DNA of 64,000 nucleotides from Candidatus Nanoarchaeia archaeon (GTDB taxonomy: Archaea; Nanobdellota; Nanobdellia; Pacearchaeales; GW2011-AR1), in contig JAQTST010000001.1 in NCBI GenBank assembly GCA_028711165.1, positions 149,872 through 213,871 on the forward strand, written 5' to 3'. This document shows positions 1 to 64,000 of this stretch, in pieces (the first letter of the stretch is position 1; every line of letters begins with the position of its first letter). Position numbers and translations under genes: made by a program. The notes under the pieces are model-generated. The model ran no database searches. It was not told the DNA's origin and worked only from the letters and a program-made list of their open reading frames with translations.

Positions 1-137
1 TTGTGTGTTCGCCGTTTGATGCATATAAATGCATGATGGGAACAGGAATTGATTGTTTAGTTATGGGAAATTTTCTTATTAAGAGAGAAGACAATTTAAG
101 AGATGCGTGGGACAGTGAAAAAATAGCTAAAGATTAA
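1..137 (+). CDS. C-terminal fragment of a carbamoyltransferase (NodU/CmcH-like); 5' part outside window
   Basis: Frame 3 is open from the window edge to TAA at 135-137. The translation VCSPFDAYKCMMGTGIDCLVMGNFLIKREDNLRDAWDSEKIAKD resembles the conserved C-terminal block of NodU/CmcH carbamoyltransferases. A DUF5989-like small ORF, a usual companion, lies 1.1 kb downstream. Confidence 0.45.
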   Translation, partial: VCSPFDAYKCMMGTGIDCLVMGNFLIKREDNLRDAWDSEKIAKD

Positions 138-162
138 TAAATTTTATTTCTTAGTTAATATA

Positions 163-1254
163 ATGGAGACGGATAAAAAAAAGAAGAGAACAAACATCTT
201 ATTATTGCTTGGTGTTATAATTCTGTTCTTTGTAGTTTTTGAAATAGTATTAAGATTATTTAATTACCCCAATTACGGATTTCAGGAGGGAGTTTTTGTA
301 AGCGACGATGTCGTGGGGTATAAACTTTCTCCTAATTATGAAGGTGTTCAATCTGTTCCCGGGAAAATGTTTGGGCTGAAAACCAATAGCAAAGGTTTGA
401 GGGACGACAGAGAATATAATTATGAAAAAAGAGAGAACATTTCAAGAATATTAATTTTGGGAGATTCTTTTGCTTTTGGTAACGGGGTGGAATTGAAAGA
501 GACTTATGCAGAGTATCTAAGAGAATTATTCTCCAATCAAAGTGTTGAAGTTGTAAATCTCGGTGTTCCGGGGTATGGAATAAATAATGAATATCTCTCT
601 TTTATCGAGGAGGGATATAAATATAATCCTGACATTATAATATTAAATTATGTAACAAATGACTGGAACACCCACCAGATATCAGAAGACGAGTTTGGGA
701 ATGAAGTAGTCAACAAGAGCCATACACTTTCTGCCAACGACAAGGGAGTGCTGATTTCATCTTTTAAAATATCCAGTTTAGTATCTATTCACCACCATCT
801 GCTTTTCAATCTAAGAACTTATAGTTTTTTTTATTCCCAATCCCGTTTATTATTATCCAATGTGGTAGATAAATTTTTGAAAAATCAGGGAGTTCCAACT
901 TACTTCCTGGATAAGAACTCTCCTGAATACCAACAAGCTTACGATGGTTATTCTTCTTTAATAAAAAAATTAGACGAAAGCACGAATGCTAAAATAATCA
1001 TCCTTGTGGGCCCGAGCAGAGATGAATTATTAAATCAAGAGCAGATTCAAGAGGCATACAATCTTAATTATGAAATATCGCCTGACCAAACTCAAAAAAG
1101 TGTTGAGGAAATTGCAGACAAATTGAACATACAATTTTTACGGGTTTATTCGCAGGACCCGAATATCTTCATAAAAGTAGACGGGCATTGGACTCCTGAG
1201 GGACATAAGATGGTAGCTGAAGAAATATACAAGACTATTAATAAAAATTTATAA
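163..1254 (+). CDS. membrane-anchored SGNH/GDSL-family hydrolase
   Basis: N-terminal TM helix (ILLLLGVIILFFVVF). GDS block ILILGDSFAFGNG and C-terminal DGHWTPEGH (DxxH) block, both typical of SGNH hydrolases. Confidence 0.7.
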   Translation: METDKKKKRTNILLLLGVIILFFVVFEIVLRLFNYPNYGFQEGVFVSDDVVGYKLSPNYEGVQSVPGKMFGLKTNSKGLRDDREYNYEKRENISRILILGDSFAFGNGVELKETYAEYLRELFSNQSVEVVNLGVPGYGINNEYLSFIEEGYKYNPDIIILNYVTNDWNTHQISEDEFGNEVVNKSHTLSANDKGVLISSFKISSLVSIHHHLLFNLRTYSFFYSQSRLLLSNVVDKFLKNQGVPTYFLDKNSPEYQQAYDGYSSLIKKLDESTNAKIIILVGPSRDELLNQEQIQEAYNLNYEISPDQTQKSVEEIADKLNIQFLRVYSQDPNIFIKVDGHWTPEGHKMVAEEIYKTINKNL

Positions 1255-1276
1255 ATGTAAAAAGTTTAAACAAATT

Positions 1277-1453
1277 ATGGAAGAACAACCACAAATCAAA
1301 AATCGGGGGATGATAAAAGAAGTATGGGATTTTTTAAAAGTAAGAAAAAAATGGTGGTTGTTGCCAATAATTATTCTTCTCGTTTTGACAGGAGCTTTGG
1401 TATTCTTTAGCCAGGCAAGTTCAGTGTCTCCTTTTATTTATGCTTTGGGTTAA
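1277..1453 (+). CDS. DUF5989-like small membrane protein (58 aa, below ORF-track cutoff)
   Basis: ATG 1277, TAA 1451-1453. Translation MEEQPQIKNRGMIKEVWDFLKVRKKWWLLPIIILLVLTGALVFFSQASSVSPFIYALG. The RKKWWLLPII...PFIY pattern matches the small proteins usually encoded next to carbamoyltransferase genes. Confidence 0.55.
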   Translation: MEEQPQIKNRGMIKEVWDFLKVRKKWWLLPIIILLVLTGALVFFSQASSVSPFIYALG

Positions 1454-2253
1454 TGTTCCTTATATCTTCCTCTTTTTTCCACGGCTTTTAATCTCTCGAG
1501 AACTTTTTGTGATTCTTTATAATTTTTGTAACCTTCAATAACTTCTCTGAAAAGTATCTCCCAATTTTTGAAATGCTTTGCTTCCATCGCCTGTTTTAAC
1601 AAATGCAAATCAACTGCTTTGTCTTCAATTTTTCTCGAAATATAACCGAGGCCGAAGTCTATGAAGAAAATAATTGGCTCGCTATCGCTCGCGATTGATT
1701 GCTTCGCGCCAGACTTTGTCAAGGCGCTTCGCTGAGATTTTGTTAATCCGGATAAATCTTTGTCGCAGGGTTCAATTATTGGAATATTTTCCTTTTTAAC
1801 TTTAGATTTATCAACTAAAATCATATTGCTCGTCGTCAAATCTCCGTGAATTATATCTGCGTCGTGAAGCTTTGCAATTTCCTGTCCAATTATTTTACAG
1901 ATTTCTTTTTGTTTTTCTAATGGGAAAGAATCGAGATGCTCTGAGAGTTTTTCCCCTTCGATGAAAGGCATTATTATTCTTTCTTGCAACTTCGCTCGTT
2001 CATCCCGCCCTCCCTCCCGATGCGGAATTAATTTGTACTCGCGAAGTTGTTCTTCATTTAATGGTTTCGGAGCATTGATTATTTTTGAAGCTTTTTCAAG
2101 GAGTTTTTTTTCTGCTTTTGTTCTCTGTTTTCGGATTTTGTCGTCGAGTTCTTTTATTCTGTAAGACTTGGAAATTCTATCTTTAATAATCAAGTTATCT
2201 TTCAATTCAATAACTGCTTCTGCCCCTCTGGCAAGGATTAATTGATTTTTCAT
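1450..2253 (-). CDS. bud32: Bud32/RIO-type serine/threonine kinase (KEOPS subunit) carrying two extra segments
   Basis: Motifs LARGAEAVI, HGDLTTSNMIL and IDFGLG, with a C-terminal helical tail. Two segments are extra relative to the compact Bud32 fold: repeat A1 at 1988-2048 and a ~45-aa insert between HGDLTTSN and DFG. Confidence 0.8.
   Translation of the reverse strand: MKNQLILARGAEAVIELKDNLIIKDRISKSYRIKELDDKIRKQRTKAEKKLLEKASKIINAPKPLNEEQLREYKLIPHREGGRDERAKLQERIIMPFIEGEKLSEHLDSFPLEKQKEICKIIGQEIAKLHDADIIHGDLTTSNMILVDKSKVKKENIPIIEPCDKDLSGLTKSQRSALTKSGAKQSIASDSEPIIFFIDFGLGYISRKIEDKAVDLHLLKQAMEAKHFKNWEILFREVIEGYKNYKESQKVLERLKAVEKRGRYKEH
1988..2048 (+). repeat. family A hairpin/C-tract element, copy A1 (inside bud32 CDS)
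   Basis: AACTTCGC...GCGAAGTT 8-bp terminal inverted repeat. The core CCCGCCCTCCCTCCC (2004-2018) has four C3 runs with 1-nt spacers. Aligns with copies at 5394, 33273 and 47519. Confidence 0.8.
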
Positions 2254-2320
2254 AGTATAACTCCCTGTTTTTTGAATATAAACTTTTTGATAAATTTAAA
2301 TATGAAATTATGTTAGGACT

Positions 2321-2962
2321 ATGATGGATTTGGTTGGGATTGTAAATTTTTTTCTTAATCTTGATACTTCACTTGCAGGACTAATAAGCACTTATGGGGT
2401 TTTTGTTTATGTTCTGCTTTTCCTTGTTGTCTTCGTCGAAACTGGTTTGGTTATCATCCCTTTTCTTCCGGGGGATTCTTTCCTTTTCGCAGCAGGAACT
2501 TTTGCGGGGATTGGTTCATTAAATTTATTCCTGATTTTTGTCTTGCTTTCTTCTGCCGCAATTTTGGGAGACAGTCTGAATTATTTTATAGGAAAATATG
2601 TCGGGCCGAGGGTTTTCAAAAGTGATACCTCGAAATTTTTCAAGAAAGAACATTTAATCAGTGCAGAAAAATTCTACGAAAAACACGGAGCAAAAGCAAT
2701 TGTCTATGCAAGATTTATTCCTATCATAAGAACCTTTGCACCTTTTGTTGCGGGAATAGGAAAAATGAAATACAGAAAATTTTTATTGTTCAATATTTTT
2801 GGAGGAATTTTATGGGTTTCTCTTTTTGTTTTTGGAGGATATTTTTTCGGGAACATTCCTTTAATCAGAGAAAATTTTGAATTAGCTATTTTGACAATAA
2901 TTTTTATTTCATTAATTCCACCGTTAATTGGATGGATTAAACATAGGAAAAAATCATCTTGA
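2321..2962 (+). CDS. DedA/VTT-domain membrane protein
   Basis: FVETGLVIIPFLPGDSFLFAAG and RFIPIIRTFAPFVAGIGKMKYRKF motifs with multiple TM helices. Confidence 0.85.
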   Translation: MMDLVGIVNFFLNLDTSLAGLISTYGVFVYVLLFLVVFVETGLVIIPFLPGDSFLFAAGTFAGIGSLNLFLIFVLLSSAAILGDSLNYFIGKYVGPRVFKSDTSKFFKKEHLISAEKFYEKHGAKAIVYARFIPIIRTFAPFVAGIGKMKYRKFLLFNIFGGILWVSLFVFGGYFFGNIPLIRENFELAILTIIFISLIPPLIGWIKHRKKSS

Positions 2963-3445
2963 AAGTTCCTTTTTCATCTCGCAGATAATCTCATTTGCTT
3001 TCATGTTTAATTTTTTCATATTCTCTTTTAGCTGTCCGATTATCTTTTCTCTTTCACTCTCTTTTATTTTTTCAAGTTCAGAAAATATTTCTTTTTCTAT
3101 CCTTACAAAATTTACAATTTTTTCTGAGAGGCTTCTTGTGTCAAAATAGAGCGGACTTGATTTTATCAGGAAATTTTTCCTTGCCTGTTTTAACTCCGCG
3201 ATAATCTCATTTGTCTCTTTATTATTTTTTGAACATTCTATCCTGCCGATTATCTGGTGATACATTCTTCTGTTCTCCTCGATTGTCTCGGCTATTTTTT
3301 CGAAATATTCTAATTTTTTCTTGAAGATTAAATCTTTCCGATTATGCTCCATATTAATTCTCTGATTAATCTTCGGGCTTACTAATGTTCCGACAGCTAT
3401 ACCAATGACTGCCATGATTGCAGTTAAGTAAGGAGTGATGTCCAT
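2954..3445 (-). CDS. hypothetical membrane-anchored coiled-coil protein
   Basis: N-terminal TM helix followed by K/E-rich helical sequence. Good ORF in a coding-dense context; no recognisable domain. Confidence 0.5.
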   Translation of the reverse strand: MDITPYLTAIMAVIGIAVGTLVSPKINQRINMEHNRKDLIFKKKLEYFEKIAETIEENRRMYHQIIGRIECSKNNKETNEIIAELKQARKNFLIKSSPLYFDTRSLSEKIVNFVRIEKEIFSELEKIKESEREKIIGQLKENMKKLNMKANEIICEMKKELSR

Positions 3446-3464
3446 GGAGAAGGAATTAATGGGG

Positions 3465-3545
3465 AATTTTTAAAGATATTTGCACTCGCTGACACTCGTG
3501 AATTTATTTGAAAATTTTATCCGCCTTCGGACAGAATAAAATTTT
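3465..3545 (+). repeat. solo family-B-like GC-rich element (not next to a tRNA)
   Basis: GCACTCGCTGACACTCGTGAA shares the ACTCGTGAA core with the B copies. Hairpin ATTTTAT-CCG-CCTT-CGG-ACAGA-ATAAAAT. Flanked only by the short repeat ATGGGG (3459-3464 and 3546-3551). Confidence 0.35.
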
Positions 3546-3557
3546 ATGGGGGTGTAA

Positions 3558-4001
3558 TTATTGAATATTCTCTTTATGTTCTATATACCATGCTGAAATT
3601 AAAACTATTGAATAACTGACAAACCCTCCCATAAAAAAAGTTATGCTCATTGCACCAACTACCCTATTTAGCTCGGAATTAGAAATTAAATAATATATTC
3701 CTATTAATAGACTAATCATCATAAATATACAAGATATTAAAAATGGTTCTACGAGGATCTTAAATTTAGAACTTTTCTCTATTTGAAAAGCAATAAATCC
3801 TGAGCTTAACATTGATAATGCTAACACTATTATTATTTCTTTTAAAAATTCCTTTGAGATCTTTTGGGATAAATTAAAATATAAAGATATTCCAAGAATT
3901 AAAACTGAAATTACTAATAATGCCCAGTATATCTTTGGGATAATTTTATTTAGATTTGATTTCTTATTCATTGATTCAACTTTAACTCTTCTATAACCCA
4001 T
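3558..4001 (-). CDS. hypothetical polytopic membrane protein
   Basis: Four predicted hydrophobic helices. ORF abuts srp54 (4 nt gap). Confidence 0.5.
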   Translation of the reverse strand: MGYRRVKVESMNKKSNLNKIIPKIYWALLVISVLILGISLYFNLSQKISKEFLKEIIIVLALSMLSSGFIAFQIEKSSKFKILVEPFLISCIFMMISLLIGIYYLISNSELNRVVGAMSITFFMGGFVSYSIVLISAWYIEHKENIQ

Positions 4002-4004
4002 TCT

Positions 4005-5378
4005 TTAAAACCTCTTCATCTTTTTTCCGAACTTCTTTGCAAACTTCATCATCTGCTTTTGTGACATTCCTTCTGACATGTCTGCATTCCCAACACCAGA
4101 CTTAATCATGTCGTTGAGAAGTTTGTATTGCTTGATAAGAGAACGAACATCAGCCGTCGGAACTCCTGCACCTTTTGCTATTCTCGCGATTCTTGAAGTT
4201 TGCTTTTCCAAAAGTTCTGGGTTTTCTTTTTCCTCAGCCGTCATTGATTTTACAATATGCTCCCACTTCGCAACTTTGGCTTCCTGACTTTCTAACTTGC
4301 CCTCTGGAATTTTTGCCTTGACATCTGACAATCCCGGAATCATTGATTTGATTTTTTCAAACCCGCCCAGCGACGACATTGACTTGACTTGTTCGATAAC
4401 ATCGTCGAGAGTCAGTTTTCCTTCTTCAATATTTTTCTGAATTTTACTCTGCTGGCTTTCTTCTGTTACTGATTTTATTTTTTCAATCAGGGTTTCCAAA
4501 TCTCCCATCCCCAAAAGTCTGGCGAGGAACGAGCCCGGATTAAATTCTTCGATGTCATTTATTTTTTCCCCTGTTCCAATAAAATAAACTGGTGCCTGAG
4601 TTTCTGCACAAGCTGTCAGAGCTCCTCCTGCTTTTGCTGTCGAGTCCATTCTTGTAATAATAACTCCTGAAATATCAACAGCGTCCTTAAACTGAGAAGC
4701 CTGCTGTTTTGCTGCCTGCCCGATATCTGCGGGAATAACTAAAATTCTTTCTGTTGGTTTTATCTCCTTATTGAGAGATTTTATTTCATCAATTAATTCT
4801 TTATCTAAAGTGTGCCTTCCTGCTGTATCGACGAGAATTAAATTATAATCTTTCAGCTGCTTCGAATATTTTTTCCAGAGCTTGACTGGATTTTTTTCTT
4901 CAGCGTCGATAAAATAATTCAGTTTGTGTTTTTCTGCGAGCTGTTTCAATTGCTCTGCTGCTGCAGGACGATGAACATCCAATCCTACCAAAGCAACTCT
5001 GAATCCTCTCTTGGCGTAATAATTTCCTAACTTTGAAATTGTCGTAGTCTTTCCGCTTCCGTAAAGTCCGAGAAGAAGAACAATATTTTGTTTCCTATCT
5101 AATTTTAACTGCTTGTATTCTCCGAGAATTTTCAGAAGTTCGTCGTGAAGAAGTTTGATTAAATGCTCTTTTTTTTCTATGCCTTTAACTCTCTCGTCCA
5201 TTGCGGACTTTTTTATCTTGTCGCTGAGTTCTTTTACTAACGCCACATTGACATCTGCTTCAATGAGCGCTCTCTGCAATCCTTTTACAATTGAATCAAG
5301 CAAATCCTTGTCGAGAAATATAGCATTCGCTATTTTGTCAGTTGCTTTTTTTATTGCTTCTCCAAGTTTCTCTAGCAT
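4005..5378 (-). CDS. srp54: signal recognition particle protein SRP54
   Basis: GTPase motifs GLYGSGKTTT, DTAGR and TRMD, plus a Met-rich C-terminal M domain. Start placed at MLEKLGE (ATG at 5378) because the 10 upstream codons of the track ORF run into repeat A2. Confidence 0.95.
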   Translation of the reverse strand: MLEKLGEAIKKATDKIANAIFLDKDLLDSIVKGLQRALIEADVNVALVKELSDKIKKSAMDERVKGIEKKEHLIKLLHDELLKILGEYKQLKLDRKQNIVLLLGLYGSGKTTTISKLGNYYAKRGFRVALVGLDVHRPAAAEQLKQLAEKHKLNYFIDAEEKNPVKLWKKYSKQLKDYNLILVDTAGRHTLDKELIDEIKSLNKEIKPTERILVIPADIGQAAKQQASQFKDAVDISGVIITRMDSTAKAGGALTACAETQAPVYFIGTGEKINDIEEFNPGSFLARLLGMGDLETLIEKIKSVTEESQQSKIQKNIEEGKLTLDDVIEQVKSMSSLGGFEKIKSMIPGLSDVKAKIPEGKLESQEAKVAKWEHIVKSMTAEEKENPELLEKQTSRIARIAKGAGVPTADVRSLIKQYKLLNDMIKSGVGNADMSEGMSQKQMMKFAKKFGKKMKRF

Positions 5379-5393
5379 TGTATTATTGTTAAG

Positions 5394-5454
5394 AATTTCG
5401 CTCGTCAATCCCGCCCTCCCCGTCCAGAGGGAATTAATTAGTACTCGCGAAATT
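5394..5454 (+). repeat. family A hairpin/C-tract element, copy A2
   Basis: AATTTCGC...GCGAAATT terminal inverted repeat, inner TCCC/GGGA stem, core CCCGCCCTCCCC. 61 bp, the same length as A1. Confidence 0.8.
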
Positions 5455-5506
5455 GGAAATTTATAGAAAAATGAGCCAAATGAGAGTTAATAAATTTGTG
5501 GTTTGA

Positions 5507-5701
5507 TTACTTTTTCTTTCCAAGAATAAAAATAACAATTCCTGCAAATATCAGCAAAGGACATACAGCAAAGCCAATAATTCCACTTACTATTGTTGCC
5601 CAACTTGCAGTGAACATTGCCTGATTTCCAAAAGTTACAAAATTAATTGCAAAAAGCAAAAATGCTCCAATAATAAAAATCCATCCCACCTTTTTTTCCA
5701 T
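5507..5701 (-). CDS. hypothetical small membrane protein
   Basis: Two hydrophobic helices in 64 aa. No similarity recognised. Confidence 0.4.
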   Translation of the reverse strand: MEKKVGWIFIIGAFLLFAINFVTFGNQAMFTASWATIVSGIIGFAVCPLLIFAGIVIFILGKKK

Positions 5702-5812
5702 GAAAAGAATAAGAGAAGGGGATTTAATAATTTATTGTTTAATTTATAACCCCAACCTTTCGATAAACTTTTCCTCCGGTGTATTTTTGAAAAAAATCAT
5801 CGCAGCAAAAAT

Positions 5813-7033
5813 TCATAATCCTAGTCTTTCTATGAATTTTTCCTTGTCAAACGGTTCTATCTTGTTATATTCCTGTCCTGTTCCGAGATAAAGAATTGGT
5901 TTTTTTGTTACGTAGCCGACGCTGAGTGCGGTTCCGCCTTTTTCATCGATGTCTGCTTTTGTGAGGACAATTCCGTCAATTCCTATTGCCTCGTCGAAAC
6001 TTCTGACTTGCTCTATTGCATCATTTCCTGTTATACTTTCACCGACAAAAACTTTTTTATCCGGCTTGCAGACTTTCACAATTTTTTCCATTTCTCTGAT
6101 AAGATTTTTCTGAGTGTGCATTCTTCCTGCTGTATCAATAAGCACGCAATTAATTTTATTTTTTTTCGCATACTGAATCGCATCAAAACCAACACTTGCC
6201 GGGTCGCTTCCATAGTCGTGTGCGATAACTTTCACTCCGATTCTTTCCCCGTGAGTTTTTATCTGTTCAATTGAAGCAGCACGAAAAGTATCGCCTGCAG
6301 CAATCACGCAGGAAATTTCCCGATGTTTCAAATTCTCTGCAATCTTTGCAATCGTCGTCGTCTTTCCTGTCCCGTTAATCCCGCAGAATAAAATAACATA
6401 AGGCTCATTTGAACTCAGAAATTTATCTTTTATCTCGACAGCAAGATTCGGAGGCTCGATTAAAATATCTCTTATTATATCCTTGAATGATTCATTGATT
6501 TCACTCTCGATTTCTTTTTTCAAAAGTTCTTCATTGACTATTTTCTTTTTCAAATCTCTCACAATTTTTTCTGCAACTTCAAGCGCGACATTATTCTCAA
6601 GAAGAAGCATTTCAAGTTCTTCGCCGTAAACGTCAAACTCTTTCTCAGAAATTTTTACTTTGCTTATTTTTTCCCCGAACTTCTGGAAAATTCCTTTTTT
6701 CTTTTCTTCTTCTGTTTCTTCCTCTTTTAGAACTATTTTCTTCTCTTTCTCTTCTCTCTTCTCCTGTCTCTTTTTTTCCTTGGCGTCTTTTTTTTCCTTT
6801 TTCTTCTGCTCTTTCTCTTCTTTTTCTTCTCTTTTTAATTCCTTTTCCGATTTTTTTGTTTCCTCTAACTCTTCCCGAACTTTCTCCTTAATCTCTTCTT
6901 CTGCTTCTTCTTCAGCCTTCTGGCTAAGTTTTTGCGTCCAGTTTTTCAGTTTTTCTTTCAGTTTGTTAAACATATTTTTAGAAGTCTTTAATTGGTTATT
7001 AAGTTTTTGGATTATTGTCTTCAAAGTGAACAT
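5813..7033 (-). CDS. ftsY: SRP receptor FtsY
   Basis: NG domain motifs GINGTGKTTT, DTAGR and TKAD. K/E-rich N-terminal A domain. Alternative start at MFNKLKEK (6973). Confidence 0.95.
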   Translation of the reverse strand: MFTLKTIIQKLNNQLKTSKNMFNKLKEKLKNWTQKLSQKAEEEAEEEIKEKVREELEETKKSEKELKREEKEEKEQKKKEKKDAKEKKRQEKREEKEKKIVLKEEETEEEKKKGIFQKFGEKISKVKISEKEFDVYGEELEMLLLENNVALEVAEKIVRDLKKKIVNEELLKKEIESEINESFKDIIRDILIEPPNLAVEIKDKFLSSNEPYVILFCGINGTGKTTTIAKIAENLKHREISCVIAAGDTFRAASIEQIKTHGERIGVKVIAHDYGSDPASVGFDAIQYAKKNKINCVLIDTAGRMHTQKNLIREMEKIVKVCKPDKKVFVGESITGNDAIEQVRSFDEAIGIDGIVLTKADIDEKGGTALSVGYVTKKPILYLGTGQEYNKIEPFDKEKFIERLGL

Positions 7034-7117
7034 AAATTTTTATAAAGAAAAGAGACTTTGCTAAGACATGAAAGTAAACGAGGTGAAGTTTTCATTCATT
7101 CGTCACAGGAGTGCCAA

Positions 7118-8362
7118 ATGAAGGGAGTGGTGGTAATTGTTGACGGAATGGGAGATTTGCCCTGTGAACAGCTCGGGGGGAAGACGCCTCTTGAAGCTGC
7201 TGAAATGCCTAACGCTAATTTTCTTGCTTCGCGAGGGGAACTTGGATATATGTATCCTGTGAAACCGGGGTTTGTTCCTGAATCTGACGAGGCTGTTGTT
7301 TCTCTTTTTGGAAATGAATTAATTTCCTCGACGAGAGGACAATTAGAAGCGAGAGGAACAGACATAAAACTTGTCAGGGGAGATTTGGCTCTGAGAGCTA
7401 ACTTCGCGACGATTGATTCAATTGAATCAGGAAATATTCTCGACAGACGGGCAGGAAGAAACCTTTCAACAAACGAGGCAGAGATTCTTGCAAAAGCGCT
7501 GAATAAAGGAATCAAATTGGAATCCCCATTTATTTTCAAGGCAACAATCGGACACCGCGGAGTTTTAGTTTTCAAGGGCGGTTTTTCAGATAATGTTTCA
7601 GGAAATGATATGGTTTACATTCCTGGACAGGCAAAAATTTCAGACAAAATTTCCCCGATAAAACCTCTTGATGAAGAAGACAATTCGCAATACACTGCAA
7701 ACATAGTAAATTCATTTTTGGAAAAAGCATTTGAGATTCTTAATAATCATCCTGTCAATGAAAGGAGAAGAGAGAAAGGACTTTTGCCTGCGAACTTTCT
7801 TTTGGTTAGGGGGGCTGGGATTGAAGTTCCTAAATTAAAAAATTACAAGAAGTGGGCTTCGGCTTCTTACATGCCGTTGGAGAAAGGATTTTCCAGAATC
7901 TGCGGGATGAAAACTTATTCTTTTGATTATCCTAAACTGAGGGGAATAGATGTTTATGCAAATTTATGGGAAGGGCTGAAAAAAGCCTGCAAGTTTTCTA
8001 TTTCTGTCATCAAGAGAAGCAAGAGAAATTCTGATTATGTTTATGTTCATATCAAGGAAACTGATTTGCCAGGACACGACGGGAAACCGATTGTAAAAAA
8101 AGAAATGCTGGAATATATCGACAAGACTCTTTTTAATTTCCTCAGAAAATTCGCGCCTCCAAATAATATCAATGTTGTGATAACTGCAGACCACTCGACG
8201 CCGTGCAAAACAAGAATGCATTCTGCTGACCCTGTTCCTGTTCTTTTTTACAATCATGAAATTCCCAAAGAAAAAAAATTTAACGAGAACGAGGCGAGGA
8301 AGGGGAAACTCGGAAGAATTTTGGGGAAAGAACTTTTGGGGAAAGTGAAGTTTGGAAAATAG
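7118..8362 (+). CDS. apgM: 2,3-bisphosphoglycerate-independent phosphoglycerate mutase, archaeal ApgM type
   Basis: MKGVVVIVDGMGD N-terminus and ITADHSTP metal-site motif. Start moved to ATG 7118. Confidence 0.85.
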   Translation: MKGVVVIVDGMGDLPCEQLGGKTPLEAAEMPNANFLASRGELGYMYPVKPGFVPESDEAVVSLFGNELISSTRGQLEARGTDIKLVRGDLALRANFATIDSIESGNILDRRAGRNLSTNEAEILAKALNKGIKLESPFIFKATIGHRGVLVFKGGFSDNVSGNDMVYIPGQAKISDKISPIKPLDEEDNSQYTANIVNSFLEKAFEILNNHPVNERRREKGLLPANFLLVRGAGIEVPKLKNYKKWASASYMPLEKGFSRICGMKTYSFDYPKLRGIDVYANLWEGLKKACKFSISVIKRSKRNSDYVYVHIKETDLPGHDGKPIVKKEMLEYIDKTLFNFLRKFAPPNNINVVITADHSTPCKTRMHSADPVPVLFYNHEIPKEKKFNENEARKGKLGRILGKELLGKVKFGK

Positions 8363-8418
8363 TTTTTTACTAAATAATTAGAATAAATATTTATATACCC
8401 CATTATATATTTTGTAAT

Positions 8419-9813
8419 ATGGATATTAAAAAAAGAGGTTTTGCCGTCGGTGCAATAATTTTTGTATCAATTATTCTTTCAAGCAATTTTATTTTAGCGG
8501 AATGGACTGAAGATTTGAATGAAGATTTAGTTGCTTATTATAAAATGGATAGTATCACTTCAGGGATTATAATTGATTCTGTGAATGGTTTTAACGGAGT
8601 ATTGAACAATTCTCCTACATTAGATTCGGGGGGAAAAATTGGAAATGGAATAAAGTTTAATGGAATCAATCAGTTTGCTGAGATACCTCACAATCCTGGT
8701 TTTAATATTCAAAATATAACTATTTCGGTGTGGGTTCGGCTTAATTCAACGCCAACTTTAACTCCCTATGATGCTGCGACAGTTATATCTAAGGATAGAG
8801 ACGACGGAAGAAGTTGGGCGATAAATTCTGGATTGAATATTAGTTCTAATTGGTCTGCATACATAAATAATGGTGCTCCCACTTTAGTTGCGAAAGGAGG
8901 AGAACTTACACTTAATAACTGGACGCATATAATCATGACTAAAAATTCTACTGCCCTTTATATATACATTAATGGAATTTTGGTTGGACAAAGTAGTGCT
9001 AGTCCTGCAATAGCCGAGACTACTGTCCCAATTCAAATTGGAGCTACTGCTTTTAGTGTAATGCGAAGATTTCTTAACGGGACAATAGATGAGATTGGAA
9101 TTTGGGATAGGAGTTTAACCTCTTCGGAAATTTCTCAGTTATATAATAATGGAAATGGAATAACTTATACAACTGATTTTTCAATTCCCCCAAATCAATC
9201 TGAATTCTGGACATTAAATGGGACAAAGTTGTATCCTTCTAATTTAAATTATTTTGTCGGTATCGGAACTTCAAATCCGACGACGGCTTTAGAAGTTATC
9301 GGAAATATTCTTGCAAGTAATAGTATTTCTTTGGGTAATAATAGTTTGAGGTTGGGAACACAGGATGCTTACGGAAGATATCAGATATGGAATTTCCTGC
9401 CGAATAGTGTTTTAAGATTAGGTTCGCTAGGTTCTGATGGAGACCCGCAGACAGTATCTTCTGAAGGTATTGTTGTATACGGTAAAAATGCACAGGGAGA
9501 CACAATGTCTTCTCCGGATTTTGGTTATGCGAGAGTAAAACCAGACAGAATTGGACTTTATACTTCTAAAGATGACATAGCAGATTATTATTTCCGAGTT
9601 GACCCAACTAGCTTGTATCTGAAAAATAATTCGTTTACAAAGATGTTTGAAGTAATTAGAGAAACTGGTTTGGTAAATGCAAAGGCAGGTTATTCTGTTG
9701 ATAGCCAGGCAGGAATAACAGATAATACTGGTTTCTGGATGTGCAAGGATTCAAACTGTTCTACAACTTGCCAAGCGGATATCAAAGGCGGAATAATTGT
9801 CGGGTGTAATTAA
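8419..9813 (+). CDS. secreted LamG/concanavalin-A-like lectin-domain protein
   Basis: Signal/TM segment. LamG_3-like blocks LVAYYKMD, GKIGNGIKFNG, ITISVWV and DEIGIWDRSLTSSEISQLYNNG. The C-terminal half contains VGIGTSNPTTALEV, a motif common in fibre-like proteins. Confidence 0.65.
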   Translation: MDIKKRGFAVGAIIFVSIILSSNFILAEWTEDLNEDLVAYYKMDSITSGIIIDSVNGFNGVLNNSPTLDSGGKIGNGIKFNGINQFAEIPHNPGFNIQNITISVWVRLNSTPTLTPYDAATVISKDRDDGRSWAINSGLNISSNWSAYINNGAPTLVAKGGELTLNNWTHIIMTKNSTALYIYINGILVGQSSASPAIAETTVPIQIGATAFSVMRRFLNGTIDEIGIWDRSLTSSEISQLYNNGNGITYTTDFSIPPNQSEFWTLNGTKLYPSNLNYFVGIGTSNPTTALEVIGNILASNSISLGNNSLRLGTQDAYGRYQIWNFLPNSVLRLGSLGSDGDPQTVSSEGIVVYGKNAQGDTMSSPDFGYARVKPDRIGLYTSKDDIADYYFRVDPTSLYLKNNSFTKMFEVIRETGLVNAKAGYSVDSQAGITDNTGFWMCKDSNCSTTCQADIKGGIIVGCN

Positions 9814-9876
9814 TATTGGAAAAATTTAATCTCTTATTATAACAATTCTTAAATATCTCCTGAACCCATTTTTTTC

Positions 9877-9903
9877 ATGATAACTTATAACGACATTTAC
9901 GAG
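9877..9903 (+). pseudogene. orphan duplicate of the GINS 5' end (MITYNDIYE), followed by a 70-bp GC-rich insert
   Basis: ATGATAACTTATAACGACATTTACGAG versus ATGATAACCTATAACGATATCTATGAA at 9974-10000. There are 5 differences, all synonymous third positions. The frame from 9877 stops after 36 codons. Confidence 0.45.
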
Positions 9904-9973
9904 ACGCGAGGACACCAAGGTTTCCTTCGCTTAATCTTCCTATTATTTGCTGCTTCAAAAATCGGAGGACTAA

Positions 9974-10531
9974 ATGATAACCTATAACGATATCTATGAA
10001 GCAGAGAAAAAAGAAAGATATTCTGACCAGTTACAGCAATTGCCTAAGAATTTTGTCAGGGAAGTTTCTGATTATCTTAAGGAGAAGAAAGAGATTGCTT
10101 CTAAAGAGAATGATATTTTTTCCGACGTGATTGTGAAGACAAAGAAACAGCTTGAGAATGCTGTGCTTTTATTTAAACAACTTATTCTTCGGAGAAAGAA
10201 AAAAATTCTTCAGCTGGTTCTTATTGCGTCTGAGACAGGAATTTCAAAACAGGATTTTGACAACATGCTTTCATTCGAGAAAACTTTATTTGAGGAACTT
10301 ATGAAATCAATTGATTTTTCTGACAAGAAACTTAGCGACATGCTCAGCGGGGGAAATGAGGAACAACTGCAAAAAAATGATATGATTATTTTTAAGGAAC
10401 ACGTCGAGGAATTTATCGGACTTGACGGGGAAAAAATGGGCGCTTTTGAAAAAGGGGAAATTGCAAATATTCCGAAGGAGATTGCTAAGATTTTAATTGA
10501 TTCTGGGAAAGCTGAGTTGGTTGAAGAATAA
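9974..10531 (+). CDS. GINS complex subunit (Gins51/Gins15-like)
   Basis: N-terminal LQQLPKNFVREVSDYL helical domain and C-terminal B-domain-like VEEFIGLDGEKMGAFEKGEIANIPKEIAKILIDSGKAELV. Strong GGAGGA Shine-Dalgarno sequence 4 nt upstream. Confidence 0.65.
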   Translation: MITYNDIYEAEKKERYSDQLQQLPKNFVREVSDYLKEKKEIASKENDIFSDVIVKTKKQLENAVLLFKQLILRRKKKILQLVLIASETGISKQDFDNMLSFEKTLFEELMKSIDFSDKKLSDMLSGGNEEQLQKNDMIIFKEHVEEFIGLDGEKMGAFEKGEIANIPKEIAKILIDSGKAELVEE

Positions 10532-10581
10532 TCGCTTTGTAAAATATAAATTATTAAAAAGGGAAAACAATTAATTTTTTT

Positions 10582-10848
10582 ATGGCACATTATGGAAGAA
10601 AAGATTGCGAACATGAATGGCGATATAGAAAAGATGGCTGGGAAGAAGGGTGTGTTCCTGCAATCTGCATCGAATGCGGAGCTTTCGGCTGCATGTGTGA
10701 TATTCAAGGGAAAAAACCTTCCAAAGAAATTTTCTTTGATGGATACAACTCTGATGCAAATATCAACGGCAAATGGGAAAATCCTTATGTTAAACCAAAA
10801 CCTGGAGAAGTTCCTACCAAGAAGACTATTGAGGAGAAAGTAAAATAA
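10582..10848 (+). CDS. hypothetical Cys-rich small protein
   Basis: CEHEW...CVPAICIECGAFGCMC cysteine cluster. Preferred over the overlapping alternative frame 10592-10843. Confidence 0.4.
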   Translation: MAHYGRKDCEHEWRYRKDGWEEGCVPAICIECGAFGCMCDIQGKKPSKEIFFDGYNSDANINGKWENPYVKPKPGEVPTKKTIEEKVK

Positions 10849-10886
10849 TTCTATACATTTAAAAATTCAAGACAGATTATCTATTC

Positions 10887-11210
10887 ATGGAACAAAAAAT
10901 TATCGTTACAACTGGGAATGATATTCCCGGGAAAAAATTGAGGGTGATGGGAATCGTCCGAGGGAATACAGTGAGAAGCAGACATATCGGAAGAGATATT
11001 ATGGCAAGTTTGAAAATGATTATTGGAGGAGAGATAAAAACTTTTACAGATTTGATTTCAAAATCGAGAGATGAAGCTTACAACAGAATGTTAAATGAAG
11101 CAACAGAACTTGGAGCAGACGGAATTATTGCAATGAGGTTCGGAACTTCTTCAATCATGGCTGGTTCTTCAGAACTTTTAGCTTATGGAACTGCTGTGAA
11201 ATTTGTTTAA
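10887..11210 (+). CDS. YbjQ/UPF0145 family protein
   Basis: Full-length match to the family pattern (GIVRGNTVRSRHIGRDI...GGEI...AYNRMLNEATELGADGIIAMRF...AYGTAVKF). Confidence 0.85.
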   Translation: MEQKIIVTTGNDIPGKKLRVMGIVRGNTVRSRHIGRDIMASLKMIIGGEIKTFTDLISKSRDEAYNRMLNEATELGADGIIAMRFGTSSIMAGSSELLAYGTAVKFV

Positions 11211-11461
11211 TTTTTTCCATAGATAATCGACTGGACAAAAAGCGTGAACCATAAAGTTCCGCTGATAAATGATGTCAAGGCTGAAAAGTATAAATCTAAT
11301 GTTAGATAAATAAAACAAAATAAATAGACTCCAACAAAAAATATTAATCCTGTTGAAACTACTATTGTTTTCTTTTTTGTTTTAAAGCCTCTTATTATCT
11401 GAGGAACTAATGCAAAATTTAGAACTACTGAGATTATTGCTAAAGTTATATCCTGCCACAT
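11207..11461 (-). CDS. SemiSWEET/PQ-loop-like 3-TM membrane protein
   Basis: 84 aa, three TM helices, PQ motif in TM1 (ALVPQIIRGFKTKKK). Confidence 0.5.
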   Translation of the reverse strand: MWQDITLAIISVVLNFALVPQIIRGFKTKKKTIVVSTGLIFFVGVYLFCFIYLTLDLYFSALTSFISGTLWFTLFVQSIIYGKN

Positions 11462-11471
11462 GATTATGAAA

Positions 11472-11543
11472 AGCCTGTAAAGGGATTTGAACCCTTGACC
11501 CCCTGCTTACAGGGCAGGTGCTCTGCCACTGAGCTATACAGGC
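11472..11543 (-). tRNA. tRNA-Thr(UGU)
   Basis: Acceptor GCCTGTA/TACAGGC, D arm GCTC-AGTGGCA-GAGC, anticodon arm CCTGC-CCTGTAA-GCAGG, T arm AAGGG-TTCAAAT-CCCTT. Position 33 is C rather than U. No encoded CCA. Confidence 0.85.
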
Positions 11544-11581
11544 CTTAATAAGAGGAAAGATAAATGGTTTTAAAAGATTTC

Positions 11582-12091
11582 TTATAGAAGTAATTTATGA
11601 TATTTCTTATTTGGGCCTATAAATTTGGACATTATCTCATCATAGGCTGTTTCTTCTTTCCTTGCAGCTGCTGCATATCCCATTTTCTCATTTTTGTCTC
11701 GTGAAAAATAAATGTCTAAAATATACAACGCTGATTTTTCCAAACGCATAGATGCCCAGAAAATATTTGAATCCCAGTTGCTATAATGAAGAGAATCAAT
11801 ACCTTCAAAATCAATTGTTCCACTGAATTTGAGGGGTGTCCTATTTTTCATTTCTTCGATTACATAATTTAATCCTTCAATATAATTCTCGACGGTAATT
11901 CTGTCGGATTTACTTACAGGAGACAATTTTCTGACTTCCCAATTTTTTTCAGAATCAAAATTTTTATACCCTACAACCATTGGAAATTCAAAATTCTTAT
12001 CTATTATTTCTTCTATTTTGTTTTTGAAGTTGTTTAAATCATCAAATTCAATCATCTTGTCTCTCAATTCAAATAACCCTTTTGTTTCCAT
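11582..12091 (-). CDS. hypothetical protein
   Basis: 169-aa ORF in a dense context; no domain recognised. Confidence 0.45.
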   Translation of the reverse strand: METKGLFELRDKMIEFDDLNNFKNKIEEIIDKNFEFPMVVGYKNFDSEKNWEVRKLSPVSKSDRITVENYIEGLNYVIEEMKNRTPLKFSGTIDFEGIDSLHYSNWDSNIFWASMRLEKSALYILDIYFSRDKNEKMGYAAAARKEETAYDEIMSKFIGPNKKYHKLLL

Positions 12092-12140
12092 AATCTATTT
12101 AGATAAAAATCGTTTAAAAGAATTATTGCACTCTAGAAAA

Positions 12141-12674
12141 TTATTTTTCCTTGACTTCAAGAACTCTTATCTCGCAAAGTGATAAAGGATAAATCTTTTT
12201 CAACTTAGAACTTAAAGTTTTTTGCAACTGATTTCTTAATATCTCATCGAATAATGTTTCTGCAGTTCTTTCTTTTACATAATTTAACAATTCTTCTTTT
12301 GCTTTATTTCTCAAAGCTTTTCTTACTGCTCTTGAAACTTTTCTTCTTGTAACCAAAAATGGCTTGATTATTAATTTAGAATCTTTGCTCTGTGCAGAGA
12401 AAGAATCCTCGACATAATTTGTTCCTTTTCTAACCATTCTTCTGATGAAGTAAGGCATGACAATACTTTTTCTTGGAGTTGCAATTGCCTTTTCTCCGTC
12501 GACTTTAACCCTGAAAGTCATCATCACACTTTTCCCCTTAAGCATTCTTGTCAAATCGTATTTCAAATATCTGTTGTCTAATTCTGCAAGTTCGTAAGCC
12601 TGCATTTGCGTTTCTTTATTTATTATCGGCATATCGACGTCGAAGAATTTCTTTTTTCTTTTTGCTTGTGCCAT
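12141..12674 (-). CDS. rps3ae: 30S ribosomal protein S3Ae (eS1)
   Basis: N-terminal KRKKKFFDVDMPII and overall eS1 pattern. Confidence 0.85.
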   Translation of the reverse strand: MAQAKRKKKFFDVDMPIINKETQMQAYELAELDNRYLKYDLTRMLKGKSVMMTFRVKVDGEKAIATPRKSIVMPYFIRRMVRKGTNYVEDSFSAQSKDSKLIIKPFLVTRRKVSRAVRKALRNKAKEELLNYVKERTAETLFDEILRNQLQKTLSSKLKKIYPLSLCEIRVLEVKEK

Positions 12675-12725
12675 TATGAAAATTCTCCTGAATTTTTATT
12701 TGTGCTGAATGATAGTTCTGCCATT

Positions 12726-13037
12726 TTATTCCTGTATTAATTTACCTGTCCTTTGTCCTTTTCTCTGGTATTTAGATTTTCCGCATGTTATACATGTGTA
12801 CATAAGATTAGTTTTTTTAGTAGTTTTTGATTTTCTTTTGAACTTAGAAACTGCGGGTTTACTTCCCCATTTTCCTTTGTTGCCGATTCCTCTTCCTTTG
12901 CCTCTTAATTTTGCTCTGCTAATTGAACCTCTTGTAAGAGTTCCTCTTTTATTTCCTGTACCTACTATCTTTATTTTCTGTTCTGTTTTTGCCTTGCAAT
13001 AAGGACAAAATCTTTTAGTTGTCTTTGGAATCTTCAT
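12726..13037 (-). CDS. rpl44e: 50S ribosomal protein L44e (eL42)
   Basis: MKIPKTTKRFCPYCKAKTEQKI ... CITCGKS zinc-ribbon pairs. Start moved to ATG 13037; the track ORF begins at an upstream GTG. Confidence 0.85.
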   Translation of the reverse strand: MKIPKTTKRFCPYCKAKTEQKIKIVGTGNKRGTLTRGSISRAKLRGKGRGIGNKGKWGSKPAVSKFKRKSKTTKKTNLMYTCITCGKSKYQRKGQRTGKLIQE

Positions 13038-13106
13038 TAAAAAGAAAAGAGAATTTGGGTTTTTAAAGTTTAACCTCCCCACCCCTCTTGAGAAAAGAAA
13101 ATTGTA

Positions 13107-13670
13107 TCACCTCTTTTTCAGAAAAAAGAAAGTAGCAATTAATCCTCCGATGAACAAAATTGCTCCAATAATCTTTGATGTTGGAATCGCAATATTTCCA
13201 ATTGCATTTCCAGTTACATTGGAAGATAGAAAAAATAATCCTGCTAGGGAAATTCCTGCTCCAATAATCAAATATAATCTGGATGTTAAACCTTTTTCTT
13301 CTCCCTTTTGCATTTCTCGTGCCTTTTTTATTATCTTGTCTGCTTCTTTTTTATCCATTTTTCCTAAATCGGGAATAGTAGGTTCACCAAATCCAATACT
13401 ATAATCAAACTTGGGTTTTATAATTTCATTAATATATTTTGGATTAATCTTTAACTGAAAAGCTTTTCTATAAATTCCATCTAAAAAAACTGCCCTATCT
13501 ACAATTCTATTTATAATATAATCTTTTTCTTTCGGAGGTATCCACTCTTTGTTATGATTTATTACCTTATCTATCGCAGCCGATTCTTCTATACGTTCTT
13601 CTGGGAGACCTAAAGATGAAGCACGAGATTTCAACTCTTTTTTAATAGTTCTATAATAACTATCTTTCAT
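13107..13670 (-). CDS. hypothetical protein with two C-terminal TM helices
   Basis: ORF with a soluble N-terminal part and C-terminal GAGISLAGLFFL / IIGAILFIGGLIATFFFL helices. Confidence 0.45.
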   Translation of the reverse strand: MKDSYYRTIKKELKSRASSLGLPEERIEESAAIDKVINHNKEWIPPKEKDYIINRIVDRAVFLDGIYRKAFQLKINPKYINEIIKPKFDYSIGFGEPTIPDLGKMDKKEADKIIKKAREMQKGEEKGLTSRLYLIIGAGISLAGLFFLSSNVTGNAIGNIAIPTSKIIGAILFIGGLIATFFFLKKR

Positions 13671-13715
13671 ATTCTATCTTGGTTATCCTACTTTTTATAT
13701 TTTTAGAAATAAAAA

Positions 13716-13787
13716 TGGTCCCACACAGAATCGGACTGTGATCTTGTCCACGTCAAGGACACGTCTTAGCCATTGGACTATGGGACC
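13716..13787 (-). tRNA. tRNA-Val(GAC)
   Basis: Acceptor GGTCCCA/TGGGACC+A, anticodon arm TGTCC-TTGACGT-GGACA, T arm CACAG-TCCGATT-CTGTG (non-canonical T loop). 72 nt. Confidence 0.85.
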
Positions 13788-13855
13788 GCCAGATTGCCTG
13801 ATATAATTTCTTAGTAGAAAGAAATGTTTAAAAAGTTTGTTTATTCATTTTATTT

Positions 13856-14062
13856 ATGGCAATGAAAATTGGGGGGATTTTATTTTTTGTAAATTTAATT
13901 ATAGGATTATATTTTTTAAATCTTGGGTTCAATTTGATTGTTCTTCCTGCAGCAATCTCTTCAGTTCTAACTACGCCAATGTATGTTGTCGGCGGAATTT
14001 TGCTAATCATCGGCGGATATTTTTCTATGAGAGCAACAACTCCGATGATAAGAAGATTTTAA
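13856..14062 (+). CDS. hypothetical small membrane protein
   Basis: 68 aa with two hydrophobic helices. Preferred over the overlapping frame 13837-14094. Confidence 0.35.
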   Translation: MAMKIGGILFFVNLIIGLYFLNLGFNLIVLPAAISSVLTTPMYVVGGILLIIGGYFSMRATTPMIRRF

Positions 14063-14136
14063 TTATTAACCTCGATAATTACAAAATTAATTAATTTTCC
14101 AATAAGATTTATATACGTAAATTCCATTATTTGTCT

Positions 14137-15981
14137 ATGCTAAAAAGAGAGGGAAATCGCAGAGCTCAAGTTACAATTTTTATCATTATTGCAATAATTA
14201 TTGTTGCAGGAGTGGCAATTTTTTTGGCTGTCAGAGGAGGAATAAGCATTGTGCAGATTCCTGCAAACATCCAGCCGGTTTACAACACATTTTTGTCATG
14301 CCTGGAAGATAAAACAAAAACCGGAATTGATTTATTAGAAAGTCAGGCAGGCTACATTGAACTTCCTGAATTCGAACCTGGTTCTGTTTACATGCCTTTT
14401 TCATCGCAGTTAAATTTTTTGGGAAATCCAATTCCTTACTGGTATTATGTTTCTGCAAATAATCTGCAAAAAGAACAAATGCCTTCAGAACAGGATATGG
14501 AAAAATCTCTGGAGAGTTTTATCGACGACAGAATAAGAGAATGCGACTTTTCAAGTTATTATCAGGAAGGATTTGAAATTGTCCAGAAAACACCGACTGC
14601 AAATGTTGATATAAGAAGCAGCGACGTCAATGTCAGATTAAATATGAATATGGAAATTACAAAAGGGGAAGATACTGCTCTTGTAACCAGCCACGAGACA
14701 ACTGTCAAATCTAATCTTGGAGCTCTCTACAACTCGGCAAAAACTCTTTATCAGAAAGAACAGAAAGAATTATTTTTAGAAGATTACGCGATTGACAATG
14801 TAAGGTTATACGCTCCTGTCGACGGAGTTGAAATAAGCTGCAGTCCTAAAACCTGGAACACCAACGAAATTTTCAGCAATCTTCAGGATGCCATCGAGAC
14901 AAATACTCTTGCACTTACTACCACGACACCGACGACAAATGACGGAAGATATTTTTATGTCAGTGCAGGAATTGGCACAAATGCGAGATTTATCAATTCA
15001 AAAAGCTGGGCTTACAGCATTGAAGTTCTTCCGTCGCAGAACAGCTTGCTGATTGCAAATCCTGTCGGAAACCAGCAGGGACTTGGAATTTTAGGATTCT
15101 GTTATGTTCCTTATCATTTTGTTTACAATGTTAAATATCCTGTTTTAGTGCAGGTTTACAACGGAGATGAAATTTTCCAGTTTCCCGTCGCTGTTCTAGT
15201 TCAGGGAAACAAACCAAGAGAGCCATTAACAGCAAATGCAGAGACAATTACTCCTGAATTATGTCCATACAAAAACACCGAAGTGACTGTGAGAACTTAT
15301 GATACTGCACTTAATCCTATCAACTCTTTAGTTTCTTACGAATGCTTCAGTGAGAGCTGTGCTATCGGCAATACAGTTTCAGGAATCCTTACAGCAGATT
15401 TCCCGCAATGCAGCAACGGTTACATAACTGCAAGAGCTGACGGATATCAAGAAACAAGAACTTTATTCTCGACGATTCAGGAAGGAAGCGCTACAATCGT
15501 AATGAACAAACTTTATGATTTGAATGTCGCATTAAAATTAGGCGGGAATAATTATGACGGAAAAGCGTTCATTTATTTTGTCTCCGACGATAATTCAAAA
15601 ACAATTTCTTATCCTGAACAGAAAAAGGTTAAACTTTCCGAAGGAACTTATGATGTTTCAGTTTACATTTATCGTGATTCTTCATTACAGCTTCAGGAAA
15701 CAACTACTCAGGAATGCGTTGATGTTCCAAGTTCAGGAATCGGGGGAATCTTTGGAATCACAGAGAAAAATTGCTTTGATGTGAAGATTCCGTCGCAGTT
15801 AGTTACAAATGTTCTTGCGGGGGGAGGAAAGCAGGAATATAACGCAGTTGAAAGCCAGTTAAGCGGTTCGAATACTATCGAGATAAATGCACAGCAGTTC
15901 ACAACACCTACGACAATTGAACAGCTTCAGAATAATTACCTTTCATTTGACAATTCAGGATTGGACATTACATTAAGATGA
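14137..15981 (+). CDS. large secreted/membrane-anchored hypothetical protein (614 aa), partner of the giant ORF
   Basis: N-terminus KREGNRRAQVTIFIIIAIIIVAGVAIFLAV, which resembles a class III (pilin-like) signal/anchor. Stop overlaps the start of the 2340-aa ORF (ATGA at 15978-15981). TATA-like ATTTATATA about 25 nt upstream. Confidence 0.7.
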   Translation: MLKREGNRRAQVTIFIIIAIIIVAGVAIFLAVRGGISIVQIPANIQPVYNTFLSCLEDKTKTGIDLLESQAGYIELPEFEPGSVYMPFSSQLNFLGNPIPYWYYVSANNLQKEQMPSEQDMEKSLESFIDDRIRECDFSSYYQEGFEIVQKTPTANVDIRSSDVNVRLNMNMEITKGEDTALVTSHETTVKSNLGALYNSAKTLYQKEQKELFLEDYAIDNVRLYAPVDGVEISCSPKTWNTNEIFSNLQDAIETNTLALTTTTPTTNDGRYFYVSAGIGTNARFINSKSWAYSIEVLPSQNSLLIANPVGNQQGLGILGFCYVPYHFVYNVKYPVLVQVYNGDEIFQFPVAVLVQGNKPREPLTANAETITPELCPYKNTEVTVRTYDTALNPINSLVSYECFSESCAIGNTVSGILTADFPQCSNGYITARADGYQETRTLFSTIQEGSATIVMNKLYDLNVALKLGGNNYDGKAFIYFVSDDNSKTISYPEQKKVKLSEGTYDVSVYIYRDSSLQLQETTTQECVDVPSSGIGGIFGITEKNCFDVKIPSQLVTNVLAGGGKQEYNAVESQLSGSNTIEINAQQFTTPTTIEQLQNNYLSFDNSGLDITLR

Positions 15982-18900
15982 CAAGAAAAAAAATAATCTT
16001 CGGAATGTTTTTCGTATTTGTAATTTTATTTCTCCAGTTCATTTCTGCTGACATAATCTCGAATGTCCAGACTTCACAATTTAATCTCGACACAAAAAAA
16101 TCTCTCGACACTTCGCTTTGCCAGGAAGGAAAAGATTTCCTTGTGCAGATTTCTCCGTCGGGATGTGAACCTGCAGTTGTAAGAACTGATTTGCTTGAAG
16201 AAGAAGATGTTCAGGTGTACTGCAAGCTTGGAGCAACACAAATAAATCCTCTGATAGACGTCCAGACAATTGACAGCATTTCATTTTCAGGAACTTACCC
16301 GAAAGAAGTTTCTTCAATAGGATTTCATCCTGCAAAAGCAGCACTCGGTGTAAAGGGAGACTTGAATTCCCCTGTCCTGAATAATATCGGATATGTTGTA
16401 ATCAATTTAAAAAAACAGGCAAATGCTTCTGCAATTCCTGAATTCGTCGAGGGAAAACTGACAGCAAAAATAAAATACAATGTAAAAAGTGCTCTTGGAA
16501 TTGGGAATGCACAGATTTATGTTTCTGACTTGGACAATGCAGACTGGGAAGCAAGAAGATATCAATATAATTTCTGGAACGGAAAAGGAACTTTGAAATC
16601 CGACGGGATAGGAACTGACAATGCGCAGATTTCTGTCTATTCTAATGAAAAGAAAATTTCAAGTGTCAGCCTCAAGAAAGGAGAAACTTCGAGCATGATT
16701 TATCTTCCCGGACTTGAATGTCAGGCAGGAACAAAATTAAAATTGGACGGATTGGAGAGTCCCAACACGCGAGCAATAATAAGAGTAAACGCAGAAGTTG
16801 CTGAGATTGCCGAGGGAGAAAAATTCCTTGACAATAAATGTTCTGTGAAAAATCTTGAATACAGGGGGATTAATCAGCATGTTGATATAAGATGCATTGA
16901 AGACGGCAAGACAAGTGAATTTGGTTTGTCTATAAATCCTAAAATAACTTTAAAACTTGCAGGAAAAGATTTGGGTGTGATAACCAATATTCCCGGAGCT
17001 TATGAAGAAGCAACGAGAGATTACAGCGTCGGTGATTGGTTGTATGACACGACTTATCTTGGCAATCCCGGAAGTGTTTATCTCGCATACATCGGAACAG
17101 ACAGAGATTCAAAAAATGTTGATGATTTGTTTATCTATCTTACTTTCTCACTTTTGAAAAAAGAAAAGCTCAGCGAAGAGGAGATTAGCACTGCAAGTGC
17201 TCTTATTGGAGATTTAAAAGAAGCCGGACAAACTTCTACAGGATACATTGATATTACCAGCGATGCAATAAGCAGATTTGCAGGATTGCTAAACGGAATC
17301 GGGAGAGCAATTGAAAAAGGAGAATATTACTGGAGATTAAACTTTGGAGAAAATCATCAGGTTCCTGAAATTAGCGGGCCGACGATTTCAATAGTTAATT
17401 TAGCAGGAGCAACTGACGCTGAATTAACCGGAAATGCAAAGGAATATTATGACGGTGCAAAAGCAGATTATGAAACTATAAGGGAGAGCTACTCGTCGGA
17501 AACTTACACAAAAGACGAGACTTCAACTTTTGGCGAAGAGGCTTTTTACAACGAGATACTTTTAGCCTGGAATGCAAACCAGAAAAAATTTGCTTATGAT
17601 TTATGCCAGGAGTACATTCAGGCTTATCCTAATTCCAAGAAAGATTTGAGCTACTGCACTGATGCAATAAAACTTGCAAACCAGGATGCTCAGGAAGTTT
17701 ATGTAACAATCAACGGGGAAATAAAAACAATTTCCTTCGACGGAATCAACGAGCCGACTTTCGAGGATTTTGGTGCAACTGTGAGAATAAACGCTCCTGA
17801 CGGAACAGTAAGAAGTTTTGATTTGAAAAAAAATACAATTGTTTATCTCGACAAGAATCAGGAAATTTATGCTGTTCATCCTATAATCGGGGGCGTTGTT
17901 TATTTCAAATATTCCAACGGATGGAGCTGGTCTTATGACAAAGTAACCTGGGTGATTTCTCCTGATGCAAATTCTGCTACTCAGTTAATTAATCAGCTGA
18001 AAGGAAAAACTCTCGACGATGGGAAAACAACTCTGATAAATCAGGGGGCGGTAAAAGAGACTATGGTTATCAATGATTACCTTCAGCTGAATTCTCTCGA
18101 CGATAATTCTGCAACCATAAGGACCAATCTCAACGTTTATGGACTTTCAGAAACAATTGCAAAAGAATTTTCCGGGGGAATAATTACACTCCAGAAAGAT
18201 GTTCCTAAAGATTTGGGGACAGGATATGTCTTTACTTTGACTGATATAAATCTTAAGAAAGTTGCGAAAGTTTCTGTTTTGCCGAATATAAACAACGCAG
18301 GAACAACTGCTGATTTCAGTTTCAAAATTGGAATTGAAAAAAGGGCAATTAATCTTCCTCCTGAACAAGTCAGAAATTTAATCACGACGCTGAACAAGAC
18401 AATAAATGATTGGGAAGGAATTTCATCTACTCTCGGGGGTGTTACACAAGGACTGCAGACAGGATGCCTTGCAGCGGGAGCAGCACTTGTAGCAAAGAAT
18501 TTTTTATTCGGGGTTGGCGGAGAAGGAATTGCAAGACAAACAATAATGAGAGGAAGCAATGGCTGGACAGAAAGATGTGCACAACTTGTAGCGCAGGGAA
18601 CTTATAATTCGCAGGACCAGTGTTACCTTTCAAATGCTGACAAAATTGACAAGGATGTCGTCGCTGTTTCCGGAATTATTGAACAGCAGAATAGCAAGAT
18701 AAAACAAATTGAATCGGGGATAACTCAGGCACAATTTTTGACTGAGAGCATTGTAAACACAACTGCATTTATGGAAAAATACACTCCTCAGGTTAGAAGC
18801 TGTTTAGGAAATCAGAATTATGCAGACCCGAGCGGAAAGGGGACAGCAATCACTACTGACGACTTGAATGCAATCTCCTACGAGAACTGGAAAGTCAAGC

Positions 18901-21900
18901 AATATTTTAACAAGGAACAGCTGAGAGATATTGAATTATACTGCAATATTTTAAAATCACCGACGGCAAGTGCTGAATTAAAGCAAATTGCAAACCAGAG
19001 AATTTATTCTGAGCTGACTGATGTCAAAACAAATGTCGGGAATCTTGTTGAGATAGTAAATCTCGCCAGCCGTTTTGGAGTATCATCCAGCGATATAACT
19101 TTTATAGAAACCGGACAGAATGTCAGAAAGTTCAAATATGAAGGATTGACAAACGGGAACAGAATTCCTACTGAAAATTCAAATGCGCCAATTGCAATAA
19201 TTTCTGCTTCTGACGGCGGGAAATATATTTTACTGCTCGACGATTCTGCAGGAACACAGCAGCTTCCTGTTTTAGGCGCTTACAGCATTATCGACGGTTC
19301 GAAATATTCTGAAATTCCTTCGGAGCTGAAAAATATTTATTTCCAGAGATTCGACGCGACGACTTACCAGAACGAATACAAGAATGCCCAGCTGAGATAT
19401 TACGAGACTGAACCTTACAAAGGGCTTCCTGCAATTGTCCCTTTTGATTTAAAGAACGGCTGGTATGCAGCGACGAGACAGACACTTCCTACCGGGGGAA
19501 GCATTCAGCCTTACGACGCTTCTGCACGTCCAAATAGTTTTTACCTTTGCAACGTCGGAGAAAACGGGCTGGAAGAATTCCAGACTATCGGTGATGATAC
19601 CTGCGAGATGATTAATCTTGGAACAGGAATGTCTTACGACCAATTCCCTGGTTTAGATGAGAGAGATGCGAAGACTCAGATTGACAAGGCTGTGCAGGCA
19701 ATAACTCAGGCGTCTAAACTTTACAGAGCAGGACTCTCGGGGAAAGTTAATATTTTAGGAAACAGCGTCAGTGTTGGAAGTCCTGCTGCGGATATTCCGC
19801 AATTCCAGTGCCAGGATTTCATGTCTCCAAATGAATGTTTGGTATTGTTCAATTTATGCGACCCTGTGATTTGTCCGTCGAGCAGATGTGATTTGGGCGG
19901 CGCTTATCCTGTCAAAGATGTTGTGCAGACAGGAGTAATCGGAAGTTTGGTTTTGTGTCTGCCTAATGTTCAGGAAGGAATTATTTTCCCTGTATGCCTT
20001 ACAGGAGTAAAAGCAGGAATCGACGGATTTTTGTCAATAACAAAATCTTACAGAGATTGTCTTCAGGAAAGTCTGAGAACAGGAAAAGTTGTTGGAGTCT
20101 GCGACGAGATTTACAGTCTTTACATTTGCGATTTCTTCTGGAGACAGGCACTTCCTCTTACTGACATCGCAATTCCAAAAATCGTTGAGTTTTTATCAGG
20201 ACAAGGAACAAGAGGCGGAGGAGAATATGCAAGTGTTCAAAACTCATGGAACTCTGCAGAAAGTGCGATAAGTTTTTTCACTAATTATTACGGGGCAAAT
20301 GCCAAGGATGCATTTTTAGCGAGGACAACAGAAACTGTGAAGAGCGAAGTTTGCAAGTCATACACTTCGGCAGTTGTTCCTTCAGGAGCTGATTTCATAA
20401 ATCAGATAACAACTCCTGCTTCACCTGTTCAGTTTACTGCGAGATTTGACGAGATTCCTTTGACAACAGCGACGGTACCGCCAACATCACATTACAAAGT
20501 TTTCTATCACATTTTTGCAGGAAAAGATTCAGGAGCATATTATCAGGTTTATCTTAAAGGAACTGCCGGCAGTTCATATTATCAGGATGCTTCGCAGAAT
20601 TTAGCAATTGCTTCTGGCTACATCAGCGTCGGTGGTTATGCAACTGAAACAAAAGATTTGACAGCTGTTGCAGGATATAATCAGTTGTGCGTGAATGTCA
20701 ACGGGCAGGAAGAATGCGGATTCAAGGAAGTCTCGACGGACTTTGCGATTAATTATCTCAAGGATGAATATCTTGCAAGCCAGGCAACTGAGACAGACAT
20801 CACGACTGAGGCTGGGTGTATTTCGGGAAGCGCGAGTGTTTACAGCATTTTGACAAATCCTAATGTCCAGCAAGGTGCAGAGGAAACAATTAATCCTGAA
20901 ATTTACAACAGAGGAATTACAAGAATCTGCGCGACAGACAATCCTGGAATAGGAACAGATACTTCTCCTTATGTTGCGACGAAAATAACCGGCGGAATGA
21001 TAACTGGAAAAGTTACAGATACAGAAACTGACGGAAATATCCCTACAGACGACAGCACTCCAACACCTGAACCCACTCCAACCCCTACAGAAACAACAAA
21101 TGATGAAGAACCACCAACCACAATCGAGGAAGACAAAAAAATAATTGAGGAATTGACAAAAGAGCCAGGAGTAAAGAACGGGCCGAGGTGGGTTGCAGTT
21201 GGTTATTGTGATAATGAAAAAATAAAATGTTGGCTTGATACAGAAAGTGTCAAGGATGTAATTAAGACGACGACAATTGAAGGCGAGGCATTACAGGATG
21301 TCCAGAAAAATTATATGGATGTTCTGAGAAATGAGGGGAATTATCTCAGCGAGAAAGAGTTTTCATCTTCTGTCCAGGAAATAGAAAAGGAGAAAAATTC
21401 TGCTAAAAAAATAACTATCATTGACAACATTTTTGACAGAACATTCTGGAGCACTGAAAAAGTTCAGCTGATATTTTTGAGAGGAAATGCTTACATGGAA
21501 TTGCTTAAACTTTTAATCGGGACACAGCCAAAACCAGAAACAACGACGACAACTGCAAGCACAGAGCTTTCTAATATCACTGACGCAAGGCAGAGAGTTT
21601 TAGTTGCTGCTGAAAAATTAACCGGCGCGATTGTAACAATTCCGAGAAGCGGATTCCTTGTCTGCGGTGCTGCTGCTTTGAAAATTTATTCTTATGCACA
21701 GGTTTCATACAAATGCGTTTACGGAGATAAAGAAGCAAGTTATTTAGTATACCAACAATATTTCAACAAAGACAGTAAAGTAATAGTTAATGTCCCCGGC
21801 AAATTTTCTCCTTATGCCGGATGTCCTCTGAAACCAATATCCCAGAAATTTGACAACATCAAGCCAGGAGATTATCTTGTAAGAATCTGGGACAGCAAAT

Positions 21901-23000
21901 ATAATCACGGAGTTATTTTCCTTGGGTGGGAAGACAAGGGCAAAAGAATTGCAAGATTATTTGACTGGAATGGCGATTACTTGAAAGAAGGAGAGAAAGA
22001 TTCTCAAGGGAAGATATGCACAAGAGAAAACTTTTTCCGAGCTGATACCTGCACTGGCGGAGGAAATAATTACTGCACTTATAACGGAAATTATTTCTGC
22101 AAGACTTACTGGACTTACACAAGTGATTTAACCGACGCTGCCGGACAGCCAGTTTATATGGTTCATAGCCCTGACACTTCGGGGATAGACATTACAACTA
22201 CAGAAATTGGAAAAGATATTTCTCCTGCTCCTCCTACGGAATTTACAAGCGGATATTCTCCTGCACAACCCACAAAAACAACTGTCGGAGACAAAATTTA
22301 TTCTGAGGCTGCGAAACTTTTGGGAAGCAGTTATGTTTCTTCTGCTGAATTTGTAAGCCGTTCACTAATAAATGCAGGAGTCAGTTCTCTCGGCATTCGT
22401 TCATTTGAAGAATTGATTCATGGATTTGAAACTCCCGCAAATAATTTTATGGAAATTGATCCTGATTACATGAAGGCTGGAGATATAATTGTTCTTGGAA
22501 AAGAATGTCTGCCTGAAAATTCTATCGGCATTTTTGCTGACTGGGATTTGAGCACAAAACAAGCTGTATTTTACACTCAGGAAAAAGGACTTTTTGACGA
22601 CGGTAAAGTTGTTCAGAAAAGAGAATCTGTGTCAAACATTTTAACGCTTAATAATAATGTATATGTTTCGAGAGCTTACAGATATATTGGAAATTTAACT
22701 GCAGAAGAAAAATCTGCAATAATTCCTTCAAGGGCAACATGGATAATATTAAGTGCACTTAACAAAATTTCCCCTCCTTACTCCGGGGCAGGAAATCCCC
22801 TTACAGGAAATTACGACGAGAACAAGCAGTTTATTGATGAACTTATTATCGACGGGCTTTTGACAGAACAGGAATGCAAAGATGTCAGAGGCAATCAAAT
22901 CTTTGGAGCAAATATGGGACAGAAGGATATTAACTGGGTTAAGAATATCTTGGTAGGAAAACAATCAGGAATGCAGGCAGAAAGTATTGGTGCTGATTAA
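15978..23000 (+). CDS. giant secreted protein (2340 aa) with Cys-rich/hydrophobic core, Pro/Thr linker and two C-terminal papain-fold-like (NlpC/P60- or CHAP-like) modules
   Basis: Uninterrupted 7 kb ORF with a signal-like segment IIFGMFFVFVILFLQFISA. Cys-rich block FQCQDFMSPNECLVLFNLCDPVICPSSRCD... at about 19800-20200. PT linker at about 21040-21125. Module 1 (about 21575-21990) has FLVCGAAAL ... NHGVIFLGW. Module 2 (about 22283-22560) has SSAEFVSRSL ... GDIIVLG ... SIGIFAD. Confidence 0.85.
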   Translation: MTRKKIIFGMFFVFVILFLQFISADIISNVQTSQFNLDTKKSLDTSLCQEGKDFLVQISPSGCEPAVVRTDLLEEEDVQVYCKLGATQINPLIDVQTIDSISFSGTYPKEVSSIGFHPAKAALGVKGDLNSPVLNNIGYVVINLKKQANASAIPEFVEGKLTAKIKYNVKSALGIGNAQIYVSDLDNADWEARRYQYNFWNGKGTLKSDGIGTDNAQISVYSNEKKISSVSLKKGETSSMIYLPGLECQAGTKLKLDGLESPNTRAIIRVNAEVAEIAEGEKFLDNKCSVKNLEYRGINQHVDIRCIEDGKTSEFGLSINPKITLKLAGKDLGVITNIPGAYEEATRDYSVGDWLYDTTYLGNPGSVYLAYIGTDRDSKNVDDLFIYLTFSLLKKEKLSEEEISTASALIGDLKEAGQTSTGYIDITSDAISRFAGLLNGIGRAIEKGEYYWRLNFGENHQVPEISGPTISIVNLAGATDAELTGNAKEYYDGAKADYETIRESYSSETYTKDETSTFGEEAFYNEILLAWNANQKKFAYDLCQEYIQAYPNSKKDLSYCTDAIKLANQDAQEVYVTINGEIKTISFDGINEPTFEDFGATVRINAPDGTVRSFDLKKNTIVYLDKNQEIYAVHPIIGGVVYFKYSNGWSWSYDKVTWVISPDANSATQLINQLKGKTLDDGKTTLINQGAVKETMVINDYLQLNSLDDNSATIRTNLNVYGLSETIAKEFSGGIITLQKDVPKDLGTGYVFTLTDINLKKVAKVSVLPNINNAGTTADFSFKIGIEKRAINLPPEQVRNLITTLNKTINDWEGISSTLGGVTQGLQTGCLAAGAALVAKNFLFGVGGEGIARQTIMRGSNGWTERCAQLVAQGTYNSQDQCYLSNADKIDKDVVAVSGIIEQQNSKIKQIESGITQAQFLTESIVNTTAFMEKYTPQVRSCLGNQNYADPSGKGTAITTDDLNAISYENWKVKQYFNKEQLRDIELYCNILKSPTASAELKQIANQRIYSELTDVKTNVGNLVEIVNLASRFGVSSSDITFIETGQNVRKFKYEGLTNGNRIPTENSNAPIAIISASDGGKYILLLDDSAGTQQLPVLGAYSIIDGSKYSEIPSELKNIYFQRFDATTYQNEYKNAQLRYYETEPYKGLPAIVPFDLKNGWYAATRQTLPTGGSIQPYDASARPNSFYLCNVGENGLEEFQTIGDDTCEMINLGTGMSYDQFPGLDERDAKTQIDKAVQAITQASKLYRAGLSGKVNILGNSVSVGSPAADIPQFQCQDFMSPNECLVLFNLCDPVICPSSRCDLGGAYPVKDVVQTGVIGSLVLCLPNVQEGIIFPVCLTGVKAGIDGFLSITKSYRDCLQESLRTGKVVGVCDEIYSLYICDFFWRQALPLTDIAIPKIVEFLSGQGTRGGGEYASVQNSWNSAESAISFFTNYYGANAKDAFLARTTETVKSEVCKSYTSAVVPSGADFINQITTPASPVQFTARFDEIPLTTATVPPTSHYKVFYHIFAGKDSGAYYQVYLKGTAGSSYYQDASQNLAIASGYISVGGYATETKDLTAVAGYNQLCVNVNGQEECGFKEVSTDFAINYLKDEYLASQATETDITTEAGCISGSASVYSILTNPNVQQGAEETINPEIYNRGITRICATDNPGIGTDTSPYVATKITGGMITGKVTDTETDGNIPTDDSTPTPEPTPTPTETTNDEEPPTTIEEDKKIIEELTKEPGVKNGPRWVAVGYCDNEKIKCWLDTESVKDVIKTTTIEGEALQDVQKNYMDVLRNEGNYLSEKEFSSSVQEIEKEKNSAKKITIIDNIFDRTFWSTEKVQLIFLRGNAYMELLKLLIGTQPKPETTTTTASTELSNITDARQRVLVAAEKLTGAIVTIPRSGFLVCGAAALKIYSYAQVSYKCVYGDKEASYLVYQQYFNKDSKVIVNVPGKFSPYAGCPLKPISQKFDNIKPGDYLVRIWDSKYNHGVIFLGWEDKGKRIARLFDWNGDYLKEGEKDSQGKICTRENFFRADTCTGGGNNYCTYNGNYFCKTYWTYTSDLTDAAGQPVYMVHSPDTSGIDITTTEIGKDISPAPPTEFTSGYSPAQPTKTTVGDKIYSEAAKLLGSSYVSSAEFVSRSLINAGVSSLGIRSFEELIHGFETPANNFMEIDPDYMKAGDIIVLGKECLPENSIGIFADWDLSTKQAVFYTQEKGLFDDGKVVQKRESVSNILTLNNNVYVSRAYRYIGNLTAEEKSAIIPSRATWIILSALNKISPPYSGAGNPLTGNYDENKQFIDELIIDGLLTEQECKDVRGNQIFGANMGQKDINWVKNILVGKQSGMQAESIGAD

Positions 23001-23737
23001 TTTGCAGTAGAACTTCCTATCTCTTGAGTTTGCATTCTGTTTAGTTCATTAAAATCTTTAATTAATCTCGGACGGTAAATCTGATTCTCGTTGTAGATTG
23101 TTAAATTTCCGCAGGAGTTATCCATTCGGATTTTAGCCCCCCTCACAGGAGTCATGTAGAAAGGTAATTTTTCTTTTTCGTTTATTTTTTTATCTTCAAC
23201 CAATATGACGAAATATTCCTCATTCAAAATTTTCATTGTGGGAAGAGCAAAAATTGCATCTTCTTCTGTAGTTATTACTTTATAGCCCATATCATTTTCA
23301 CTTTCTCTCCTTCTTTTTAATTCTTCAAGGGAAGTCATATACGCCCTTGTTCCATAAATTCCACTATTCCTTAAAGTTATCCAATCTGCCCATTTATCTT
23401 TCTTGCCTGTCCCATCTATAACTAATTCAGGGAGATACATTTCTGTAGAATTTAATTTTATAGTTTTAGAATCTATATCAAGTTCTCTCTGAGTCTTGTC
23501 CCACGGATAAAACAGCATCGGGAGACTATTCGGTATTTGAGCTGTTTCCTGCAAATAATATATTTTGTCGTAAATAGAATGTTCTGCTAAATCAAAAGGA
23601 ACTTTAGTTTCATCTACCTTTGAATATTCCGTGTTATAAATGTGTCCTTCTGGGAAATTTCTTTCCGGGACAGTGGTGCATCCTAAACTAGAAATGGTTA
23701 ATGCTGCAGCGAGTATTTTTTTTGTTAAACTCATCAC
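22997..23737 (-). CDS. hypothetical lipoprotein
   Basis: Lipobox-like LTISSLGC after an N-terminal hydrophobic segment. Convergent 4-nt overlap with the giant ORF. Confidence 0.55.
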   Translation of the reverse strand: MMSLTKKILAAALTISSLGCTTVPERNFPEGHIYNTEYSKVDETKVPFDLAEHSIYDKIYYLQETAQIPNSLPMLFYPWDKTQRELDIDSKTIKLNSTEMYLPELVIDGTGKKDKWADWITLRNSGIYGTRAYMTSLEELKRRRESENDMGYKVITTEEDAIFALPTMKILNEEYFVILVEDKKINEKEKLPFYMTPVRGAKIRMDNSCGNLTIYNENQIYRPRLIKDFNELNRMQTQEIGSSTAN

Positions 23738-23786
23738 TTTCCATTAAGATAAGAATTTATAAATGTTTTTAGAAATGCGGAGTATA

Positions 23787-23865
23787 ACTCGCGACCTCGC
23801 TCATTTATCACTGATCCTCCCTTCGCGAAATCGCTCGGGATTTGCACCTCGGTTCAAATTAAGTT
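23787..23865 (-). mobile_element. family B miniature insert 3' of tRNA-Leu, flanked by a 14-bp duplication of the tRNA 3' end
   Basis: AAATGCGGAGTATA at 23773-23786 and 23866-23879 (exact). The insert, read in tRNA sense, is AACTTAATTTGAACCGAGGTGCAAATCCCGAGCGATTTCGCGAAGGGAGG...AATGAGCGAGGTCGCGAGT. It aligns with the inserts at 27928, 29199, 33443 and 50857. Confidence 0.6.
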
Positions 23866-23868
23866 AAA

Positions 23869-23952
23869 TGCGGAGTATAGGATTTGAACCTATGTAGGCA
23901 CTAAGCCATCAGCTCCTAAGGCTGACCCATTTGACCGCTCTGGCAACTCCGC
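23869..23952 (-). tRNA. tRNA-Leu(UAG)
   Basis: Acceptor GCGGAGT/ACTCCGC+A, anticodon arm TCAGC-CTTAGGA-GCTGA, long variable arm TGGCTTAGTGCCTAC, T arm ATAGG-TTCAAAT-CCTAT. Confidence 0.9.
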
Positions 23953-23953
23953 T

Positions 23954-24016
23954 TGTAAGACACCTTATCGGTTTCTTGACACTCAATTTCCCTTTGCAAT
24001 ACTGCTCAGGGCTGAT
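23954..24016 (-). repeat. family C leader module, copy C1 (between promoter and tRNA-Leu)
   Basis: TGTAAGACACCTTATCGGTTTCTTGACACTCAATTTCCCTTTGCAATACTGCTCAGGGCTGAT is nearly identical to 26582-26643. Similarity continues into the TATA region. Confidence 0.75.
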
Positions 24017-24031
24017 TCTTTCAAATAACCT

Positions 24032-24047
24032 GAATATAAAAAGTTTT
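24032..24047 (-). promoter_or_regulatory. BRE/TATA-like promoter for the C1 leader and tRNA-Leu
   Basis: Minus-strand AAAACTTTTTATATTC lies about 85 nt upstream of the tRNA 5' end and immediately after the stop of the upstream gene. Confidence 0.4.
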
Positions 24048-24054
24048 AGAATTA

Positions 24055-24615
24055 TTAAATTCCGAAATCAACCTGCTGATACAATTCAAAATAACCTTTC
24101 GAAAACAAAACGAAATCACTGGCTACTCTTTTAACTGTTGTTTTTCCAAACACCATCGACTCTTTAATATATTCTTCATCCTGTTTCATTTTGATGATTT
24201 CTTCAGAAGTAGTTCTAATCTCGATATCTTTCTCAAATGTCTCTCCTTTCTTTATTATAATTTCCCCTTTTTTTATCTCGACAAAATACGGATTCTCGTC
24301 GATAAATACCTGTATCTTTGGTGTTGTTCGGGTGTAAGGAATTTCGTGCAGGTTATATAATTTTAAAAGAATCGCCATCTGTCTTACAATCTCTTCCTGC
24401 GAGTCTGAAAGGTTTGCCTCATTGACAATTTCAAATTCTGTTTCATTTCCCACTAAAGCAGATTCTTTTATCTCTGCTGTTTCTGCCTGATATTCTTCTG
24501 TATAATCCAGCCCGTTAAGTGAAAGATAAATGAAAGATGCAACCAAACCAAATGCAACCAGACTAAACATAAATAACATTATTGCAGGAACGTTCAATTC
24601 TCTTTTTTCTCTCAT
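24055..24615 (-). CDS. hypothetical membrane-anchored protein, tandem paralog 1
   Basis: N-terminal TM helix. Shares blocks with 24654-25151 (HE(I/V)P(Y/F)...TPKIQ, IIIKKGE/VIIHDGE, DI(E/I)IRTT..EI(I/M)KM, DFVLFSKGY). Confidence 0.55.
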   Translation of the reverse strand: MREKRELNVPAIMLFMFSLVAFGLVASFIYLSLNGLDYTEEYQAETAEIKESALVGNETEFEIVNEANLSDSQEEIVRQMAILLKLYNLHEIPYTRTTPKIQVFIDENPYFVEIKKGEIIIKKGETFEKDIEIRTTSEEIIKMKQDEEYIKESMVFGKTTVKRVASDFVLFSKGYFELYQQVDFGI

Positions 24616-24653
24616 CCTTAATTTAGTAAAAATTCATATAAAAAGTTTTAGAA

Positions 24654-25151
24654 TCATCCCGATGCGAGCATTTTTTCAAAATCAGGATAGCCTTTCGAGA
24701 ACAAAACGAAATCTTCTCCAACTTCTTCAATTTCAGTTCTTCCAGATAAAAAAGATTCTTCTGCATAATCATTGTTCTCAACCATTTTCATAATTTCATC
24801 CCGCGTTGTTCTGATTATTATGTCTTCTTTATCGCTTTCTCCGTCGTGGATTATCACATCTCCTTTCACAATTTCTATGTAATATGCATTTACAAAATAA
24901 ATATCCTCTGTGATGTATAACTGTATCTTCGGTGTTTTGTCAGCAAAAGGAACTTCATGAATATCCTGCAACTGCAGTCCGTTAATCAGTGCTTTTATTG
25001 TTTCCATCTGTGCATGTTCGCTGTAAATCCCTGTCTGTTCAGTTCCTTTGAAAGTTGAGTAAACATAGAATAATGCCAATACAAATACAATCCCTTCAAA
25101 AACATAAAGCAATATCTTTGGAATATCCAGCTCTTTTTTCTCTTTTTCCAT
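24654..25151 (-). CDS. hypothetical membrane-anchored protein, tandem paralog 2
   Basis: Same architecture and shared blocks as 24055-24615. Confidence 0.55.
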   Translation of the reverse strand: MEKEKKELDIPKILLYVFEGIVFVLALFYVYSTFKGTEQTGIYSEHAQMETIKALINGLQLQDIHEVPFADKTPKIQLYITEDIYFVNAYYIEIVKGDVIIHDGESDKEDIIIRTTRDEIMKMVENNDYAEESFLSGRTEIEEVGEDFVLFSKGYPDFEKMLASG

Positions 25152-25158
25152 CGCAGAA

Positions 25159-26073
25159 TTAATTTCTTTGCTCTTTCTCTTTTATCTTATCTTCAAGTTT
25201 CAATTTTTCGATTAATTCTTTATAACGATTTCTTATTGTGACTTCTGTAATTCCTGCAATGTCTGCAACTTCTCTCTGGGTTTTTTTCTCGTCGTTCATC
25301 AGCGCAGCGACGTAAAGTGCAGCGGCTGCAATTCCTGCAGGGCCTCTTCCCGAAGTTAGTTCAACTTTTTCTGCATTTTTCAAAACACTAAGTGCATCAT
25401 TCTGCGTCTTTGGAGAGAGCTTCAAAACAGAGGAGAATCTTGATATGTAATCTTTTGGAGAACTTTGCTTTACTTTAATTCCTAATTTTCTTATTATGAA
25501 TCTGTAAGTTCTTCCGATTTCTTTTCTTTCCACATCGGACGCGGTTGTCATTTCGTCGAGGGTTCTTGGAATATTGTAGCTTCTGCATGCGGCGTACAAA
25601 CATGCTGCGATTACTGACTCCATACTTCTTCCCCTGACTAATCCTCTCTGCAAAACATAATTGTAAATTCTTGCTGCTTCATCTCTTACGACATTCGGCA
25701 AATTAAGGTAAGAAGCTATAACTCTGAGTTCTGCCATTGCAAGTCTTAAATTTCTTTCAATAGAAGTTGAGACTCTCTCCTGCCATTTTTTTAATCTCAG
25801 GAATTTTCTTGTCTGTCCGGGTTCAAGCTTGTAAATATCAGAAATTTCTCCGACATTTGTTGTAAGCCCTTTGTCGAATTTCTGCATGCTGATGGGAGCT
25901 CCGCCCCTTCCTTTCTTTTCATCCTTGTCGAATTTTCCCTGCAAATCAATTCCGGTATCAGCCATCTTTTCTTCGACGACAAGTCCGCAATCATTGCAGA
26001 TAATTTCACCAAGATGAGAATCATAAGTAAGATTTATACTTCCGCACTCAGGACATTTTTTTACAAAACTCAT
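25159..26073 (-). CDS. tfb: transcription initiation factor IIB (TFB)
   Basis: N-terminal zinc ribbon CPECGS...CNDCG, two cyclin-fold repeats, and a C-terminal HTH (REVADIAGITEVTIRNRYKEL). Confidence 0.95.
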   Translation of the reverse strand: MSFVKKCPECGSINLTYDSHLGEIICNDCGLVVEEKMADTGIDLQGKFDKDEKKGRGGAPISMQKFDKGLTTNVGEISDIYKLEPGQTRKFLRLKKWQERVSTSIERNLRLAMAELRVIASYLNLPNVVRDEAARIYNYVLQRGLVRGRSMESVIAACLYAACRSYNIPRTLDEMTTASDVERKEIGRTYRFIIRKLGIKVKQSSPKDYISRFSSVLKLSPKTQNDALSVLKNAEKVELTSGRGPAGIAAAALYVAALMNDEKKTQREVADIAGITEVTIRNRYKELIEKLKLEDKIKEKEQRN

Positions 26074-26180
26074 TTTAACAGATTTTTCGGTAGCATTTAT
26101 AAATCTTTTCTATATTTAAACTTTTACTCTTTGTTAGTTATTCAAAAATGGTAAAAGTTTGTAAGAAATCAGCTTGATAT

Positions 26181-26543
26181 TTATTTTTCAATGAGAATTC
26201 CGTTAATCACTCCTTCCTGAGAAGGGCGATTTGTAACCTTGACTTTTCCTAATTCAGTCAAAATTATTGTTCCTTTTGTAATAATATTCTGTCTTGCAAG
26301 GAATCTGTTTGACGGAGTTTCAACGACATTTTTTATCTCTAATTTTTTGCTTTTCCCGTCGCCATAAATGTTTACTGATTTTGTTTTTAACAAGAATGTT
26401 TTTCTGTTTCCGCCTCTTGTTCTCTTATTTCTTATTTTTCCTTCTCCTACTTTTACTGTTCTTCTTTGCCCTGCTATTTCACGGGATTTTTTCTTTCTTG
26501 ACTGAATATACTTTCCGCCAGATATTTTTCTTCCAAGTTTCAT
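26181..26543 (-). CDS. rps8e: 30S ribosomal protein S8e
   Basis: MKLGRKISGGKY... and KRTRGGNRK pattern. Start moved to ATG 26543; the track ORF starts at an upstream GTG inside repeat C2. Confidence 0.85.
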   Translation of the reverse strand: MKLGRKISGGKYIQSRKKKSREIAGQRRTVKVGEGKIRNKRTRGGNRKTFLLKTKSVNIYGDGKSKKLEIKNVVETPSNRFLARQNIITKGTIILTELGKVKVTNRPSQEGVINGILIEK

Positions 26544-26581
26544 ATTACAATCTTTGATTTTTTGTTTAAATATCTTTCCCC

Positions 26582-26643
26582 TGTAAGACACCTATCGGTT
26601 TCTTGACACTCAACTTCCCTTTACAATACTGCTCAGGGCTGAT
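26582..26643 (-). repeat. family C leader module, copy C2 (5' of rps8e)
   Basis: TGTAAGACACCTATCGGTTTCTTGACACTCAACTTCCCTTTACAATACTGCTCAGGGCTGAT. Differs from C1 by a few substitutions and a 1-nt indel in a hairpin loop. Confidence 0.75.
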
Positions 26644-26654
26644 ACTCAATAATA

Positions 26655-26667
26655 CCTATATACTTCA
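26655..26667 (-). promoter_or_regulatory. TATA-like element upstream of the C2 leader and rps8e
   Basis: Minus-strand GAAGTATATAGGT in the position equivalent to the tRNA-Leu promoter. Confidence 0.3.
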
Positions 26668-26707
26668 CTGGCGAAACTTTTATAAATGATTTTTGGTGAT
26701 GTTAATT

Positions 26708-26956
26708 ATGGTTGGCGGAATTGAAAGACCTTTGGATTTGCTGAATAACGCAAAAGGAAAAGAAGTTTTGGTTTACCTGAAAGGCGACAAGCAATTTGTC
26801 GGAACTCTTTTAGCTTTTGATATTCACATAAATCTTGTATTGGACAACATAAAGGAAATGCAAAACGGCGAAGTAAAAAGAAATCTTGGACTTACATTCC
26901 TGAGAGGAGACACAATAATCTGTATTTCTCCTGCATCTACCAGTCTAAAAAAATAA
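26708..26956 (+). CDS. Sm-like archaeal protein (SmAP/LSm)
   Basis: Sm1/Sm2 pattern: KEVLVYLKGDKQFVGTLLAFDIHINLVLDN ... LTFLRGDTIICI. Start at ATG 26708, about 25 nt after the TATA-like CTTTTATAAAT. Confidence 0.9.
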   Translation: MVGGIERPLDLLNNAKGKEVLVYLKGDKQFVGTLLAFDIHINLVLDNIKEMQNGEVKRNLGLTFLRGDTIICISPASTSLKK

Positions 26957-27022
26957 AGACAGTTCTGCCTGATAATTTTTTGCTCTAATAAGTTATATAA
27001 ATGTTTTTTGCGTAATCTAACT

Positions 27023-27916
27023 ATGATTAAAATAACTTTTCTGGGGACTTCTGATGCTATTCCGAGCGCGGAAAGAAATCATACTTCTATTTTATTGAAT
27101 TACAAAGATGAGAATATCCTCGTCGATTGCGGGGAAGGGACGCAGAGACAATTCAGAAAGGCGAAATTAAATCCGAACAAAATTACGAGAATATTAATCA
27201 CACACTGGCACGGGGACCATGTCCTCGGGATTCCTGGGATTTTGCAGACATTAAGTTTCAGCGAATACAAAAAAACGCTTTACATTTACGGGCCAAAAGG
27301 AACAAAAGAATTCATGAGAAATCTTCTTAACACTTTCGTGTTCCATAAAAATTTTAAAATTGACGTTGAAGAAGTAGACGGCAAATTTTTTGAGACAAAT
27401 GATTTTTATCTTGAGTCTGAAAATATGAGCCATGGAATTCCATGCAATGCTTACACTTTTGTTAAAAAAGGAAATCTGCGAATTGACAAAAAGAAACTTG
27501 CGAAGATAAAAATTCACGGACCGATTTTGAAAAAACTGAAAGAAGGAAAAGACATTGTTTACGACGGGAAAAAATATTTGGCTAAGAATTTAACGTACAA
27601 AGAAATTGGGAAAAAAGTTTCTTTTGTATTCGATACCTCGTTTAATGACCGGATTGTTCCATTTGTGAAAGATTCTGATTTGCTTGTCTGCGAGTCGACT
27701 TTTGGCGTGGAACTTGAAGACAAGGCAGATGAGTTTAAGCATTTGACTTCGAAACAAACTGCAGAAATTGCGAAGAAGTCTAAATCCAAAAAACTTGTTC
27801 TTACTCACATCAGCCAGAGATACAACAAAAACCCCAAGAAAATTTTAGACGCTGCGAAGAAGGTTTTCAAGAATTCTGTTTTGGTTAAGGATTTGGACGA
27901 GATTGAAATTAAGTAA
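27023..27916 (+). CDS. rnz: ribonuclease Z (tRNA 3' endonuclease)
   Basis: Metallo-beta-lactamase motif ITHWHGDH; KITFLGTS N-terminus. Its stop codon lies inside the 22-bp direct repeat at 27906-27927. Confidence 0.9.
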   Translation: MIKITFLGTSDAIPSAERNHTSILLNYKDENILVDCGEGTQRQFRKAKLNPNKITRILITHWHGDHVLGIPGILQTLSFSEYKKTLYIYGPKGTKEFMRNLLNTFVFHKNFKIDVEEVDGKFFETNDFYLESENMSHGIPCNAYTFVKKGNLRIDKKKLAKIKIHGPILKKLKEGKDIVYDGKKYLAKNLTYKEIGKKVSFVFDTSFNDRIVPFVKDSDLLVCESTFGVELEDKADEFKHLTSKQTAEIAKKSKSKKLVLTHISQRYNKNPKKILDAAKKVFKNSVLVKDLDEIEIK

Positions 27917-27927
27917 CGCCCCGGACA

Positions 27928-28005
27928 ACTCGAGCCCTCACTCGTTGCTTTAAATTTTTTCTCGCACTCGTGAAAACTCTCTGGATTTGCACCTCGGTTC
28001 AAATC
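27928..28005 (-). mobile_element. family B miniature insert between rnz and tRNA-Arg(UCU), flanked by a 22-bp duplication
   Basis: AAATTAAGTAACGCCCCGGACA at 27906-27927 and 28006-28027 (exact, 100 bp apart). The insert in tRNA sense is GATTTGAACCGAGGTGCAAATCCAGAGAGTTTTCACGAGTGCGAG...AACGAGTGAGGGCTCGAGT. Confidence 0.6.
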
Positions 28006-28016
28006 AAATTAAGTAA

Positions 28017-28091
28017 CGCCCCGGACAGGATTTGAACCTGCGACCCTTAGCTTAGAAGGCTAATGCTCTATCCAGGCTGAGCTACCAGGGC
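28017..28091 (-). tRNA. tRNA-Arg(UCU)
   Basis: Acceptor GCCCTGG/CCGGGGC+G, D arm GCTC-AGCCTGGATA-GAGC, anticodon arm TTAGC-CTTCTAA-GCTAA, T arm GCAGG-TTCAAAT-CCTGT. Confidence 0.9.
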
Positions 28092-28144
28092 ATACTATTA
28101 ATTTGTTTGAGAACCTTTAAAAGTTTTGCATTCTATAAACTCGC

Positions 28145-28984
28145 ATGAAAAAAGGAGCTGAAAATCTGAATTTTCCGTTGAAAGAAAAATATGTAGCGAT
28201 GCTTGCTCCGAGTTTTGTCGTCGACTTTCCTTATCCTAAAATAATTTCTCAATTAAAAAATCTTGGATTTGATAAAATTGTTGAGCTTACTTTTGGAGCG
28301 AAATTAGTGAATAGGGAATACCATAAAATTCTGGAAAAATCAAAAGGACTTGTTATCTCGAGTGTCTGTCCGGGAGTTGTCGAGACTATAAAATCAAAGT
28401 ATCCGAATTATGTAAAAAATCTTATTCCTGTTGACAGCCCGATGATAGCGATGGCAAAAATCTGCCGCAAGATTTATCCAGAACATAAAGTTGTTTTTAT
28501 TTCGCCCTGCAATTTCAAAAAAATAGAATCTGAAAATTCTGATTATGTTGATTATACTATTGACTACAAAGAACTCAAAAATATCTTGGGGAAATGTAAA
28601 AAATTAGACGGAAAAAATTCAGAGGTTACCTTTGACAAATTTTACAATGATTACACAAAAATTTATCCTATTGCCGGAGGACTTTACAAGACTGCTCATC
28701 TGAAAAATATTCTGGAAAATGACGAAGCAATAATTATCGACGGGATGGACAGGGTTATGAAATTCCTTGACAATCCTGACTCTAAAATAAAGTTTCTCGA
28801 CGTTAATTTTTGCAGGGGCGGGTGCATTGGCGGGCCGTGTATAAACTCAAAACTTCCGTTAATACTAAGAAGAAAAAAAGTTCTTGATTATCTGAAAATT
28901 GCTGAAAAAGAAGAAATTCCCGAGGGGAGCAAGGGAGTTGTGAAAGAAGCTAAAGGGATTTCTCTTAGACGGGAATACAAATAA
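28145..28984 (+). CDS. minimal [FeFe]-hydrogenase large-subunit-like (Fe_hyd_lg_C-like) protein
   Basis: VAMLAPSFVV, LGFDKIVELTFGA, ISSVCPGVVE, FISPCNFKKIE and FCRGGCIGGPC parallel the H-cluster motifs (TSCCP, MPCxxKxxE, CxxGCxxGG). It lacks N-terminal ferredoxin domains and has one Cys in place of the CC pair. Confidence 0.5.
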   Translation: MKKGAENLNFPLKEKYVAMLAPSFVVDFPYPKIISQLKNLGFDKIVELTFGAKLVNREYHKILEKSKGLVISSVCPGVVETIKSKYPNYVKNLIPVDSPMIAMAKICRKIYPEHKVVFISPCNFKKIESENSDYVDYTIDYKELKNILGKCKKLDGKNSEVTFDKFYNDYTKIYPIAGGLYKTAHLKNILENDEAIIIDGMDRVMKFLDNPDSKIKFLDVNFCRGGCIGGPCINSKLPLILRRKKVLDYLKIAEKEEIPEGSKGVVKEAKGISLRREYK

Positions 28985-29102
28985 TTTTATATATCGTGCC
29001 TCTGTGCAATTATGATTAACTTTAAAAGTTTTGAATTTCTTTCTTTTCTATGCGGACTCAGAAAATCTCTGCGAGATTCTGGTCACGCACTCACATGTTC
29101 GC

Positions 29103-29197
29103 GCGCGGGTGGCACAGCGGCTACTGCGTCTCCCTGCAGATTATAAATTAAATAATCGGAAAGGAGATTTTCACGGGTTCGAGTCCCGTCCCGCGCT
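29103..29197 (+). tRNA. tRNA-Cys(GCA) with a 22-nt intron at 37/38
   Basis: Acceptor GCGCGGG/CCCGCGC+T. Anticodon stem TCTCC...GGAGA with loop CTGCAG|A. Intron about 29140-29161 (ATTATAAATTAAATAATCGGAA). T arm ACGGG-TTCGAGT-CCCGT. Confidence 0.85.
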
Positions 29198-29198
29198 T

Positions 29199-29288
29199 AT
29201 TTTATAAAAGGACGAGAACCCTGGGTTCGACGAGCGATTTCACAAGTGCCGGAAAAATTTTGAATGCAACGAGTGGGGTCGGGAGCTT
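29199..29288 (+). mobile_element. family B miniature insert 3' of tRNA-Cys, flanked by a 15-bp duplication
   Basis: TCCCGTCCCGCGCTT at 29184-29198 and 29289-29303 (exact). The insert contains GAACCCTGGGTTCGACGAGCGATTTCACAAGTGCCGG...AACGAGTGGGGTCGGGAGCTT and is colinear with the other B copies in tRNA sense. Confidence 0.6.
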
Positions 29289-29347
29289 TCCCGTCCCGCG
29301 CTTTACTCTGTAAAAATATTTATAAATTGTAGTGCCTAAGTTATGTA

Positions 29348-31015
29348 ATGGCTTTTGTCGTCAAGAAAACAATAAACGGAAAAGAGTATTACTATCTCAA
29401 TGAAAACAAGAGAATCGACGGAAAAGTTAAAACAAAAAGTCTTGCTTACCTCGGAAAAACAAAAAAGGAAGCAGAGAAAAAAGCAAAAGAAATCATGACA
29501 AATATGGAGAAAGAAAAAACAAAACCTGAAAAAAAAGAAATAAAAGAAATCAGAACTGAAAGCAAAAAAATTTCAATCGACGAACTGACAAATTTCTGCA
29601 AGAGCAAGGGATTTATTTTCAGAAGTTCAGATATTTACGGGGGGTTTGCAGGATTCTGGGACTTTGGTCCTTTGGGAGTTGAATTATTGAACAACATAAA
29701 AAGAGAATGGTGGAAATTTTTTGTCCACGAAAAAGAAAATGTCGTCGGAATGGAAGCAAGTGTAATAAGCCATCCGCGAGCATGGGCTGCGAGCGGGCAT
29801 ATTGCAAACTTTAGTGATGTTGCTGTTTACTGTCCAAGATGCAAATTGTCGACGAAGATTGACAAGAGCGAAGTTGGAAAAATCAGATGCGAAAAGTGCG
29901 GTGGGGAATATGAAATTAAAGGAGAATTCAGTTTAATGTTCAAGACAAAAGTGGGAGCTCTCGACGCTGTTGATGCTTATCTCCGGGGAGAAACTGCACA
30001 GGGAATGTTTATGGATTTTAAATTAATCCAGCAAACGTCGAGGATGCAACTGCCTTTTGGTATTGCACAGCTTGGAAGATGCTTCAGAAATGAAATTGCA
30101 CCAAGAGATTTTTTGTTCAGAAGCAGAGAATTTCATATAGGAGAATTTGAATTTTTTATAAGTCCTGAAGAAAAAAAATGCGAACTTCTTGATGAAGAAC
30201 ATTTGAACACCGAATTTAATTTTCTCGACGAGGAAACACAAAAAACAGGAAAAGATGAACTGAAAAAAACCAAAATAAGGGAATTGCTAAAAAAAGGAAA
30301 ACTTGACGAGTGGCATGCTTACTGGCTTGCAGAACAAATTATCTGGTTTCAAAAACTTGGACTTAATGAAATAAAAATAAGAGAACATACCAAAGATGAA
30401 CTCAGCCATTACAGCTCTGCAACTTTCGACATTGATTATGAATATCCTTTTGGTTCAAAAGAAGTTGCAGGAATTGCAAACAGGGGACAATATGATTTGA
30501 CTCAGCATCAAAAAGAAAGCAAACAAAATATGGAAATCTTCGACGAGAAATACAAGAAAAAAGTTCTTCCGAGAGTTATTGAGCCAACCTTTGGAATTGA
30601 AAGAATTTTTCTTGCAGTGCTGACAAAAGCTTATACTTATGATTCTGAAAGACAAAATATTGTTTTGAAAATTCCTCCATCTCTTGCACCAATAAAAGCT
30701 GCAATTTTTCCAATTGTAAAAAGAAATGATTTCGAAAAAATTTCTTTGGAAATTATTAATGAGTTAAAGGAAGACCTGCATGTTGTTTCTGATTTGTCGG
30801 GGAGCATCGGAAGAAGATATGCCAGAAATGATGAAATCGGAACACCTTACTGCATAACTGTCGACGAGGAATCGCTAAAAAATAAAGATGTTACAATCCG
30901 TGACAGAGACACCAAGAAACAAATTAGAGTTAAAATTTCTGAATTAAAAAATGTTTTAAAAAAATTAATCAACGGACAAATTTCTTTTGAAAAAGCAGGG
31001 AAATTGCTGAAATAA
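29348..31015 (+). CDS. glyS: glycyl-tRNA synthetase (archaeal/eukaryotic alpha2 type) with a ~75-aa N-terminal extension
   Basis: DIYGGFAGFWDFGPLG, class II motifs, and a C-terminal anticodon-binding domain. The extra N-terminus is KKTINGKEYYYLNENKRIDGKVKTKSLAYLG followed by a K/E-rich linker. Confidence 0.9.
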   Translation: MAFVVKKTINGKEYYYLNENKRIDGKVKTKSLAYLGKTKKEAEKKAKEIMTNMEKEKTKPEKKEIKEIRTESKKISIDELTNFCKSKGFIFRSSDIYGGFAGFWDFGPLGVELLNNIKREWWKFFVHEKENVVGMEASVISHPRAWAASGHIANFSDVAVYCPRCKLSTKIDKSEVGKIRCEKCGGEYEIKGEFSLMFKTKVGALDAVDAYLRGETAQGMFMDFKLIQQTSRMQLPFGIAQLGRCFRNEIAPRDFLFRSREFHIGEFEFFISPEEKKCELLDEEHLNTEFNFLDEETQKTGKDELKKTKIRELLKKGKLDEWHAYWLAEQIIWFQKLGLNEIKIREHTKDELSHYSSATFDIDYEYPFGSKEVAGIANRGQYDLTQHQKESKQNMEIFDEKYKKKVLPRVIEPTFGIERIFLAVLTKAYTYDSERQNIVLKIPPSLAPIKAAIFPIVKRNDFEKISLEIINELKEDLHVVSDLSGSIGRRYARNDEIGTPYCITVDEESLKNKDVTIRDRDTKKQIRVKISELKNVLKKLINGQISFEKAGKLLK

Positions 31016-31114
31016 GCTTTTTCCGACGGCAAATCTCAAAACTTTTGTGGTATTTTTGGCAAAAATTTATAAACAAGAAATTCTTAATACAAATAATTAA
31101 AATAGAGGTGACAA

Positions 31115-31294
31115 ATGGTAAGACGAAAAGCAACAACTGCTAAGCAAAAGACTGCAGCTAGACAAAATCTGGTTAAAGCCAGAAAAAAATGGAAAGGAAT
31201 GACTTCCAAGGCTAGAAAAGCAGCAATGCCTAACAAGAAAAGAAGAACCGCTAAGAAGACAACCAAGAAGACAACCAAAAAAAGAAGAAGATAA
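31115..31294 (+). CDS. small highly basic protein (59 aa, below ORF-track cutoff)
   Basis: GAGGTG Shine-Dalgarno sequence 5 nt upstream of ATG 31115. Translation MVRRKATTAKQKTAARQNLVKARKKWKGMTSKARKAAMPNKKRRTAKKTTKKTTKKRRR. The track ORF 31084-31278 (-) looks like its hydrophobic antisense shadow. Confidence 0.45.
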   Translation: MVRRKATTAKQKTAARQNLVKARKKWKGMTSKARKAAMPNKKRRTAKKTTKKTTKKRRR

Positions 31295-31348
31295 TTTTCT
31301 TCTGAGTCGTCATCTTCTATTTTTATTTTTTATTTTACTTTCTGTTTC

Positions 31349-31954
31349 TTATTTAATTAAACTTTTTATTATATTCAGATTATATTCTCTGATTGAATCA
31401 TTTTTTATCAGATTATAATCGCTCTTTATAATTCTCGTTTTGTTTGAATTTACTTCTGTCAATTCAATATTCTCTTTGGTTTTTGCAGAAACATATATCA
31501 GAAAAAATGAATTGATAATTTTATTATTTTTTTCTATATGTTCAAGAGAAATGGAATTTATTTTTTTCAAGTCTGCATTTACCCCGTGTTTTTCTTTCAT
31601 AATCCTTTTTACAGAATCGTTTATATCCTCTCCAAGAAGAATTCTTCCTCCTGGAAGTCCTAATAAATTTTTGTAGGGTCTCTTAACTCTCTCGTATAAG
31701 AAACAATTTTTTTCATCGCCAATCAGAATAAGAACAACCGGAAGAGTCGCATTTTTATCCGAGATATAAGGTATTAAAGATTCAGAAGATTCAGTTAGCA
31801 TGTAAAATTCATCTTCTTTTTTTAATATATTTTTCTCGATTAATTTTTTTAAATGATAATCTAGCTTGTTTGACCTTACCTTTAGTGCCTTTTCTATTTC
31901 ATGAAATTTCAGATTATTCCTCGTCAGAAACAGTTCTGTTATTTTTTTCTCCAT
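31349..31954 (-). CDS. winged-helix (ArsR-like) and NUDIX-domain fusion protein
   Basis: N-terminal wHTH-like FHEIEKALKVRSNKLDYHLKKLIEKNIL, then a degenerate Nudix box GLPGGRILLGEDINDSVKRIMKEKHGV. Confidence 0.6.
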   Translation of the reverse strand: MEKKITELFLTRNNLKFHEIEKALKVRSNKLDYHLKKLIEKNILKKEDEFYMLTESSESLIPYISDKNATLPVVLILIGDEKNCFLYERVKRPYKNLLGLPGGRILLGEDINDSVKRIMKEKHGVNADLKKINSISLEHIEKNNKIINSFFLIYVSAKTKENIELTEVNSNKTRIIKSDYNLIKNDSIREYNLNIIKSLIK

Positions 31955-32006
31955 TAGTCAAATTTTTTGAGGAATTATTTAAATATTGTTGTGATAAATC
32001 TTTTTC

Positions 32007-32501
32007 ATGCCTGACAAAAATCTCATCCATTATGCAGTTGTTACAGGAATTTTAATGAATAAAGATGGAAAATTTTTGGTTGTAAAACGTGCTGATTGGG
32101 AAAAAGCATTTCCGGGAAGATGGACTGTTCCTGGCGGAAAATTAGAAGTTTTGGATTATGCTCTCAGAGACAAAGACACTCCACACCATTGGTACAACAT
32201 TTTTGAGAATCTGCTTAAGAGAGAAGTTTCGGAAGAAGTCGGAATTGAAATTGAAAATATTGATTACGTTACAAGCATGGTGTATATTCGGCCCGATAAA
32301 ATTCCGTGCCTGATTGTGAGTTTATTTGCCGACGCTATTACTGAAAAAATAAAACTTTGCAATGCATTAACAGAATATAAATGGGTGGACTTGGACGAGG
32401 CTAAAGATTTTGATTTAATCGAAGGGATTTATGATGAACTGATTATTCTTGACAAAAAACTGAAAGGTGAAAAAATTCTCTGGGAAGGGAAAAATCTCTG
32501 A
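32007..32501 (+). CDS. NUDIX hydrolase
   Basis: Nudix box GGKLEVLD...LKREVSEEVGIE. Confidence 0.8.
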   Translation: MPDKNLIHYAVVTGILMNKDGKFLVVKRADWEKAFPGRWTVPGGKLEVLDYALRDKDTPHHWYNIFENLLKREVSEEVGIEIENIDYVTSMVYIRPDKIPCLIVSLFADAITEKIKLCNALTEYKWVDLDEAKDFDLIEGIYDELIILDKKLKGEKILWEGKNL

Positions 32502-32529
32502 TAAATATTTTAAACTCTATTTTTCTTAA

Positions 32530-32883
32530 ATGATGATGGAAGACTGCATATTCTGCAAAATGAGTTCTGGGGAAATTCCTGTCAAGAAAATTTATGAGAA
32601 CTCTAATTTCTTTTCTATTCCAGATATTAATCAGGAAATTAAAGGACATGCTTTGGTTATCTGCAAGAAACATTTTGAAAATACTTTAAATCTGCCGAAC
32701 ATCCTCGGCGCTGAACTTTTAGACTGTACGAAAAATACTGCACTGAAATTAATGAAAGAATATCATGCCGAAGGATTTAATATTTTGAATAATAATTTTA
32801 AAATTGCGGGACAAATTGTCAATCATTTTCATCTGCATATTTTACCAAGAAAAAAAGATGACGGAGTAAATTTACTTTCCTAA
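32530..32883 (+). CDS. HIT-family (histidine triad) protein
   Basis: CIFCKM N-terminus and HFHLHILP triad. Confidence 0.9.
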   Translation: MMMEDCIFCKMSSGEIPVKKIYENSNFFSIPDINQEIKGHALVICKKHFENTLNLPNILGAELLDCTKNTALKLMKEYHAEGFNILNNNFKIAGQIVNHFHLHILPRKKDDGVNLLS

Positions 32884-33258
32884 CTTCTTAATCAGAAAAT
32901 AGATAATCATCGACGATGAAATTCCTGCCAAATCAACAAGCACATCTCCTATTCCAGAAGTTCTCAACGGAACAAATGACTGGTGAATCTCGTCGGATAT
33001 AGCAATCATTAATGAAACGAGAATTGTTATTATAATATATTTTAATTTTAGCTTTTTAGTTGAAATTACCATAAGGAATAAAGCAGCAAATCCTGCGAAA
33101 ACTGTGAAATGATAGAATATTGACGGCCAGACAGAACCAAAAGAAATTGCTCCTCCCGGCGTGCTTGAAAAATAAATTATGACTCCGAGATTAATCAATA
33201 GCAAAACTGCTGAAACTATTTTATTCTTTTCAAACCATTCTAAAATTTTTTTTAACAT
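32872..33258 (-). CDS. VanZ-like membrane protein
   Basis: Four TM helices and the DEIHQSFVPLRTSGIGDVLVDLAG motif. Confidence 0.75.
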   Translation of the reverse strand: MLKKILEWFEKNKIVSAVLLLINLGVIIYFSSTPGGAISFGSVWPSIFYHFTVFAGFAALFLMVISTKKLKLKYIIITILVSLMIAISDEIHQSFVPLRTSGIGDVLVDLAGISSSMIIYFLIKKLGK

Positions 33259-33272
33259 TTTTCTAGTTTTTT

Positions 33273-33329
33273 ATTTTGCTCAGTATCCCGCCCCCCACCC
33301 CAATGGAAGTTAATTAGTCTTCACAAAAT
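33273..33329 (+). repeat. family A hairpin/C-tract element, copy A3 (degenerate)
   Basis: ATTTTGCTCAGTATCCCGCCCCCCACCCCAATGGAAGTTAATTAGTCTTCACAAAAT. Aligns along its full length with A4. C runs of 3, 6 and 4. Confidence 0.7.
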
Positions 33330-33341
33330 AAAAATTAATTC

Positions 33342-33442
33342 ATGGCTCTGGTCCTCGCTTCGCTGCGGGCGAGCCATCTCAATCCTTCAATGGCTCTGGG
33401 CTAAAATTTAGGAAAAATTTTGCCACATAGCCTATGGCTCTG
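33342..33442 (-). repeat. three extra copies of the tRNA-Met 3' terminal nonamer, each preceded (tRNA sense) by a 5-bp hairpin
   Basis: ATGGCTCTG at 33342-33350, 33390-33398 and 33434-33442, plus 33543-33551 in the tRNA itself. Hairpins in tRNA sense are CTCGC-(10 nt)-GCGAG, GGCTA-(24 nt)-TAGCC and GGGAG-GTCAGCA-CTCCC. Confidence 0.7.
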
Positions 33443-33542
33443 GGGAGTGCTGACCTCCCTAACTCGCGACCTCCCTCATTCAACACTGACCCTACTTTCG
33501 TGAAATCGCTCGCCTCTGCCTACATCAAAGCTTGTTTAATTT
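33443..33542 (-). mobile_element. family B miniature insert 3' of tRNA-Met/Ile(CAU)
   Basis: Between nonamer copies at 33434-33442 and 33543-33551. Contains CGAGCGATTTCACGAAAGTAGGGTCAGTG...AATGAGGGAGGTCGCGAGTT (tRNA sense), colinear with the Leu copy. Confidence 0.6.
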
Positions 33543-33543
33543 A

Positions 33544-33615
33544 TGGCTCTGAAGAGAATTTAACTCTCGACCTCTGCCTTATGAGAGCAGCGCTCTAACA
33601 CTGAGCTACAGAGCC
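33544..33615 (-). tRNA. tRNA with CAU anticodon (elongator Met or Ile2)
   Basis: Acceptor GGCTCTG/CAGAGCC+A (G1-C72, so not an initiator). Anticodon arm CTGCT-CTCATAA-GGCAG. T arm GAGAG-TTAAATT-CTCTT. Confidence 0.85.
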
Positions 33616-33618
33616 TTT

Positions 33619-33691
33619 CTGTTTTATGATTCTGTAGCGAACTAATGCCTTTTAGCAAGGGGTTAGTGTAAGGGGATGTGCCCCTCATGAA
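33619..33691 (-). repeat. 73-bp insert 5' of tRNA-Met, flanked by a 13-bp duplication of the tRNA 5' end
   Basis: CTACAGAGCCTTT at 33606-33618 and 33692-33704 (exact). The insert contains the hairpin GGGG-CACAT-CCCC. Confidence 0.6.
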
Positions 33692-33760
33692 CTACAGAGC
33701 CTTTATAATTAGCAAAAGAAAAAGATAATTTAAAAGTCTTCTTATAGAATAAAAACCAGA

Positions 33761-33940
33761 TTAAACCTTTATTTTTTCGATTCTCGCAAGCAAACCTGCC
33801 ATCTGGTTTCTAAGTTTTTTGCTTGGCATAATTCCTTTTAGAATTTGTTTATTCTTTCCAAAATCTTTGTCGAATTTTATTCCTTCACTCATTACTTTTT
33901 TTGCAGATCTTCTTATTAATCTTGATTTTATCTTACCCAT
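33761..33940 (-). CDS. rps17e: 30S ribosomal protein S17e (59 aa, below ORF-track cutoff)
   Basis: MGKIKSRLIRRSAKKVMSEGIKFDKDFGKNKQILKGIMPSKKLRNQMAGLLARIEKIKV matches the eS17 pattern (MG.I....I.R.A..., SK.LRN..AG). Confidence 0.8.
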   Translation of the reverse strand: MGKIKSRLIRRSAKKVMSEGIKFDKDFGKNKQILKGIMPSKKLRNQMAGLLARIEKIKV

Positions 33941-33980
33941 ATTATTTTTCCTTTTTTTTCCTATTTAAAGGTTTCTCTAC

Positions 33981-34994
33981 TTATTCGATTGTGCCCATAT
34001 CAGAAAGATTCTTTATTGCTTCAATTAAATCATTCAGTTTTTTTGAAGGTTCCCCGAGGGAAAGTATGCTGTAAGGAATCCCTTCTTCTGATGCCTTTTT
34101 ATGAGCCTTCAAAATTTCTTTTTCAGTTATTCTTTTCCTGTTGAACACGAAAAGCAGTTCTTCTTTTTTCTCTTTTTTAATTTTTAAAATCGCCTCTTCA
34201 TTTTGGAAGTCTCTTATGTCCAAGATTTCTATTTTCTTCTTTTCCAAACATTCTTTTATCTTGTTAAAGAAGTGCTCATCTTTTTTCTTATTCTTATTTT
34301 GCTTTTTTGATTTACTCTGTTTCGGTTTTTCCTTTTTTATTGGTTCTTCTTTATCTTCGCAAATTTCGTCTTCTTCTTCATCTTCAAACTCTTCCTGTTC
34401 TTCTTCTGAAACTTCATCCTCTTCTATTTCTTCTTGGTGGTTATCAAAAATATTTTCTATTTTTCTCTCTTCTACTTTCTCTATTTCTGATTCTATTTTT
34501 TCGGGTTCGGATTTAATTTCAACAATTTCAATCTCTTCGACTTTATCTTCTGGTTTTTGTATTTCAATTTCCTGTTTAAATTCATTTTCCGGAACTGTGA
34601 AATATCTCCAGTAAATTTCTTCATCCTTTCTGAAAGGTATTGCAAAATCTTTTATCTCTCTTAATGCAACTCTTATCGCTGGCTGCAATTCAGAATCTCT
34701 CAGAAATTTTTTTTGTTTCAAGAGAAGGAAAGCTTCTTTTTCTCTGCTTTTCAAATAGTGAGAAAATCTCTCTAACTGAGGTTCTTGTCCGGAAATAAAA
34801 TAAAGCGGGGAACTTCCGACTCTTAAATTGCTTAAACTAATTTCTTTTTCCCCATATAATTCAGAGAGGAAAGCAGAAGCGAACAGAATACTCAAGCCTG
34901 TCTCTTTGGCGATTTGAACAGGAAGGCTCGGGCCTCTTAATCTGATAAATGTTATTATCTTCTCTTTTACTTTAGCTGCATCTTGAACGGGCAT
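33981..34994 (-). CDS. hypothetical winged-helix-like protein with a long acidic/lysine-rich low-complexity centre
   Basis: N-terminal IITFIRLRGPSLPVQIAKETGLS... and a second helical module. E/K-rich region in the middle of the protein, about 34220-34540. Confidence 0.5.
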   Translation of the reverse strand: MPVQDAAKVKEKIITFIRLRGPSLPVQIAKETGLSILFASAFLSELYGEKEISLSNLRVGSSPLYFISGQEPQLERFSHYLKSREKEAFLLLKQKKFLRDSELQPAIRVALREIKDFAIPFRKDEEIYWRYFTVPENEFKQEIEIQKPEDKVEEIEIVEIKSEPEKIESEIEKVEERKIENIFDNHQEEIEEDEVSEEEQEEFEDEEEDEICEDKEEPIKKEKPKQSKSKKQNKNKKKDEHFFNKIKECLEKKKIEILDIRDFQNEEAILKIKKEKKEELLFVFNRKRITEKEILKAHKKASEEGIPYSILSLGEPSKKLNDLIEAIKNLSDMGTIE

Positions 34995-35054
34995 ACTTAG
35001 AAAAGAAATAAAAGAGTTATAAAGATTTTTATAGTCTTCTTAGGTTATTTACTC

Positions 35055-35210
35055 ATGGATTCCCTTTTAGATATTCTTTTGGACTTTGTTTTGCGTATGT
35101 CTATAATAAGGGGGAGCAAAAAATGGGAATTTTTTTGGGGTTCACTGTTATTAATTATTATATTGGCAATTGTATTCTTTATCATTCTTAAAATCTTTAA
35201 AATTGTCTAA
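35055..35210 (+). CDS. possible small membrane protein (51 aa)
   Basis: MDSLLDILLDFVLRMSIIRGSKKWEFFWGSLLLIIILAIVFFIILKIFKIV. Support is weak. Confidence 0.25.
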   Translation: MDSLLDILLDFVLRMSIIRGSKKWEFFWGSLLLIIILAIVFFIILKIFKIV

Positions 35211-35725
35211 GGCTTAATCCATCTTACTTCATAATAACTTATGTCGCCTTCTTCATCGACGATTGCGAGAAGCAGATTCTTTTTTGTTGAATGGGCTACT
35301 CTGTTTTTTGCTGAAAATTCATGCCATGTAAATCTTTTTGATTCATGTTCAGCGAAGACAATCCACTTTGCATGCGATACACCCGGCTTACTTCCTTTGG
35401 CGTAAACTCTAAAATCCGCGCCGAATTTCAGTGCAGTTTTAACTACATAACCTCTTTCTCTCAAATCCTTGAACACCAAATATTTTATCTGAATCTTTTT
35501 GTCAACTCTTCTGCATTTTTCTATAAATTCTTTTTTTGAAAGTTTCTTGTCTCTGGAAAATATATCAATTTTTCCTTTTTCCAAAAGAAATAATGCTTCT
35601 GTCAGGGAATATTGTATCTTGTCATCTTTGGGTTCCCCGAAATGACTTTTCTCGTAAAGAGAGAACGCGTCTGCGTCGATGCTTGAAATTATTTCTCCCA
35701 TAATATATGCTTTTATTTTTTCCAT
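35207..35725 (-). CDS. endA: tRNA-splicing endonuclease EndA
   Basis: Catalytic domain pattern RGYVVKTALKFGADFRVYAKG...HAKWIV. Confidence 0.9.
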   Translation of the reverse strand: MEKIKAYIMGEIISSIDADAFSLYEKSHFGEPKDDKIQYSLTEALFLLEKGKIDIFSRDKKLSKKEFIEKCRRVDKKIQIKYLVFKDLRERGYVVKTALKFGADFRVYAKGSKPGVSHAKWIVFAEHESKRFTWHEFSAKNRVAHSTKKNLLLAIVDEEGDISYYEVRWIKP

Positions 35726-35777
35726 GATTACTTAAGCTGATAATAATATTTAAAAATATGCTTTGCACTTTTACGGC

Positions 35778-36011
35778 ATGAAAAAAATAAAAATTAGATA
35801 CAACTATAATTGTGGAAAGTATGAAGTTTTGAAACCTAAAAATGGAAACGGATGGTATGACGTCGGAGAAAAGAAAACCATTCATGGGTTGGATGAATTT
35901 TTGAGACGAGAAAAGTCTAATTTTGATTTTGAAATGTCTGAAGAAATTAAGGAACAAATTGAGAAATATCAAAAAGATAGACTGGATAGGAAGAACTTAC
36001 ATACAAAATAA
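35778..36011 (+). CDS. hypothetical small protein
   Basis: ATG 35778; no recognisable domain. Confidence 0.35.
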   Translation: MKKIKIRYNYNCGKYEVLKPKNGNGWYDVGEKKTIHGLDEFLRREKSNFDFEMSEEIKEQIEKYQKDRLDRKNLHTK

Positions 36012-36040
36012 TTTAAATATTAATCTTGACTTGCATAAAT

Positions 36041-38539
36041 ATGGAAATGGATTTTTCTAAGATAGACCGTGGCAAACAGGAAGTTAGCCACTTGAACAGC
36101 GAAGCTATTCAAAAGAAATGGCAGAAGAAATGGGAAGAATCGAAGATATTTGAAGTCGGGGAGAGTTCCAAAAAAAAGAAATTTTATGTTCTTGATATGT
36201 TTCCTTACCCGTCGGGAGCTGGACTTCATATCGGACACGCGTTTGTTTTTAGCCTCGGAGATATCTTTGCGAGATTCAAAAGAATGCAGGGGTTTAATGT
36301 TCTCTATCCCATCGGATATGATAGTCTTGGGCTGCCTGCGGAAAATGCAGCGATTAAAGTCGGGACGCACCCTGCAGAGTATACAAAAAAGTCAATTGCA
36401 AATTTTATGAAACAGCAGAAAGCAATGGGCTGGAGTTATGACTGGAGCAGAATGGTTTCAACAAGCGACCCTAAATATTACAAATGGGACCAATGGATTT
36501 TTTTGAAAATGCTGGAGAAAGGAATTGCTTACCGAAAGAAATCTGCAGTTAACTGGTGTCCGAAATGCCAGAGTGTCTTGGCGAATGAACAGGTTATCGG
36601 GGGAAAATGCTGGAGACATGAAGATTGTGACGTCGAGATTAAACATCTGGAGCAATGGTTTTTCAAAATTACAAATTACGCTGAACGATTGTTAAATGGA
36701 CTTGAAAATGTTGACTGGCCGGAAAGAGCTAAACTTATGCAGAAAAATTGGATTGGGAAATCTCACGGGACTGAAATTCTTTTTGAGATTAACGGAAACA
36801 AATGGCCGATTTTCACGACGAGACCTGATACAATTTTTGGAGTTACTTTCATGGTTGTAAGCGCACAGCATCCGAGATTAATGGAATTAGTAACTGATAA
36901 ACAGAAAAAAGATGTCGAGAAATTTTTGAAGAAATTAAAATCTGTCTCTGAGAAAGAATTGGCAGACATGGAAAAGGAAGGGGTTTTCACCGGGAGCTAT
37001 GCAATTAATCCGATGACAAAAGAAAAAGTTCCTGTCTGGGCAGGTAATTTTGTCGTCGCTGATTATGGAAGCGGAATGGTTATGGCTGTTCCTGCACATG
37101 ACCAGAGAGATTTTGAGTTTGCTGAGAAATATGAAATTCCTGTAAAAATTGTAATACAACCAGATGAGCATTTAGCGCCAGAAAGAATGACTGAAGCTTA
37201 TACTGGCGACGGGAAATTAGTCAATTCAGAAAATTTCGACGGATTGCATAATGAAGAAGCGAAAGAACACATCAGCATTTATCTGAAAGAAAAAAAATTG
37301 GGGAAGAAAGTTGTCAATTATAAACTTAGAGACTGGCTTATTTCCCGTCAGAGATATTGGGGAACTCCTATTCCGATAATTTATTGTGATAAATGCGGGA
37401 TTGTTCCTGTTCCTGAAAAAGATTTGCCAGTAGAATTGCCGAAAGAAGTTGAATTTGGGAAAGGAAATCCTCTTGCTACAAATAAAAAATGGATGAATGC
37501 TAAATGTCCAAAATGCGGCGGGAATGGGAGAAGAGAAACAGATACTATGGATACGTTTGTTAATTCTTCATGGTATTATCTTAGATATTCTGATCCGAAA
37601 AATGACAGGAAAATTTTTGATACAAAAAAAGCAAATTACTGGGCGCCGATTGACCAGTACATTGGCGGGCCAGAACATATTACTATGCATCTAATTTATC
37701 TGAGATTTTATACAAAGTTTTTGAAAGACTTGGGGTTATTGAAATTTGAAGAGCCTGCATTAAGATATTTTACACAGGGAATTGTTCACGCCAGCGACGG
37801 AGAAAAGATGTCCAAATCCAAGGGAAATGTTATCGAACCTCTGGACATGATAAATAAATACGGAGCAGATTCTCTGAGATTATTTTTAGTTTCAATTGCT
37901 TCTCCTGACAAGGATTTTAACTGGGATGACAAAGGCATTCAGGGAACTTTTAATTTTATCAGCAAAATCTATAATTATTTTGAAAATTTTGAATCTGCAA
38001 AAGTCAGCCCGAAAATTGAAAGCAAATTAAACAAGGCAATAAAAGAAATTACAGACTATGTTCAGGATTTCAAACATAATCTTGCAGTAATAAAAATAAG
38101 AAGTTTATTTGAAAGCTTTGCCGACGGAGATGTTGATAAAAAAAGTGCTGAAGCTTTCCTAAAACTTTTGCATATTTATTGCCCTTTTGCAACAGAAGAA
38201 CTTTGGGAAAAATTTGGCAATAAAACTTTCATCAGTTTAGAAAAATGGCCTGTTGCCGACGAGAAAAAAATAAACGAGAAACTCGAAGAGCAGGAAAAAG
38301 CAATTGATAGTCTTGTTAATGATATAAATAACGTCTTGAGAATTGTCGGTGAAAAAAATAAAGTTTCCATTTATGTGATTCCCAAAGAGAAAGAAATTTA
38401 TGAAGATGCAATTGAAATGATTGGCAAGAGAACGAATCTGGAAGTTTCCATTTATTCTGTCAACGACAAAGATAAATATGACCCTGAAGGAAAATCAAAA
38501 AAAGCTAAACTTGGAAAACCCGCAATTTATCTGGAATAA
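36041..38539 (+). CDS. leuS: leucyl-tRNA synthetase, bacterial-type
   Basis: HIGHAF (HIGH), GYDSLGLPAENAAIK and KMSKSKGN. Length and motifs match the bacterial/organellar type rather than the long archaeal type. Start at ATG 36041. Confidence 0.95.
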   Translation: MEMDFSKIDRGKQEVSHLNSEAIQKKWQKKWEESKIFEVGESSKKKKFYVLDMFPYPSGAGLHIGHAFVFSLGDIFARFKRMQGFNVLYPIGYDSLGLPAENAAIKVGTHPAEYTKKSIANFMKQQKAMGWSYDWSRMVSTSDPKYYKWDQWIFLKMLEKGIAYRKKSAVNWCPKCQSVLANEQVIGGKCWRHEDCDVEIKHLEQWFFKITNYAERLLNGLENVDWPERAKLMQKNWIGKSHGTEILFEINGNKWPIFTTRPDTIFGVTFMVVSAQHPRLMELVTDKQKKDVEKFLKKLKSVSEKELADMEKEGVFTGSYAINPMTKEKVPVWAGNFVVADYGSGMVMAVPAHDQRDFEFAEKYEIPVKIVIQPDEHLAPERMTEAYTGDGKLVNSENFDGLHNEEAKEHISIYLKEKKLGKKVVNYKLRDWLISRQRYWGTPIPIIYCDKCGIVPVPEKDLPVELPKEVEFGKGNPLATNKKWMNAKCPKCGGNGRRETDTMDTFVNSSWYYLRYSDPKNDRKIFDTKKANYWAPIDQYIGGPEHITMHLIYLRFYTKFLKDLGLLKFEEPALRYFTQGIVHASDGEKMSKSKGNVIEPLDMINKYGADSLRLFLVSIASPDKDFNWDDKGIQGTFNFISKIYNYFENFESAKVSPKIESKLNKAIKEITDYVQDFKHNLAVIKIRSLFESFADGDVDKKSAEAFLKLLHIYCPFATEELWEKFGNKTFISLEKWPVADEKKINEKLEEQEKAIDSLVNDINNVLRIVGEKNKVSIYVIPKEKEIYEDAIEMIGKRTNLEVSIYSVNDKDKYDPEGKSKKAKLGKPAIYLE

Positions 38540-38540
38540 T

Positions 38541-39575
38541 ATGGAAATTAAGAGGTGGAAATTTTATTTTGGAGTAATTATTCTTATCGGATTTTTTACA
38601 ATTATCTCCTGTCTCATTCTTTCCAGCCTGAAAATTCCTGCCTGCAACGACGAAACACCATTCAATAATTGTTCTGAGATAAAACCCTATTTTTGCTCTA
38701 ACGGAACTTTAATCGAAAAGGCTTCTGTCTGCGGATGCAGAAATTCAGCAAAGATTGACGGAGATAAATGCATTTCAGAATACCAGACTCAACCAAAAAA
38801 TATTGCTCTTAATTATACTCTTAACGGAAAAAAAGGAGAAATTAATTTTGTTGCCTACAAAAATCTCAGTGATTATCTTTCTGACATTCCGAGATATATA
38901 ACTCCTGTCGACGGAGAAGAAGCAACTCTTCGTGATTTTAGAATGAAAAGTCTTGATGAAAAAAAACAGAGGGAACTGCTGCTGCCACTTGTTGTTGCTA
39001 TTGAAAATTCTGCAAAAAACAGAGACGACCAGGCGAGAATTGCAGTGAGTATTGTACAAAATATTCCTTTTGGAAGTTCAAATAAAACAATTAAACTTCT
39101 TGATTTGGATCTTGAATATTACAGATATCCTTATGAAGTTCTCTACGACGTCGAGGGAGTGTGCGGGGAAAAGTCCGAACTGCTCTCATTTTTACTTCGG
39201 GAACTTGGATATGAAACTGCTTTTCTTTATTTCCCTAATGAGAACCACGAAGCGATAGGAATAAAATGTCCTGCCAGAAAAAGTTTCAACAGCGTCGGAT
39301 ATTGCTTTATAGAAACAACAGGGCCGTCGATAATAACTGATTATAAAACTGAATATGTCTCTGTCGGGCAGCTTGATTCATTCTACGAGATTATTCCCAT
39401 CGAAGGGAATTTATCTTTTGGAGAAAGCAATTTCTATGAATACAGCGACGCTAAAACTTTAAACAAAATAAGACAAACCTCGAGAGAATACGGAGCGATA
39501 AATTATATAGAACATCTGCAGTTCAGACATCTCGTTGAAAAATATGGGCTGGTAACTTTTGAATATAAATTTTAA
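38541..39575 (+). CDS. membrane-anchored transglutaminase-like (Cys-His) domain protein
   Basis: TM helix, then a Cys-rich segment, then GVCGEKSELLSFLLRELGYETAFLYFPNENHEAIGIK...CFIETT, a papain/transglutaminase-like Cys...His arrangement. Start moved to ATG 38541, just after the leuS stop. Confidence 0.45.
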   Translation: MEIKRWKFYFGVIILIGFFTIISCLILSSLKIPACNDETPFNNCSEIKPYFCSNGTLIEKASVCGCRNSAKIDGDKCISEYQTQPKNIALNYTLNGKKGEINFVAYKNLSDYLSDIPRYITPVDGEEATLRDFRMKSLDEKKQRELLLPLVVAIENSAKNRDDQARIAVSIVQNIPFGSSNKTIKLLDLDLEYYRYPYEVLYDVEGVCGEKSELLSFLLRELGYETAFLYFPNENHEAIGIKCPARKSFNSVGYCFIETTGPSIITDYKTEYVSVGQLDSFYEIIPIEGNLSFGESNFYEYSDAKTLNKIRQTSREYGAINYIEHLQFRHLVEKYGLVTFEYKF

Positions 39576-41260
39576 TCAATAACTGCTTTGATTCTACGAA
39601 CTCCTGCTGATGAACCTTCTTCTTTTGTAATGTTGAAATGCCCGATTTCACAAGTGTTTCTCACATGGGGGCCTGCACAAATTTCTTTTGAAAAATCCTC
39701 GACGGTATAAACAGAAACTTTCTCTCCGTATTTCTTATCAAACACTCCGATTGCTCCTTTTTTCTTTGCTTCTCCCGGCGACATTTCTTCTCTTCTGACT
39801 TCACAGGATTTCTGAATTTGTGCATTCACTAAATCTTCAACTTTTTTTATTTCTTCACTGGTAAGTTTCCTTGGAAAATTAAAATCCAGTCTCAATCTTT
39901 CTGCAGTTATGTTGCTACCTTTCTGCATTATATTTTCATCGTCGAGAACAATTCTCAGAGCTGACAATAATAAATGAGTTGCAGTGTGAAGTTTGGTTGT
40001 TTTTTCTGACTGGTCTGCAAGTCCGGATTTGAATCTTCCTTGTGCAGAGGTTCTTGAAAGTTCCTGATGTTTTTTCAATTCCTCTTCAAAACCTTTTTCA
40101 TCGAATTTTATTTTTCTTTGTCTGCATTCTTCTTCAATCAATTCGCTTGGAAATCCGTAACTTTGGTATAATAAGAAACATTCTTTTCCTGATATTTTTT
40201 TATCTGCAATAAACTTCTGGAACTGAGCTATTCCTTTTTCCAATGTCAGCTGAAATCTCTTTTCTTCTTTTTCTAATTCTTCAAGAATTGCCTTTTTGTT
40301 TTTTTTCATCTCAGGATAATCGTCATAAATATCAAAAACTGCTTCTGCAATTTTTGAGGTAAAATCTTTCATTTTTAATTCATTCCCATATTTTATTGCC
40401 CTTCGGATTAATCTTCTGAGAACATAACCCTGTTCTGTATTTGACGGGACAATTCCGTCGGCAATTATGAAGACGGCTGCTTTGAGATGGTCTGCAATTA
40501 TTCTCATTGCTTTTTTGTGCTTGTCATATTTTTTTCCGGAGAAATCTTCTATACTTTCTATTATCGGCAGGAAGCAATCTGTCAGATAATTGTCGTCGAG
40601 ATTATTTAAAACGGCAATTGTTCTTTCAACACCCATTCCTGTATCGACATTCTTCTGTTTTAGCGGAACGTATTTTCCTTCTTTTGTTTTATTATATCCC
40701 ATAAAAACATTGTTCCAGATTTCAACATTGTTCATGAATATTTCTGTGTCAGGACCGCAGGGGCCAGTATTTCCGGCAGGACCCCACCAGTTATCTTCTC
40801 TTCCTAAAAATTTTACATTTTTAATTCCAAGGGATTTCCAAATTTTTGCAGCCTCTTCATCTTTTGGAACATTTTTATCTCCTGCGAAACAGGTTACAGA
40901 TAATTTCTCCTTCGGAATTTTAAGAATTTTTGTCAAGAGTTCAAAACTAAACTCAATAGATTCTTTTTTGAAATAATCACCCAGACTCCAATTTCCCAGC
41001 ATTTCAAAAAATGTGTGGTGCGTTGCATCGCCGACTTCGTCGATATCTCCTGTTCTTATGCACTTTTGAACATCGCAAAGTCTTTTTCCTAACGGATGTT
41101 TTTGTCCCAAAAGGTAAGGAACAAGAGGATGCATTCCTGCTGTTGTAAAAAGAACTGTCGGGTCGTTTTCGGGAATCAGGCTTGCGCTTGGAATTTCTTT
41201 GTGCCCTTTAGATTTGAAAAATTCAAGATATTTTTTTATAAGTTCTTTCCTATTTATCAT
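39572..41260 (-). CDS. alaS: alanyl-tRNA synthetase, short form lacking the C-Ala domain
   Basis: FKSKGHKEIPSASLIPENDPTVLFTTAGM and HHTFFEMLGNWSLGDYFK, with editing-domain HxxxH (HTATHLL) and CxxxH (CAGPHV). It ends at the editing domain, at 562 aa. Confidence 0.9.
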   Translation of the reverse strand: MINRKELIKKYLEFFKSKGHKEIPSASLIPENDPTVLFTTAGMHPLVPYLLGQKHPLGKRLCDVQKCIRTGDIDEVGDATHHTFFEMLGNWSLGDYFKKESIEFSFELLTKILKIPKEKLSVTCFAGDKNVPKDEEAAKIWKSLGIKNVKFLGREDNWWGPAGNTGPCGPDTEIFMNNVEIWNNVFMGYNKTKEGKYVPLKQKNVDTGMGVERTIAVLNNLDDNYLTDCFLPIIESIEDFSGKKYDKHKKAMRIIADHLKAAVFIIADGIVPSNTEQGYVLRRLIRRAIKYGNELKMKDFTSKIAEAVFDIYDDYPEMKKNKKAILEELEKEEKRFQLTLEKGIAQFQKFIADKKISGKECFLLYQSYGFPSELIEEECRQRKIKFDEKGFEEELKKHQELSRTSAQGRFKSGLADQSEKTTKLHTATHLLLSALRIVLDDENIMQKGSNITAERLRLDFNFPRKLTSEEIKKVEDLVNAQIQKSCEVRREEMSPGEAKKKGAIGVFDKKYGEKVSVYTVEDFSKEICAGPHVRNTCEIGHFNITKEEGSSAGVRRIKAVID

Positions 41261-41318
41261 ATAGAAATATAAGGGATATGATTTTAAAAATATTAGTTAT
41301 AATTAAGAATAGATTAAT

Positions 41319-41771
41319 TTATTCTAAAATCTTTCCTGTTAAATAACCAAGTCCATATCCAATTAATGTTTGAACTCCTCCCTTAACTACCCCGATAGTT
41401 CCGCCTGCTAATCTCCCCATTTTTTTACAATCATACTCAACTCCCATAATCATCTTTTCTTCAGCATTTTTCCCAATAATTTCTCTCAATTGAGATTCAT
41501 AATGCCCTATAGATTGATTATCTTTGGTAACAGAAATATTAACTTCACTATCAAGACTTTTTTTTACAATTGCCCTCGCGAACTTTGCTCCACCAAATCC
41601 CCCCATTACTGTTCCAACAGTTCCCCGAACAATAGCTGGACCAAAAACTAATACAAGTTCTAAATCTTCTGGTAAAACTGGAATTTTCTTTGCATCACAA
41701 AAACCATGATAAGCACCAACCCCTATAGATGTTACTCCCAAACATAAATTCAAGATTGTTTTTTTCTTCAT
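41319..41771 (-). CDS. hypothetical Gly-rich membrane protein
   Basis: N-terminal hydrophobic segment and Gly-rich helices (GTVGTVMGGFGGAKF, GGTIGVVKGG). Confidence 0.45.
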   Translation of the reverse strand: MKKKTILNLCLGVTSIGVGAYHGFCDAKKIPVLPEDLELVLVFGPAIVRGTVGTVMGGFGGAKFARAIVKKSLDSEVNISVTKDNQSIGHYESQLREIIGKNAEEKMIMGVEYDCKKMGRLAGGTIGVVKGGVQTLIGYGLGYLTGKILE

Positions 41772-41811
41772 AACCCTGAATTAAAAATATCTTTTATAAA
41801 TCTTTGTATTT

Positions 41812-42198
41812 TCAAGCTCCTTCAATTGCTTTCAATTTATCCTGAATGCTCATTAATTCATTTTCGAGTTTTTCATCAAAATCCTTTTTTATTGCCGGCG
41901 GAGATATCTTTTTTATTTCTCCGACTGCTGTCCTTTCAGGAATCTTAAAAAATGGAAAATAATTTTTTGTTTTTTTCAGGGCAGCGTTGAGTTCTCTTAT
42001 TGTCTGATATATTTTGCTTCTTATCTCGAACTCTTCTGCCCGAAGAGAATTATATTTCCTTGCTATTTTTATTATGTTAAGAAAAGACATTTCAGAAGAA
42101 AGCAAATCTTTTTTTGCATCAACAGATTCGTAATAACCCAACCTGAAATAAACCGGATTATTATTTTCTACCTTCGGAAGACTTTTTTTAGTTTTCAT
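41812..42198 (-). CDS. hypothetical protein, translationally coupled to 42195-42878
   Basis: 4-nt overlap with the upstream ORF; helical protein. Confidence 0.5.
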   Translation of the reverse strand: MKTKKSLPKVENNNPVYFRLGYYESVDAKKDLLSSEMSFLNIIKIARKYNSLRAEEFEIRSKIYQTIRELNAALKKTKNYFPFFKIPERTAVGEIKKISPPAIKKDFDEKLENELMSIQDKLKAIEGA

Positions 42199-42878
42199 TC
42201 TACCTGCGAGAAAATGTTGCTATCTATTTTTTCAATTTTTTCTTTAATCTGTTTAATCTCACTTTCCCATAACGCTAATTCTTGCTCTTCTTTTTCTCTG
42301 ACTTTTTTTACATCTTCAACCATATTTTCTATTTCTGAAATTTTTCTTCTTACTTCTTCAAAAGTTCTTGAACCCTCTTCAAATTTATCTATTCGGATAA
42401 AAATTGGCTCCTGACCTCTACTCGAGCTCCCACTCATTGCATTAAATTTTTCCGGCATTCGTGAAAACTCTCGCTCATTGCTATCAAATCTTTTTCTGGC
42501 ATTCGCGAAATCACTCGGTTCTGCTTCTCTTGTTCTTGTCCTCTGCAATGGAGCGGAAAAATCTCTTTTTGTTCCTTCTATTCTAAGAGGTCTCTGCATC
42601 ATCGGCAGTTCTTCTGAAAATACCTCTGCTTCAACCCCGACCCCTTTCTTCCCAGCAATTGCTTCTTTGATTGTATCCTGTGAGAATTTATTTCCTAAAC
42701 TTCCATTCGGAAAGCTTGGTAATTGCGGAAGCTGTTCAGGCATCTCTGGCATTTCTTTTACAAAATCTTTTTCTCCTATTCCGGGAAATTCCGGCAATTG
42801 CGGAAGCTGTGGAATTTCAGGAAGTTTTGGAATGTCTGAATTCTCCCCTTTTTTTTCTTTTTTCTTAAATAAAGCCAT
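42195..42878 (-). CDS. hypothetical protein with LP-rich N-terminus and C-terminal coiled coil
   Basis: IPKLPEIPQLPQLPEFPG repeats; C-terminal EPIFIRIDKFEEG...coiled coil. Contains two copies of the family-B core motif (42454-42480 and 42498-42523). Confidence 0.55.
   Translation of the reverse strand: MALFKKKEKKGENSDIPKLPEIPQLPQLPEFPGIGEKDFVKEMPEMPEQLPQLPSFPNGSLGNKFSQDTIKEAIAGKKGVGVEAEVFSEELPMMQRPLRIEGTKRDFSAPLQRTRTREAEPSDFANARKRFDSNEREFSRMPEKFNAMSGSSSRGQEPIFIRIDKFEEGSRTFEEVRRKISEIENMVEDVKKVREKEEQELALWESEIKQIKEKIEKIDSNIFSQVE
42454..42523 (+). repeat. two copies of the family-B core motif inside a CDS
   Basis: GGCATTCGTGAAAACTCTCGCTC and GGCATTCGCGAAATCACTCGGTT, 44 bp apart, so the host ORF reads them in different frames. 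Confidence 0.55.
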
Positions 42879-42993
42879 CTCTTTTATAATATATTTTGGT
42901 AAATATAAAATGCAGAATAAGTTTAAAAATGTTTATACAAAAAATATTTTTACGAACCGAAAAGTATATATTTGACTTCTTTTTCGTAATCAA

Positions 42994-43686
42994 ATGCTGA
43001 AAAAATTCTTAAAAGAAATTGTCGTGTCCATCGCAGGCAAACCTGCTGAAGGCATTATTGATTTATTCGACGGTAAAAAATATGTAAACGAGTTTATAAT
43101 TGCAAAAAAATTAAACCTTACAATAAACCAAACAAGAAATATTTTATATAAAATTTCAGATTACGGGCTTGTTTCTTTTATCAGAAAAAAAGACAAGAAA
43201 AAAGGATGGTATACTTATTTCTGGAAAATAGAAATCGTGAAGAATCTTGAATTTTTGCGTGAAAATCTGCTGAAAAAAATGGAACAGCTTCAGCACCAGA
43301 TTACAAGCCGAAAGACAAAAGAATTTTATGTCTGCGGAAGATGCAACATTGAGTTTAACGAGGAAAACGCGCTTGTTCACAGTTTTATGTGCAATGAATG
43401 CGGGGAAATAATGCAGCTTAAAGATAATACTCCTGTTCTAAAAGAATACAACAAAGAACTCGATAAAATGCGGAAAGAACTTGAACTTGTCGACGATGAA
43501 TTGAAAATTGAAAGAGAGAAAATTGAAAAGAGCAAGGCAAGAGAAATGAAAAAAGAAGCTAAACTCAAGGCAGAAGAAAAAAAGAAGAAGAAAGCCGCGT
43601 CTGCAAAAAAACCTGCCAAGAAAACTCCGAAAAAAGTTTCAGTCAAGAAAGAAACGAAAAAAGCTAAATCTAAAAAAAGAAAATAA
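42994..43686 (+). CDS. tfe: transcription factor E (TFE alpha) with a Lys-rich tail
   Basis: Winged helix (EFIIAKKLNLTINQTRNILYKISDYGLVSF...WYTYFW) and zinc ribbon CGRC...CNEC. Confidence 0.8.
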   Translation: MLKKFLKEIVVSIAGKPAEGIIDLFDGKKYVNEFIIAKKLNLTINQTRNILYKISDYGLVSFIRKKDKKKGWYTYFWKIEIVKNLEFLRENLLKKMEQLQHQITSRKTKEFYVCGRCNIEFNEENALVHSFMCNECGEIMQLKDNTPVLKEYNKELDKMRKELELVDDELKIEREKIEKSKAREMKKEAKLKAEEKKKKKAASAKKPAKKTPKKVSVKKETKKAKSKKRK

Positions 43687-43694
43687 TCAAAAAA

Positions 43695-44543
43695 GTGGCG
43701 GAGATATATAAAATTCAAAATAGGAAAAATAGCCTGTTAAATTTTAATCTGGTTTTCATTTTGATTATCGTCAATGTAATTGCTTTTTTCGCGACGATGA
43801 TTCTTGCAACTATCTTCGGGGAATCTGCAATTCTCGATTTGCTCGCACTTAAACCAAGTTATATTGTCCAAGGAAAAAATCTGTGGACTTTAGCAACGAG
43901 CATGTTCATGCATCTGGATTTCTCGCATCTATTTTTCAATATGATTTCTTTATTTTTTGTAGGAACTTTACTTGAAAAAATAATCGGGAAAAGAAGATTC
44001 TTTTTATTTTACATGGCTTCAGGATTATTTGCAGGATTATTTTTTGCACTGCTGTCGGGATTTTTCGGAACAGGAATTGGAGAAAAAATATTTGGAAACC
44101 CGGAGATTTTTGGAATCGGAGCTTCGGGGGCAATATTCGGCATCGTCGGTATTCTTGCTGTTTTGATTCCGAGAAAAAAAATTTATCTTATTGGCGGACC
44201 GCTGATTGCGATAATAATACAGGCAATTTTTGAATCTGTTTCCCCTGAAAATCCAATCCTGAATATTCTCGGCATTGCGACAACGATTTACATTTTCTTT
44301 TCAATGTTCGCGATTTTTTCTTTTAACCCGCGCCTTAAAAAATTTGCAATTCCTATAGAACTGCCTTTCTGGCTGATTCCTGTAATTTCTATTACGCCTC
44401 TGATAATAATCGGTTTCTTCGTTTCCCTTCCAATAGGGAATACTGCCCATGCAGGAGGATTAATTGCAGGATTAATTTATGGATTTTACCTGAAGAAAAA
44501 ATACAAGAGAAAAACAGAATATATAAAACAGGTTTTTACTTAG
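43695..44543 (+). CDS. rhomboid-family intramembrane serine protease
   Basis: GASGAIFGIVG (GxSG) and HAGGLIAG motifs with multiple TM helices. GTG start as in the ORF track. Confidence 0.85.
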   Translation: MAEIYKIQNRKNSLLNFNLVFILIIVNVIAFFATMILATIFGESAILDLLALKPSYIVQGKNLWTLATSMFMHLDFSHLFFNMISLFFVGTLLEKIIGKRRFFLFYMASGLFAGLFFALLSGFFGTGIGEKIFGNPEIFGIGASGAIFGIVGILAVLIPRKKIYLIGGPLIAIIIQAIFESVSPENPILNILGIATTIYIFFSMFAIFSFNPRLKKFAIPIELPFWLIPVISITPLIIIGFFVSLPIGNTAHAGGLIAGLIYGFYLKKKYKRKTEYIKQVFT

Positions 44544-44557
44544 ATAAAATATTGAAA

Positions 44558-45166
44558 ATGAAAAAGAGAAAAAGAGTGAACAAGAAAAAATTCAATCTTC
44601 TGGAGGAATATAAAAAAAGTTTAAACTACCTTCGGGAATCAAAAAAATTTATTTATGCGATTATTGGTATTTTTTTCTTTTTTGTCTTGTTTGGGTATTT
44701 CATTCCTCCCCCCGAATTTATCTATACAAAATTAATCGATTTCATAAGAGAGCTTTTTGAAACGACAAAAGATTTGTCTATGTCTGAGTTAATCAAATTT
44801 ATCATTGCAAATAATACTCAGAGCACTTTTTTTGGAATAATCCTCGGAATGTTCCTTGGAGTTTTCCCAATTATCAATGCAATTATGAACGGATATATGC
44901 TCGGTTTTGTTTCTATGCTGAGTGTTGAAAATGGGGGATTATTATCTCTCTGGAGACTTTTGCCTCACGGGATTTTTGAACTGCCTGCGATTTTCATCTC
45001 GCTTGGTTTGGGGTTAAAATTTGGGACATTTATATTTCAGAAAGAGAAATTAAAATCCTTCGCAGATTATTTTCTAAATTCAATGAGAATTTTTTTACTG
45101 ATTGTTATACCTCTCCTGATTATTGCTGGAATTATAGAAGGTGCTTTGATGGTGTTTTTTCCTTAA
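44558..45166 (+). CDS. SpoIIM/DUF95-family membrane protein
   Basis: LLPHGIFELPAIFISLGLGLKFG motif. ATG at 44558. Confidence 0.75.
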   Translation: MKKRKRVNKKKFNLLEEYKKSLNYLRESKKFIYAIIGIFFFFVLFGYFIPPPEFIYTKLIDFIRELFETTKDLSMSELIKFIIANNTQSTFFGIILGMFLGVFPIINAIMNGYMLGFVSMLSVENGGLLSLWRLLPHGIFELPAIFISLGLGLKFGTFIFQKEKLKSFADYFLNSMRIFLLIVIPLLIIAGIIEGALMVFFP

Positions 45167-45172
45167 AGAATT

Positions 45173-45358
45173 CTAATCTTTCAAGTCGCTGATTCCAAGC
45201 ATAATGAAAACTGCGCCAATAAGAATTACGAGCCACATTAATCCTCCCTTAAAGAAGGCCAGGGCTGCATCTCCAAAGCTCCAGAAATTCATCCACCATA
45301 CAAAGATTGCTCCGTTAAGGAAAATCAATCCAAGTAATATTTCTGCCCATTTATTCAT
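45173..45358 (-). CDS. hypothetical small membrane protein
   Basis: Two TM helices in 61 aa. Confidence 0.4.
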   Translation of the reverse strand: MNKWAEILLGLIFLNGAIFVWWMNFWSFGDAALAFFKGGLMWLVILIGAVFIMLGISDLKD

Positions 45359-45440
45359 TTTAATTCTATAAATTCCCTGTTTAAAAAGATTTTTGTGCCC
45401 AAAAGCATATGTTTTTAAAATATTTTTTTAGTGTATTTCT

Positions 45441-46442
45441 ATGATTGATAAAGAAAAAATCGCGAAAGAGAACATACTTAGAGAAGGCTCTGAACCTGAA
45501 GGAAAATCTGTAAGAGGTTATGATTTCAACAAAGGGGTGAATTACCCGAAAATAATCGAGAGTTTTTCTACTACAGGTTATCAGGCGTCAGGATTTTACA
45601 GAGCAAAGGAAATAATTCAGAAAATGATTGACGAGAAAGCGACAATATTTTTGGGATACACTTCGAGCATGGTAAGTTCTGGACTCAGGGAAGTTTTTAG
45701 ATATCTGGCTGAACACAAGAAAGTCAATTCTATGATAACAACTGGCGGAGGAGTTGAAGAAGATATTATCAAATGCCTTGGAGATTTTATTTTAGGTGAC
45801 TTCCGAGCTTCAGGAAAAGAATTAAGGGAAAAAGCAATTAACAGAATAGGAAATATTTTTGTTCCGAATTCGAGATATATAAAATTCGAGGAATTTGTTT
45901 TGCCTGTTTTGAAAGAGCTTCATGAGGAACATAAAAAATCAGGGAAACCTGTTTTGCCGTCGGAGTTAGTCTGGAAACTTGGAGAAAAAATAAACAACAA
46001 GGACAGCATTTATTACTGGGCCTGGAAAAACAAGATAAAAGTTTTCTGTCCGACGATAATGGACGGAAGTTTGGGAGACATGATTTATTTTTTCAAATAC
46101 CAGAAGGGAAATGAAAATTTTGTAATTGATGTCGCAGAGGACACTAAAAATCTGAATGATTCAACAATCGGCTTGGAAAAATCAGGAGTTATAATTCTTG
46201 GAAGCGGAGTTGTGAAGCACAGCATTCTGAACGCGCATCTTTATCGAGACGGAGCAGATTACGCGGTTTACATAAATAATAATCAGGAATTCGACGGCAG
46301 CGACGCAGGAGCAACTCCTGACGAAGCAGTCTCGTGGGGAAAAATAAGAACTGACGGAATCTCTGAAAAAGTTTTTGGCGACGCGACAATTTTATTTCCG
46401 TTGCTTGTGGCGGAGACATTTGCTAAAGCACCAGAAAATTAA
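45441..46442 (+). CDS. dys: deoxyhypusine synthase
   Basis: ITTGGGVEEDIIKC, GSGVVKHSILNA and DEAVSWGKI blocks. Confidence 0.9.
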   Translation: MIDKEKIAKENILREGSEPEGKSVRGYDFNKGVNYPKIIESFSTTGYQASGFYRAKEIIQKMIDEKATIFLGYTSSMVSSGLREVFRYLAEHKKVNSMITTGGGVEEDIIKCLGDFILGDFRASGKELREKAINRIGNIFVPNSRYIKFEEFVLPVLKELHEEHKKSGKPVLPSELVWKLGEKINNKDSIYYWAWKNKIKVFCPTIMDGSLGDMIYFFKYQKGNENFVIDVAEDTKNLNDSTIGLEKSGVIILGSGVVKHSILNAHLYRDGADYAVYINNNQEFDGSDAGATPDEAVSWGKIRTDGISEKVFGDATILFPLLVAETFAKAPEN

Positions 46443-46482
46443 ATATAAGAACTCAAAAATTCTTTATTAAACTATTAACAAC

Positions 46483-47520
46483 ATGTTAACAAAAAAACAA
46501 ATCTCGGAGATTAGAGAGCATCTTGAAAAAGCGCAAAATCCTATCTTCTTCTTCGACAACGATAATGACGGCTTGTGCTCTTTTTTGATTTTGCGACGAT
46601 ATCTCGGAAGAGGAAAAGGGATTGCAGTGAAATCTTTCCCTGACATGAATGCTGAATATTTCAGACGGGTAAATGAATTAAACGCGGATTACATTTTTAT
46701 CCTCGACAAACCTGTAGTCAACGAAGAATTTTTCGAAGAGGCGAAGAAATTCAATATTCCTGTTGTCTGGATTGACCACCACGAAGTACAGGTAAAAATC
46801 CCCAATTTTATTTATTATTATAATTCTGCATTTCACGGAAAGAAAAATGAGCCAGTTACTTATTTGTGTTATAAAATTGCAGATAAAAAAGAAGACTTAT
46901 GGCTGGGAGTTGTAGGATGTATTTCTGACAGATTTTTCCCTGATTTTTACAAGGATTTTGTGAAACTTTATCCTGACTTGTCGGTGAAGAGCAAAGATGC
47001 TTTTACTGTTTTTTACAAATCGCAAATAGGAAACATCGCGAAAATTTTTTCCTTTGCACTTAAGGATACGACGAGCAATGTGATGAAATTAATTTATTTT
47101 CTCGTCGGTGTGAAAACTCCTTACGAGGTTCTTGAAGAGACTAACAAAAATAAAGGAATGCATTACAGATTCAAGCAGGTATACAGAAAATATGAAAAGC
47201 TCGTCGAGAAAGCAAAATCTATTGCTGATGACGATAAAATTTTGTTTTTTCAATACGGCGGGGAAATGAGCATAAGTGCTGACTTGTCGAATGAACTTAC
47301 TTATCTTTATCCTAAGAAAATAATTATTGTAATCAAGGTAGCGGGGATGAAAGCAAATCTTTCTCTGAGAGGAATAAAAATTCGAGAGCCTTTTCTGAAA
47401 GCGATAAAAAATATTGAGGGGGCGACTGGGGGCGGGCATGAAAATGCTGTCGGCGGACAAATGAGAATTGAAGACATTGAAAAGTTCAGAGAAAATTTCG
47501 AAAGGGAAATTAATTCATGA
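46483..47520 (+). CDS. DHH/DHHA1-family phosphoesterase (RecJ/Cdc45-like)
   Basis: DNDNDGLCS, WIDHHE and GGGHENAVGG motifs. Confidence 0.8.
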   Translation: MLTKKQISEIREHLEKAQNPIFFFDNDNDGLCSFLILRRYLGRGKGIAVKSFPDMNAEYFRRVNELNADYIFILDKPVVNEEFFEEAKKFNIPVVWIDHHEVQVKIPNFIYYYNSAFHGKKNEPVTYLCYKIADKKEDLWLGVVGCISDRFFPDFYKDFVKLYPDLSVKSKDAFTVFYKSQIGNIAKIFSFALKDTTSNVMKLIYFLVGVKTPYEVLEETNKNKGMHYRFKQVYRKYEKLVEKAKSIADDDKILFFQYGGEMSISADLSNELTYLYPKKIIIVIKVAGMKANLSLRGIKIREPFLKAIKNIEGATGGGHENAVGGQMRIEDIEKFRENFEREINS

Positions 47521-47582
47521 ATTTTTGCTCATTATCCCGCCCACCCGCTCGAATGGGAAATAATTAGTATTCGCAAAAATTC
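47519..47582 (+). repeat. family A hairpin/C-tract element, copy A4
   Basis: GAATTTTTGC...GCAAAAATTC 10-bp terminal inverted repeat starting inside the stop codon of the DHH gene. Inner TCCC/GGGA stem, core CCCGCCCACCC, followed by a T-rich tract. Confidence 0.8.
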
Positions 47583-47764
47583 TTCTTTTGAAAGTATAGA
47601 AATTTATTTAAACTTCAACTACCTCTGTTTTTCATGCAAATGGCTAAAATGTTTAGAACATGTAATTGTTCCATTATTTTAGCTGTGGCTTCAATCCTTT
47701 AAATCATCAAGAATTCTTTTGGTTCTTGAACAGATTTGAGGGCTTAGAGAATTCTAAAAAATAT

Positions 47765-47956
47765 ATGAACAAAGAATACGAAAATCCTGACGAAAGTGAA
47801 GAAATATCTTCCCATTACCTTGCAGAAAGATTTATCTGTGATAACCGGGAGGAGAATTATTCTATTGAAGCAACTGAGATAAACAGAGAGAAACATGACA
47901 GAGATTTGGAAAAAATTGCTATGGAGATTATGATGGAGGAGTATAATGATTTTTAA
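47765..47956 (+). CDS. hypothetical acidic small protein
   Basis: MNKEYENPDESEE...; lies in a gene-poor 0.8-kb stretch. Weak support. Confidence 0.3.
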   Translation: MNKEYENPDESEEISSHYLAERFICDNREENYSIEATEINREKHDRDLEKIAMEIMMEEYNDF

Positions 47957-48312
47957 TACGAAAAATATAAAAAGGAGATTTTATTACCAAGACTATGAAG
48001 AGAGGACTGAATCATATGAATAGGGATTTTAGATATGCTTTAGTTTATACTTCAATTAAATTCCCCTCAATTTAATTCAGTGAGCTCCTTTGTCCTGGAT
48101 TAGTTGAGTTTTTTATTAATTTGGGAAAGGGGTTCTGAATGAGATTAACAAAGAGAATAATGGAAACGAAATATAAAAAAAATGAGAAAGAAAGTTTAGA
48201 GAAAGAGTTAAGCCGATTAATGGAAATAACTCTTAGACTAGAGAACGAACTTTACTTTATGAATTATAAGAATTGAATAGCAAGAAGATTTTTTTAAAGA
48301 CTACTATGCAAA

Positions 48313-49764
48313 TTAATATGAACGGGCAATGTAAACTATGTAATTTGCTTTTCTTCCGCAGACAGCACATTTGCCTTTTGGCTTCTGGGTTTCATCAAGT
48401 CTTGTTCCTCTGACTTCTGCGCTGATTTCTTTTTCAATAACTTCTGCGCATTTTTCCCCGTCTTTATCTACTGAACAAAATTCAACTCTCGCGATTCCGT
48501 TATTTTTGATAACTTCTTTTATTTCTTTCACACTTTTTGCATCTTTAATTCTGTCCTGAAAAATCTTATCTGCTTTTTTTATCAAGTTCTTAGTGAACTC
48601 TTCTGAAATTTCTTTTATCCTTTTGACAGCATCTTTTTCATTTACAATTTCTTTTTTGTCCAAATCCCGTCGGAAGAGAGTTATTTTTTTATTTTCCAAA
48701 TCTTTCATTCCCAAGTCTATTCTAATGGGGATTCCTTTCATTTCCCAATGATTGAATTTTTCTCCGGGGCGTTTTTCAGAATAATCTATTTCGACATCTG
48801 TAAATTTTTCTATCTCTTTTTTCAATGATTCTGCCTTGTCTTTTATTCTTTTGTCGTCGCTGATTGGAACTATCATGACATTTATCGGAGCAATTTCCCA
48901 GGGGAATTTTAATCCTTTATCGTCGCCGTGAACAATTATCACGCTTGCGAAAATTCTTGAGACAGCAGGGCCATAACAGGTTGTGAAAACTGGTTTTTCT
49001 TTTCCGTCTTTGTCTTTGTAAGTTATGTTAAATGCTTTTGCAAAACTTGGCGCGATTATGTGCGTCGACGGCTGCTGTATAACTTTTCCGTCGGGATTTA
49101 AAACATCTGCAGCAAAAGTTTTGTAAGCTCCTGCAAATTTGTCCCACGAAGGACGTTCAAAGAAAATGAACGGAAGCCCGTAAATATCGTGAAGAACTTC
49201 TTTTGTTGTCTGCATATCTTCTTTAACCTGATTCATCGCATCGCTTTCTGTTTCATGAACACAATGAGTTTCTATCCAGTAAAATTCTCTGCTTCTCAAA
49301 AAAGGACGTGTTGCTTTTGTCTCGTATCTGAAAACATTTGCCCGCTGGTAAGTTTTGAAGGGCAAGTCTTTGTAGCTCCTTATCCACAAATTAAACATCT
49401 GGTAAAAAGCTGTCTCACTCGTCGGGCGAAGTGCAAGAGGCTCTTCTAATTTTTTAGTTCCGCCGTGGGTGACCCAGAAAACTTCGGGGGTGAACCCTTT
49501 TACATGAGCGCTCTCTTTTTCAAAATTACTTTTTGGAATTACTGCAGGGAACCAGTAAGGCTTGTGCCCTTTTTGTCTTAATCTTTTTTCAAGATAATCA
49601 TACATTTTTTCCATCGACAAAACAGACCATGGTTGGAAAACTAAAAATCCTTTTATGTTATATCTCAAATCTGCGAGTTCTGCTTTCTGAATTATCTGGC
49701 TAAACCATTCGCTGAAATCATCATTCTTTTTTACTGTAATTCCTTCCTGAAATTCTTTTTTCAT
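48313..49764 (-). CDS. proS: prolyl-tRNA synthetase, archaeal/eukaryotic type
   Basis: Class II motifs (LRPTSET, FRYE..TRPFLR) and a C-terminal Zn-binding domain ending in ...YIARSY. Confidence 0.95.
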   Translation of the reverse strand: MKKEFQEGITVKKNDDFSEWFSQIIQKAELADLRYNIKGFLVFQPWSVLSMEKMYDYLEKRLRQKGHKPYWFPAVIPKSNFEKESAHVKGFTPEVFWVTHGGTKKLEEPLALRPTSETAFYQMFNLWIRSYKDLPFKTYQRANVFRYETKATRPFLRSREFYWIETHCVHETESDAMNQVKEDMQTTKEVLHDIYGLPFIFFERPSWDKFAGAYKTFAADVLNPDGKVIQQPSTHIIAPSFAKAFNITYKDKDGKEKPVFTTCYGPAVSRIFASVIIVHGDDKGLKFPWEIAPINVMIVPISDDKRIKDKAESLKKEIEKFTDVEIDYSEKRPGEKFNHWEMKGIPIRIDLGMKDLENKKITLFRRDLDKKEIVNEKDAVKRIKEISEEFTKNLIKKADKIFQDRIKDAKSVKEIKEVIKNNGIARVEFCSVDKDGEKCAEVIEKEISAEVRGTRLDETQKPKGKCAVCGRKANYIVYIARSY

Positions 49765-50639
49765 ATTAAAGTTCCTGTATGGGACTGCTGGTAAATACTA
49801 TTGACGGTTTGTTTTATATAATTTGATTCGAGGGCAAATCCAAGACTTTCTCCTCCGCCAACTTTGAAATTATTTATTCCTATAACTTTGCCGCTGCTGT
49901 CGATTAAAGGGCCTCCTGAATTTCCGGGGTTCAGTGCTGCATCGGTCTGGATATAAGCTTCTAATCCATTTTCCCCTTGTCTGTGAATTGCTGAAACAAT
50001 TCCTTCTGAAACTGAGAACTGTAAACCAAGAGGATTTCCAATTGCAATTACTTTTTCTCCGACTTGTACATCATTAGAATCACCAAGCTGTAATGGGGAG
50101 TAACTCTCGTCGATGATTCTTAAAAGTGTTATATCCATTGCAGTGTCTTCCCCGATTTTTGTAACTGCGTGCAGCTTTTCATCATAGGTTATAACTCCTG
50201 CTGCGGCTGCTCCTGTCATCACGTGAGCATTTGTAACTATGTAACCACCGTCGGCAATTATGAATCCTGAACCCTGCGAGATGTCTGTTCTTACTGTTAC
50301 AACTGATTTTATCGCACCCTCAATTATCCCCGAAAAATCTGCACTTGTCGTCGCTTTTATCTGTGCTATCTCGGTGTCAATCGAACCCAGCTGCAATCCT
50401 AAATCTTTCAAATCACTTTTTGTGTCAAGAAGTCCTTCTGATAACTCGCTGAATTTCTGCTGAGTGTCTGCTTCCAAATCTGCCAGCTTATTATTCAACT
50501 CATTATACTCTGCAGTTTGCTTCGTAAAAATCAAGTACATGAATATGCTGCTGGCAATCATAAACGCGACGAGAAGTGAACTTACGCTGATAATTATTCT
50601 TTTGTGATTAGGATTGCTATTTTTATTTTCTAAAACCAT
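49761..50639 (-). CDS. membrane-anchored trypsin-like serine protease (S1C/HtrA-like, no PDZ)
   Basis: Triad contexts VTNAHV, MDITLL and GNSGGPLIDSSGKVIGIN. N-terminal TM helix. 4-nt overlap with proS. Confidence 0.85.
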   Translation of the reverse strand: MVLENKNSNPNHKRIIISVSSLLVAFMIASSIFMYLIFTKQTAEYNELNNKLADLEADTQQKFSELSEGLLDTKSDLKDLGLQLGSIDTEIAQIKATTSADFSGIIEGAIKSVVTVRTDISQGSGFIIADGGYIVTNAHVMTGAAAAGVITYDEKLHAVTKIGEDTAMDITLLRIIDESYSPLQLGDSNDVQVGEKVIAIGNPLGLQFSVSEGIVSAIHRQGENGLEAYIQTDAALNPGNSGGPLIDSSGKVIGINNFKVGGGESLGFALESNYIKQTVNSIYQQSHTGTLI

Positions 50640-50696
50640 GAAAGGTAAAAAGAAATAATATATAAAAACTTAACCTTACTGAATTTCTTATAAAAT

Positions 50697-50714
50697 AACT
50701 CGCGACCTTGCTCT
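50697..50714 (+). repeat. family B terminal fragment abutting the 5' end of tRNA-Arg(UCG)
   Basis: AACTCGCGACCTTGCTCT matches the distal ends of the Leu and Met B copies (AACTCGCGACCTCGCTCA and AACTCGCGACCTCCCTCA). Confidence 0.5.
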
Positions 50715-50855
50715 GGGCTTATAGTTTAACGGATAGAACAACCGGCTTCGGACTGGGTTTCTTTCTTTAGAAAAGAAAGAAACTACACTGGTAGAAAGAA
50801 ACTACAATTCCGAGGAAGAAACCGGTTAATCGGGGTTCAATTCCTCGTAAGCCCA
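50715..50855 (+). tRNA. tRNA-Arg(UCG) with a ~69-nt intron at 37/38
   Basis: Acceptor GGGCTTA/TAAGCCC+A. Anticodon stem ACCGG (50741-50745) / CCGGT (50822-50826), loop CTTCGG|A. Intron about 50752-50820. T arm CGGGG-TTCAATT-CCTCG. Confidence 0.8.
50755..50811 (+). repeat. family D hairpin element, copy D1 (fills the tRNA-Arg intron)
   Basis: GGGTTTCTTTCTTTAGAAAAGAAAGAAACTACACTGGTAGAAAGAAACTACAATTCC. 11-bp stem GTTTCTTTCTT/AAGAAAGAAAC, then CTAC-ACTG-GTAG. Confidence 0.75.
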
Positions 50856-50856
50856 T

Positions 50857-50924
50857 ATTATTTTGAATTGAACCCTTGGGTTTCATTTGTTTGTAAAACG
50901 AATGAGGCTGAACGAAGTGACGCC
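50857..50924 (+). mobile_element. family B-like miniature insert 3' of tRNA-Arg(UCG), flanked by a 19-bp duplication
   Basis: CAATTCCTCGTAAGCCCAT at 50838-50856 and 50925-50943 (exact). The insert ATTATTTTGAATTGAACCCTTGGGTTTCA...AATGAGGCTGAACGAAGTGACGCC shares the proximal TTGAACC..GGGTT and AATGAGG blocks with other copies. It is the most diverged copy. Confidence 0.5.
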
Positions 50925-50989
50925 CAATTCCTCGTAAGCCCATGCGCGTTTTACATAAATCTTTAAAAAATATTTTTCTATCTTATTAT

Positions 50990-51247
50990 ATGGCATTTAA
51001 CTTTTTATACAACTTATTCAAGAAGAAAATTTATTGTCAATATTGCGGGGTAAAAATCGATGGTGGGTTTGTCGCCAATAACGGCAGGGTTTACTGCAGA
51101 AATAACGATGCTTCCTGTCTTATTGAAGTATCAAGAAATTCCAGTCTTAAATTTGATTATCAAACTTCTGAAGAAATACAAAAAGGAATAGGAAAAAAAA
51201 CAATAACTCATTTTGGGAAACTTGAAAAATCTCTTAAGAAAGAATGA
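50990..51247 (+). CDS. hypothetical small zinc-ribbon protein
   Basis: CQYCG...CRNNDASC. Start moved to ATG 50990, because the track start at 50942 lies inside the duplicated tRNA end. Confidence 0.4.
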   Translation: MAFNFLYNLFKKKIYCQYCGVKIDGGFVANNGRVYCRNNDASCLIEVSRNSSLKFDYQTSEEIQKGIGKKTITHFGKLEKSLKKE

Positions 51248-51286
51248 GTCAGATAGTTTTTTATATTTCTAATCGGTTCTCTTGAG

Positions 51287-52573
51287 ATGGAAAAAACGAC
51301 TGCCAAGCCCGGCGATTATGTTGAAATTCATCTTACAAAATTAATTTACGAAGGAGTGCTTTTGGAGAGCCCTGAGACTGAAAAAAGTTTTGTTCTTTTG
51401 AAACTTGATTCCGGATACAATATGGGTTTTAACAGAAAAGATATTTTGAAAATTGTCCTTCTGAAAAAAGCGATTGAAGGTGAGAAAGAAAAAGTTGAAA
51501 TCAAAAAGAATAATGAGAAAAAAAATATTGCGATGATAATTACGGGGGGAACAATTGCTTCTGTGCTTGACCCTAAAACCGGCGGAGTTCATTCCCTGCA
51601 AAAACCTGAAGACTTATTCCAATTTTATCCTGAACTTTTTGAGAAAGTAAATATTGTGAAAGTTGAAATCCCTTTCATGAAAATGTCGGAAGATATGGAT
51701 TTCAAGGACTGGCAGAAAATTGCGAAAGTTGCTGTTGACTTGCTTAACGATAATAATATTCAGGGAATAATAATTACTCACGGAACAGATACTCTGCATT
51801 ACACGTCGGCAGCCCTGAGTTTTTTTATCCGAAATCTGAATAAGCCTGTTGTTTTGACTTACAGCCAGAGAAGTATTGACAGGGCTTCCAGCGACGCTGA
51901 TTTGAATCTGCAGTGCTCTGCTCTCGCTGCGATTTCTGACATCGCTGAAGTAATGCTCGTCGGACACGCGTCGTCAAATGATGATTTTTGCAATGCAATG
52001 CCAGGAACAAAAGTCAGGAAACTTCACACTTCACGACGGGATGCTTTCAAAGTTGTAAATGACAAACCTTTTGCAAAAATTTATCCCAATAAAATTGATA
52101 GAATTTCTGAATGGAAAATCCGAAATAAAAACAAGGCAAAAACTGACAGCAAATTTGAAGAGAAAATTGCCTTGGTGAAAATTTATCCGGGGCAAAATCC
52201 AGACATTCTTGATTATTATGCAAAGAAAGGCTACAAGGGAATTGTTCTGGAATTAACAGGACTTGGACACGCACCGACGAAAAGAGCGCGAAACTCCTGG
52301 ACTTTGAAACTGAAAGAAATTCAGAAAAAAGGAATTGTAGTCTGTGCAGCGAGCCAATGCATTTTTGGAAGAGTTGATCCTTTGGTTTATTCTAACGGCA
52401 GAGAAATTTTAGCGACAGGAGTTATTTATCTTGAAGACATGCTCGCTGAAACTGCTTTGGTAAAACTTGGGTGGGTTTTGGGGCACGAAGATTGGAAGAA
52501 AAATAAAAAGATTGTCGTCGAGAAAATGCTCGAAAATATTGCGGGGGAAATTAATAAGAGATTAGAGGAATGA
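51287..52573 (+). CDS. gatD: Glu-tRNA(Gln) amidotransferase subunit D
   Basis: N-terminal GatD-specific domain, then asparaginase-like ITGGTIAS and THGTDT motifs. Confidence 0.95.
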   Translation: MEKTTAKPGDYVEIHLTKLIYEGVLLESPETEKSFVLLKLDSGYNMGFNRKDILKIVLLKKAIEGEKEKVEIKKNNEKKNIAMIITGGTIASVLDPKTGGVHSLQKPEDLFQFYPELFEKVNIVKVEIPFMKMSEDMDFKDWQKIAKVAVDLLNDNNIQGIIITHGTDTLHYTSAALSFFIRNLNKPVVLTYSQRSIDRASSDADLNLQCSALAAISDIAEVMLVGHASSNDDFCNAMPGTKVRKLHTSRRDAFKVVNDKPFAKIYPNKIDRISEWKIRNKNKAKTDSKFEEKIALVKIYPGQNPDILDYYAKKGYKGIVLELTGLGHAPTKRARNSWTLKLKEIQKKGIVVCAASQCIFGRVDPLVYSNGREILATGVIYLEDMLAETALVKLGWVLGHEDWKKNKKIVVEKMLENIAGEINKRLEE

Positions 52574-52710
52574 AAATAAAAAAGTTGCTGATAATTTTAA
52601 TATTGATTTTATTAGTCTGGGGTTTTGTCAGATTTGTCCTCGGGGGAGATGAAGACACCTGGATTAGAGATGCCCAAGGATTTTTAATCAAACACGGAAA
52701 TCCAGATTAA
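52570..52710 (+). CDS. possible small secreted/membrane protein (46 aa)
   Basis: ATGA overlap with the gatD stop. MKIKKLLIILILILLVWGFVRFVLGGDEDTWIRDAQGFLIKHGNPD. Confidence 0.35.
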   Translation: MKIKKLLIILILILLVWGFVRFVLGGDEDTWIRDAQGFLIKHGNPD

Positions 52711-52713
52711 TAA

Positions 52714-53103
52714 TTATTTTCTTCTAAGAAGCAATTTTTTTATCTCGCGAATTTCTCTCTCTGATTTTTTATTTATCTGATAATCGTATTCCATCTTCAG
52801 TCTGTCTTTTTGTGATTGCACATTTTGTGACATTAAAATTATCGGGGTGTAAATAACACCGAGACATCCGACGACGAGGTTTAATAAAATAAATGGGGCC
52901 GGGTCAAATGGTTCCCCCAATTCATATTCTATGAATATATATCCATTAATAATAATCCAGGTTAATAAAATAGAAATTAAAGAAAGTATAAATCCCCAGC
53001 TACCAATAATCTTCGTTACAACATCTGATGCTTTTTGTCCAAATGTTCTCCGATGATGCCTAAATATTGGATGTTCCAAGTGATGGAATTCCTCTTTTTT
53101 CAT
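52714..53103 (-). CDS. DUF1003-family membrane protein
   Basis: FGQKASDVVTKIIGSWGFI, DPAPFILLNL and MSQNVQSQKDR pattern. Confidence 0.75.
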   Translation of the reverse strand: MKKEEFHHLEHPIFRHHRRTFGQKASDVVTKIIGSWGFILSLISILLTWIIINGYIFIEYELGEPFDPAPFILLNLVVGCLGVIYTPIILMSQNVQSQKDRLKMEYDYQINKKSEREIREIKKLLLRRK

Positions 53104-53253
53104 ATTATTAATTGGAAAATCCTGTTTATAACTTTTCTTCTAATTTATTTATAACTACCTAGGGGTTACAAAAGGAAGATTTAAATAGGATAAAAAATTG
53201 AGAATTTTATGAAAAAGTAAATATAAAATTTACAATTTCACTCTATAAATAAA

Positions 53254-53778
53254 ATGAAAAAGAAAGCATTACTCGTTTATGGAAATCCTAATCAAAAGGA
53301 TAATCCACAAGAGTTTTACAAAAATTGCGAAAGAGATATAAAAATCATGTCAGAAATAGCTGAAGCCGACGGATATGATATCTGCAAGATTCAAGATTTT
53401 GATTTGGAGAAAAAACTTCAAGAATATACAAACAAAGATATGAATTCTTTTTTATTTTATTTTACCGGGCATGCCTGTCAGGCTTTATTGGGAAATCTTA
53501 CTGCAAGTTTTGATTTAGATCCTTTTTTTGAATTAATTGATAAAATTAAGGGCGAAAAAATTGTCATCTTAGACTCCTGCACACAAAAATATATTCCTTC
53601 GAGAAAATTCTCTAAAAACACAAAAGTTTTCGGAGGAGATGAAATTGATAAGGAATCTGGTTTATCCAAATTATTTTTTGACGCAGTAATGTGCTATAAT
53701 AAAAAACTGGAAGAAATAGACAAGAAAACTTTTGATGAAATGAAACACAACTGGGTTTATGTCGGAGAAGTTGCATAA
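53254..53778 (+). CDS. minimal caspase-like (C14/CHAT-like) domain protein
   Basis: KALLVYGNP beta1, FLFYFTGHA (His) and IVILDSCTQ (Cys) in caspase-fold order. Only 174 aa. Confidence 0.45.
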   Translation: MKKKALLVYGNPNQKDNPQEFYKNCERDIKIMSEIAEADGYDICKIQDFDLEKKLQEYTNKDMNSFLFYFTGHACQALLGNLTASFDLDPFFELIDKIKGEKIVILDSCTQKYIPSRKFSKNTKVFGGDEIDKESGLSKLFFDAVMCYNKKLEEIDKKTFDEMKHNWVYVGEVA

Positions 53779-53838
53779 TTAGAAACTATCTTAATCATCT
53801 TTCTAAAATTTAATAAAGTCTTTCCTCTCTATTTTTCT

Positions 53839-55287
53839 ATGGAATCCGGAGAGAAAATTGATTATGAAAAAATAGGTTTTAAATCTGGATTGGAAATTCA
53901 CCAGCAACTTGACACCAAAAAATTATTTTGCAACTGCCCGTCGGTGCTGAGACAGGATGAGCCTGATTTTACTGTCAAGAGAAAACTTCACGCGGTTGCA
54001 GGGGAGAGCGGGGAAATTGACGTCGCTGCTAAACACGAGGCTGAAAAAGAAAAAACTTTTACTTACGAAGGTTATGATACGACTTGTCTTGTTGAACTTG
54101 ACGAGATGCCCCCTTATGAAATAAATCAGGAAGCGCTGAAAATTGTTCTGCAGGTTGCTATTCTGCTTAACGCGAGAATTTTTCCAATTACGCAAATAAT
54201 GAGAAAGACAGTTATCGACGGGAGCAACACTTCCGGATTTCAGAGGACAGTTTTGATTGCACACGACGGCTGGGTTATCACCAAAGCTGGAAGGGTTGGA
54301 ATTCAGAGCATTTGCCTTGAAGAAGATGCAGCGAGAATAATTGAACGAAAAGAAAATTCTGCAACTTACAGACTTGACAGACTTGGAATTCCTCTGATTG
54401 AAATTGCGACTGCTCCTGACATGAAAGACGCTGAACAAGTTAAGGAAGTTGCCCTCCATATAGGGAAAATTTTGAGAAGCTGTAAAATAAAAAGGGGAAT
54501 CGGAACAATAAGACAGGATATTAATGTTTCAATACGGGAAGGAGACAGAGTTGAGATTAAAGGTTTTCAAGAGCCGTCGATGATGACTAAAACGATTGAT
54601 AATGAAATTGAAAGACAGCAGTTTCTTATCAAGTCCGGGAAAAGAGTTCACGGGGAAGTCAGAAATGCTTTACCCGACGGAAAAACCGAATTTTTGCGTC
54701 CAATTCCCGGAGCTGCGAGAATGTATCCAGAGACAGATTTGCCGTTGCTGAAAATCTCCAGAGATTTGCTAAACGAAGTCAAGAAAAATCTTCCCAAATT
54801 AAGAGAAGAGATTGAAGAAGATTTGAATAAGATTGGCTTGAACGAAGAGATGATTCGACTTTTATTCAAGCAGAATAAAATTGAGGAGTTCAAGGAATTA
54901 CTTAATATTCTTAATGAACCGAAGCTGATTGCCAAAATTTTGCTGGTTTTCCCGAAGGAAATTGCTTCTCACAAGAAAAAATCTATTGAGGAAATTTTAG
55001 ATGTTCTGAATAAAGATATCATGATTTTTGCTGTTGAATCTTTGAAGAAAAAGAAAATTTCAAAGGAGCAGATTAAATCTGTTCTGGAAAAAATCAGCGA
55101 CGGAGAATCTCCTGAAAATGCTATTGAGTTCAAGAAACACGAAGGAAATATTGAAGAGGAAGTTTTGAAAATAATCAAATCAAAACCAGGACTTTCTGAA
55201 AATGCTTACATGGGTTTGGTTATGAAAAACATAAAAGGTATAAATGGCGGAGAAGCTATGGAGATGATTAGGAAGCTGATGAAATAA
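53839..55287 (+). CDS. gatE: Glu-tRNA(Gln) amidotransferase subunit E (short form)
   Basis: GFKSGLEIHQQLDTKKLFCNCPS, CLVELDEMPP and VIDGSNTSGFQRT. 482 aa, shorter than typical GatE. Confidence 0.85.
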   Translation: MESGEKIDYEKIGFKSGLEIHQQLDTKKLFCNCPSVLRQDEPDFTVKRKLHAVAGESGEIDVAAKHEAEKEKTFTYEGYDTTCLVELDEMPPYEINQEALKIVLQVAILLNARIFPITQIMRKTVIDGSNTSGFQRTVLIAHDGWVITKAGRVGIQSICLEEDAARIIERKENSATYRLDRLGIPLIEIATAPDMKDAEQVKEVALHIGKILRSCKIKRGIGTIRQDINVSIREGDRVEIKGFQEPSMMTKTIDNEIERQQFLIKSGKRVHGEVRNALPDGKTEFLRPIPGAARMYPETDLPLLKISRDLLNEVKKNLPKLREEIEEDLNKIGLNEEMIRLLFKQNKIEEFKELLNILNEPKLIAKILLVFPKEIASHKKKSIEEILDVLNKDIMIFAVESLKKKKISKEQIKSVLEKISDGESPENAIEFKKHEGNIEEEVLKIIKSKPGLSENAYMGLVMKNIKGINGGEAMEMIRKLMK

Positions 55288-55341
55288 GTGTATTCTCTCT
55301 TTAATGGTAACATTTAAATATATTTAATCTCTTGGAAAATT

Positions 55342-56013
55342 ATGGAAGCAATTAATGTTCGGTTTCCAAATAATAGAACGTATTCACTATTCCCCGAGAG
55401 AAATACTATTCAAAAGTATGGACTATCTTTTCCTTCTGAAATCGATAACAGAACTTTGTTTATCACAGGACTTTCAGGAACAGGAAAATCTACTTTTGTC
55501 AGAAAAATTTGTGATGAGGAAAAAATTCCTTACTTTGGACAGACATTTGTATTCCTAAAAGAATCTCCTGAAATCTATCGTGCTCCCCATGTTCGTAATA
55601 TTCCTTTAAGAAATTTATCTAATAACAAAATAATAGACGGACATTTTTTATTCAATTTTCCTTCCTGGGATAAACCGATACATGCACATGGCGATGAAGT
55701 CTGCAATTCAGATTATGACTTTTTAGATACAGAAAAAGATTTTAGCATTGACAGTGAAATTAATAACAAAATAATTTTTGAATTCAGACAACTAGAACCT
55801 TCTTTAATTCAGGAAGCGAGAAAGAAAAGACATGAAGAAGCAATTTTAGGAAATCCGTTATTTAAAAATCATACTTACAGAGCTCATAGCATAGAGCAAA
55901 TAGAAAAGGGAGAATATTTACTTTATCTAACTGCACATAAATTTTTTGAACAAGGTGCAGATGTTTTTATTAGAACAAGTTTCTACGGGGAACCTTTGAG
56001 ATTTGTTAAATAA
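55342..56013 (+). CDS. hypothetical P-loop protein
   Basis: Walker A GLSGTGKST; otherwise unrecognised. Confidence 0.45.
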   Translation: MEAINVRFPNNRTYSLFPERNTIQKYGLSFPSEIDNRTLFITGLSGTGKSTFVRKICDEEKIPYFGQTFVFLKESPEIYRAPHVRNIPLRNLSNNKIIDGHFLFNFPSWDKPIHAHGDEVCNSDYDFLDTEKDFSIDSEINNKIIFEFRQLEPSLIQEARKKRHEEAILGNPLFKNHTYRAHSIEQIEKGEYLLYLTAHKFFEQGADVFIRTSFYGEPLRFVK

Positions 56014-56027
56014 TTAATTTAATAAAC

Positions 56028-56083
56028 GGGGTTTCTTTTTTAGAAAAAAAGAAACTACACTGGTAGAAAAAACTATAAATCCC
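56028..56083 (+). repeat. family D hairpin element, copy D2 (intergenic, upstream of aspS)
   Basis: GGGGTTTCTTTTTTAGAAAAAAAGAAACTACACTGGTAGAAAAAACTATAAATCCC. The stem GTTTCTTTTT/AAAAAGAAAC carries a compensatory C-to-T / G-to-A change relative to D1. Confidence 0.75.
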
Positions 56084-56102
56084 TAAGAATTATGAAATAA
56101 AT

Positions 56103-57374
56103 ATGGAAAGGAAATATATTTCAGATATTAAATCAGGGGAAAATGTTCTGCTGAAAGGCTGGGTTTATGAACTTAGAGATTTGGCAAAATTAAAATTCTT
56201 TTTACTTCGGGATTCTTCTGGAATTATTCAGTGCATTGTAAAAGACAAGAAACTCATGGAGCGTTTTCCTGAACTGACTTTGGAATCTGTTGTTGAAGTT
56301 AAAGGACAAGTTAAGAAAGCAGATATCAAGGCAGAGTTTGCTAGGAAAGATGCAGAGATTGAAGTTTCTGATTTTGAAATTATCAGCGTCGCTGAAAAAC
56401 TTCCGATTCACATAAATGAGAAGACAACTACGACGGAATTTTCGACGAGACTTGATTACAGATTTCTTGATATCAGGAAACCAAAAGTTTATGCTATCTT
56501 TAAAATCGAAGCGACGATTATGCAGGCTTACAGAGAATTCATGATAAAAGAAGGAGCAATGGAGGCGGTTTTCCCGTCGGTAATCAGCGCGAGTTCTGAA
56601 GGCGGAACTGAATTGTTTAAATTAAAATATTTCGAGCATAACGCTTTTTTGAGCCAGAGCTGTCAGTTATACAAACAAATGCTCGCCTGTTCGATTGAAA
56701 AAGTTTTTACCATTTTCACTGTTTGGCGAGCAGAGAAACATAACACTCTGAGACATCTGAATGAATCGAGACAACTGGATTTTGAAATGGCTTTTGCCGA
56801 CGAGTTTGATGTGATGGAAATTATGGGAAAGTGCGTTCAATATATTATTAAGAAAGTTTTGGAAGTGAATAAAGAGGAACTTAAGGTTTTGGAAGTTGAT
56901 TTGAAAGTTCCGAAAATGAAATCCATGACGTTTGAAGAAGTTTCTGAACTCATGAAAAAAAATAAAATTCACGTCGAGAAAGATGACTTGACTCCTGAAG
57001 CAGAAAAGAAAATTGGGGAATTATATCCTGACACAATTGTTTTTGTCCACGACTGGCCTTTGAAAGGAAAGCCATTTTACATTATGCCAAAAGGAAATGA
57101 TTTGTCCCGCGGTTTTGACGCGATTTACAAAGGCATGGAACTTACTTCCGGCGGGCAGAGAGTTCATATTCCTAATATATTAATAGAAAGATTGACAGCG
57201 AAAGGCTTAAATCCTAAAAATTTCACGGCTTATATTGACAGCTTTAGATACGGCGCACCTCCTCACGCTGGCTGGGGAATGGGGCTTGAAAGATTGACAA
57301 TGTTAATGCTGGGCTTGGAAAATATCAGGGAAGTTGTTTTATTCCCACGAGACCGAACGCGATTAACGCCTTAG
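56103..57374 (+). CDS. aspS: aspartyl-tRNA synthetase, archaeal type
   Basis: OB-fold N-terminus GWVYELRDLAKLKFFLLRD, FRAEKHNTLRHLNE, GAPPHAGWGMGLERL, C-terminal FPRDRTRLTP. Confidence 0.9.
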   Translation: MERKYISDIKSGENVLLKGWVYELRDLAKLKFFLLRDSSGIIQCIVKDKKLMERFPELTLESVVEVKGQVKKADIKAEFARKDAEIEVSDFEIISVAEKLPIHINEKTTTTEFSTRLDYRFLDIRKPKVYAIFKIEATIMQAYREFMIKEGAMEAVFPSVISASSEGGTELFKLKYFEHNAFLSQSCQLYKQMLACSIEKVFTIFTVWRAEKHNTLRHLNESRQLDFEMAFADEFDVMEIMGKCVQYIIKKVLEVNKEELKVLEVDLKVPKMKSMTFEEVSELMKKNKIHVEKDDLTPEAEKKIGELYPDTIVFVHDWPLKGKPFYIMPKGNDLSRGFDAIYKGMELTSGGQRVHIPNILIERLTAKGLNPKNFTAYIDSFRYGAPPHAGWGMGLERLTMLMLGLENIREVVLFPRDRTRLTP

Positions 57375-57403
57375 GTCTACTCCAAATTATAAATAATTTG
57401 TCG

Positions 57404-57430
57404 GGAGACAGAACAAGACTAACACCATGA
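57404..57430 (+). pseudogene. orphan AspRS-like C-terminal remnant (GDRTRLTP-stop) overlapping the asnS start
   Basis: GGAGACAGAACAAGACTAACACCATGA encodes GDRTRLTP*. This is the same peptide as the aspS end 56 nt upstream, but six of its seven amino-acid codons (all but GAC) and the stop codon differ synonymously. Its TGA overlaps the asnS ATG. Confidence 0.5.
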
Positions 57431-58728
57431 AATTTATATCAATTCAAAATGCAATGGAAAAGGGTTCTGGAAAAGTAGCTGTGCGTGGGTGGGTTTACCG
57501 AGAGAGAGGAAGCAACAAAATGAAATTTATTGTTCTGCGTGATTCGACAAATATTATCCAGTGTGTTTTGTCGAGGGAAAAATTTGAAAAACAATGGAAA
57601 GATATTGACAGTCTGATGGTTGAGAGCTCTGTTGAAATCGGGGGAGAAATTAAAAAAGACAGCCGAGCTCCAACAGGTTTTGAAATCAGCGTCGATAAAA
57701 TCAACATTGTTCACAAATCAGAAGATTTTCCAATCAACAAAGATTTGAATGAAGAGCTTTTGGGAGACAGAAGACACCTTTGGCTGAGAAGCAGAAAAAT
57801 GATTGCTATTATGAAAATTCGTTCTACTATTTTGCAGGCAATCAGAGAACACTGGATTAAGAAAGGTTTTTACGAATATCACAGTCCTGAAATTCTCGGA
57901 ATGTCATGCGAAGGCGGTTCAACTTTATTCAAAATGGATTATTTTGGAAAACCAGCTTATCTTAGTCAGACCTGGCAACTGCACGCTGAACCTGCAATTT
58001 TTGCTTTGGAAAAAATATTTACAATTCAACCGGCATTCAGAGCAGAGAAATCAAAAACATCGAGACATCTTGCTGAACTTTGGATGGCAGAAATGGAAGC
58101 AGCCTGGTGGGAATTTAAGGATTTACAAGACGATGCTGAAGAAATAATTAAAGACGTTGTGAAAAAAGTTTTAGAAAATAATAAACCTGAACTTGAAGTT
58201 TTGGAACGTGATGTGAATAAATTAAAACCAGTTATAAACAAGAAATTTCCGAGGATGACTTATACTGAAGCTTTGAAATTGCTGAAGGAAAAGAAAAAAA
58301 TCAGCATTCTGTGGGGGAAGGATTTGAGAACAATTGAAGAGGATAAACTCTCTGAATTATTCGACACTCCTATTATTGTAACAGAATATCCGAAGGCAAT
58401 TAAAGCTTTTTACATGAAAGAATCTCCAAAAAGTCCGAAGGAAGGAAAAGTTGTTTTGGGTTTTGACATGATTGGGCCTGAAGGTTACGGGGAATTAATC
58501 GGTGCTTCACAGAGAGAGGAAAATATTGAAAAAATTAAAGAGAATCTTAAGAAACAAGGCGAGGATTGCAGCAAGTATGAATTCTATTTGGACACAAGAA
58601 AATACGGCAGTGTTCCTCACGGAGGATATGGGATGGGTGTTGAAAGAATCATCTCCTGGATTTGCGGTTTATCGACGATAAAGGATGCAATTGCCTTTCC
58701 AAGAACTGCAACACGATTAACTCCTTAA
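57427..58728 (+). CDS. asnS: asparaginyl-tRNA synthetase
   Basis: GWVYRERGSNKMKFIVLRD, FRAEKSKTSRHLAELWMAEME, GSVPHGGYGMGVERI, C-terminal FPRTATRLTP. Confidence 0.9.
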   Translation: MKFISIQNAMEKGSGKVAVRGWVYRERGSNKMKFIVLRDSTNIIQCVLSREKFEKQWKDIDSLMVESSVEIGGEIKKDSRAPTGFEISVDKINIVHKSEDFPINKDLNEELLGDRRHLWLRSRKMIAIMKIRSTILQAIREHWIKKGFYEYHSPEILGMSCEGGSTLFKMDYFGKPAYLSQTWQLHAEPAIFALEKIFTIQPAFRAEKSKTSRHLAELWMAEMEAAWWEFKDLQDDAEEIIKDVVKKVLENNKPELEVLERDVNKLKPVINKKFPRMTYTEALKLLKEKKKISILWGKDLRTIEEDKLSELFDTPIIVTEYPKAIKAFYMKESPKSPKEGKVVLGFDMIGPEGYGELIGASQREENIEKIKENLKKQGEDCSKYEFYLDTRKYGSVPHGGYGMGVERIISWICGLSTIKDAIAFPRTATRLTP

Positions 58729-58775
58729 TTCTATATAATAAGGTTTAAATATTTGAGGAATTCTAAGTTTCAAGC

Positions 58776-59216
58776 ATGGAAAACAATAAACAAGAAAATC
58801 ATTTTCATCATCAGAAATTAAGTTCATTTGAGAAAAAATTAATCCACGACAGGACAGATTATCCTGTTATCTCTTTAATCGACGCTTTAACTCCCGAACA
58901 GATTCAGAAGATAAATGATTCTATTCTCTATAAATCAGAATACTTAAAACATTCCTGTCTTATGCAAATGGACTGGATAAATAATTTCATGTACTTCTGG
59001 GGGGAAAAAAATAAAGAAGACCCGAAAGATAACCCTCACTGCCTTGAAGATTTCCGTGAAAGCATCCATCCTCTGAGATACCGACTTTGGTTTGCTGTTC
59101 ACTATCCTGAGGAAGTTGAAATATTGGAAAATAAAGGCGATTATAAATTAACTAAAGATTTTTTGGAAGAGGCAAGAAAAGAATACAAACTTGCCTGTCT
59201 GCGAAATAAAAAATAA
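58776..59216 (+). CDS. hypothetical protein
   Basis: 146-aa ORF; no domain recognised. Confidence 0.45.
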   Translation: MENNKQENHFHHQKLSSFEKKLIHDRTDYPVISLIDALTPEQIQKINDSILYKSEYLKHSCLMQMDWINNFMYFWGEKNKEDPKDNPHCLEDFRESIHPLRYRLWFAVHYPEEVEILENKGDYKLTKDFLEEARKEYKLACLRNKK

Positions 59217-59217
59217 A

Positions 59218-59637
59218 ATGAAAAAAATAATTGCATCAGGACCAGTTATCGTTTGCGACAACAGATTGTTAGTCACCCTCGATAAAAAAGATAATTTTTA
59301 CAAACTTCCCGGAGGAACTGTGAAAGGAAAAGACAGTCTTGAAGAAACTTGCCGACGGGAACTCAAGGAAGAAACAGGATTCGAATGCAGAATTTTAAAA
59401 AAATTGCATACGATGAAATTGAATAAAAATCCGTCGACAAAAGAAAAAATGAAAATTGAACTGCATCATTATAAATGTGAATTAATCAATTCTCCGACGG
59501 ATTACAAATCTTTTGAACATAACGGACATAAGGTTGCCTGGATTTATTTATACAAAATAATTGAAGGATTGTATTCTGTTGCGCCAAATATTCCTTTTTT
59601 AATTTTGGAAAATGATATTAATGCCGACATAAAATAA
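59218..59637 (+). CDS. NUDIX hydrolase
   Basis: Nudix box GGTVKGKDSLEETCRRELKEETGFE. Start at ATG 59218. Confidence 0.8.
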   Translation: MKKIIASGPVIVCDNRLLVTLDKKDNFYKLPGGTVKGKDSLEETCRRELKEETGFECRILKKLHTMKLNKNPSTKEKMKIELHHYKCELINSPTDYKSFEHNGHKVAWIYLYKIIEGLYSVAPNIPFLILENDINADIK

Positions 59638-59732
59638 TAATTCTCCGTCGGTAAATCATAAAAATAAAAATAAAAAATAAATTTTGCAAAAATCGATAGA
59701 TTTTTAAATGTCGGGTATTTTATATTTCCAGA

Positions 59733-60917
59733 ATGAAGGGGAAGACAAAAAAAGAGGATACGAAGAGAAGATTTGCACAGGAATTTGCTATACTATTAAT
59801 CTTAGTTGTTTCTGTAGGAATTTTATTTTTCTATTCAAGTGTTAATTTTACAGGTTATGCTACTTTTAGTGAATATGCAAATCAATCATCATGTCAAACA
59901 GCAGGATATACTTGGGAAGATTTAACAGTACAAAACTGCACTACGGTAGCTACATGCGTAAATCAAACAAATAATTGTGAACCCTGTATTAATTCTCAGA
60001 ATGTAAATGGAACTCAAGTTTGCCTTAATTGGACTCAATGTACTAATCAAACATGCACTAACAATGAAGTATGTGTTCCTGTTGTAACTGGCGGACAATG
60101 TACTGGAAATTGTGATTCTTCTCATCTAAACTTATGCTCTAATGAAACAGCTTGTAACAGCGCAATGGGTGCAGGTAATTATTGGTATGCTAATGCTTGT
60201 CACTCTACACAATGTACTCCTAAGACTTGTGGTTCTTTAGGTTATAATTGTGAAATTTGGAGTGATGGATGCGGGGGAACAGTAGACTGTGGAACTTGTG
60301 CTGATGGGGCTGTGTGTAGTTCAGGAGTATGCCCAACTACTACTGGAGGAACAACTGAAGAAACTTCTGAAGAATCATCTGAAGAAGAAAGTAGCGAAAG
60401 TAGTGAAGAAGGATCAAGTGGCAGTCAAATTACTGTTGCAGCAATTAGAAAAAAGACATGTGTACCTGACTGGGAATGCGGAGAATGGCAAGAATGTATA
60501 AATAATCAACAGATAAGAGTTTGTACTGATGTGAATAAATGTGGATTTGAAGATGGAATTCCAACAACATCTCAAGCTTGTACCTCTGAAACTTGTTCAG
60601 ATAAAATAAAGAACCAAGATGAAACAGGAGTTGATTGTGGGGGAAGTACATGTAAGAAATGCGGTGGATTCTTCACAATTGTAGGTAGTTCAATCTCAGG
60701 AGCAATTAATGCCAGTACTGATTTTGTTTTGAAAGGAATGTTTGGAAGTTTACCTAAAGCAATTATCTCAATCTTTGTATTAGCTTTCATTATAGGCGGA
60801 ATTATTGTAGCAAGATTATTCGTCCTAAAGAAGAAAGTTAAGATAGACTTTAGATTAATGTTATCTAAATTTGGAAACTTGAAAAATATCTTCAACAAAT
60901 TTAAGTCTTCTAACTGA
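59733..60917 (+). CDS. Cys-rich surface protein with N- and C-terminal TM segments and an acidic Ser/Glu linker
   Basis: N-terminal anchor, repeated Cys modules (CTPKTCGSLGYNCEIWSDGCGGTVDCGTCADGAVCSSGVC; CGGSTCKKCG), TSEESSEEESSESSEEGSSGS linker, C-terminal TM. Confidence 0.6.
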   Translation: MKGKTKKEDTKRRFAQEFAILLILVVSVGILFFYSSVNFTGYATFSEYANQSSCQTAGYTWEDLTVQNCTTVATCVNQTNNCEPCINSQNVNGTQVCLNWTQCTNQTCTNNEVCVPVVTGGQCTGNCDSSHLNLCSNETACNSAMGAGNYWYANACHSTQCTPKTCGSLGYNCEIWSDGCGGTVDCGTCADGAVCSSGVCPTTTGGTTEETSEESSEEESSESSEEGSSGSQITVAAIRKKTCVPDWECGEWQECINNQQIRVCTDVNKCGFEDGIPTTSQACTSETCSDKIKNQDETGVDCGGSTCKKCGGFFTIVGSSISGAINASTDFVLKGMFGSLPKAIISIFVLAFIIGGIIVARLFVLKKKVKIDFRLMLSKFGNLKNIFNKFKSSN

Positions 60918-61017
60918 TAAGATTCTCTTGATTAATACCACAATTTAACTTTACTATTGTTTGATTTAAATCTTTTAGAACACAAAAGTTTTAAAGTAAT
61001 TTTTTCTTTTCTTTAAT

Positions 61018-61683
61018 ATGAAGTTTGGAGATATCGAAATCAAATGGCTCGGACATTCTGGTTTTTTGATTAAGAATCATAAAATTATTTACATTGATCC
61101 TTATAACATAAAATCAGATTCTGAAAAAGCAGATATAATTCTTATCACACACAGTCATTATGACCATTGCAGTATCGCTGATATAAAGAATATTATCAAG
61201 AATGGGACAAAGATTCTTCTTACTGCTGATTGCCAAAGTAAAATGACAAGATTCGAAATCCCGATAGATATGCAGATTGTCGAGCCAGACCAAGAATTTT
61301 CCCTTGGAGAGATTAAAATTTCGACTATTCCTTCTTACAACCCAGAAAAGCCCTTCCATCAAAAATCTGAGGGATGGATTGGTTATTTAATCAAAATTAA
61401 CGGAGTAATTGTATATCACGCAGGAGATACTGACTTTATCCCTGAAATGCAGAAACTTACAGGATATAAACAGCCAGGCAAGGAATTTATTGCTCTGTTG
61501 CCTATTGGAGGAAGATTTACTATGAATGCTGAGGAAGCTGTAGAGGTGGCTAAATTAATCAAACCGACACTTGCAATACCAATTCACTGGGGAAGTTTAT
61601 TCGGGACTAAGGAAGATGCTGAAGAATTTGTAAGGCTTTGTGAAAAGGACGGCATTCATGCTATTATCCTGGAGAAATCATAA
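61018..61683 (+). CDS. metallo-beta-lactamase-fold hydrolase (UPF0173-like)
   Basis: ILITHSHYDH motif and the overall ~220-aa MBL pattern. Confidence 0.8.
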   Translation: MKFGDIEIKWLGHSGFLIKNHKIIYIDPYNIKSDSEKADIILITHSHYDHCSIADIKNIIKNGTKILLTADCQSKMTRFEIPIDMQIVEPDQEFSLGEIKISTIPSYNPEKPFHQKSEGWIGYLIKINGVIVYHAGDTDFIPEMQKLTGYKQPGKEFIALLPIGGRFTMNAEEAVEVAKLIKPTLAIPIHWGSLFGTKEDAEEFVRLCEKDGIHAIILEKS

Positions 61684-61728
61684 AATGATTTTAGAAAACA
61701 ATAAAACTTTTGTTTTGGAGAAGGAGTA

Positions 61729-62292
61729 ATGGATTCATTTCAAAAACGAAAACAAGATGTCCTTTCTAAACTGGATAAATCCCATATTGGGAAATGGGAC
61801 GAGAAAATTGCTGAATTATGTGATAAGATAAATTCTCTTGAAAATTATTACACAACTTCATCTTGCTCTGGAAGAATTATTTTAATGATTGATGCAGAAA
61901 AGAAGGGAAAAGATTTGTTTGTCTTTGTAAGTCACGATAAAGTTAGTTTTGAGGAATTGAAAAATGAATTAAGTTTAGCGTTAGATAAAAATTTGAAAGT
62001 TAAATTCAAACTTGAACCTTGCATTATTCATATTAACTGCAAAACTTTGGAAGATGCTGAAAAAATTTGTGACAAAGGAAAACTTGCTGGCTGGAAAAAA
62101 TCAGGAATTATCGGAATGAAAAACGGAATTACCGTCGAGCTGAACAGCACAGAGAAATTAGAGTTTCCTATAATTAGAAATAAAAAAATTTTGGTTGATG
62201 ATGATTTTCTTAAAATTGCCGTCGATGAAGCGAATAAGAAGCTGGAGAAAGTTTGGGTGAAGATTGAGAAATTGGAAGGAATGATAAAATAA
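61729..62292 (+). CDS. taw3: tRNA wyosine-derivative methyltransferase Taw3/TYW3
   Basis: DEKIAELCDKINSLENYYTTSSCSGRIILM signature and matching length. Confidence 0.8.
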   Translation: MDSFQKRKQDVLSKLDKSHIGKWDEKIAELCDKINSLENYYTTSSCSGRIILMIDAEKKGKDLFVFVSHDKVSFEELKNELSLALDKNLKVKFKLEPCIIHINCKTLEDAEKICDKGKLAGWKKSGIIGMKNGITVELNSTEKLEFPIIRNKKILVDDDFLKIAVDEANKKLEKVWVKIEKLEGMIK

Positions 62293-62514
62293 CTACTCCT
62301 CCGAGAACATAATTATTTAAAAATAAGAAGCGCCTCGCTTTCTTAATATTAATTTAAACGTCAAGTAGATTAAATTAACATTCGTCGGTGAGGCACTCTT
62401 TCTTTACAAATAAATGGAAATGTGTGAAATATTTAAACATTTCGTTAAAATAAAATACATTTCCGACTTTGCTTAGCAAATGAAAAAATATAATGATAAA
62501 GGAGGAATAGAAAG

Positions 62515-63603
62515 ATGGTATTAGATTTTGCAAAAGAAGCGATTGATAACGCAAGCACGCACAGCATTAACTTCGACGAATTGAGAGCTGGAAAAGCAAA
62601 CATCAAAGTTGTCGGGGTTGGGGGCTGCGGGTGTAACATGGTTACTTGGCTTTTCAACAAAGGAATCAGCGGTGCTACTGTTTATGCTACTAACACAGAC
62701 GCTCTTCACCTTAGTGTTTCCAAATCCGACGAGAAAATTCTTATAGGGAAAGAATTGACAAGAGGACTTGGATGCGGTGGTATGCCTCAGAGAGGAAGAG
62801 AAGCTGCTAAAGAAGCTTTAGCTGAATTGAAAAAAGCTGTAGGAAGTGCAGATATGGTCTTTGTCCTTGCTGGAATGGGCGGGGGAACAGGAACAGGAGC
62901 AGCACCAGTTATTTCTCAAATTGCTAAAGAATCCGGAGCTGTAGTTATAGGGGTTGTCACAATGCCTTTCGAATCAGAGAGAGCAAGAATTGACAAAGCA
63001 GAATTCGGGTTGCAGGAATTGAGAGAAGTTACAGACACAACAATTGTTCTTGACAATAACAGACTTGTAGACATTGCAGGACAGCTGCCAATTGAACAGG
63101 CATTTGCTGTTGCTAATGAACTTGTCAGTACAATGGTTAAAGGTATTGTTGAAACAATTACATTGCCAAGCTTGATTAATCTCGACTATGCAGACGTTTC
63201 AGCTATCATGAAAGATGGCGGTGTTGCTGTTATCGGAATTGGAGAGGCAGACACACAGAATAAAGTTATGGAATCTGTTCAGCAGGCTCTTACACATCCT
63301 CTACTTGACGTGGATTACAAGGGAGCTACTGGAGCTTTGATACACGTAACCTGCGGGCCTGACTTGAAATTAGAAGAATTTGACTTGATTGGCAGAGTTG
63401 TTTCTGAAAACTTGAATCCAGAAGCTAACGTAATTATTGGAGCAAGAATCAGCAAAGAATTCACAGGAAAAGTCAGAGTGATAACAATAATGACTGGAGT
63501 CAAATCTCCATATGTTCTTGGAAGAGACATTGAAGAAAGTTCTTCATCATCAAGAGCACCTTCAAAAGAAATGTCTGATTTAGGAATAGAAGTCTGGAGA
63601 TAA
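62515..63603 (+). CDS. ftsZ: cell division GTPase FtsZ
   Basis: GVGGCGCNMV, GMGGGTGTGAAPV tubulin signature, NTDALHL. AAAGGAGGAAT ribosome-binding site upstream. Confidence 0.95.
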   Translation: MVLDFAKEAIDNASTHSINFDELRAGKANIKVVGVGGCGCNMVTWLFNKGISGATVYATNTDALHLSVSKSDEKILIGKELTRGLGCGGMPQRGREAAKEALAELKKAVGSADMVFVLAGMGGGTGTGAAPVISQIAKESGAVVIGVVTMPFESERARIDKAEFGLQELREVTDTTIVLDNNRLVDIAGQLPIEQAFAVANELVSTMVKGIVETITLPSLINLDYADVSAIMKDGGVAVIGIGEADTQNKVMESVQQALTHPLLDVDYKGATGALIHVTCGPDLKLEEFDLIGRVVSENLNPEANVIIGARISKEFTGKVRVITIMTGVKSPYVLGRDIEESSSSSRAPSKEMSDLGIEVWR

Positions 63604-63661
63604 GAACTAATTAAGAAAAAGGAATTTTTTATTTTATTTTTTCCTTTTTATTTTTTAAGAA

Positions 63662-64000
63662 TTATTTTGGTCTGAAATTTGAATCTAGTTCTACAGTTAA
63701 TTCCTTTTTAATACCTGCTTCAAGACATAAATCAACTAACCTTTTTCGTTTTTTATAATTAATAGGATTTACTGATACTAATTTTAAATAAAAATTTTCA
63801 TCTCCCTCTGGACTATAATATTTTGAACCCTTAAAAAAAACATAATCTCCATCCGGCATTATAAAATGATTAAACCAGCTTACAACAATTGAATCTCTGT
63901 CTCCTTTATCTTCTAATCCCCTATCTAAATAAAACCCCTTGTCTTTGGCTAATTCATCAACTTTTTTTGGTATCTCATAATATCCATCTTTATTTAAGTC
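63662..64000 (-). CDS. hypothetical protein, 5' end outside window
   Basis: The minus-strand frame of track ORF 63662-63859 stays open (47 further codons, no stop) up to the window edge. Confidence 0.5.
   Translation of the reverse strand, partial: DLNKDGYYEIPKKVDELAKDKGFYLDRGLEDKGDRDSIVVSWFNHFIMPDGDYVFFKGSKYYSPEGDENFYLKLVSVNPINYKKRKRLVDLCLEAGIKKELTVELDSNFRPK

Follow-up and report, generated by a model that had tools for sequence, protein, structure and literature searches.

In this archaeon most tRNA genes, and the tRNA-Met gene above all, appear to have been struck repeatedly at their ends by very short insertions that form hairpins. We think, with somewhat better than even confidence, that gene-less miniature elements have inserted again and again at tRNA termini, each of them duplicating the terminus. 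The DNA analysed, called the window in what follows, is a stretch of 64,000 nt from Candidatus Nanoarchaeia archaeon (Pacearchaeota; contig JAQTST010000001.1, assembly GCA_028711165.1).

The Repeat Array Downstream of tRNA-Met

The 64-kb window contains exactly four copies of the nonamer ATGGCTCTG (33342, 33390, 33434 and 33543), when only 0.36 occurrences are expected, and none of 100 shuffles reached four. A 10-nt repeat of the tRNA-Met 3′ end within the downstream 350 nt was reached in 0.15% of 2000 shuffles. Chance recurrence is therefore ruled out. So is an assembly artefact, since three independent assemblies of single runs (SRR22315506, SRR22315508, and SRR22315509) give the array of the MAG contig without a single base difference, and homologous arrays are found in other MAGs and metagenomes. 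The initial annotation had located all four copies correctly, together with their spacings of 100, 35, and 39 nt and a hairpin before each of the three displaced copies, and the two doubts that it had raised itself, artefact and chance, are thereby removed. A CRISPR array can also be rejected: the repeat has only 9 nt, the spacers of 35–100 nt are common to several genomes and no cas genes were seen, whereas CRISPR arrays combine repeats of 24–48 nt with unique spacers of similar size and cas genes.

The working gene is a coherent tRNA of what we call type I, in which the D loop AGTGTTA and the T arm GAGAG-TTAAATT-CTCTT allow for a U19-A56 tertiary pair that replaces G19-C56; the same type is present in the relatives L058 and L059. 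The 100-nt segment adjoining it had been taken for one full copy of a repeat family, but it is a composite of five parts: a 19-nt spacer, an 11-nt copy of the anticodon stem and variable region, a 51-nt palindromic element that we call E, the dinucleotide TA, and a 17-nt T arm of foreign type (Table 1). Element E thus interrupts the displaced tRNA 3′ part at the variable loop, and the 11-mer that precedes it also stands at the head of the E module in L056 and L060. Module 2 can be regarded as a minihelix-like relic, because it holds a degenerate copy of the tRNA 5′ end (GGCTATGTGGC versus GGCTCTGTAGC in the tRNA). A trailer of native type (TGAAGGATTGA...) follows the third nonamer copy, and the same trailer comes after the tRNA in L052 and L063.

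Table 1. Features of the tRNA-Met locus and of the other tRNA loci with duplicated ends, in positions of the window.
Feature	Position	Strand	Basis
T-rich stretch GAATTAATTTTTATTTTG after the last nonamer copy	33324..33341	(-)	sequence
Nonamer copy 4 (last)	33342..33350	(-)	
Module 3, 39 nt: trailer-like TGAAGGATTGAGATGG, hairpin CTCGC-CCGCAGCGAA-GCGAG, then GAC	33351..33389	(-)	
Nonamer copy 3	33390..33398	(-)	
Module 2, 35 nt: degenerate tRNA 5′ end, then A/T-rich hairpin GGCAAAATTT-TTCCT-AAATTTTAGCC	33399..33433	(-)	
Nonamer copy 2	33434..33442	(-)	
Displaced T arm GGGAG-GTCAGCA-CTCCC	33443..33459	(-)	comparison with relatives
E element, palindromic hairpin	33462..33512	(-)	nhmmer family, covariation test, fold
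Repeated 3′ strand of the anticodon stem with variable region (GTAGGCAGAGG), where the displaced 3′ part of the tRNA starts	33513..33523	(-)	
Module 1 spacer AAATTAAACAAGCTTTGAT	33524..33542	(-)	
Nonamer copy 1 (CAGAGCCAT), in the working gene: 3′ strand of the acceptor stem, discriminator A, one trailer nt	33543..33551	(-)	
Intact tRNA-Met/Ile2(CAU) gene, type I	33544..33615	(-)	ARAGORN; Rfam tRNA, 69.8 bits
Downstream copy of the 13-nt 5′ duplication: first 10 nt of the working tRNA and 3 upstream nt	33606..33618	(-)	
73-nt insert in the 5′ leader, with hairpin GGGG-CACAT-CCCC	33619..33691	(-)	
Upstream copy of the 13-nt 5′ duplication, at normal promoter distance	33692..33704	(-)	relatives: TATA box, ~30 nt, tRNA 5′ end
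TATA-like promoter box GACTTTTAAATTAT	33725..33738	(-)	kept in all relatives
tRNA-Leu: 14-nt repeat TATACTCCGCATTT (23866-23879, 23773-23786) around a 79-nt insert	23773..23879	(-)	
tRNA-Arg: 22-nt repeat (28006-28027, 27906-27927) around a 78-nt insert with E (27928-27981)	27906..28027	(-)	
tRNA-Cys: 15-nt repeat (29184-29198, 29289-29303) around a 90-nt insert with E (29231-29285)	29184..29303	(+)	
Intron-bearing tRNA (50715-50855): 19-nt repeat around a 68-nt insert with a shorter E-like hairpin	50838..50943	(+)	

Comparison with Related tRNA-Met Loci

The tRNA-Met loci compared share the gene order EndA (35207-35725 in the window), TFE-like, S17e, tRNA, VanZ/HIT, and they differ in the content of the array. 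The nonamer is found once in the syntenic relatives L058, L059, and L063, in which the array is absent, twice in L054, three times in L052, four times in L056, and at least twice in L060. Homologues of module 2 occur at tRNA-Met of L052 and L056, the latter being identical over 31/31 nt, and homologues of module 3 occur in the same two relatives, with a length of 103 nt and an extra internal hairpin in L052. The order of these modules differs between L052 and L056, even if their EndA genes are 98% identical. The E module, which we take to be the newest, lies nearest to the tRNA both in the window and in L056.

The displaced T arm is the most telling part of the array. Its sequence is that of the working T arm in a tRNA-Met of another type, type II, of L052 and L054, and the differences from it in L056, L060, and L063 are confined to the 3′ strand. 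The initial annotation, which saw in the hairpins a mimicry of the T arm, had in fact claimed too little, since this one is the real tRNA-Met T arm of sister lineages. Given this type-II T arm in copy 2 and a working tRNA of coherent type I, with D and T loops that covary, the second copy has to be a displaced relic outside the mature tRNA.

The Same Pattern at Other tRNAs and at 5′ Ends

The tRNA-Met array is one instance of a pattern that extends through the lineage. Of the seven tRNAs in the window, five are followed, 68–100 nt downstream, by an exact repeat of 10–22 nt of their own 3′ end, which was matched in a fraction of 0 to 0.0015 of 2000 shuffles; the repeats of 14–22 nt at the four tRNAs other than tRNA-Met were never reached in 2000 shuffles of the downstream 350 nt. 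The tRNA-Thr and tRNA-Val of the window have no such trailer. The insert at tRNA-Leu is formed by an inverted T loop, a pseudo T arm, and E (23787-23837). In related Pacearchaeota contigs, at least ten tRNAs, among them tRNA-Tyr, Ile, Val, Gly, Asn, Cys, and Glu, are followed by a hairpin-rich insert of 35–100 nt and then by an exact copy of 9–31 nt of their own 3′ end, in some cases with three stacked copies. The duplications at tRNAs other than tRNA-Met have 9–31 nt when exact and ~45 nt when mismatches are allowed, and they often run into the lineage-specific trailer, of which up to ~36 nt are taken in.

Empty sites are found at the syntenic tRNA-Arg of L043 and L054 and at the tRNA-Cys of L054, where the tRNA and its flanks are identical and the insert is missing; the native flank of these sites comes after the second copy in the window. 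In L024, E lies inside the tRNA and the 3′ strand of the T stem is lost, and one tRNA-Val is found without its intact copy. Moreover, a hairpin family from a tRNA intron of the window recurs in the flank inserts of relatives.

The 5′ end of tRNA-Met is affected as well. The 13-mer CTACAGAGCCTTT occurs at two positions, when none is expected by chance, so the duplication around a 73-nt insert that had been noticed earlier holds. Within this insert, GCTACAGA at 33631-33638 is an inverted copy of the tRNA 5′ end, and the 3′ part of the insert is homologous to a 91-nt 5′ insert in L059. Four further tRNAs show duplications of their 5′ ends. The earlier proposal of repeated rounds of insertion at one hotspot is therefore supported by relatives with one, two, three, or four copies, by reordered modules, by empty sites, and by the like structure of other tRNA loci.

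The E Element

E is a palindromic element of 51–57 nt, of which nhmmer finds 46 copies in ~300 kb of related DNA. Its 10-bp stem covaries strongly: 95.3% of 555 cells are paired, compensatory changes are present in 9/15 pairs and none of 500 shuffles was as good. The G.U pairs are conserved and strand-specific, the sense strand folds better than the antisense strand, and the stem is closed by symmetric tandem G.A/A.G pairs. Copies of E are also nested in other repeats, in intergenic DNA, and, in frame, within an ORF. E is missing from otherwise identical sites, and the comparison of sites with and without it shows no target duplication. The copies at one and the same position may belong to different subfamilies, as in tRNA-Leu versus tRNA-Arg, which have an identical pseudo T arm, and in the window versus L056. 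This indicates that E arrived independently of the duplication.

Several identities of E were rejected. It has no Rfam match even at an E-value ≤ 10; it has no C/D boxes, and its G.A pairs are symmetric and lack the 3-nt bulge of a k-turn, so that it is neither a C/D-box or H/ACA sRNA nor a k-turn. It is not a bulge-helix-bulge (BHB) intron that joins the tRNA body to the downstream copy, since the BHB motif is absent and a type-II T arm misfits a type-I D loop. A viral origin appears unlikely because the scan of viral contigs returned only chance hits, in phage capsid genes, and the two bacterial matches of the genome scan, L008 and L009 (GC 0.65), are also attributed to chance. Finally, a derivation of the T arm of the window's tRNA from the 3′ end of E was also rejected, in spite of an identity of 13/14 nt, because L058 and L059 have the TTAAATT T arm in genes without E.

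Proposed Mechanism and Alternatives

In the mechanism that we favour, tiny gene-less hairpin modules would insert separately, and several times, into both ends of the tRNA-Met gene, and each insertion would duplicate the terminus that it otherwise would cut off, i.e., 9–10 nt at the 3′ end and 13 nt at the 5′ end. As the terminus is duplicated, the copy contiguous with the tRNA body would remain intact, while the displaced copy would be pushed outward. Only events that preserve the gene would be kept by selection, because tRNA genes appear to be single-copy in these genomes. E would be a second, independent actor that enters T-arm-like and other hairpin sequences without visible target duplication; it would be tolerated in displaced copies, and hence the second copy is almost always split by it. 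Later on, modules could be gained, lost, and reordered when the short repeats recombine unequally or when lineages exchange DNA. Of all this, the insertions and duplications themselves, the empty sites, the T arm of foreign type, the E family with its structure, and the varying content of the array are shown by the data. We regard the modules, by inference, as selfish or neutral and not as useful. The DNA might be cut and joined by widely staggered cleavage with fill-in, by a recombinase-type duplication of an att site, or by templated repair of breaks.

Some results speak against insertion. The 20 large ORFs scanned in the window and the annotated neighbourhoods were found to contain neither a transposase nor an integrase nor Cas1, E was absent from the viral contigs scanned, and Pfam scans of these 20 ORFs for a partner gene returned housekeeping genes only. 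We know of no transposase family that yields target duplications of 9 to ~45 nt plus a palindromic junction, which is formed here by an inverted T-loop copy adjoining the pseudo T arm. Several loci (L040 and L041) have a pseudo T arm and a repeat that equal the T arm and the 3′ end of the host tRNA exactly, and a fixed mobile sequence would not match in this way; likewise, the second copy at tRNA-Cys tracks a different acceptor sequence in another genome. Remnants of a single large integrated element were rejected as an explanation, since no long-range repeats of tRNA ends were found at any locus and the inserts are consistently of 35–100 nt.

The exact host match in L040 and L041 is what would be expected if miniature cassettes, mobilised in trans by an att-type recombinase, had attached at the tRNA 3′ segment, with the working gene as attL and the displaced copy as attR, and had been stacked by repeated integration at the regenerated site, like in CIME/ICE accretion or integron cassettes. 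We consider this explanation rather unlikely. It has precedents in integration-derived tRNA fragments (PMC9897764) and in the Caldiarchaeum tRNA-Thr case (PMC3293823), but the DNA bounded here is gene-less and measures 35–100 bp, which is not enough for a double-stranded circle, and an integrase was not found in the neighbourhood. In the second copy, tRNA-like sequence runs 5′ beyond the exact repeat, as in attR, and a foreign T arm with host identity over only the last 9–10 nt fits the crossing of a type-II attP block with a type-I host; yet the repeats can include up to ~36 nt of lineage-specific trailer, and one identical pseudo-T-arm block of 27 nt serves two tRNAs (Leu and Arg) with different cores. 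The position of the newest module closest to the tRNA and the variable module order among close relatives would also agree with accretion, whereas the insertions at 5′ ends would not.

It is also conceivable, although in our opinion quite unlikely, that the modules serve as RNA signals of the pre-tRNA, in its 3′ trailer and 5′ leader, acting as a decoy or entry site for tRNase Z (encoded in the window at 27008-27916), RNase P, or the CCA-adding enzyme, in termination or stability, or as minihelix RNAs. Modules 2 and 3 are confined to tRNA-Met loci and are conserved over 31/31 and 31–32/34 nt, well above the 57% identity at neighbouring EndA third codon positions, which could mean function rather than junk and counts against the insertion reading. 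However, the arrays are absent in L058, L059, and L063 and vary in number and order elsewhere; the tRNA-Thr and tRNA-Val of the window do without such a trailer. A hairpin directly precedes each repeat, and module 2 has a sequence like the 5′ strand that is able to pair with its own nonamer, but a hairpin pair in module 3 of L056 is broken without compensation, and decayed copies exist (tRNA-Tyr of L046; copy 4 of L056, which has a mismatch). The T-rich stretch after the last copy is likely a transcription terminator, by analogy with archaeal oligo-T terminators, and the array is thus probably transcribed; besides, the second copy at tRNA-Cys follows the host acceptor strand in two genomes that differ in their acceptor stems. 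Against this stand the incompatibility of a type-I D loop with a type-II T arm and the lack of any Rfam match. For a function of the array as minihelices no evidence was found in the loci compared.

A more speculative idea, to which we give a low probability, is a dedicated system of single-strand or structure-guided recombination in Pacearchaeota, integron- or HUH-like, which would dock on the folded T arm and acceptor end and shuttle tiny cassettes of hairpin and tRNA end in, out, and between lineages, thereby remodelling tRNA 3′ halves, with the T-arm swap at this locus as an example, and seeding the non-canonical introns and split tRNA genes of small archaea. Least of all do we believe in scars of microhomology-mediated templated repair at tRNA genes made fragile by transcription-replication conflict or by a tRNA-gene-directed nuclease, with E invading later: snap-back and loop-out synthesis makes direct and inverted copies of nearby sequence, and inverted copies of the host T loop or 5′ end do lie within a few nt of direct copies, with duplications of variable length, both tRNA ends affected, and pseudo T arms that match the host, but the spacers and hairpins are not derived from local sequence, the 27-nt block is identical at Leu and Arg, and the same modules recur at the same tRNA across genomes, all of which makes this account highly improbable.

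Significance

The origin of interrupted, split, or rebuilt archaeal tRNA genes is a long-standing question, in which the proposed link with mobile elements has so far come from a few large integrated elements. These genomes display the process in miniature and at many stages: empty sites, single insertions, stacks, a foreign T arm next to a gene of another type, a tRNA-Val whose intact copy is gone, and the same small hairpins in introns and flanks. Since so many stages stand side by side, the order of events can be tested by comparative genomics and RNA-seq. There is also a practical aspect, as the repeats break short-read assemblies right at tRNA genes and may mislead tRNA annotation.

Relation to Known Systems

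No feature class had been thought to describe this locus, but there are classes that fit in part, i.e., att-type tRNA fragments, target-site duplications, and MITE/REP-like palindromes. Integrase-made tRNA fragments bracket 9–23 kb with repeats of ~44 bp and an integrase (PMC9897764), and a recombinase element of 1.8 kb has been reported at a tRNA (PMC3293823). The similarity to the att-type fragments that archaeal viruses, plasmids, and ICEs leave behind is that the insert here lies between direct repeats of the tRNA 3′ segment, the gene-side copy keeps the tRNA intact, as the empty sites also attest, the displaced copy may carry the variant of another host, and reuse of the regenerated site leads to stacks. 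Unlike them, the inserts are gene-less and of 35–100 nt, the repeats of 9–31 nt include trailer, 5′ ends are struck too, and no integrase lies in or beside the insert among the 20 window ORFs and annotated neighbours.

The target duplication of casposons covers the 3′-distal part of a tRNA gene, and a site used twice yields tandem arrays parted by the duplicated segment alone (PMC4779613). The Cas1-type integrases of casposons and CRISPR thus offer parallels in tRNA 3′ duplication, in stacked use, and in a newest unit that adjoins the "leader". However, casposons possess Cas1 and PolB as well as terminal inverted repeats, and their duplication is fixed at 14 bp (14–15 bp), while the inserts here have neither genes nor inverted terminal repeats and duplicate 9 to ~45 nt. 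Insertion sequences of the IS1634 group produce long target duplications of variable length, and in this wide variation from one element family they resemble the present case; they are kb-sized bacterial elements with a DDE transposase and no tropism for tRNA genes.

E resembles a MITE in being short, non-coding, and present in many copies, and a REP/RAYT or IS200/IS605-derived palindrome in being imperfect, with a hairpin conserved on one strand; like REP, PATE, and MITE-like palindromes, it has intergenic, nested, and in-frame copies. The palindromic elements of Rickettsia are comparable to it as short multi-copy palindromes. So are the repetitive hairpin-forming elements of organelle genomes (PMC2800124). 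In contrast to such elements, E has only its own stem as an inverted repeat and no visible target duplication, it is a single hairpin without the terminal inverted repeats and fixed-length duplication of MITEs (the tRNA-end duplications have 9 to 31+ nt), and the scanned ORFs, from 64 kb of a contig of 447 kb, yielded no cognate HUH/Y1 transposase or other partner gene. The habit of E of sitting in T-arm-like sequence beside tRNA genes has, to our knowledge, no prior description.

The non-canonical introns and split tRNAs of archaea are similar in that tRNA genes of this lineage are interrupted there, too, by short sequences rich in hairpins. Their BHB motif, with two staggered 3-nt bulges and a 4-bp helix, lies inside the mature tRNA, whereas the modules lie outside it and E is closed by symmetric pairs; neither E nor the modules show this motif. 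In a search of the literature, insertion with duplication of the tRNA end was not found described in miniature form. We think that the locus is related to known kinds, namely integration-derived tRNA fragments and MITE/REP-like elements, and that its miniature form is new.

The array at the tRNA-Met gene

Four copies of the 3' terminal nonamer of tRNA-Met/Ile(CAU) had been described in the initial annotation, and ATGGCTCTG indeed occurs exactly four times in the 64 kb, all within at most 210 nt, versus 0.36 copies expected; no shuffle reached four. The segments between the copies have the reported lengths of 100, 35 and 39 nt (modules 1, 2 and 3), the three hairpins preceding nonamer copies match their description, and the 13-mer CTACAGAGCCTTT is duplicated with 73 nt between its copies. 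The array is the same base for base in a 447-kb contig of MAG GCA_028714745.1 and in three independent single-run assemblies, the latter excluding the assembly artefact that had been considered. The feature is real, reproducible and lineage-wide. The window also codes for archaeal GlyRS and LeuRS, the tRNA-splicing endonuclease EndA and tRNase Z, and homologues of a neighbouring protein are labelled Pacearchaeota or Nanoarchaeota.

Positions of the features discussed (L-numbers are fetched relative or metagenome loci)
Feature	Locus	Position	Detail
Hairpin, two copies	window	1975-2049; 5381-5455	76% identical; 9-bp stem CAACTTCGC...GCGAAGTTG enclosing G-rich motif GGGAGGGCGGGAT, an E host elsewhere
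Repeat K, GCAAAGGGAAATTGAGTGTCAAGAAACCGATAAGGTGTCTTACAA	window	23953-23997	between promoter and 5' end of tRNA-Leu
Repeat K	window	26582-26622	2.6 kb away
Repeat K	L043	8841-8882	
Leader TATGCGGACTCAGAAAATCTCTGCGAGATTCTGGTCACGCACTCACATGTTCGC	window	29048-29102	~55 nt, upstream of tRNA-Cys
G-rich motif, E-less form	window	33285-33306	directly after Met array
Nonamer copies	window	33342; 33390; 33434	
Nonamer copy	window	33543	overlaps 3' end of tRNA(CAU)
tRNA(CAU)	window	33544-33615	minus strand
ORF, 227 aa	window	42195-42878 (-)	no Pfam match
E in this ORF	window	42420-42517	in frame; 1.8 tandem copies, encoding ...SDFANARKRFDSNEREFSRMPEKFNAMSGSS...
Intron-bearing tRNA	window	50714-50856	ARAGORN 'SeC(tca)', 69-nt intron; Rfam generic tRNA only, 50.2 bits
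Hairpin GGGTTTCTTT...AAGAAACTACAnTGGTAGAAA	window	50750-50820	intron of tRNA 50715-50855
Same hairpin	L059	4622-4660	tRNA-Met 5' insert
tRNA-Val(GAC)	L024	2628-2760	interrupted by E

Met loci of relatives were fetched via the neighbouring TFE-like protein (gene order EndA, TFE-like, S17e, tRNA-Met, VanZ/HIT). With the window, they show two coherent types of tRNA-Met: type I (window, L058, L059), whose D loop is GTGTYA and whose T loop is TTAAATT, and type II (L052, L054, L056, L060, L063), in which the D loop is GCGGTA and the T loop GTCAGCA. Tertiary pair 19-56 covaries with the D loop, being U-A in type I versus G-C in type II. Both T loops are unusual, neither having the usual TTC. The second copy in the window, GGGAG-GTCAGCA-CTCCC plus nonamer, is the T arm and 3' end of a type-II tRNA; it is headed by GTAGGCAGAGG, which repeats the 3' strand of the anticodon stem and the variable loop, and is split at the variable loop by E, a multi-copy palindromic hairpin element of 51-57 nt. 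Since a type-II copy is unable to serve a type-I body, it is a displaced relic. In EndA and S17e the window is nearest to L052 and L056, both of type II, so that, with its type-I tRNA, the locus is a mosaic: either the working gene or the relic would derive from another lineage. The distribution of the two types also disagrees with EndA/S17e relatedness.

The nonamer is present once each in L058, L059 and L063, twice in L054 (a 12-nt repeat around a 70-nt insert), three times in L052, four times in L056 and at least twice in L060-L062, whose three assemblies all end inside E. Within our data, only L052 and L056 carry homologues of modules 2 and 3 (31/31 and 31-32/34 nt); the modules follow each other as 2-3 in the window and in L052 but as 3-2 in L056, and the EndA proteins of L052 and L056 are 98% identical. 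An E module adjoins the tRNA in L056 and L060, L052 being without it. Module 2 opens with the tRNA 5' end in degenerate form and is thus the collapsed relic of a tRNA-like sequence. Most relatives lack the 5' duplication; L059 has a like one of 15 nt with a partly homologous insert. A conserved TATA box lies ~30 nt upstream of the upstream copy, which indicates that 73 nt were inserted after gene position 10 and that the downstream copy took over. Short-read contigs (L002-L004, L050, L060-L062) stop inside the tRNA-Met gene or E; thus, the repeats fragment assemblies at tRNA loci.

The same layout at other tRNA genes

In five of the seven window tRNAs, the gene is followed by an insert of 68-100 nt and an exact copy of its own 3' end, of 14 nt for tRNA-Leu, 22 nt for tRNA-Arg, 15 nt for tRNA-Cys, 19 nt for the intron-bearing tRNA and 10 nt, in four copies, for tRNA-Met; tRNA-Thr and tRNA-Val were examined for this layout and it is absent. 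With shuffled downstream sequence, repeats of at least 14 nt arose in 0 trials and of 10 nt in 0.15% of trials. The isotype call of the intron-bearing tRNA is doubtful. A pattern scan found the insert core also in MAG Nanoarchaeota WY1.bin114 and ~26 low-GC metagenome contigs, with the layout at tRNA-Tyr, Ile, Val, Gly, Asn, Cys and Glu and repeats of 13-31 nt. Three 3'-end copies are stacked at tRNA-Tyr (L005) and tRNA-Ile (L044), and 5' ends are duplicated at tRNA-Glu (L016, L044) and tRNA-Ile (L044), besides the L059 tRNA-Met.

Empty sites are available for two of these loci. Contig L043 is syntenic with the Leu-Arg-Cys tRNA cluster and carries an identical tRNA-Arg free of insert, its flank aligning past the second copy of the window; hence, the window gained 78 nt plus a 22-nt duplication, 11 nt of it trailer. 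L054 is an empty site for tRNA-Arg and for tRNA-Cys, the latter with tRNA, leader and downstream GlyRS identical to those of the window. The tRNA-Cys leader, similar in L036 too, is possibly a small RNA transcribed along with the gene, or else a signal for processing.

Read in tRNA sense, an insert comprises, in this order, the tRNA end and some trailer, an A/T-rich spacer, a short inverted T-loop copy, a pseudo T arm (the stem's 5' strand and the loop), E and the exact repeat. In both L040 and L041, joining the pseudo T arm to the repeat gives the T arm and 3' end of the host itself; hence, the second copy is the 3' part of a tRNA into whose T loop or T stem E was inserted. The Leu and Arg loci share an identical 27-nt pseudo-T-arm block, from neither host tRNA, and bear E copies of different subfamilies, which makes duplication and E separate events. 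The tRNA-Val of L024 has a normal promoter and 5' two-thirds; its T loop runs directly into E, after which comes a 3' end with an acceptor mismatch, an intact 3' part being absent. It resembles what deletion between the two T-arm copies would make of the L026 arrangement, and would thus be a dead gene or, less likely, contain an unrecognised intron.

Element E

We found 46 copies of E with nhmmer. Its hairpin has 15 pairs, 95.3% paired in an alignment of 38 copies, with both-sided changes in 9 of the pairs (matched by 0/500 shuffles); pairing falls to 25-48% when partners are slid. At two positions the pair is nearly always G.U; the opposite strand would have C.A there, indicating that one strand is read. 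Tandem G.A/A.G flanks the stem on both sides, by which both a k-turn and a bulge-helix-bulge were ruled out. E had no match in Rfam and no copies in a scan of viral contigs, and comparison of filled with unfilled sites gave no target duplication. E is found in either orientation with respect to adjacent tRNAs (L033, L036), which agrees better with recognition as single-stranded DNA than with a function within the tRNA transcript.

Other settings of E are a G-rich motif, intergenic DNA, an ORF, where it lies in frame, and repeat K, divided mid-way by E in L017, L018, L026, L029, L034 and L048. Orthologues of the ORF in L021 and L037 have a single E copy; the situation resembles that of Rickettsia palindromic elements, which sit inside genes. 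The GGGTTTCTTT...AAGAAACTACAnTGGTAGAAA hairpin is also found upstream of tRNA-Ile in L042 and L044, so the same small elements populate tRNA introns and flanks.

Origin of the duplications

The suggestion of repeated rounds of insertion at one hotspot is borne out: insertions have occurred repeatedly and independently, with duplication of the terminus, modules were later gained, lost and reordered, and E, a separate hairpin element, settles in the displaced copies. As a general model, we somewhat favour such insertions at tRNA ends under selection for an intact gene. That the duplications are long, variable in length and trailer-including, and that both ends are hit, speaks for staggered cleavage or gap repair, followed by that selection. 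The inverted T-loop copies suggest fold-back synthesis. A variant of att-type recombination ranks second and seems rather unlikely; in its favour are the foreign T arm in the second copy and the tRNA-like sequence that continues past the exact repeat. Neither the window nor the annotated neighbourhoods yielded a recombinase, a transposase or Cas1. That the trailer modules are functional is more doubtful still: they are conserved above synonymous sites, but they are missing in three relatives, decayed copies exist and a stem break goes without compensation.

Comparison with known systems

We think that these loci bear on how archaeal tRNA genes become disrupted and rebuilt. Elements of 9-23 kb with repeats of ~44 bp are known to leave partial tRNA genes on integration (PMC9897764), a 1.8-kb recombinase element disrupts the tRNA-Thr locus of Caldiarchaeum (PMC3293823), and casposons make a fixed 14-bp duplication at tRNA-Leu and form tandem arrays (PMC4779613). 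REP/MITE-like palindromic elements are also among the nearest described systems. A search of the literature for the miniature form gave no description. The logic is shared with the known systems, in that a tRNA end is duplicated, the gene kept and the site reused; however, the present loci differ in their 35-100 nt scale and geneless inserts, in the variable repeat length, in that both tRNA ends are hit, and in the T-arm tropism of E.
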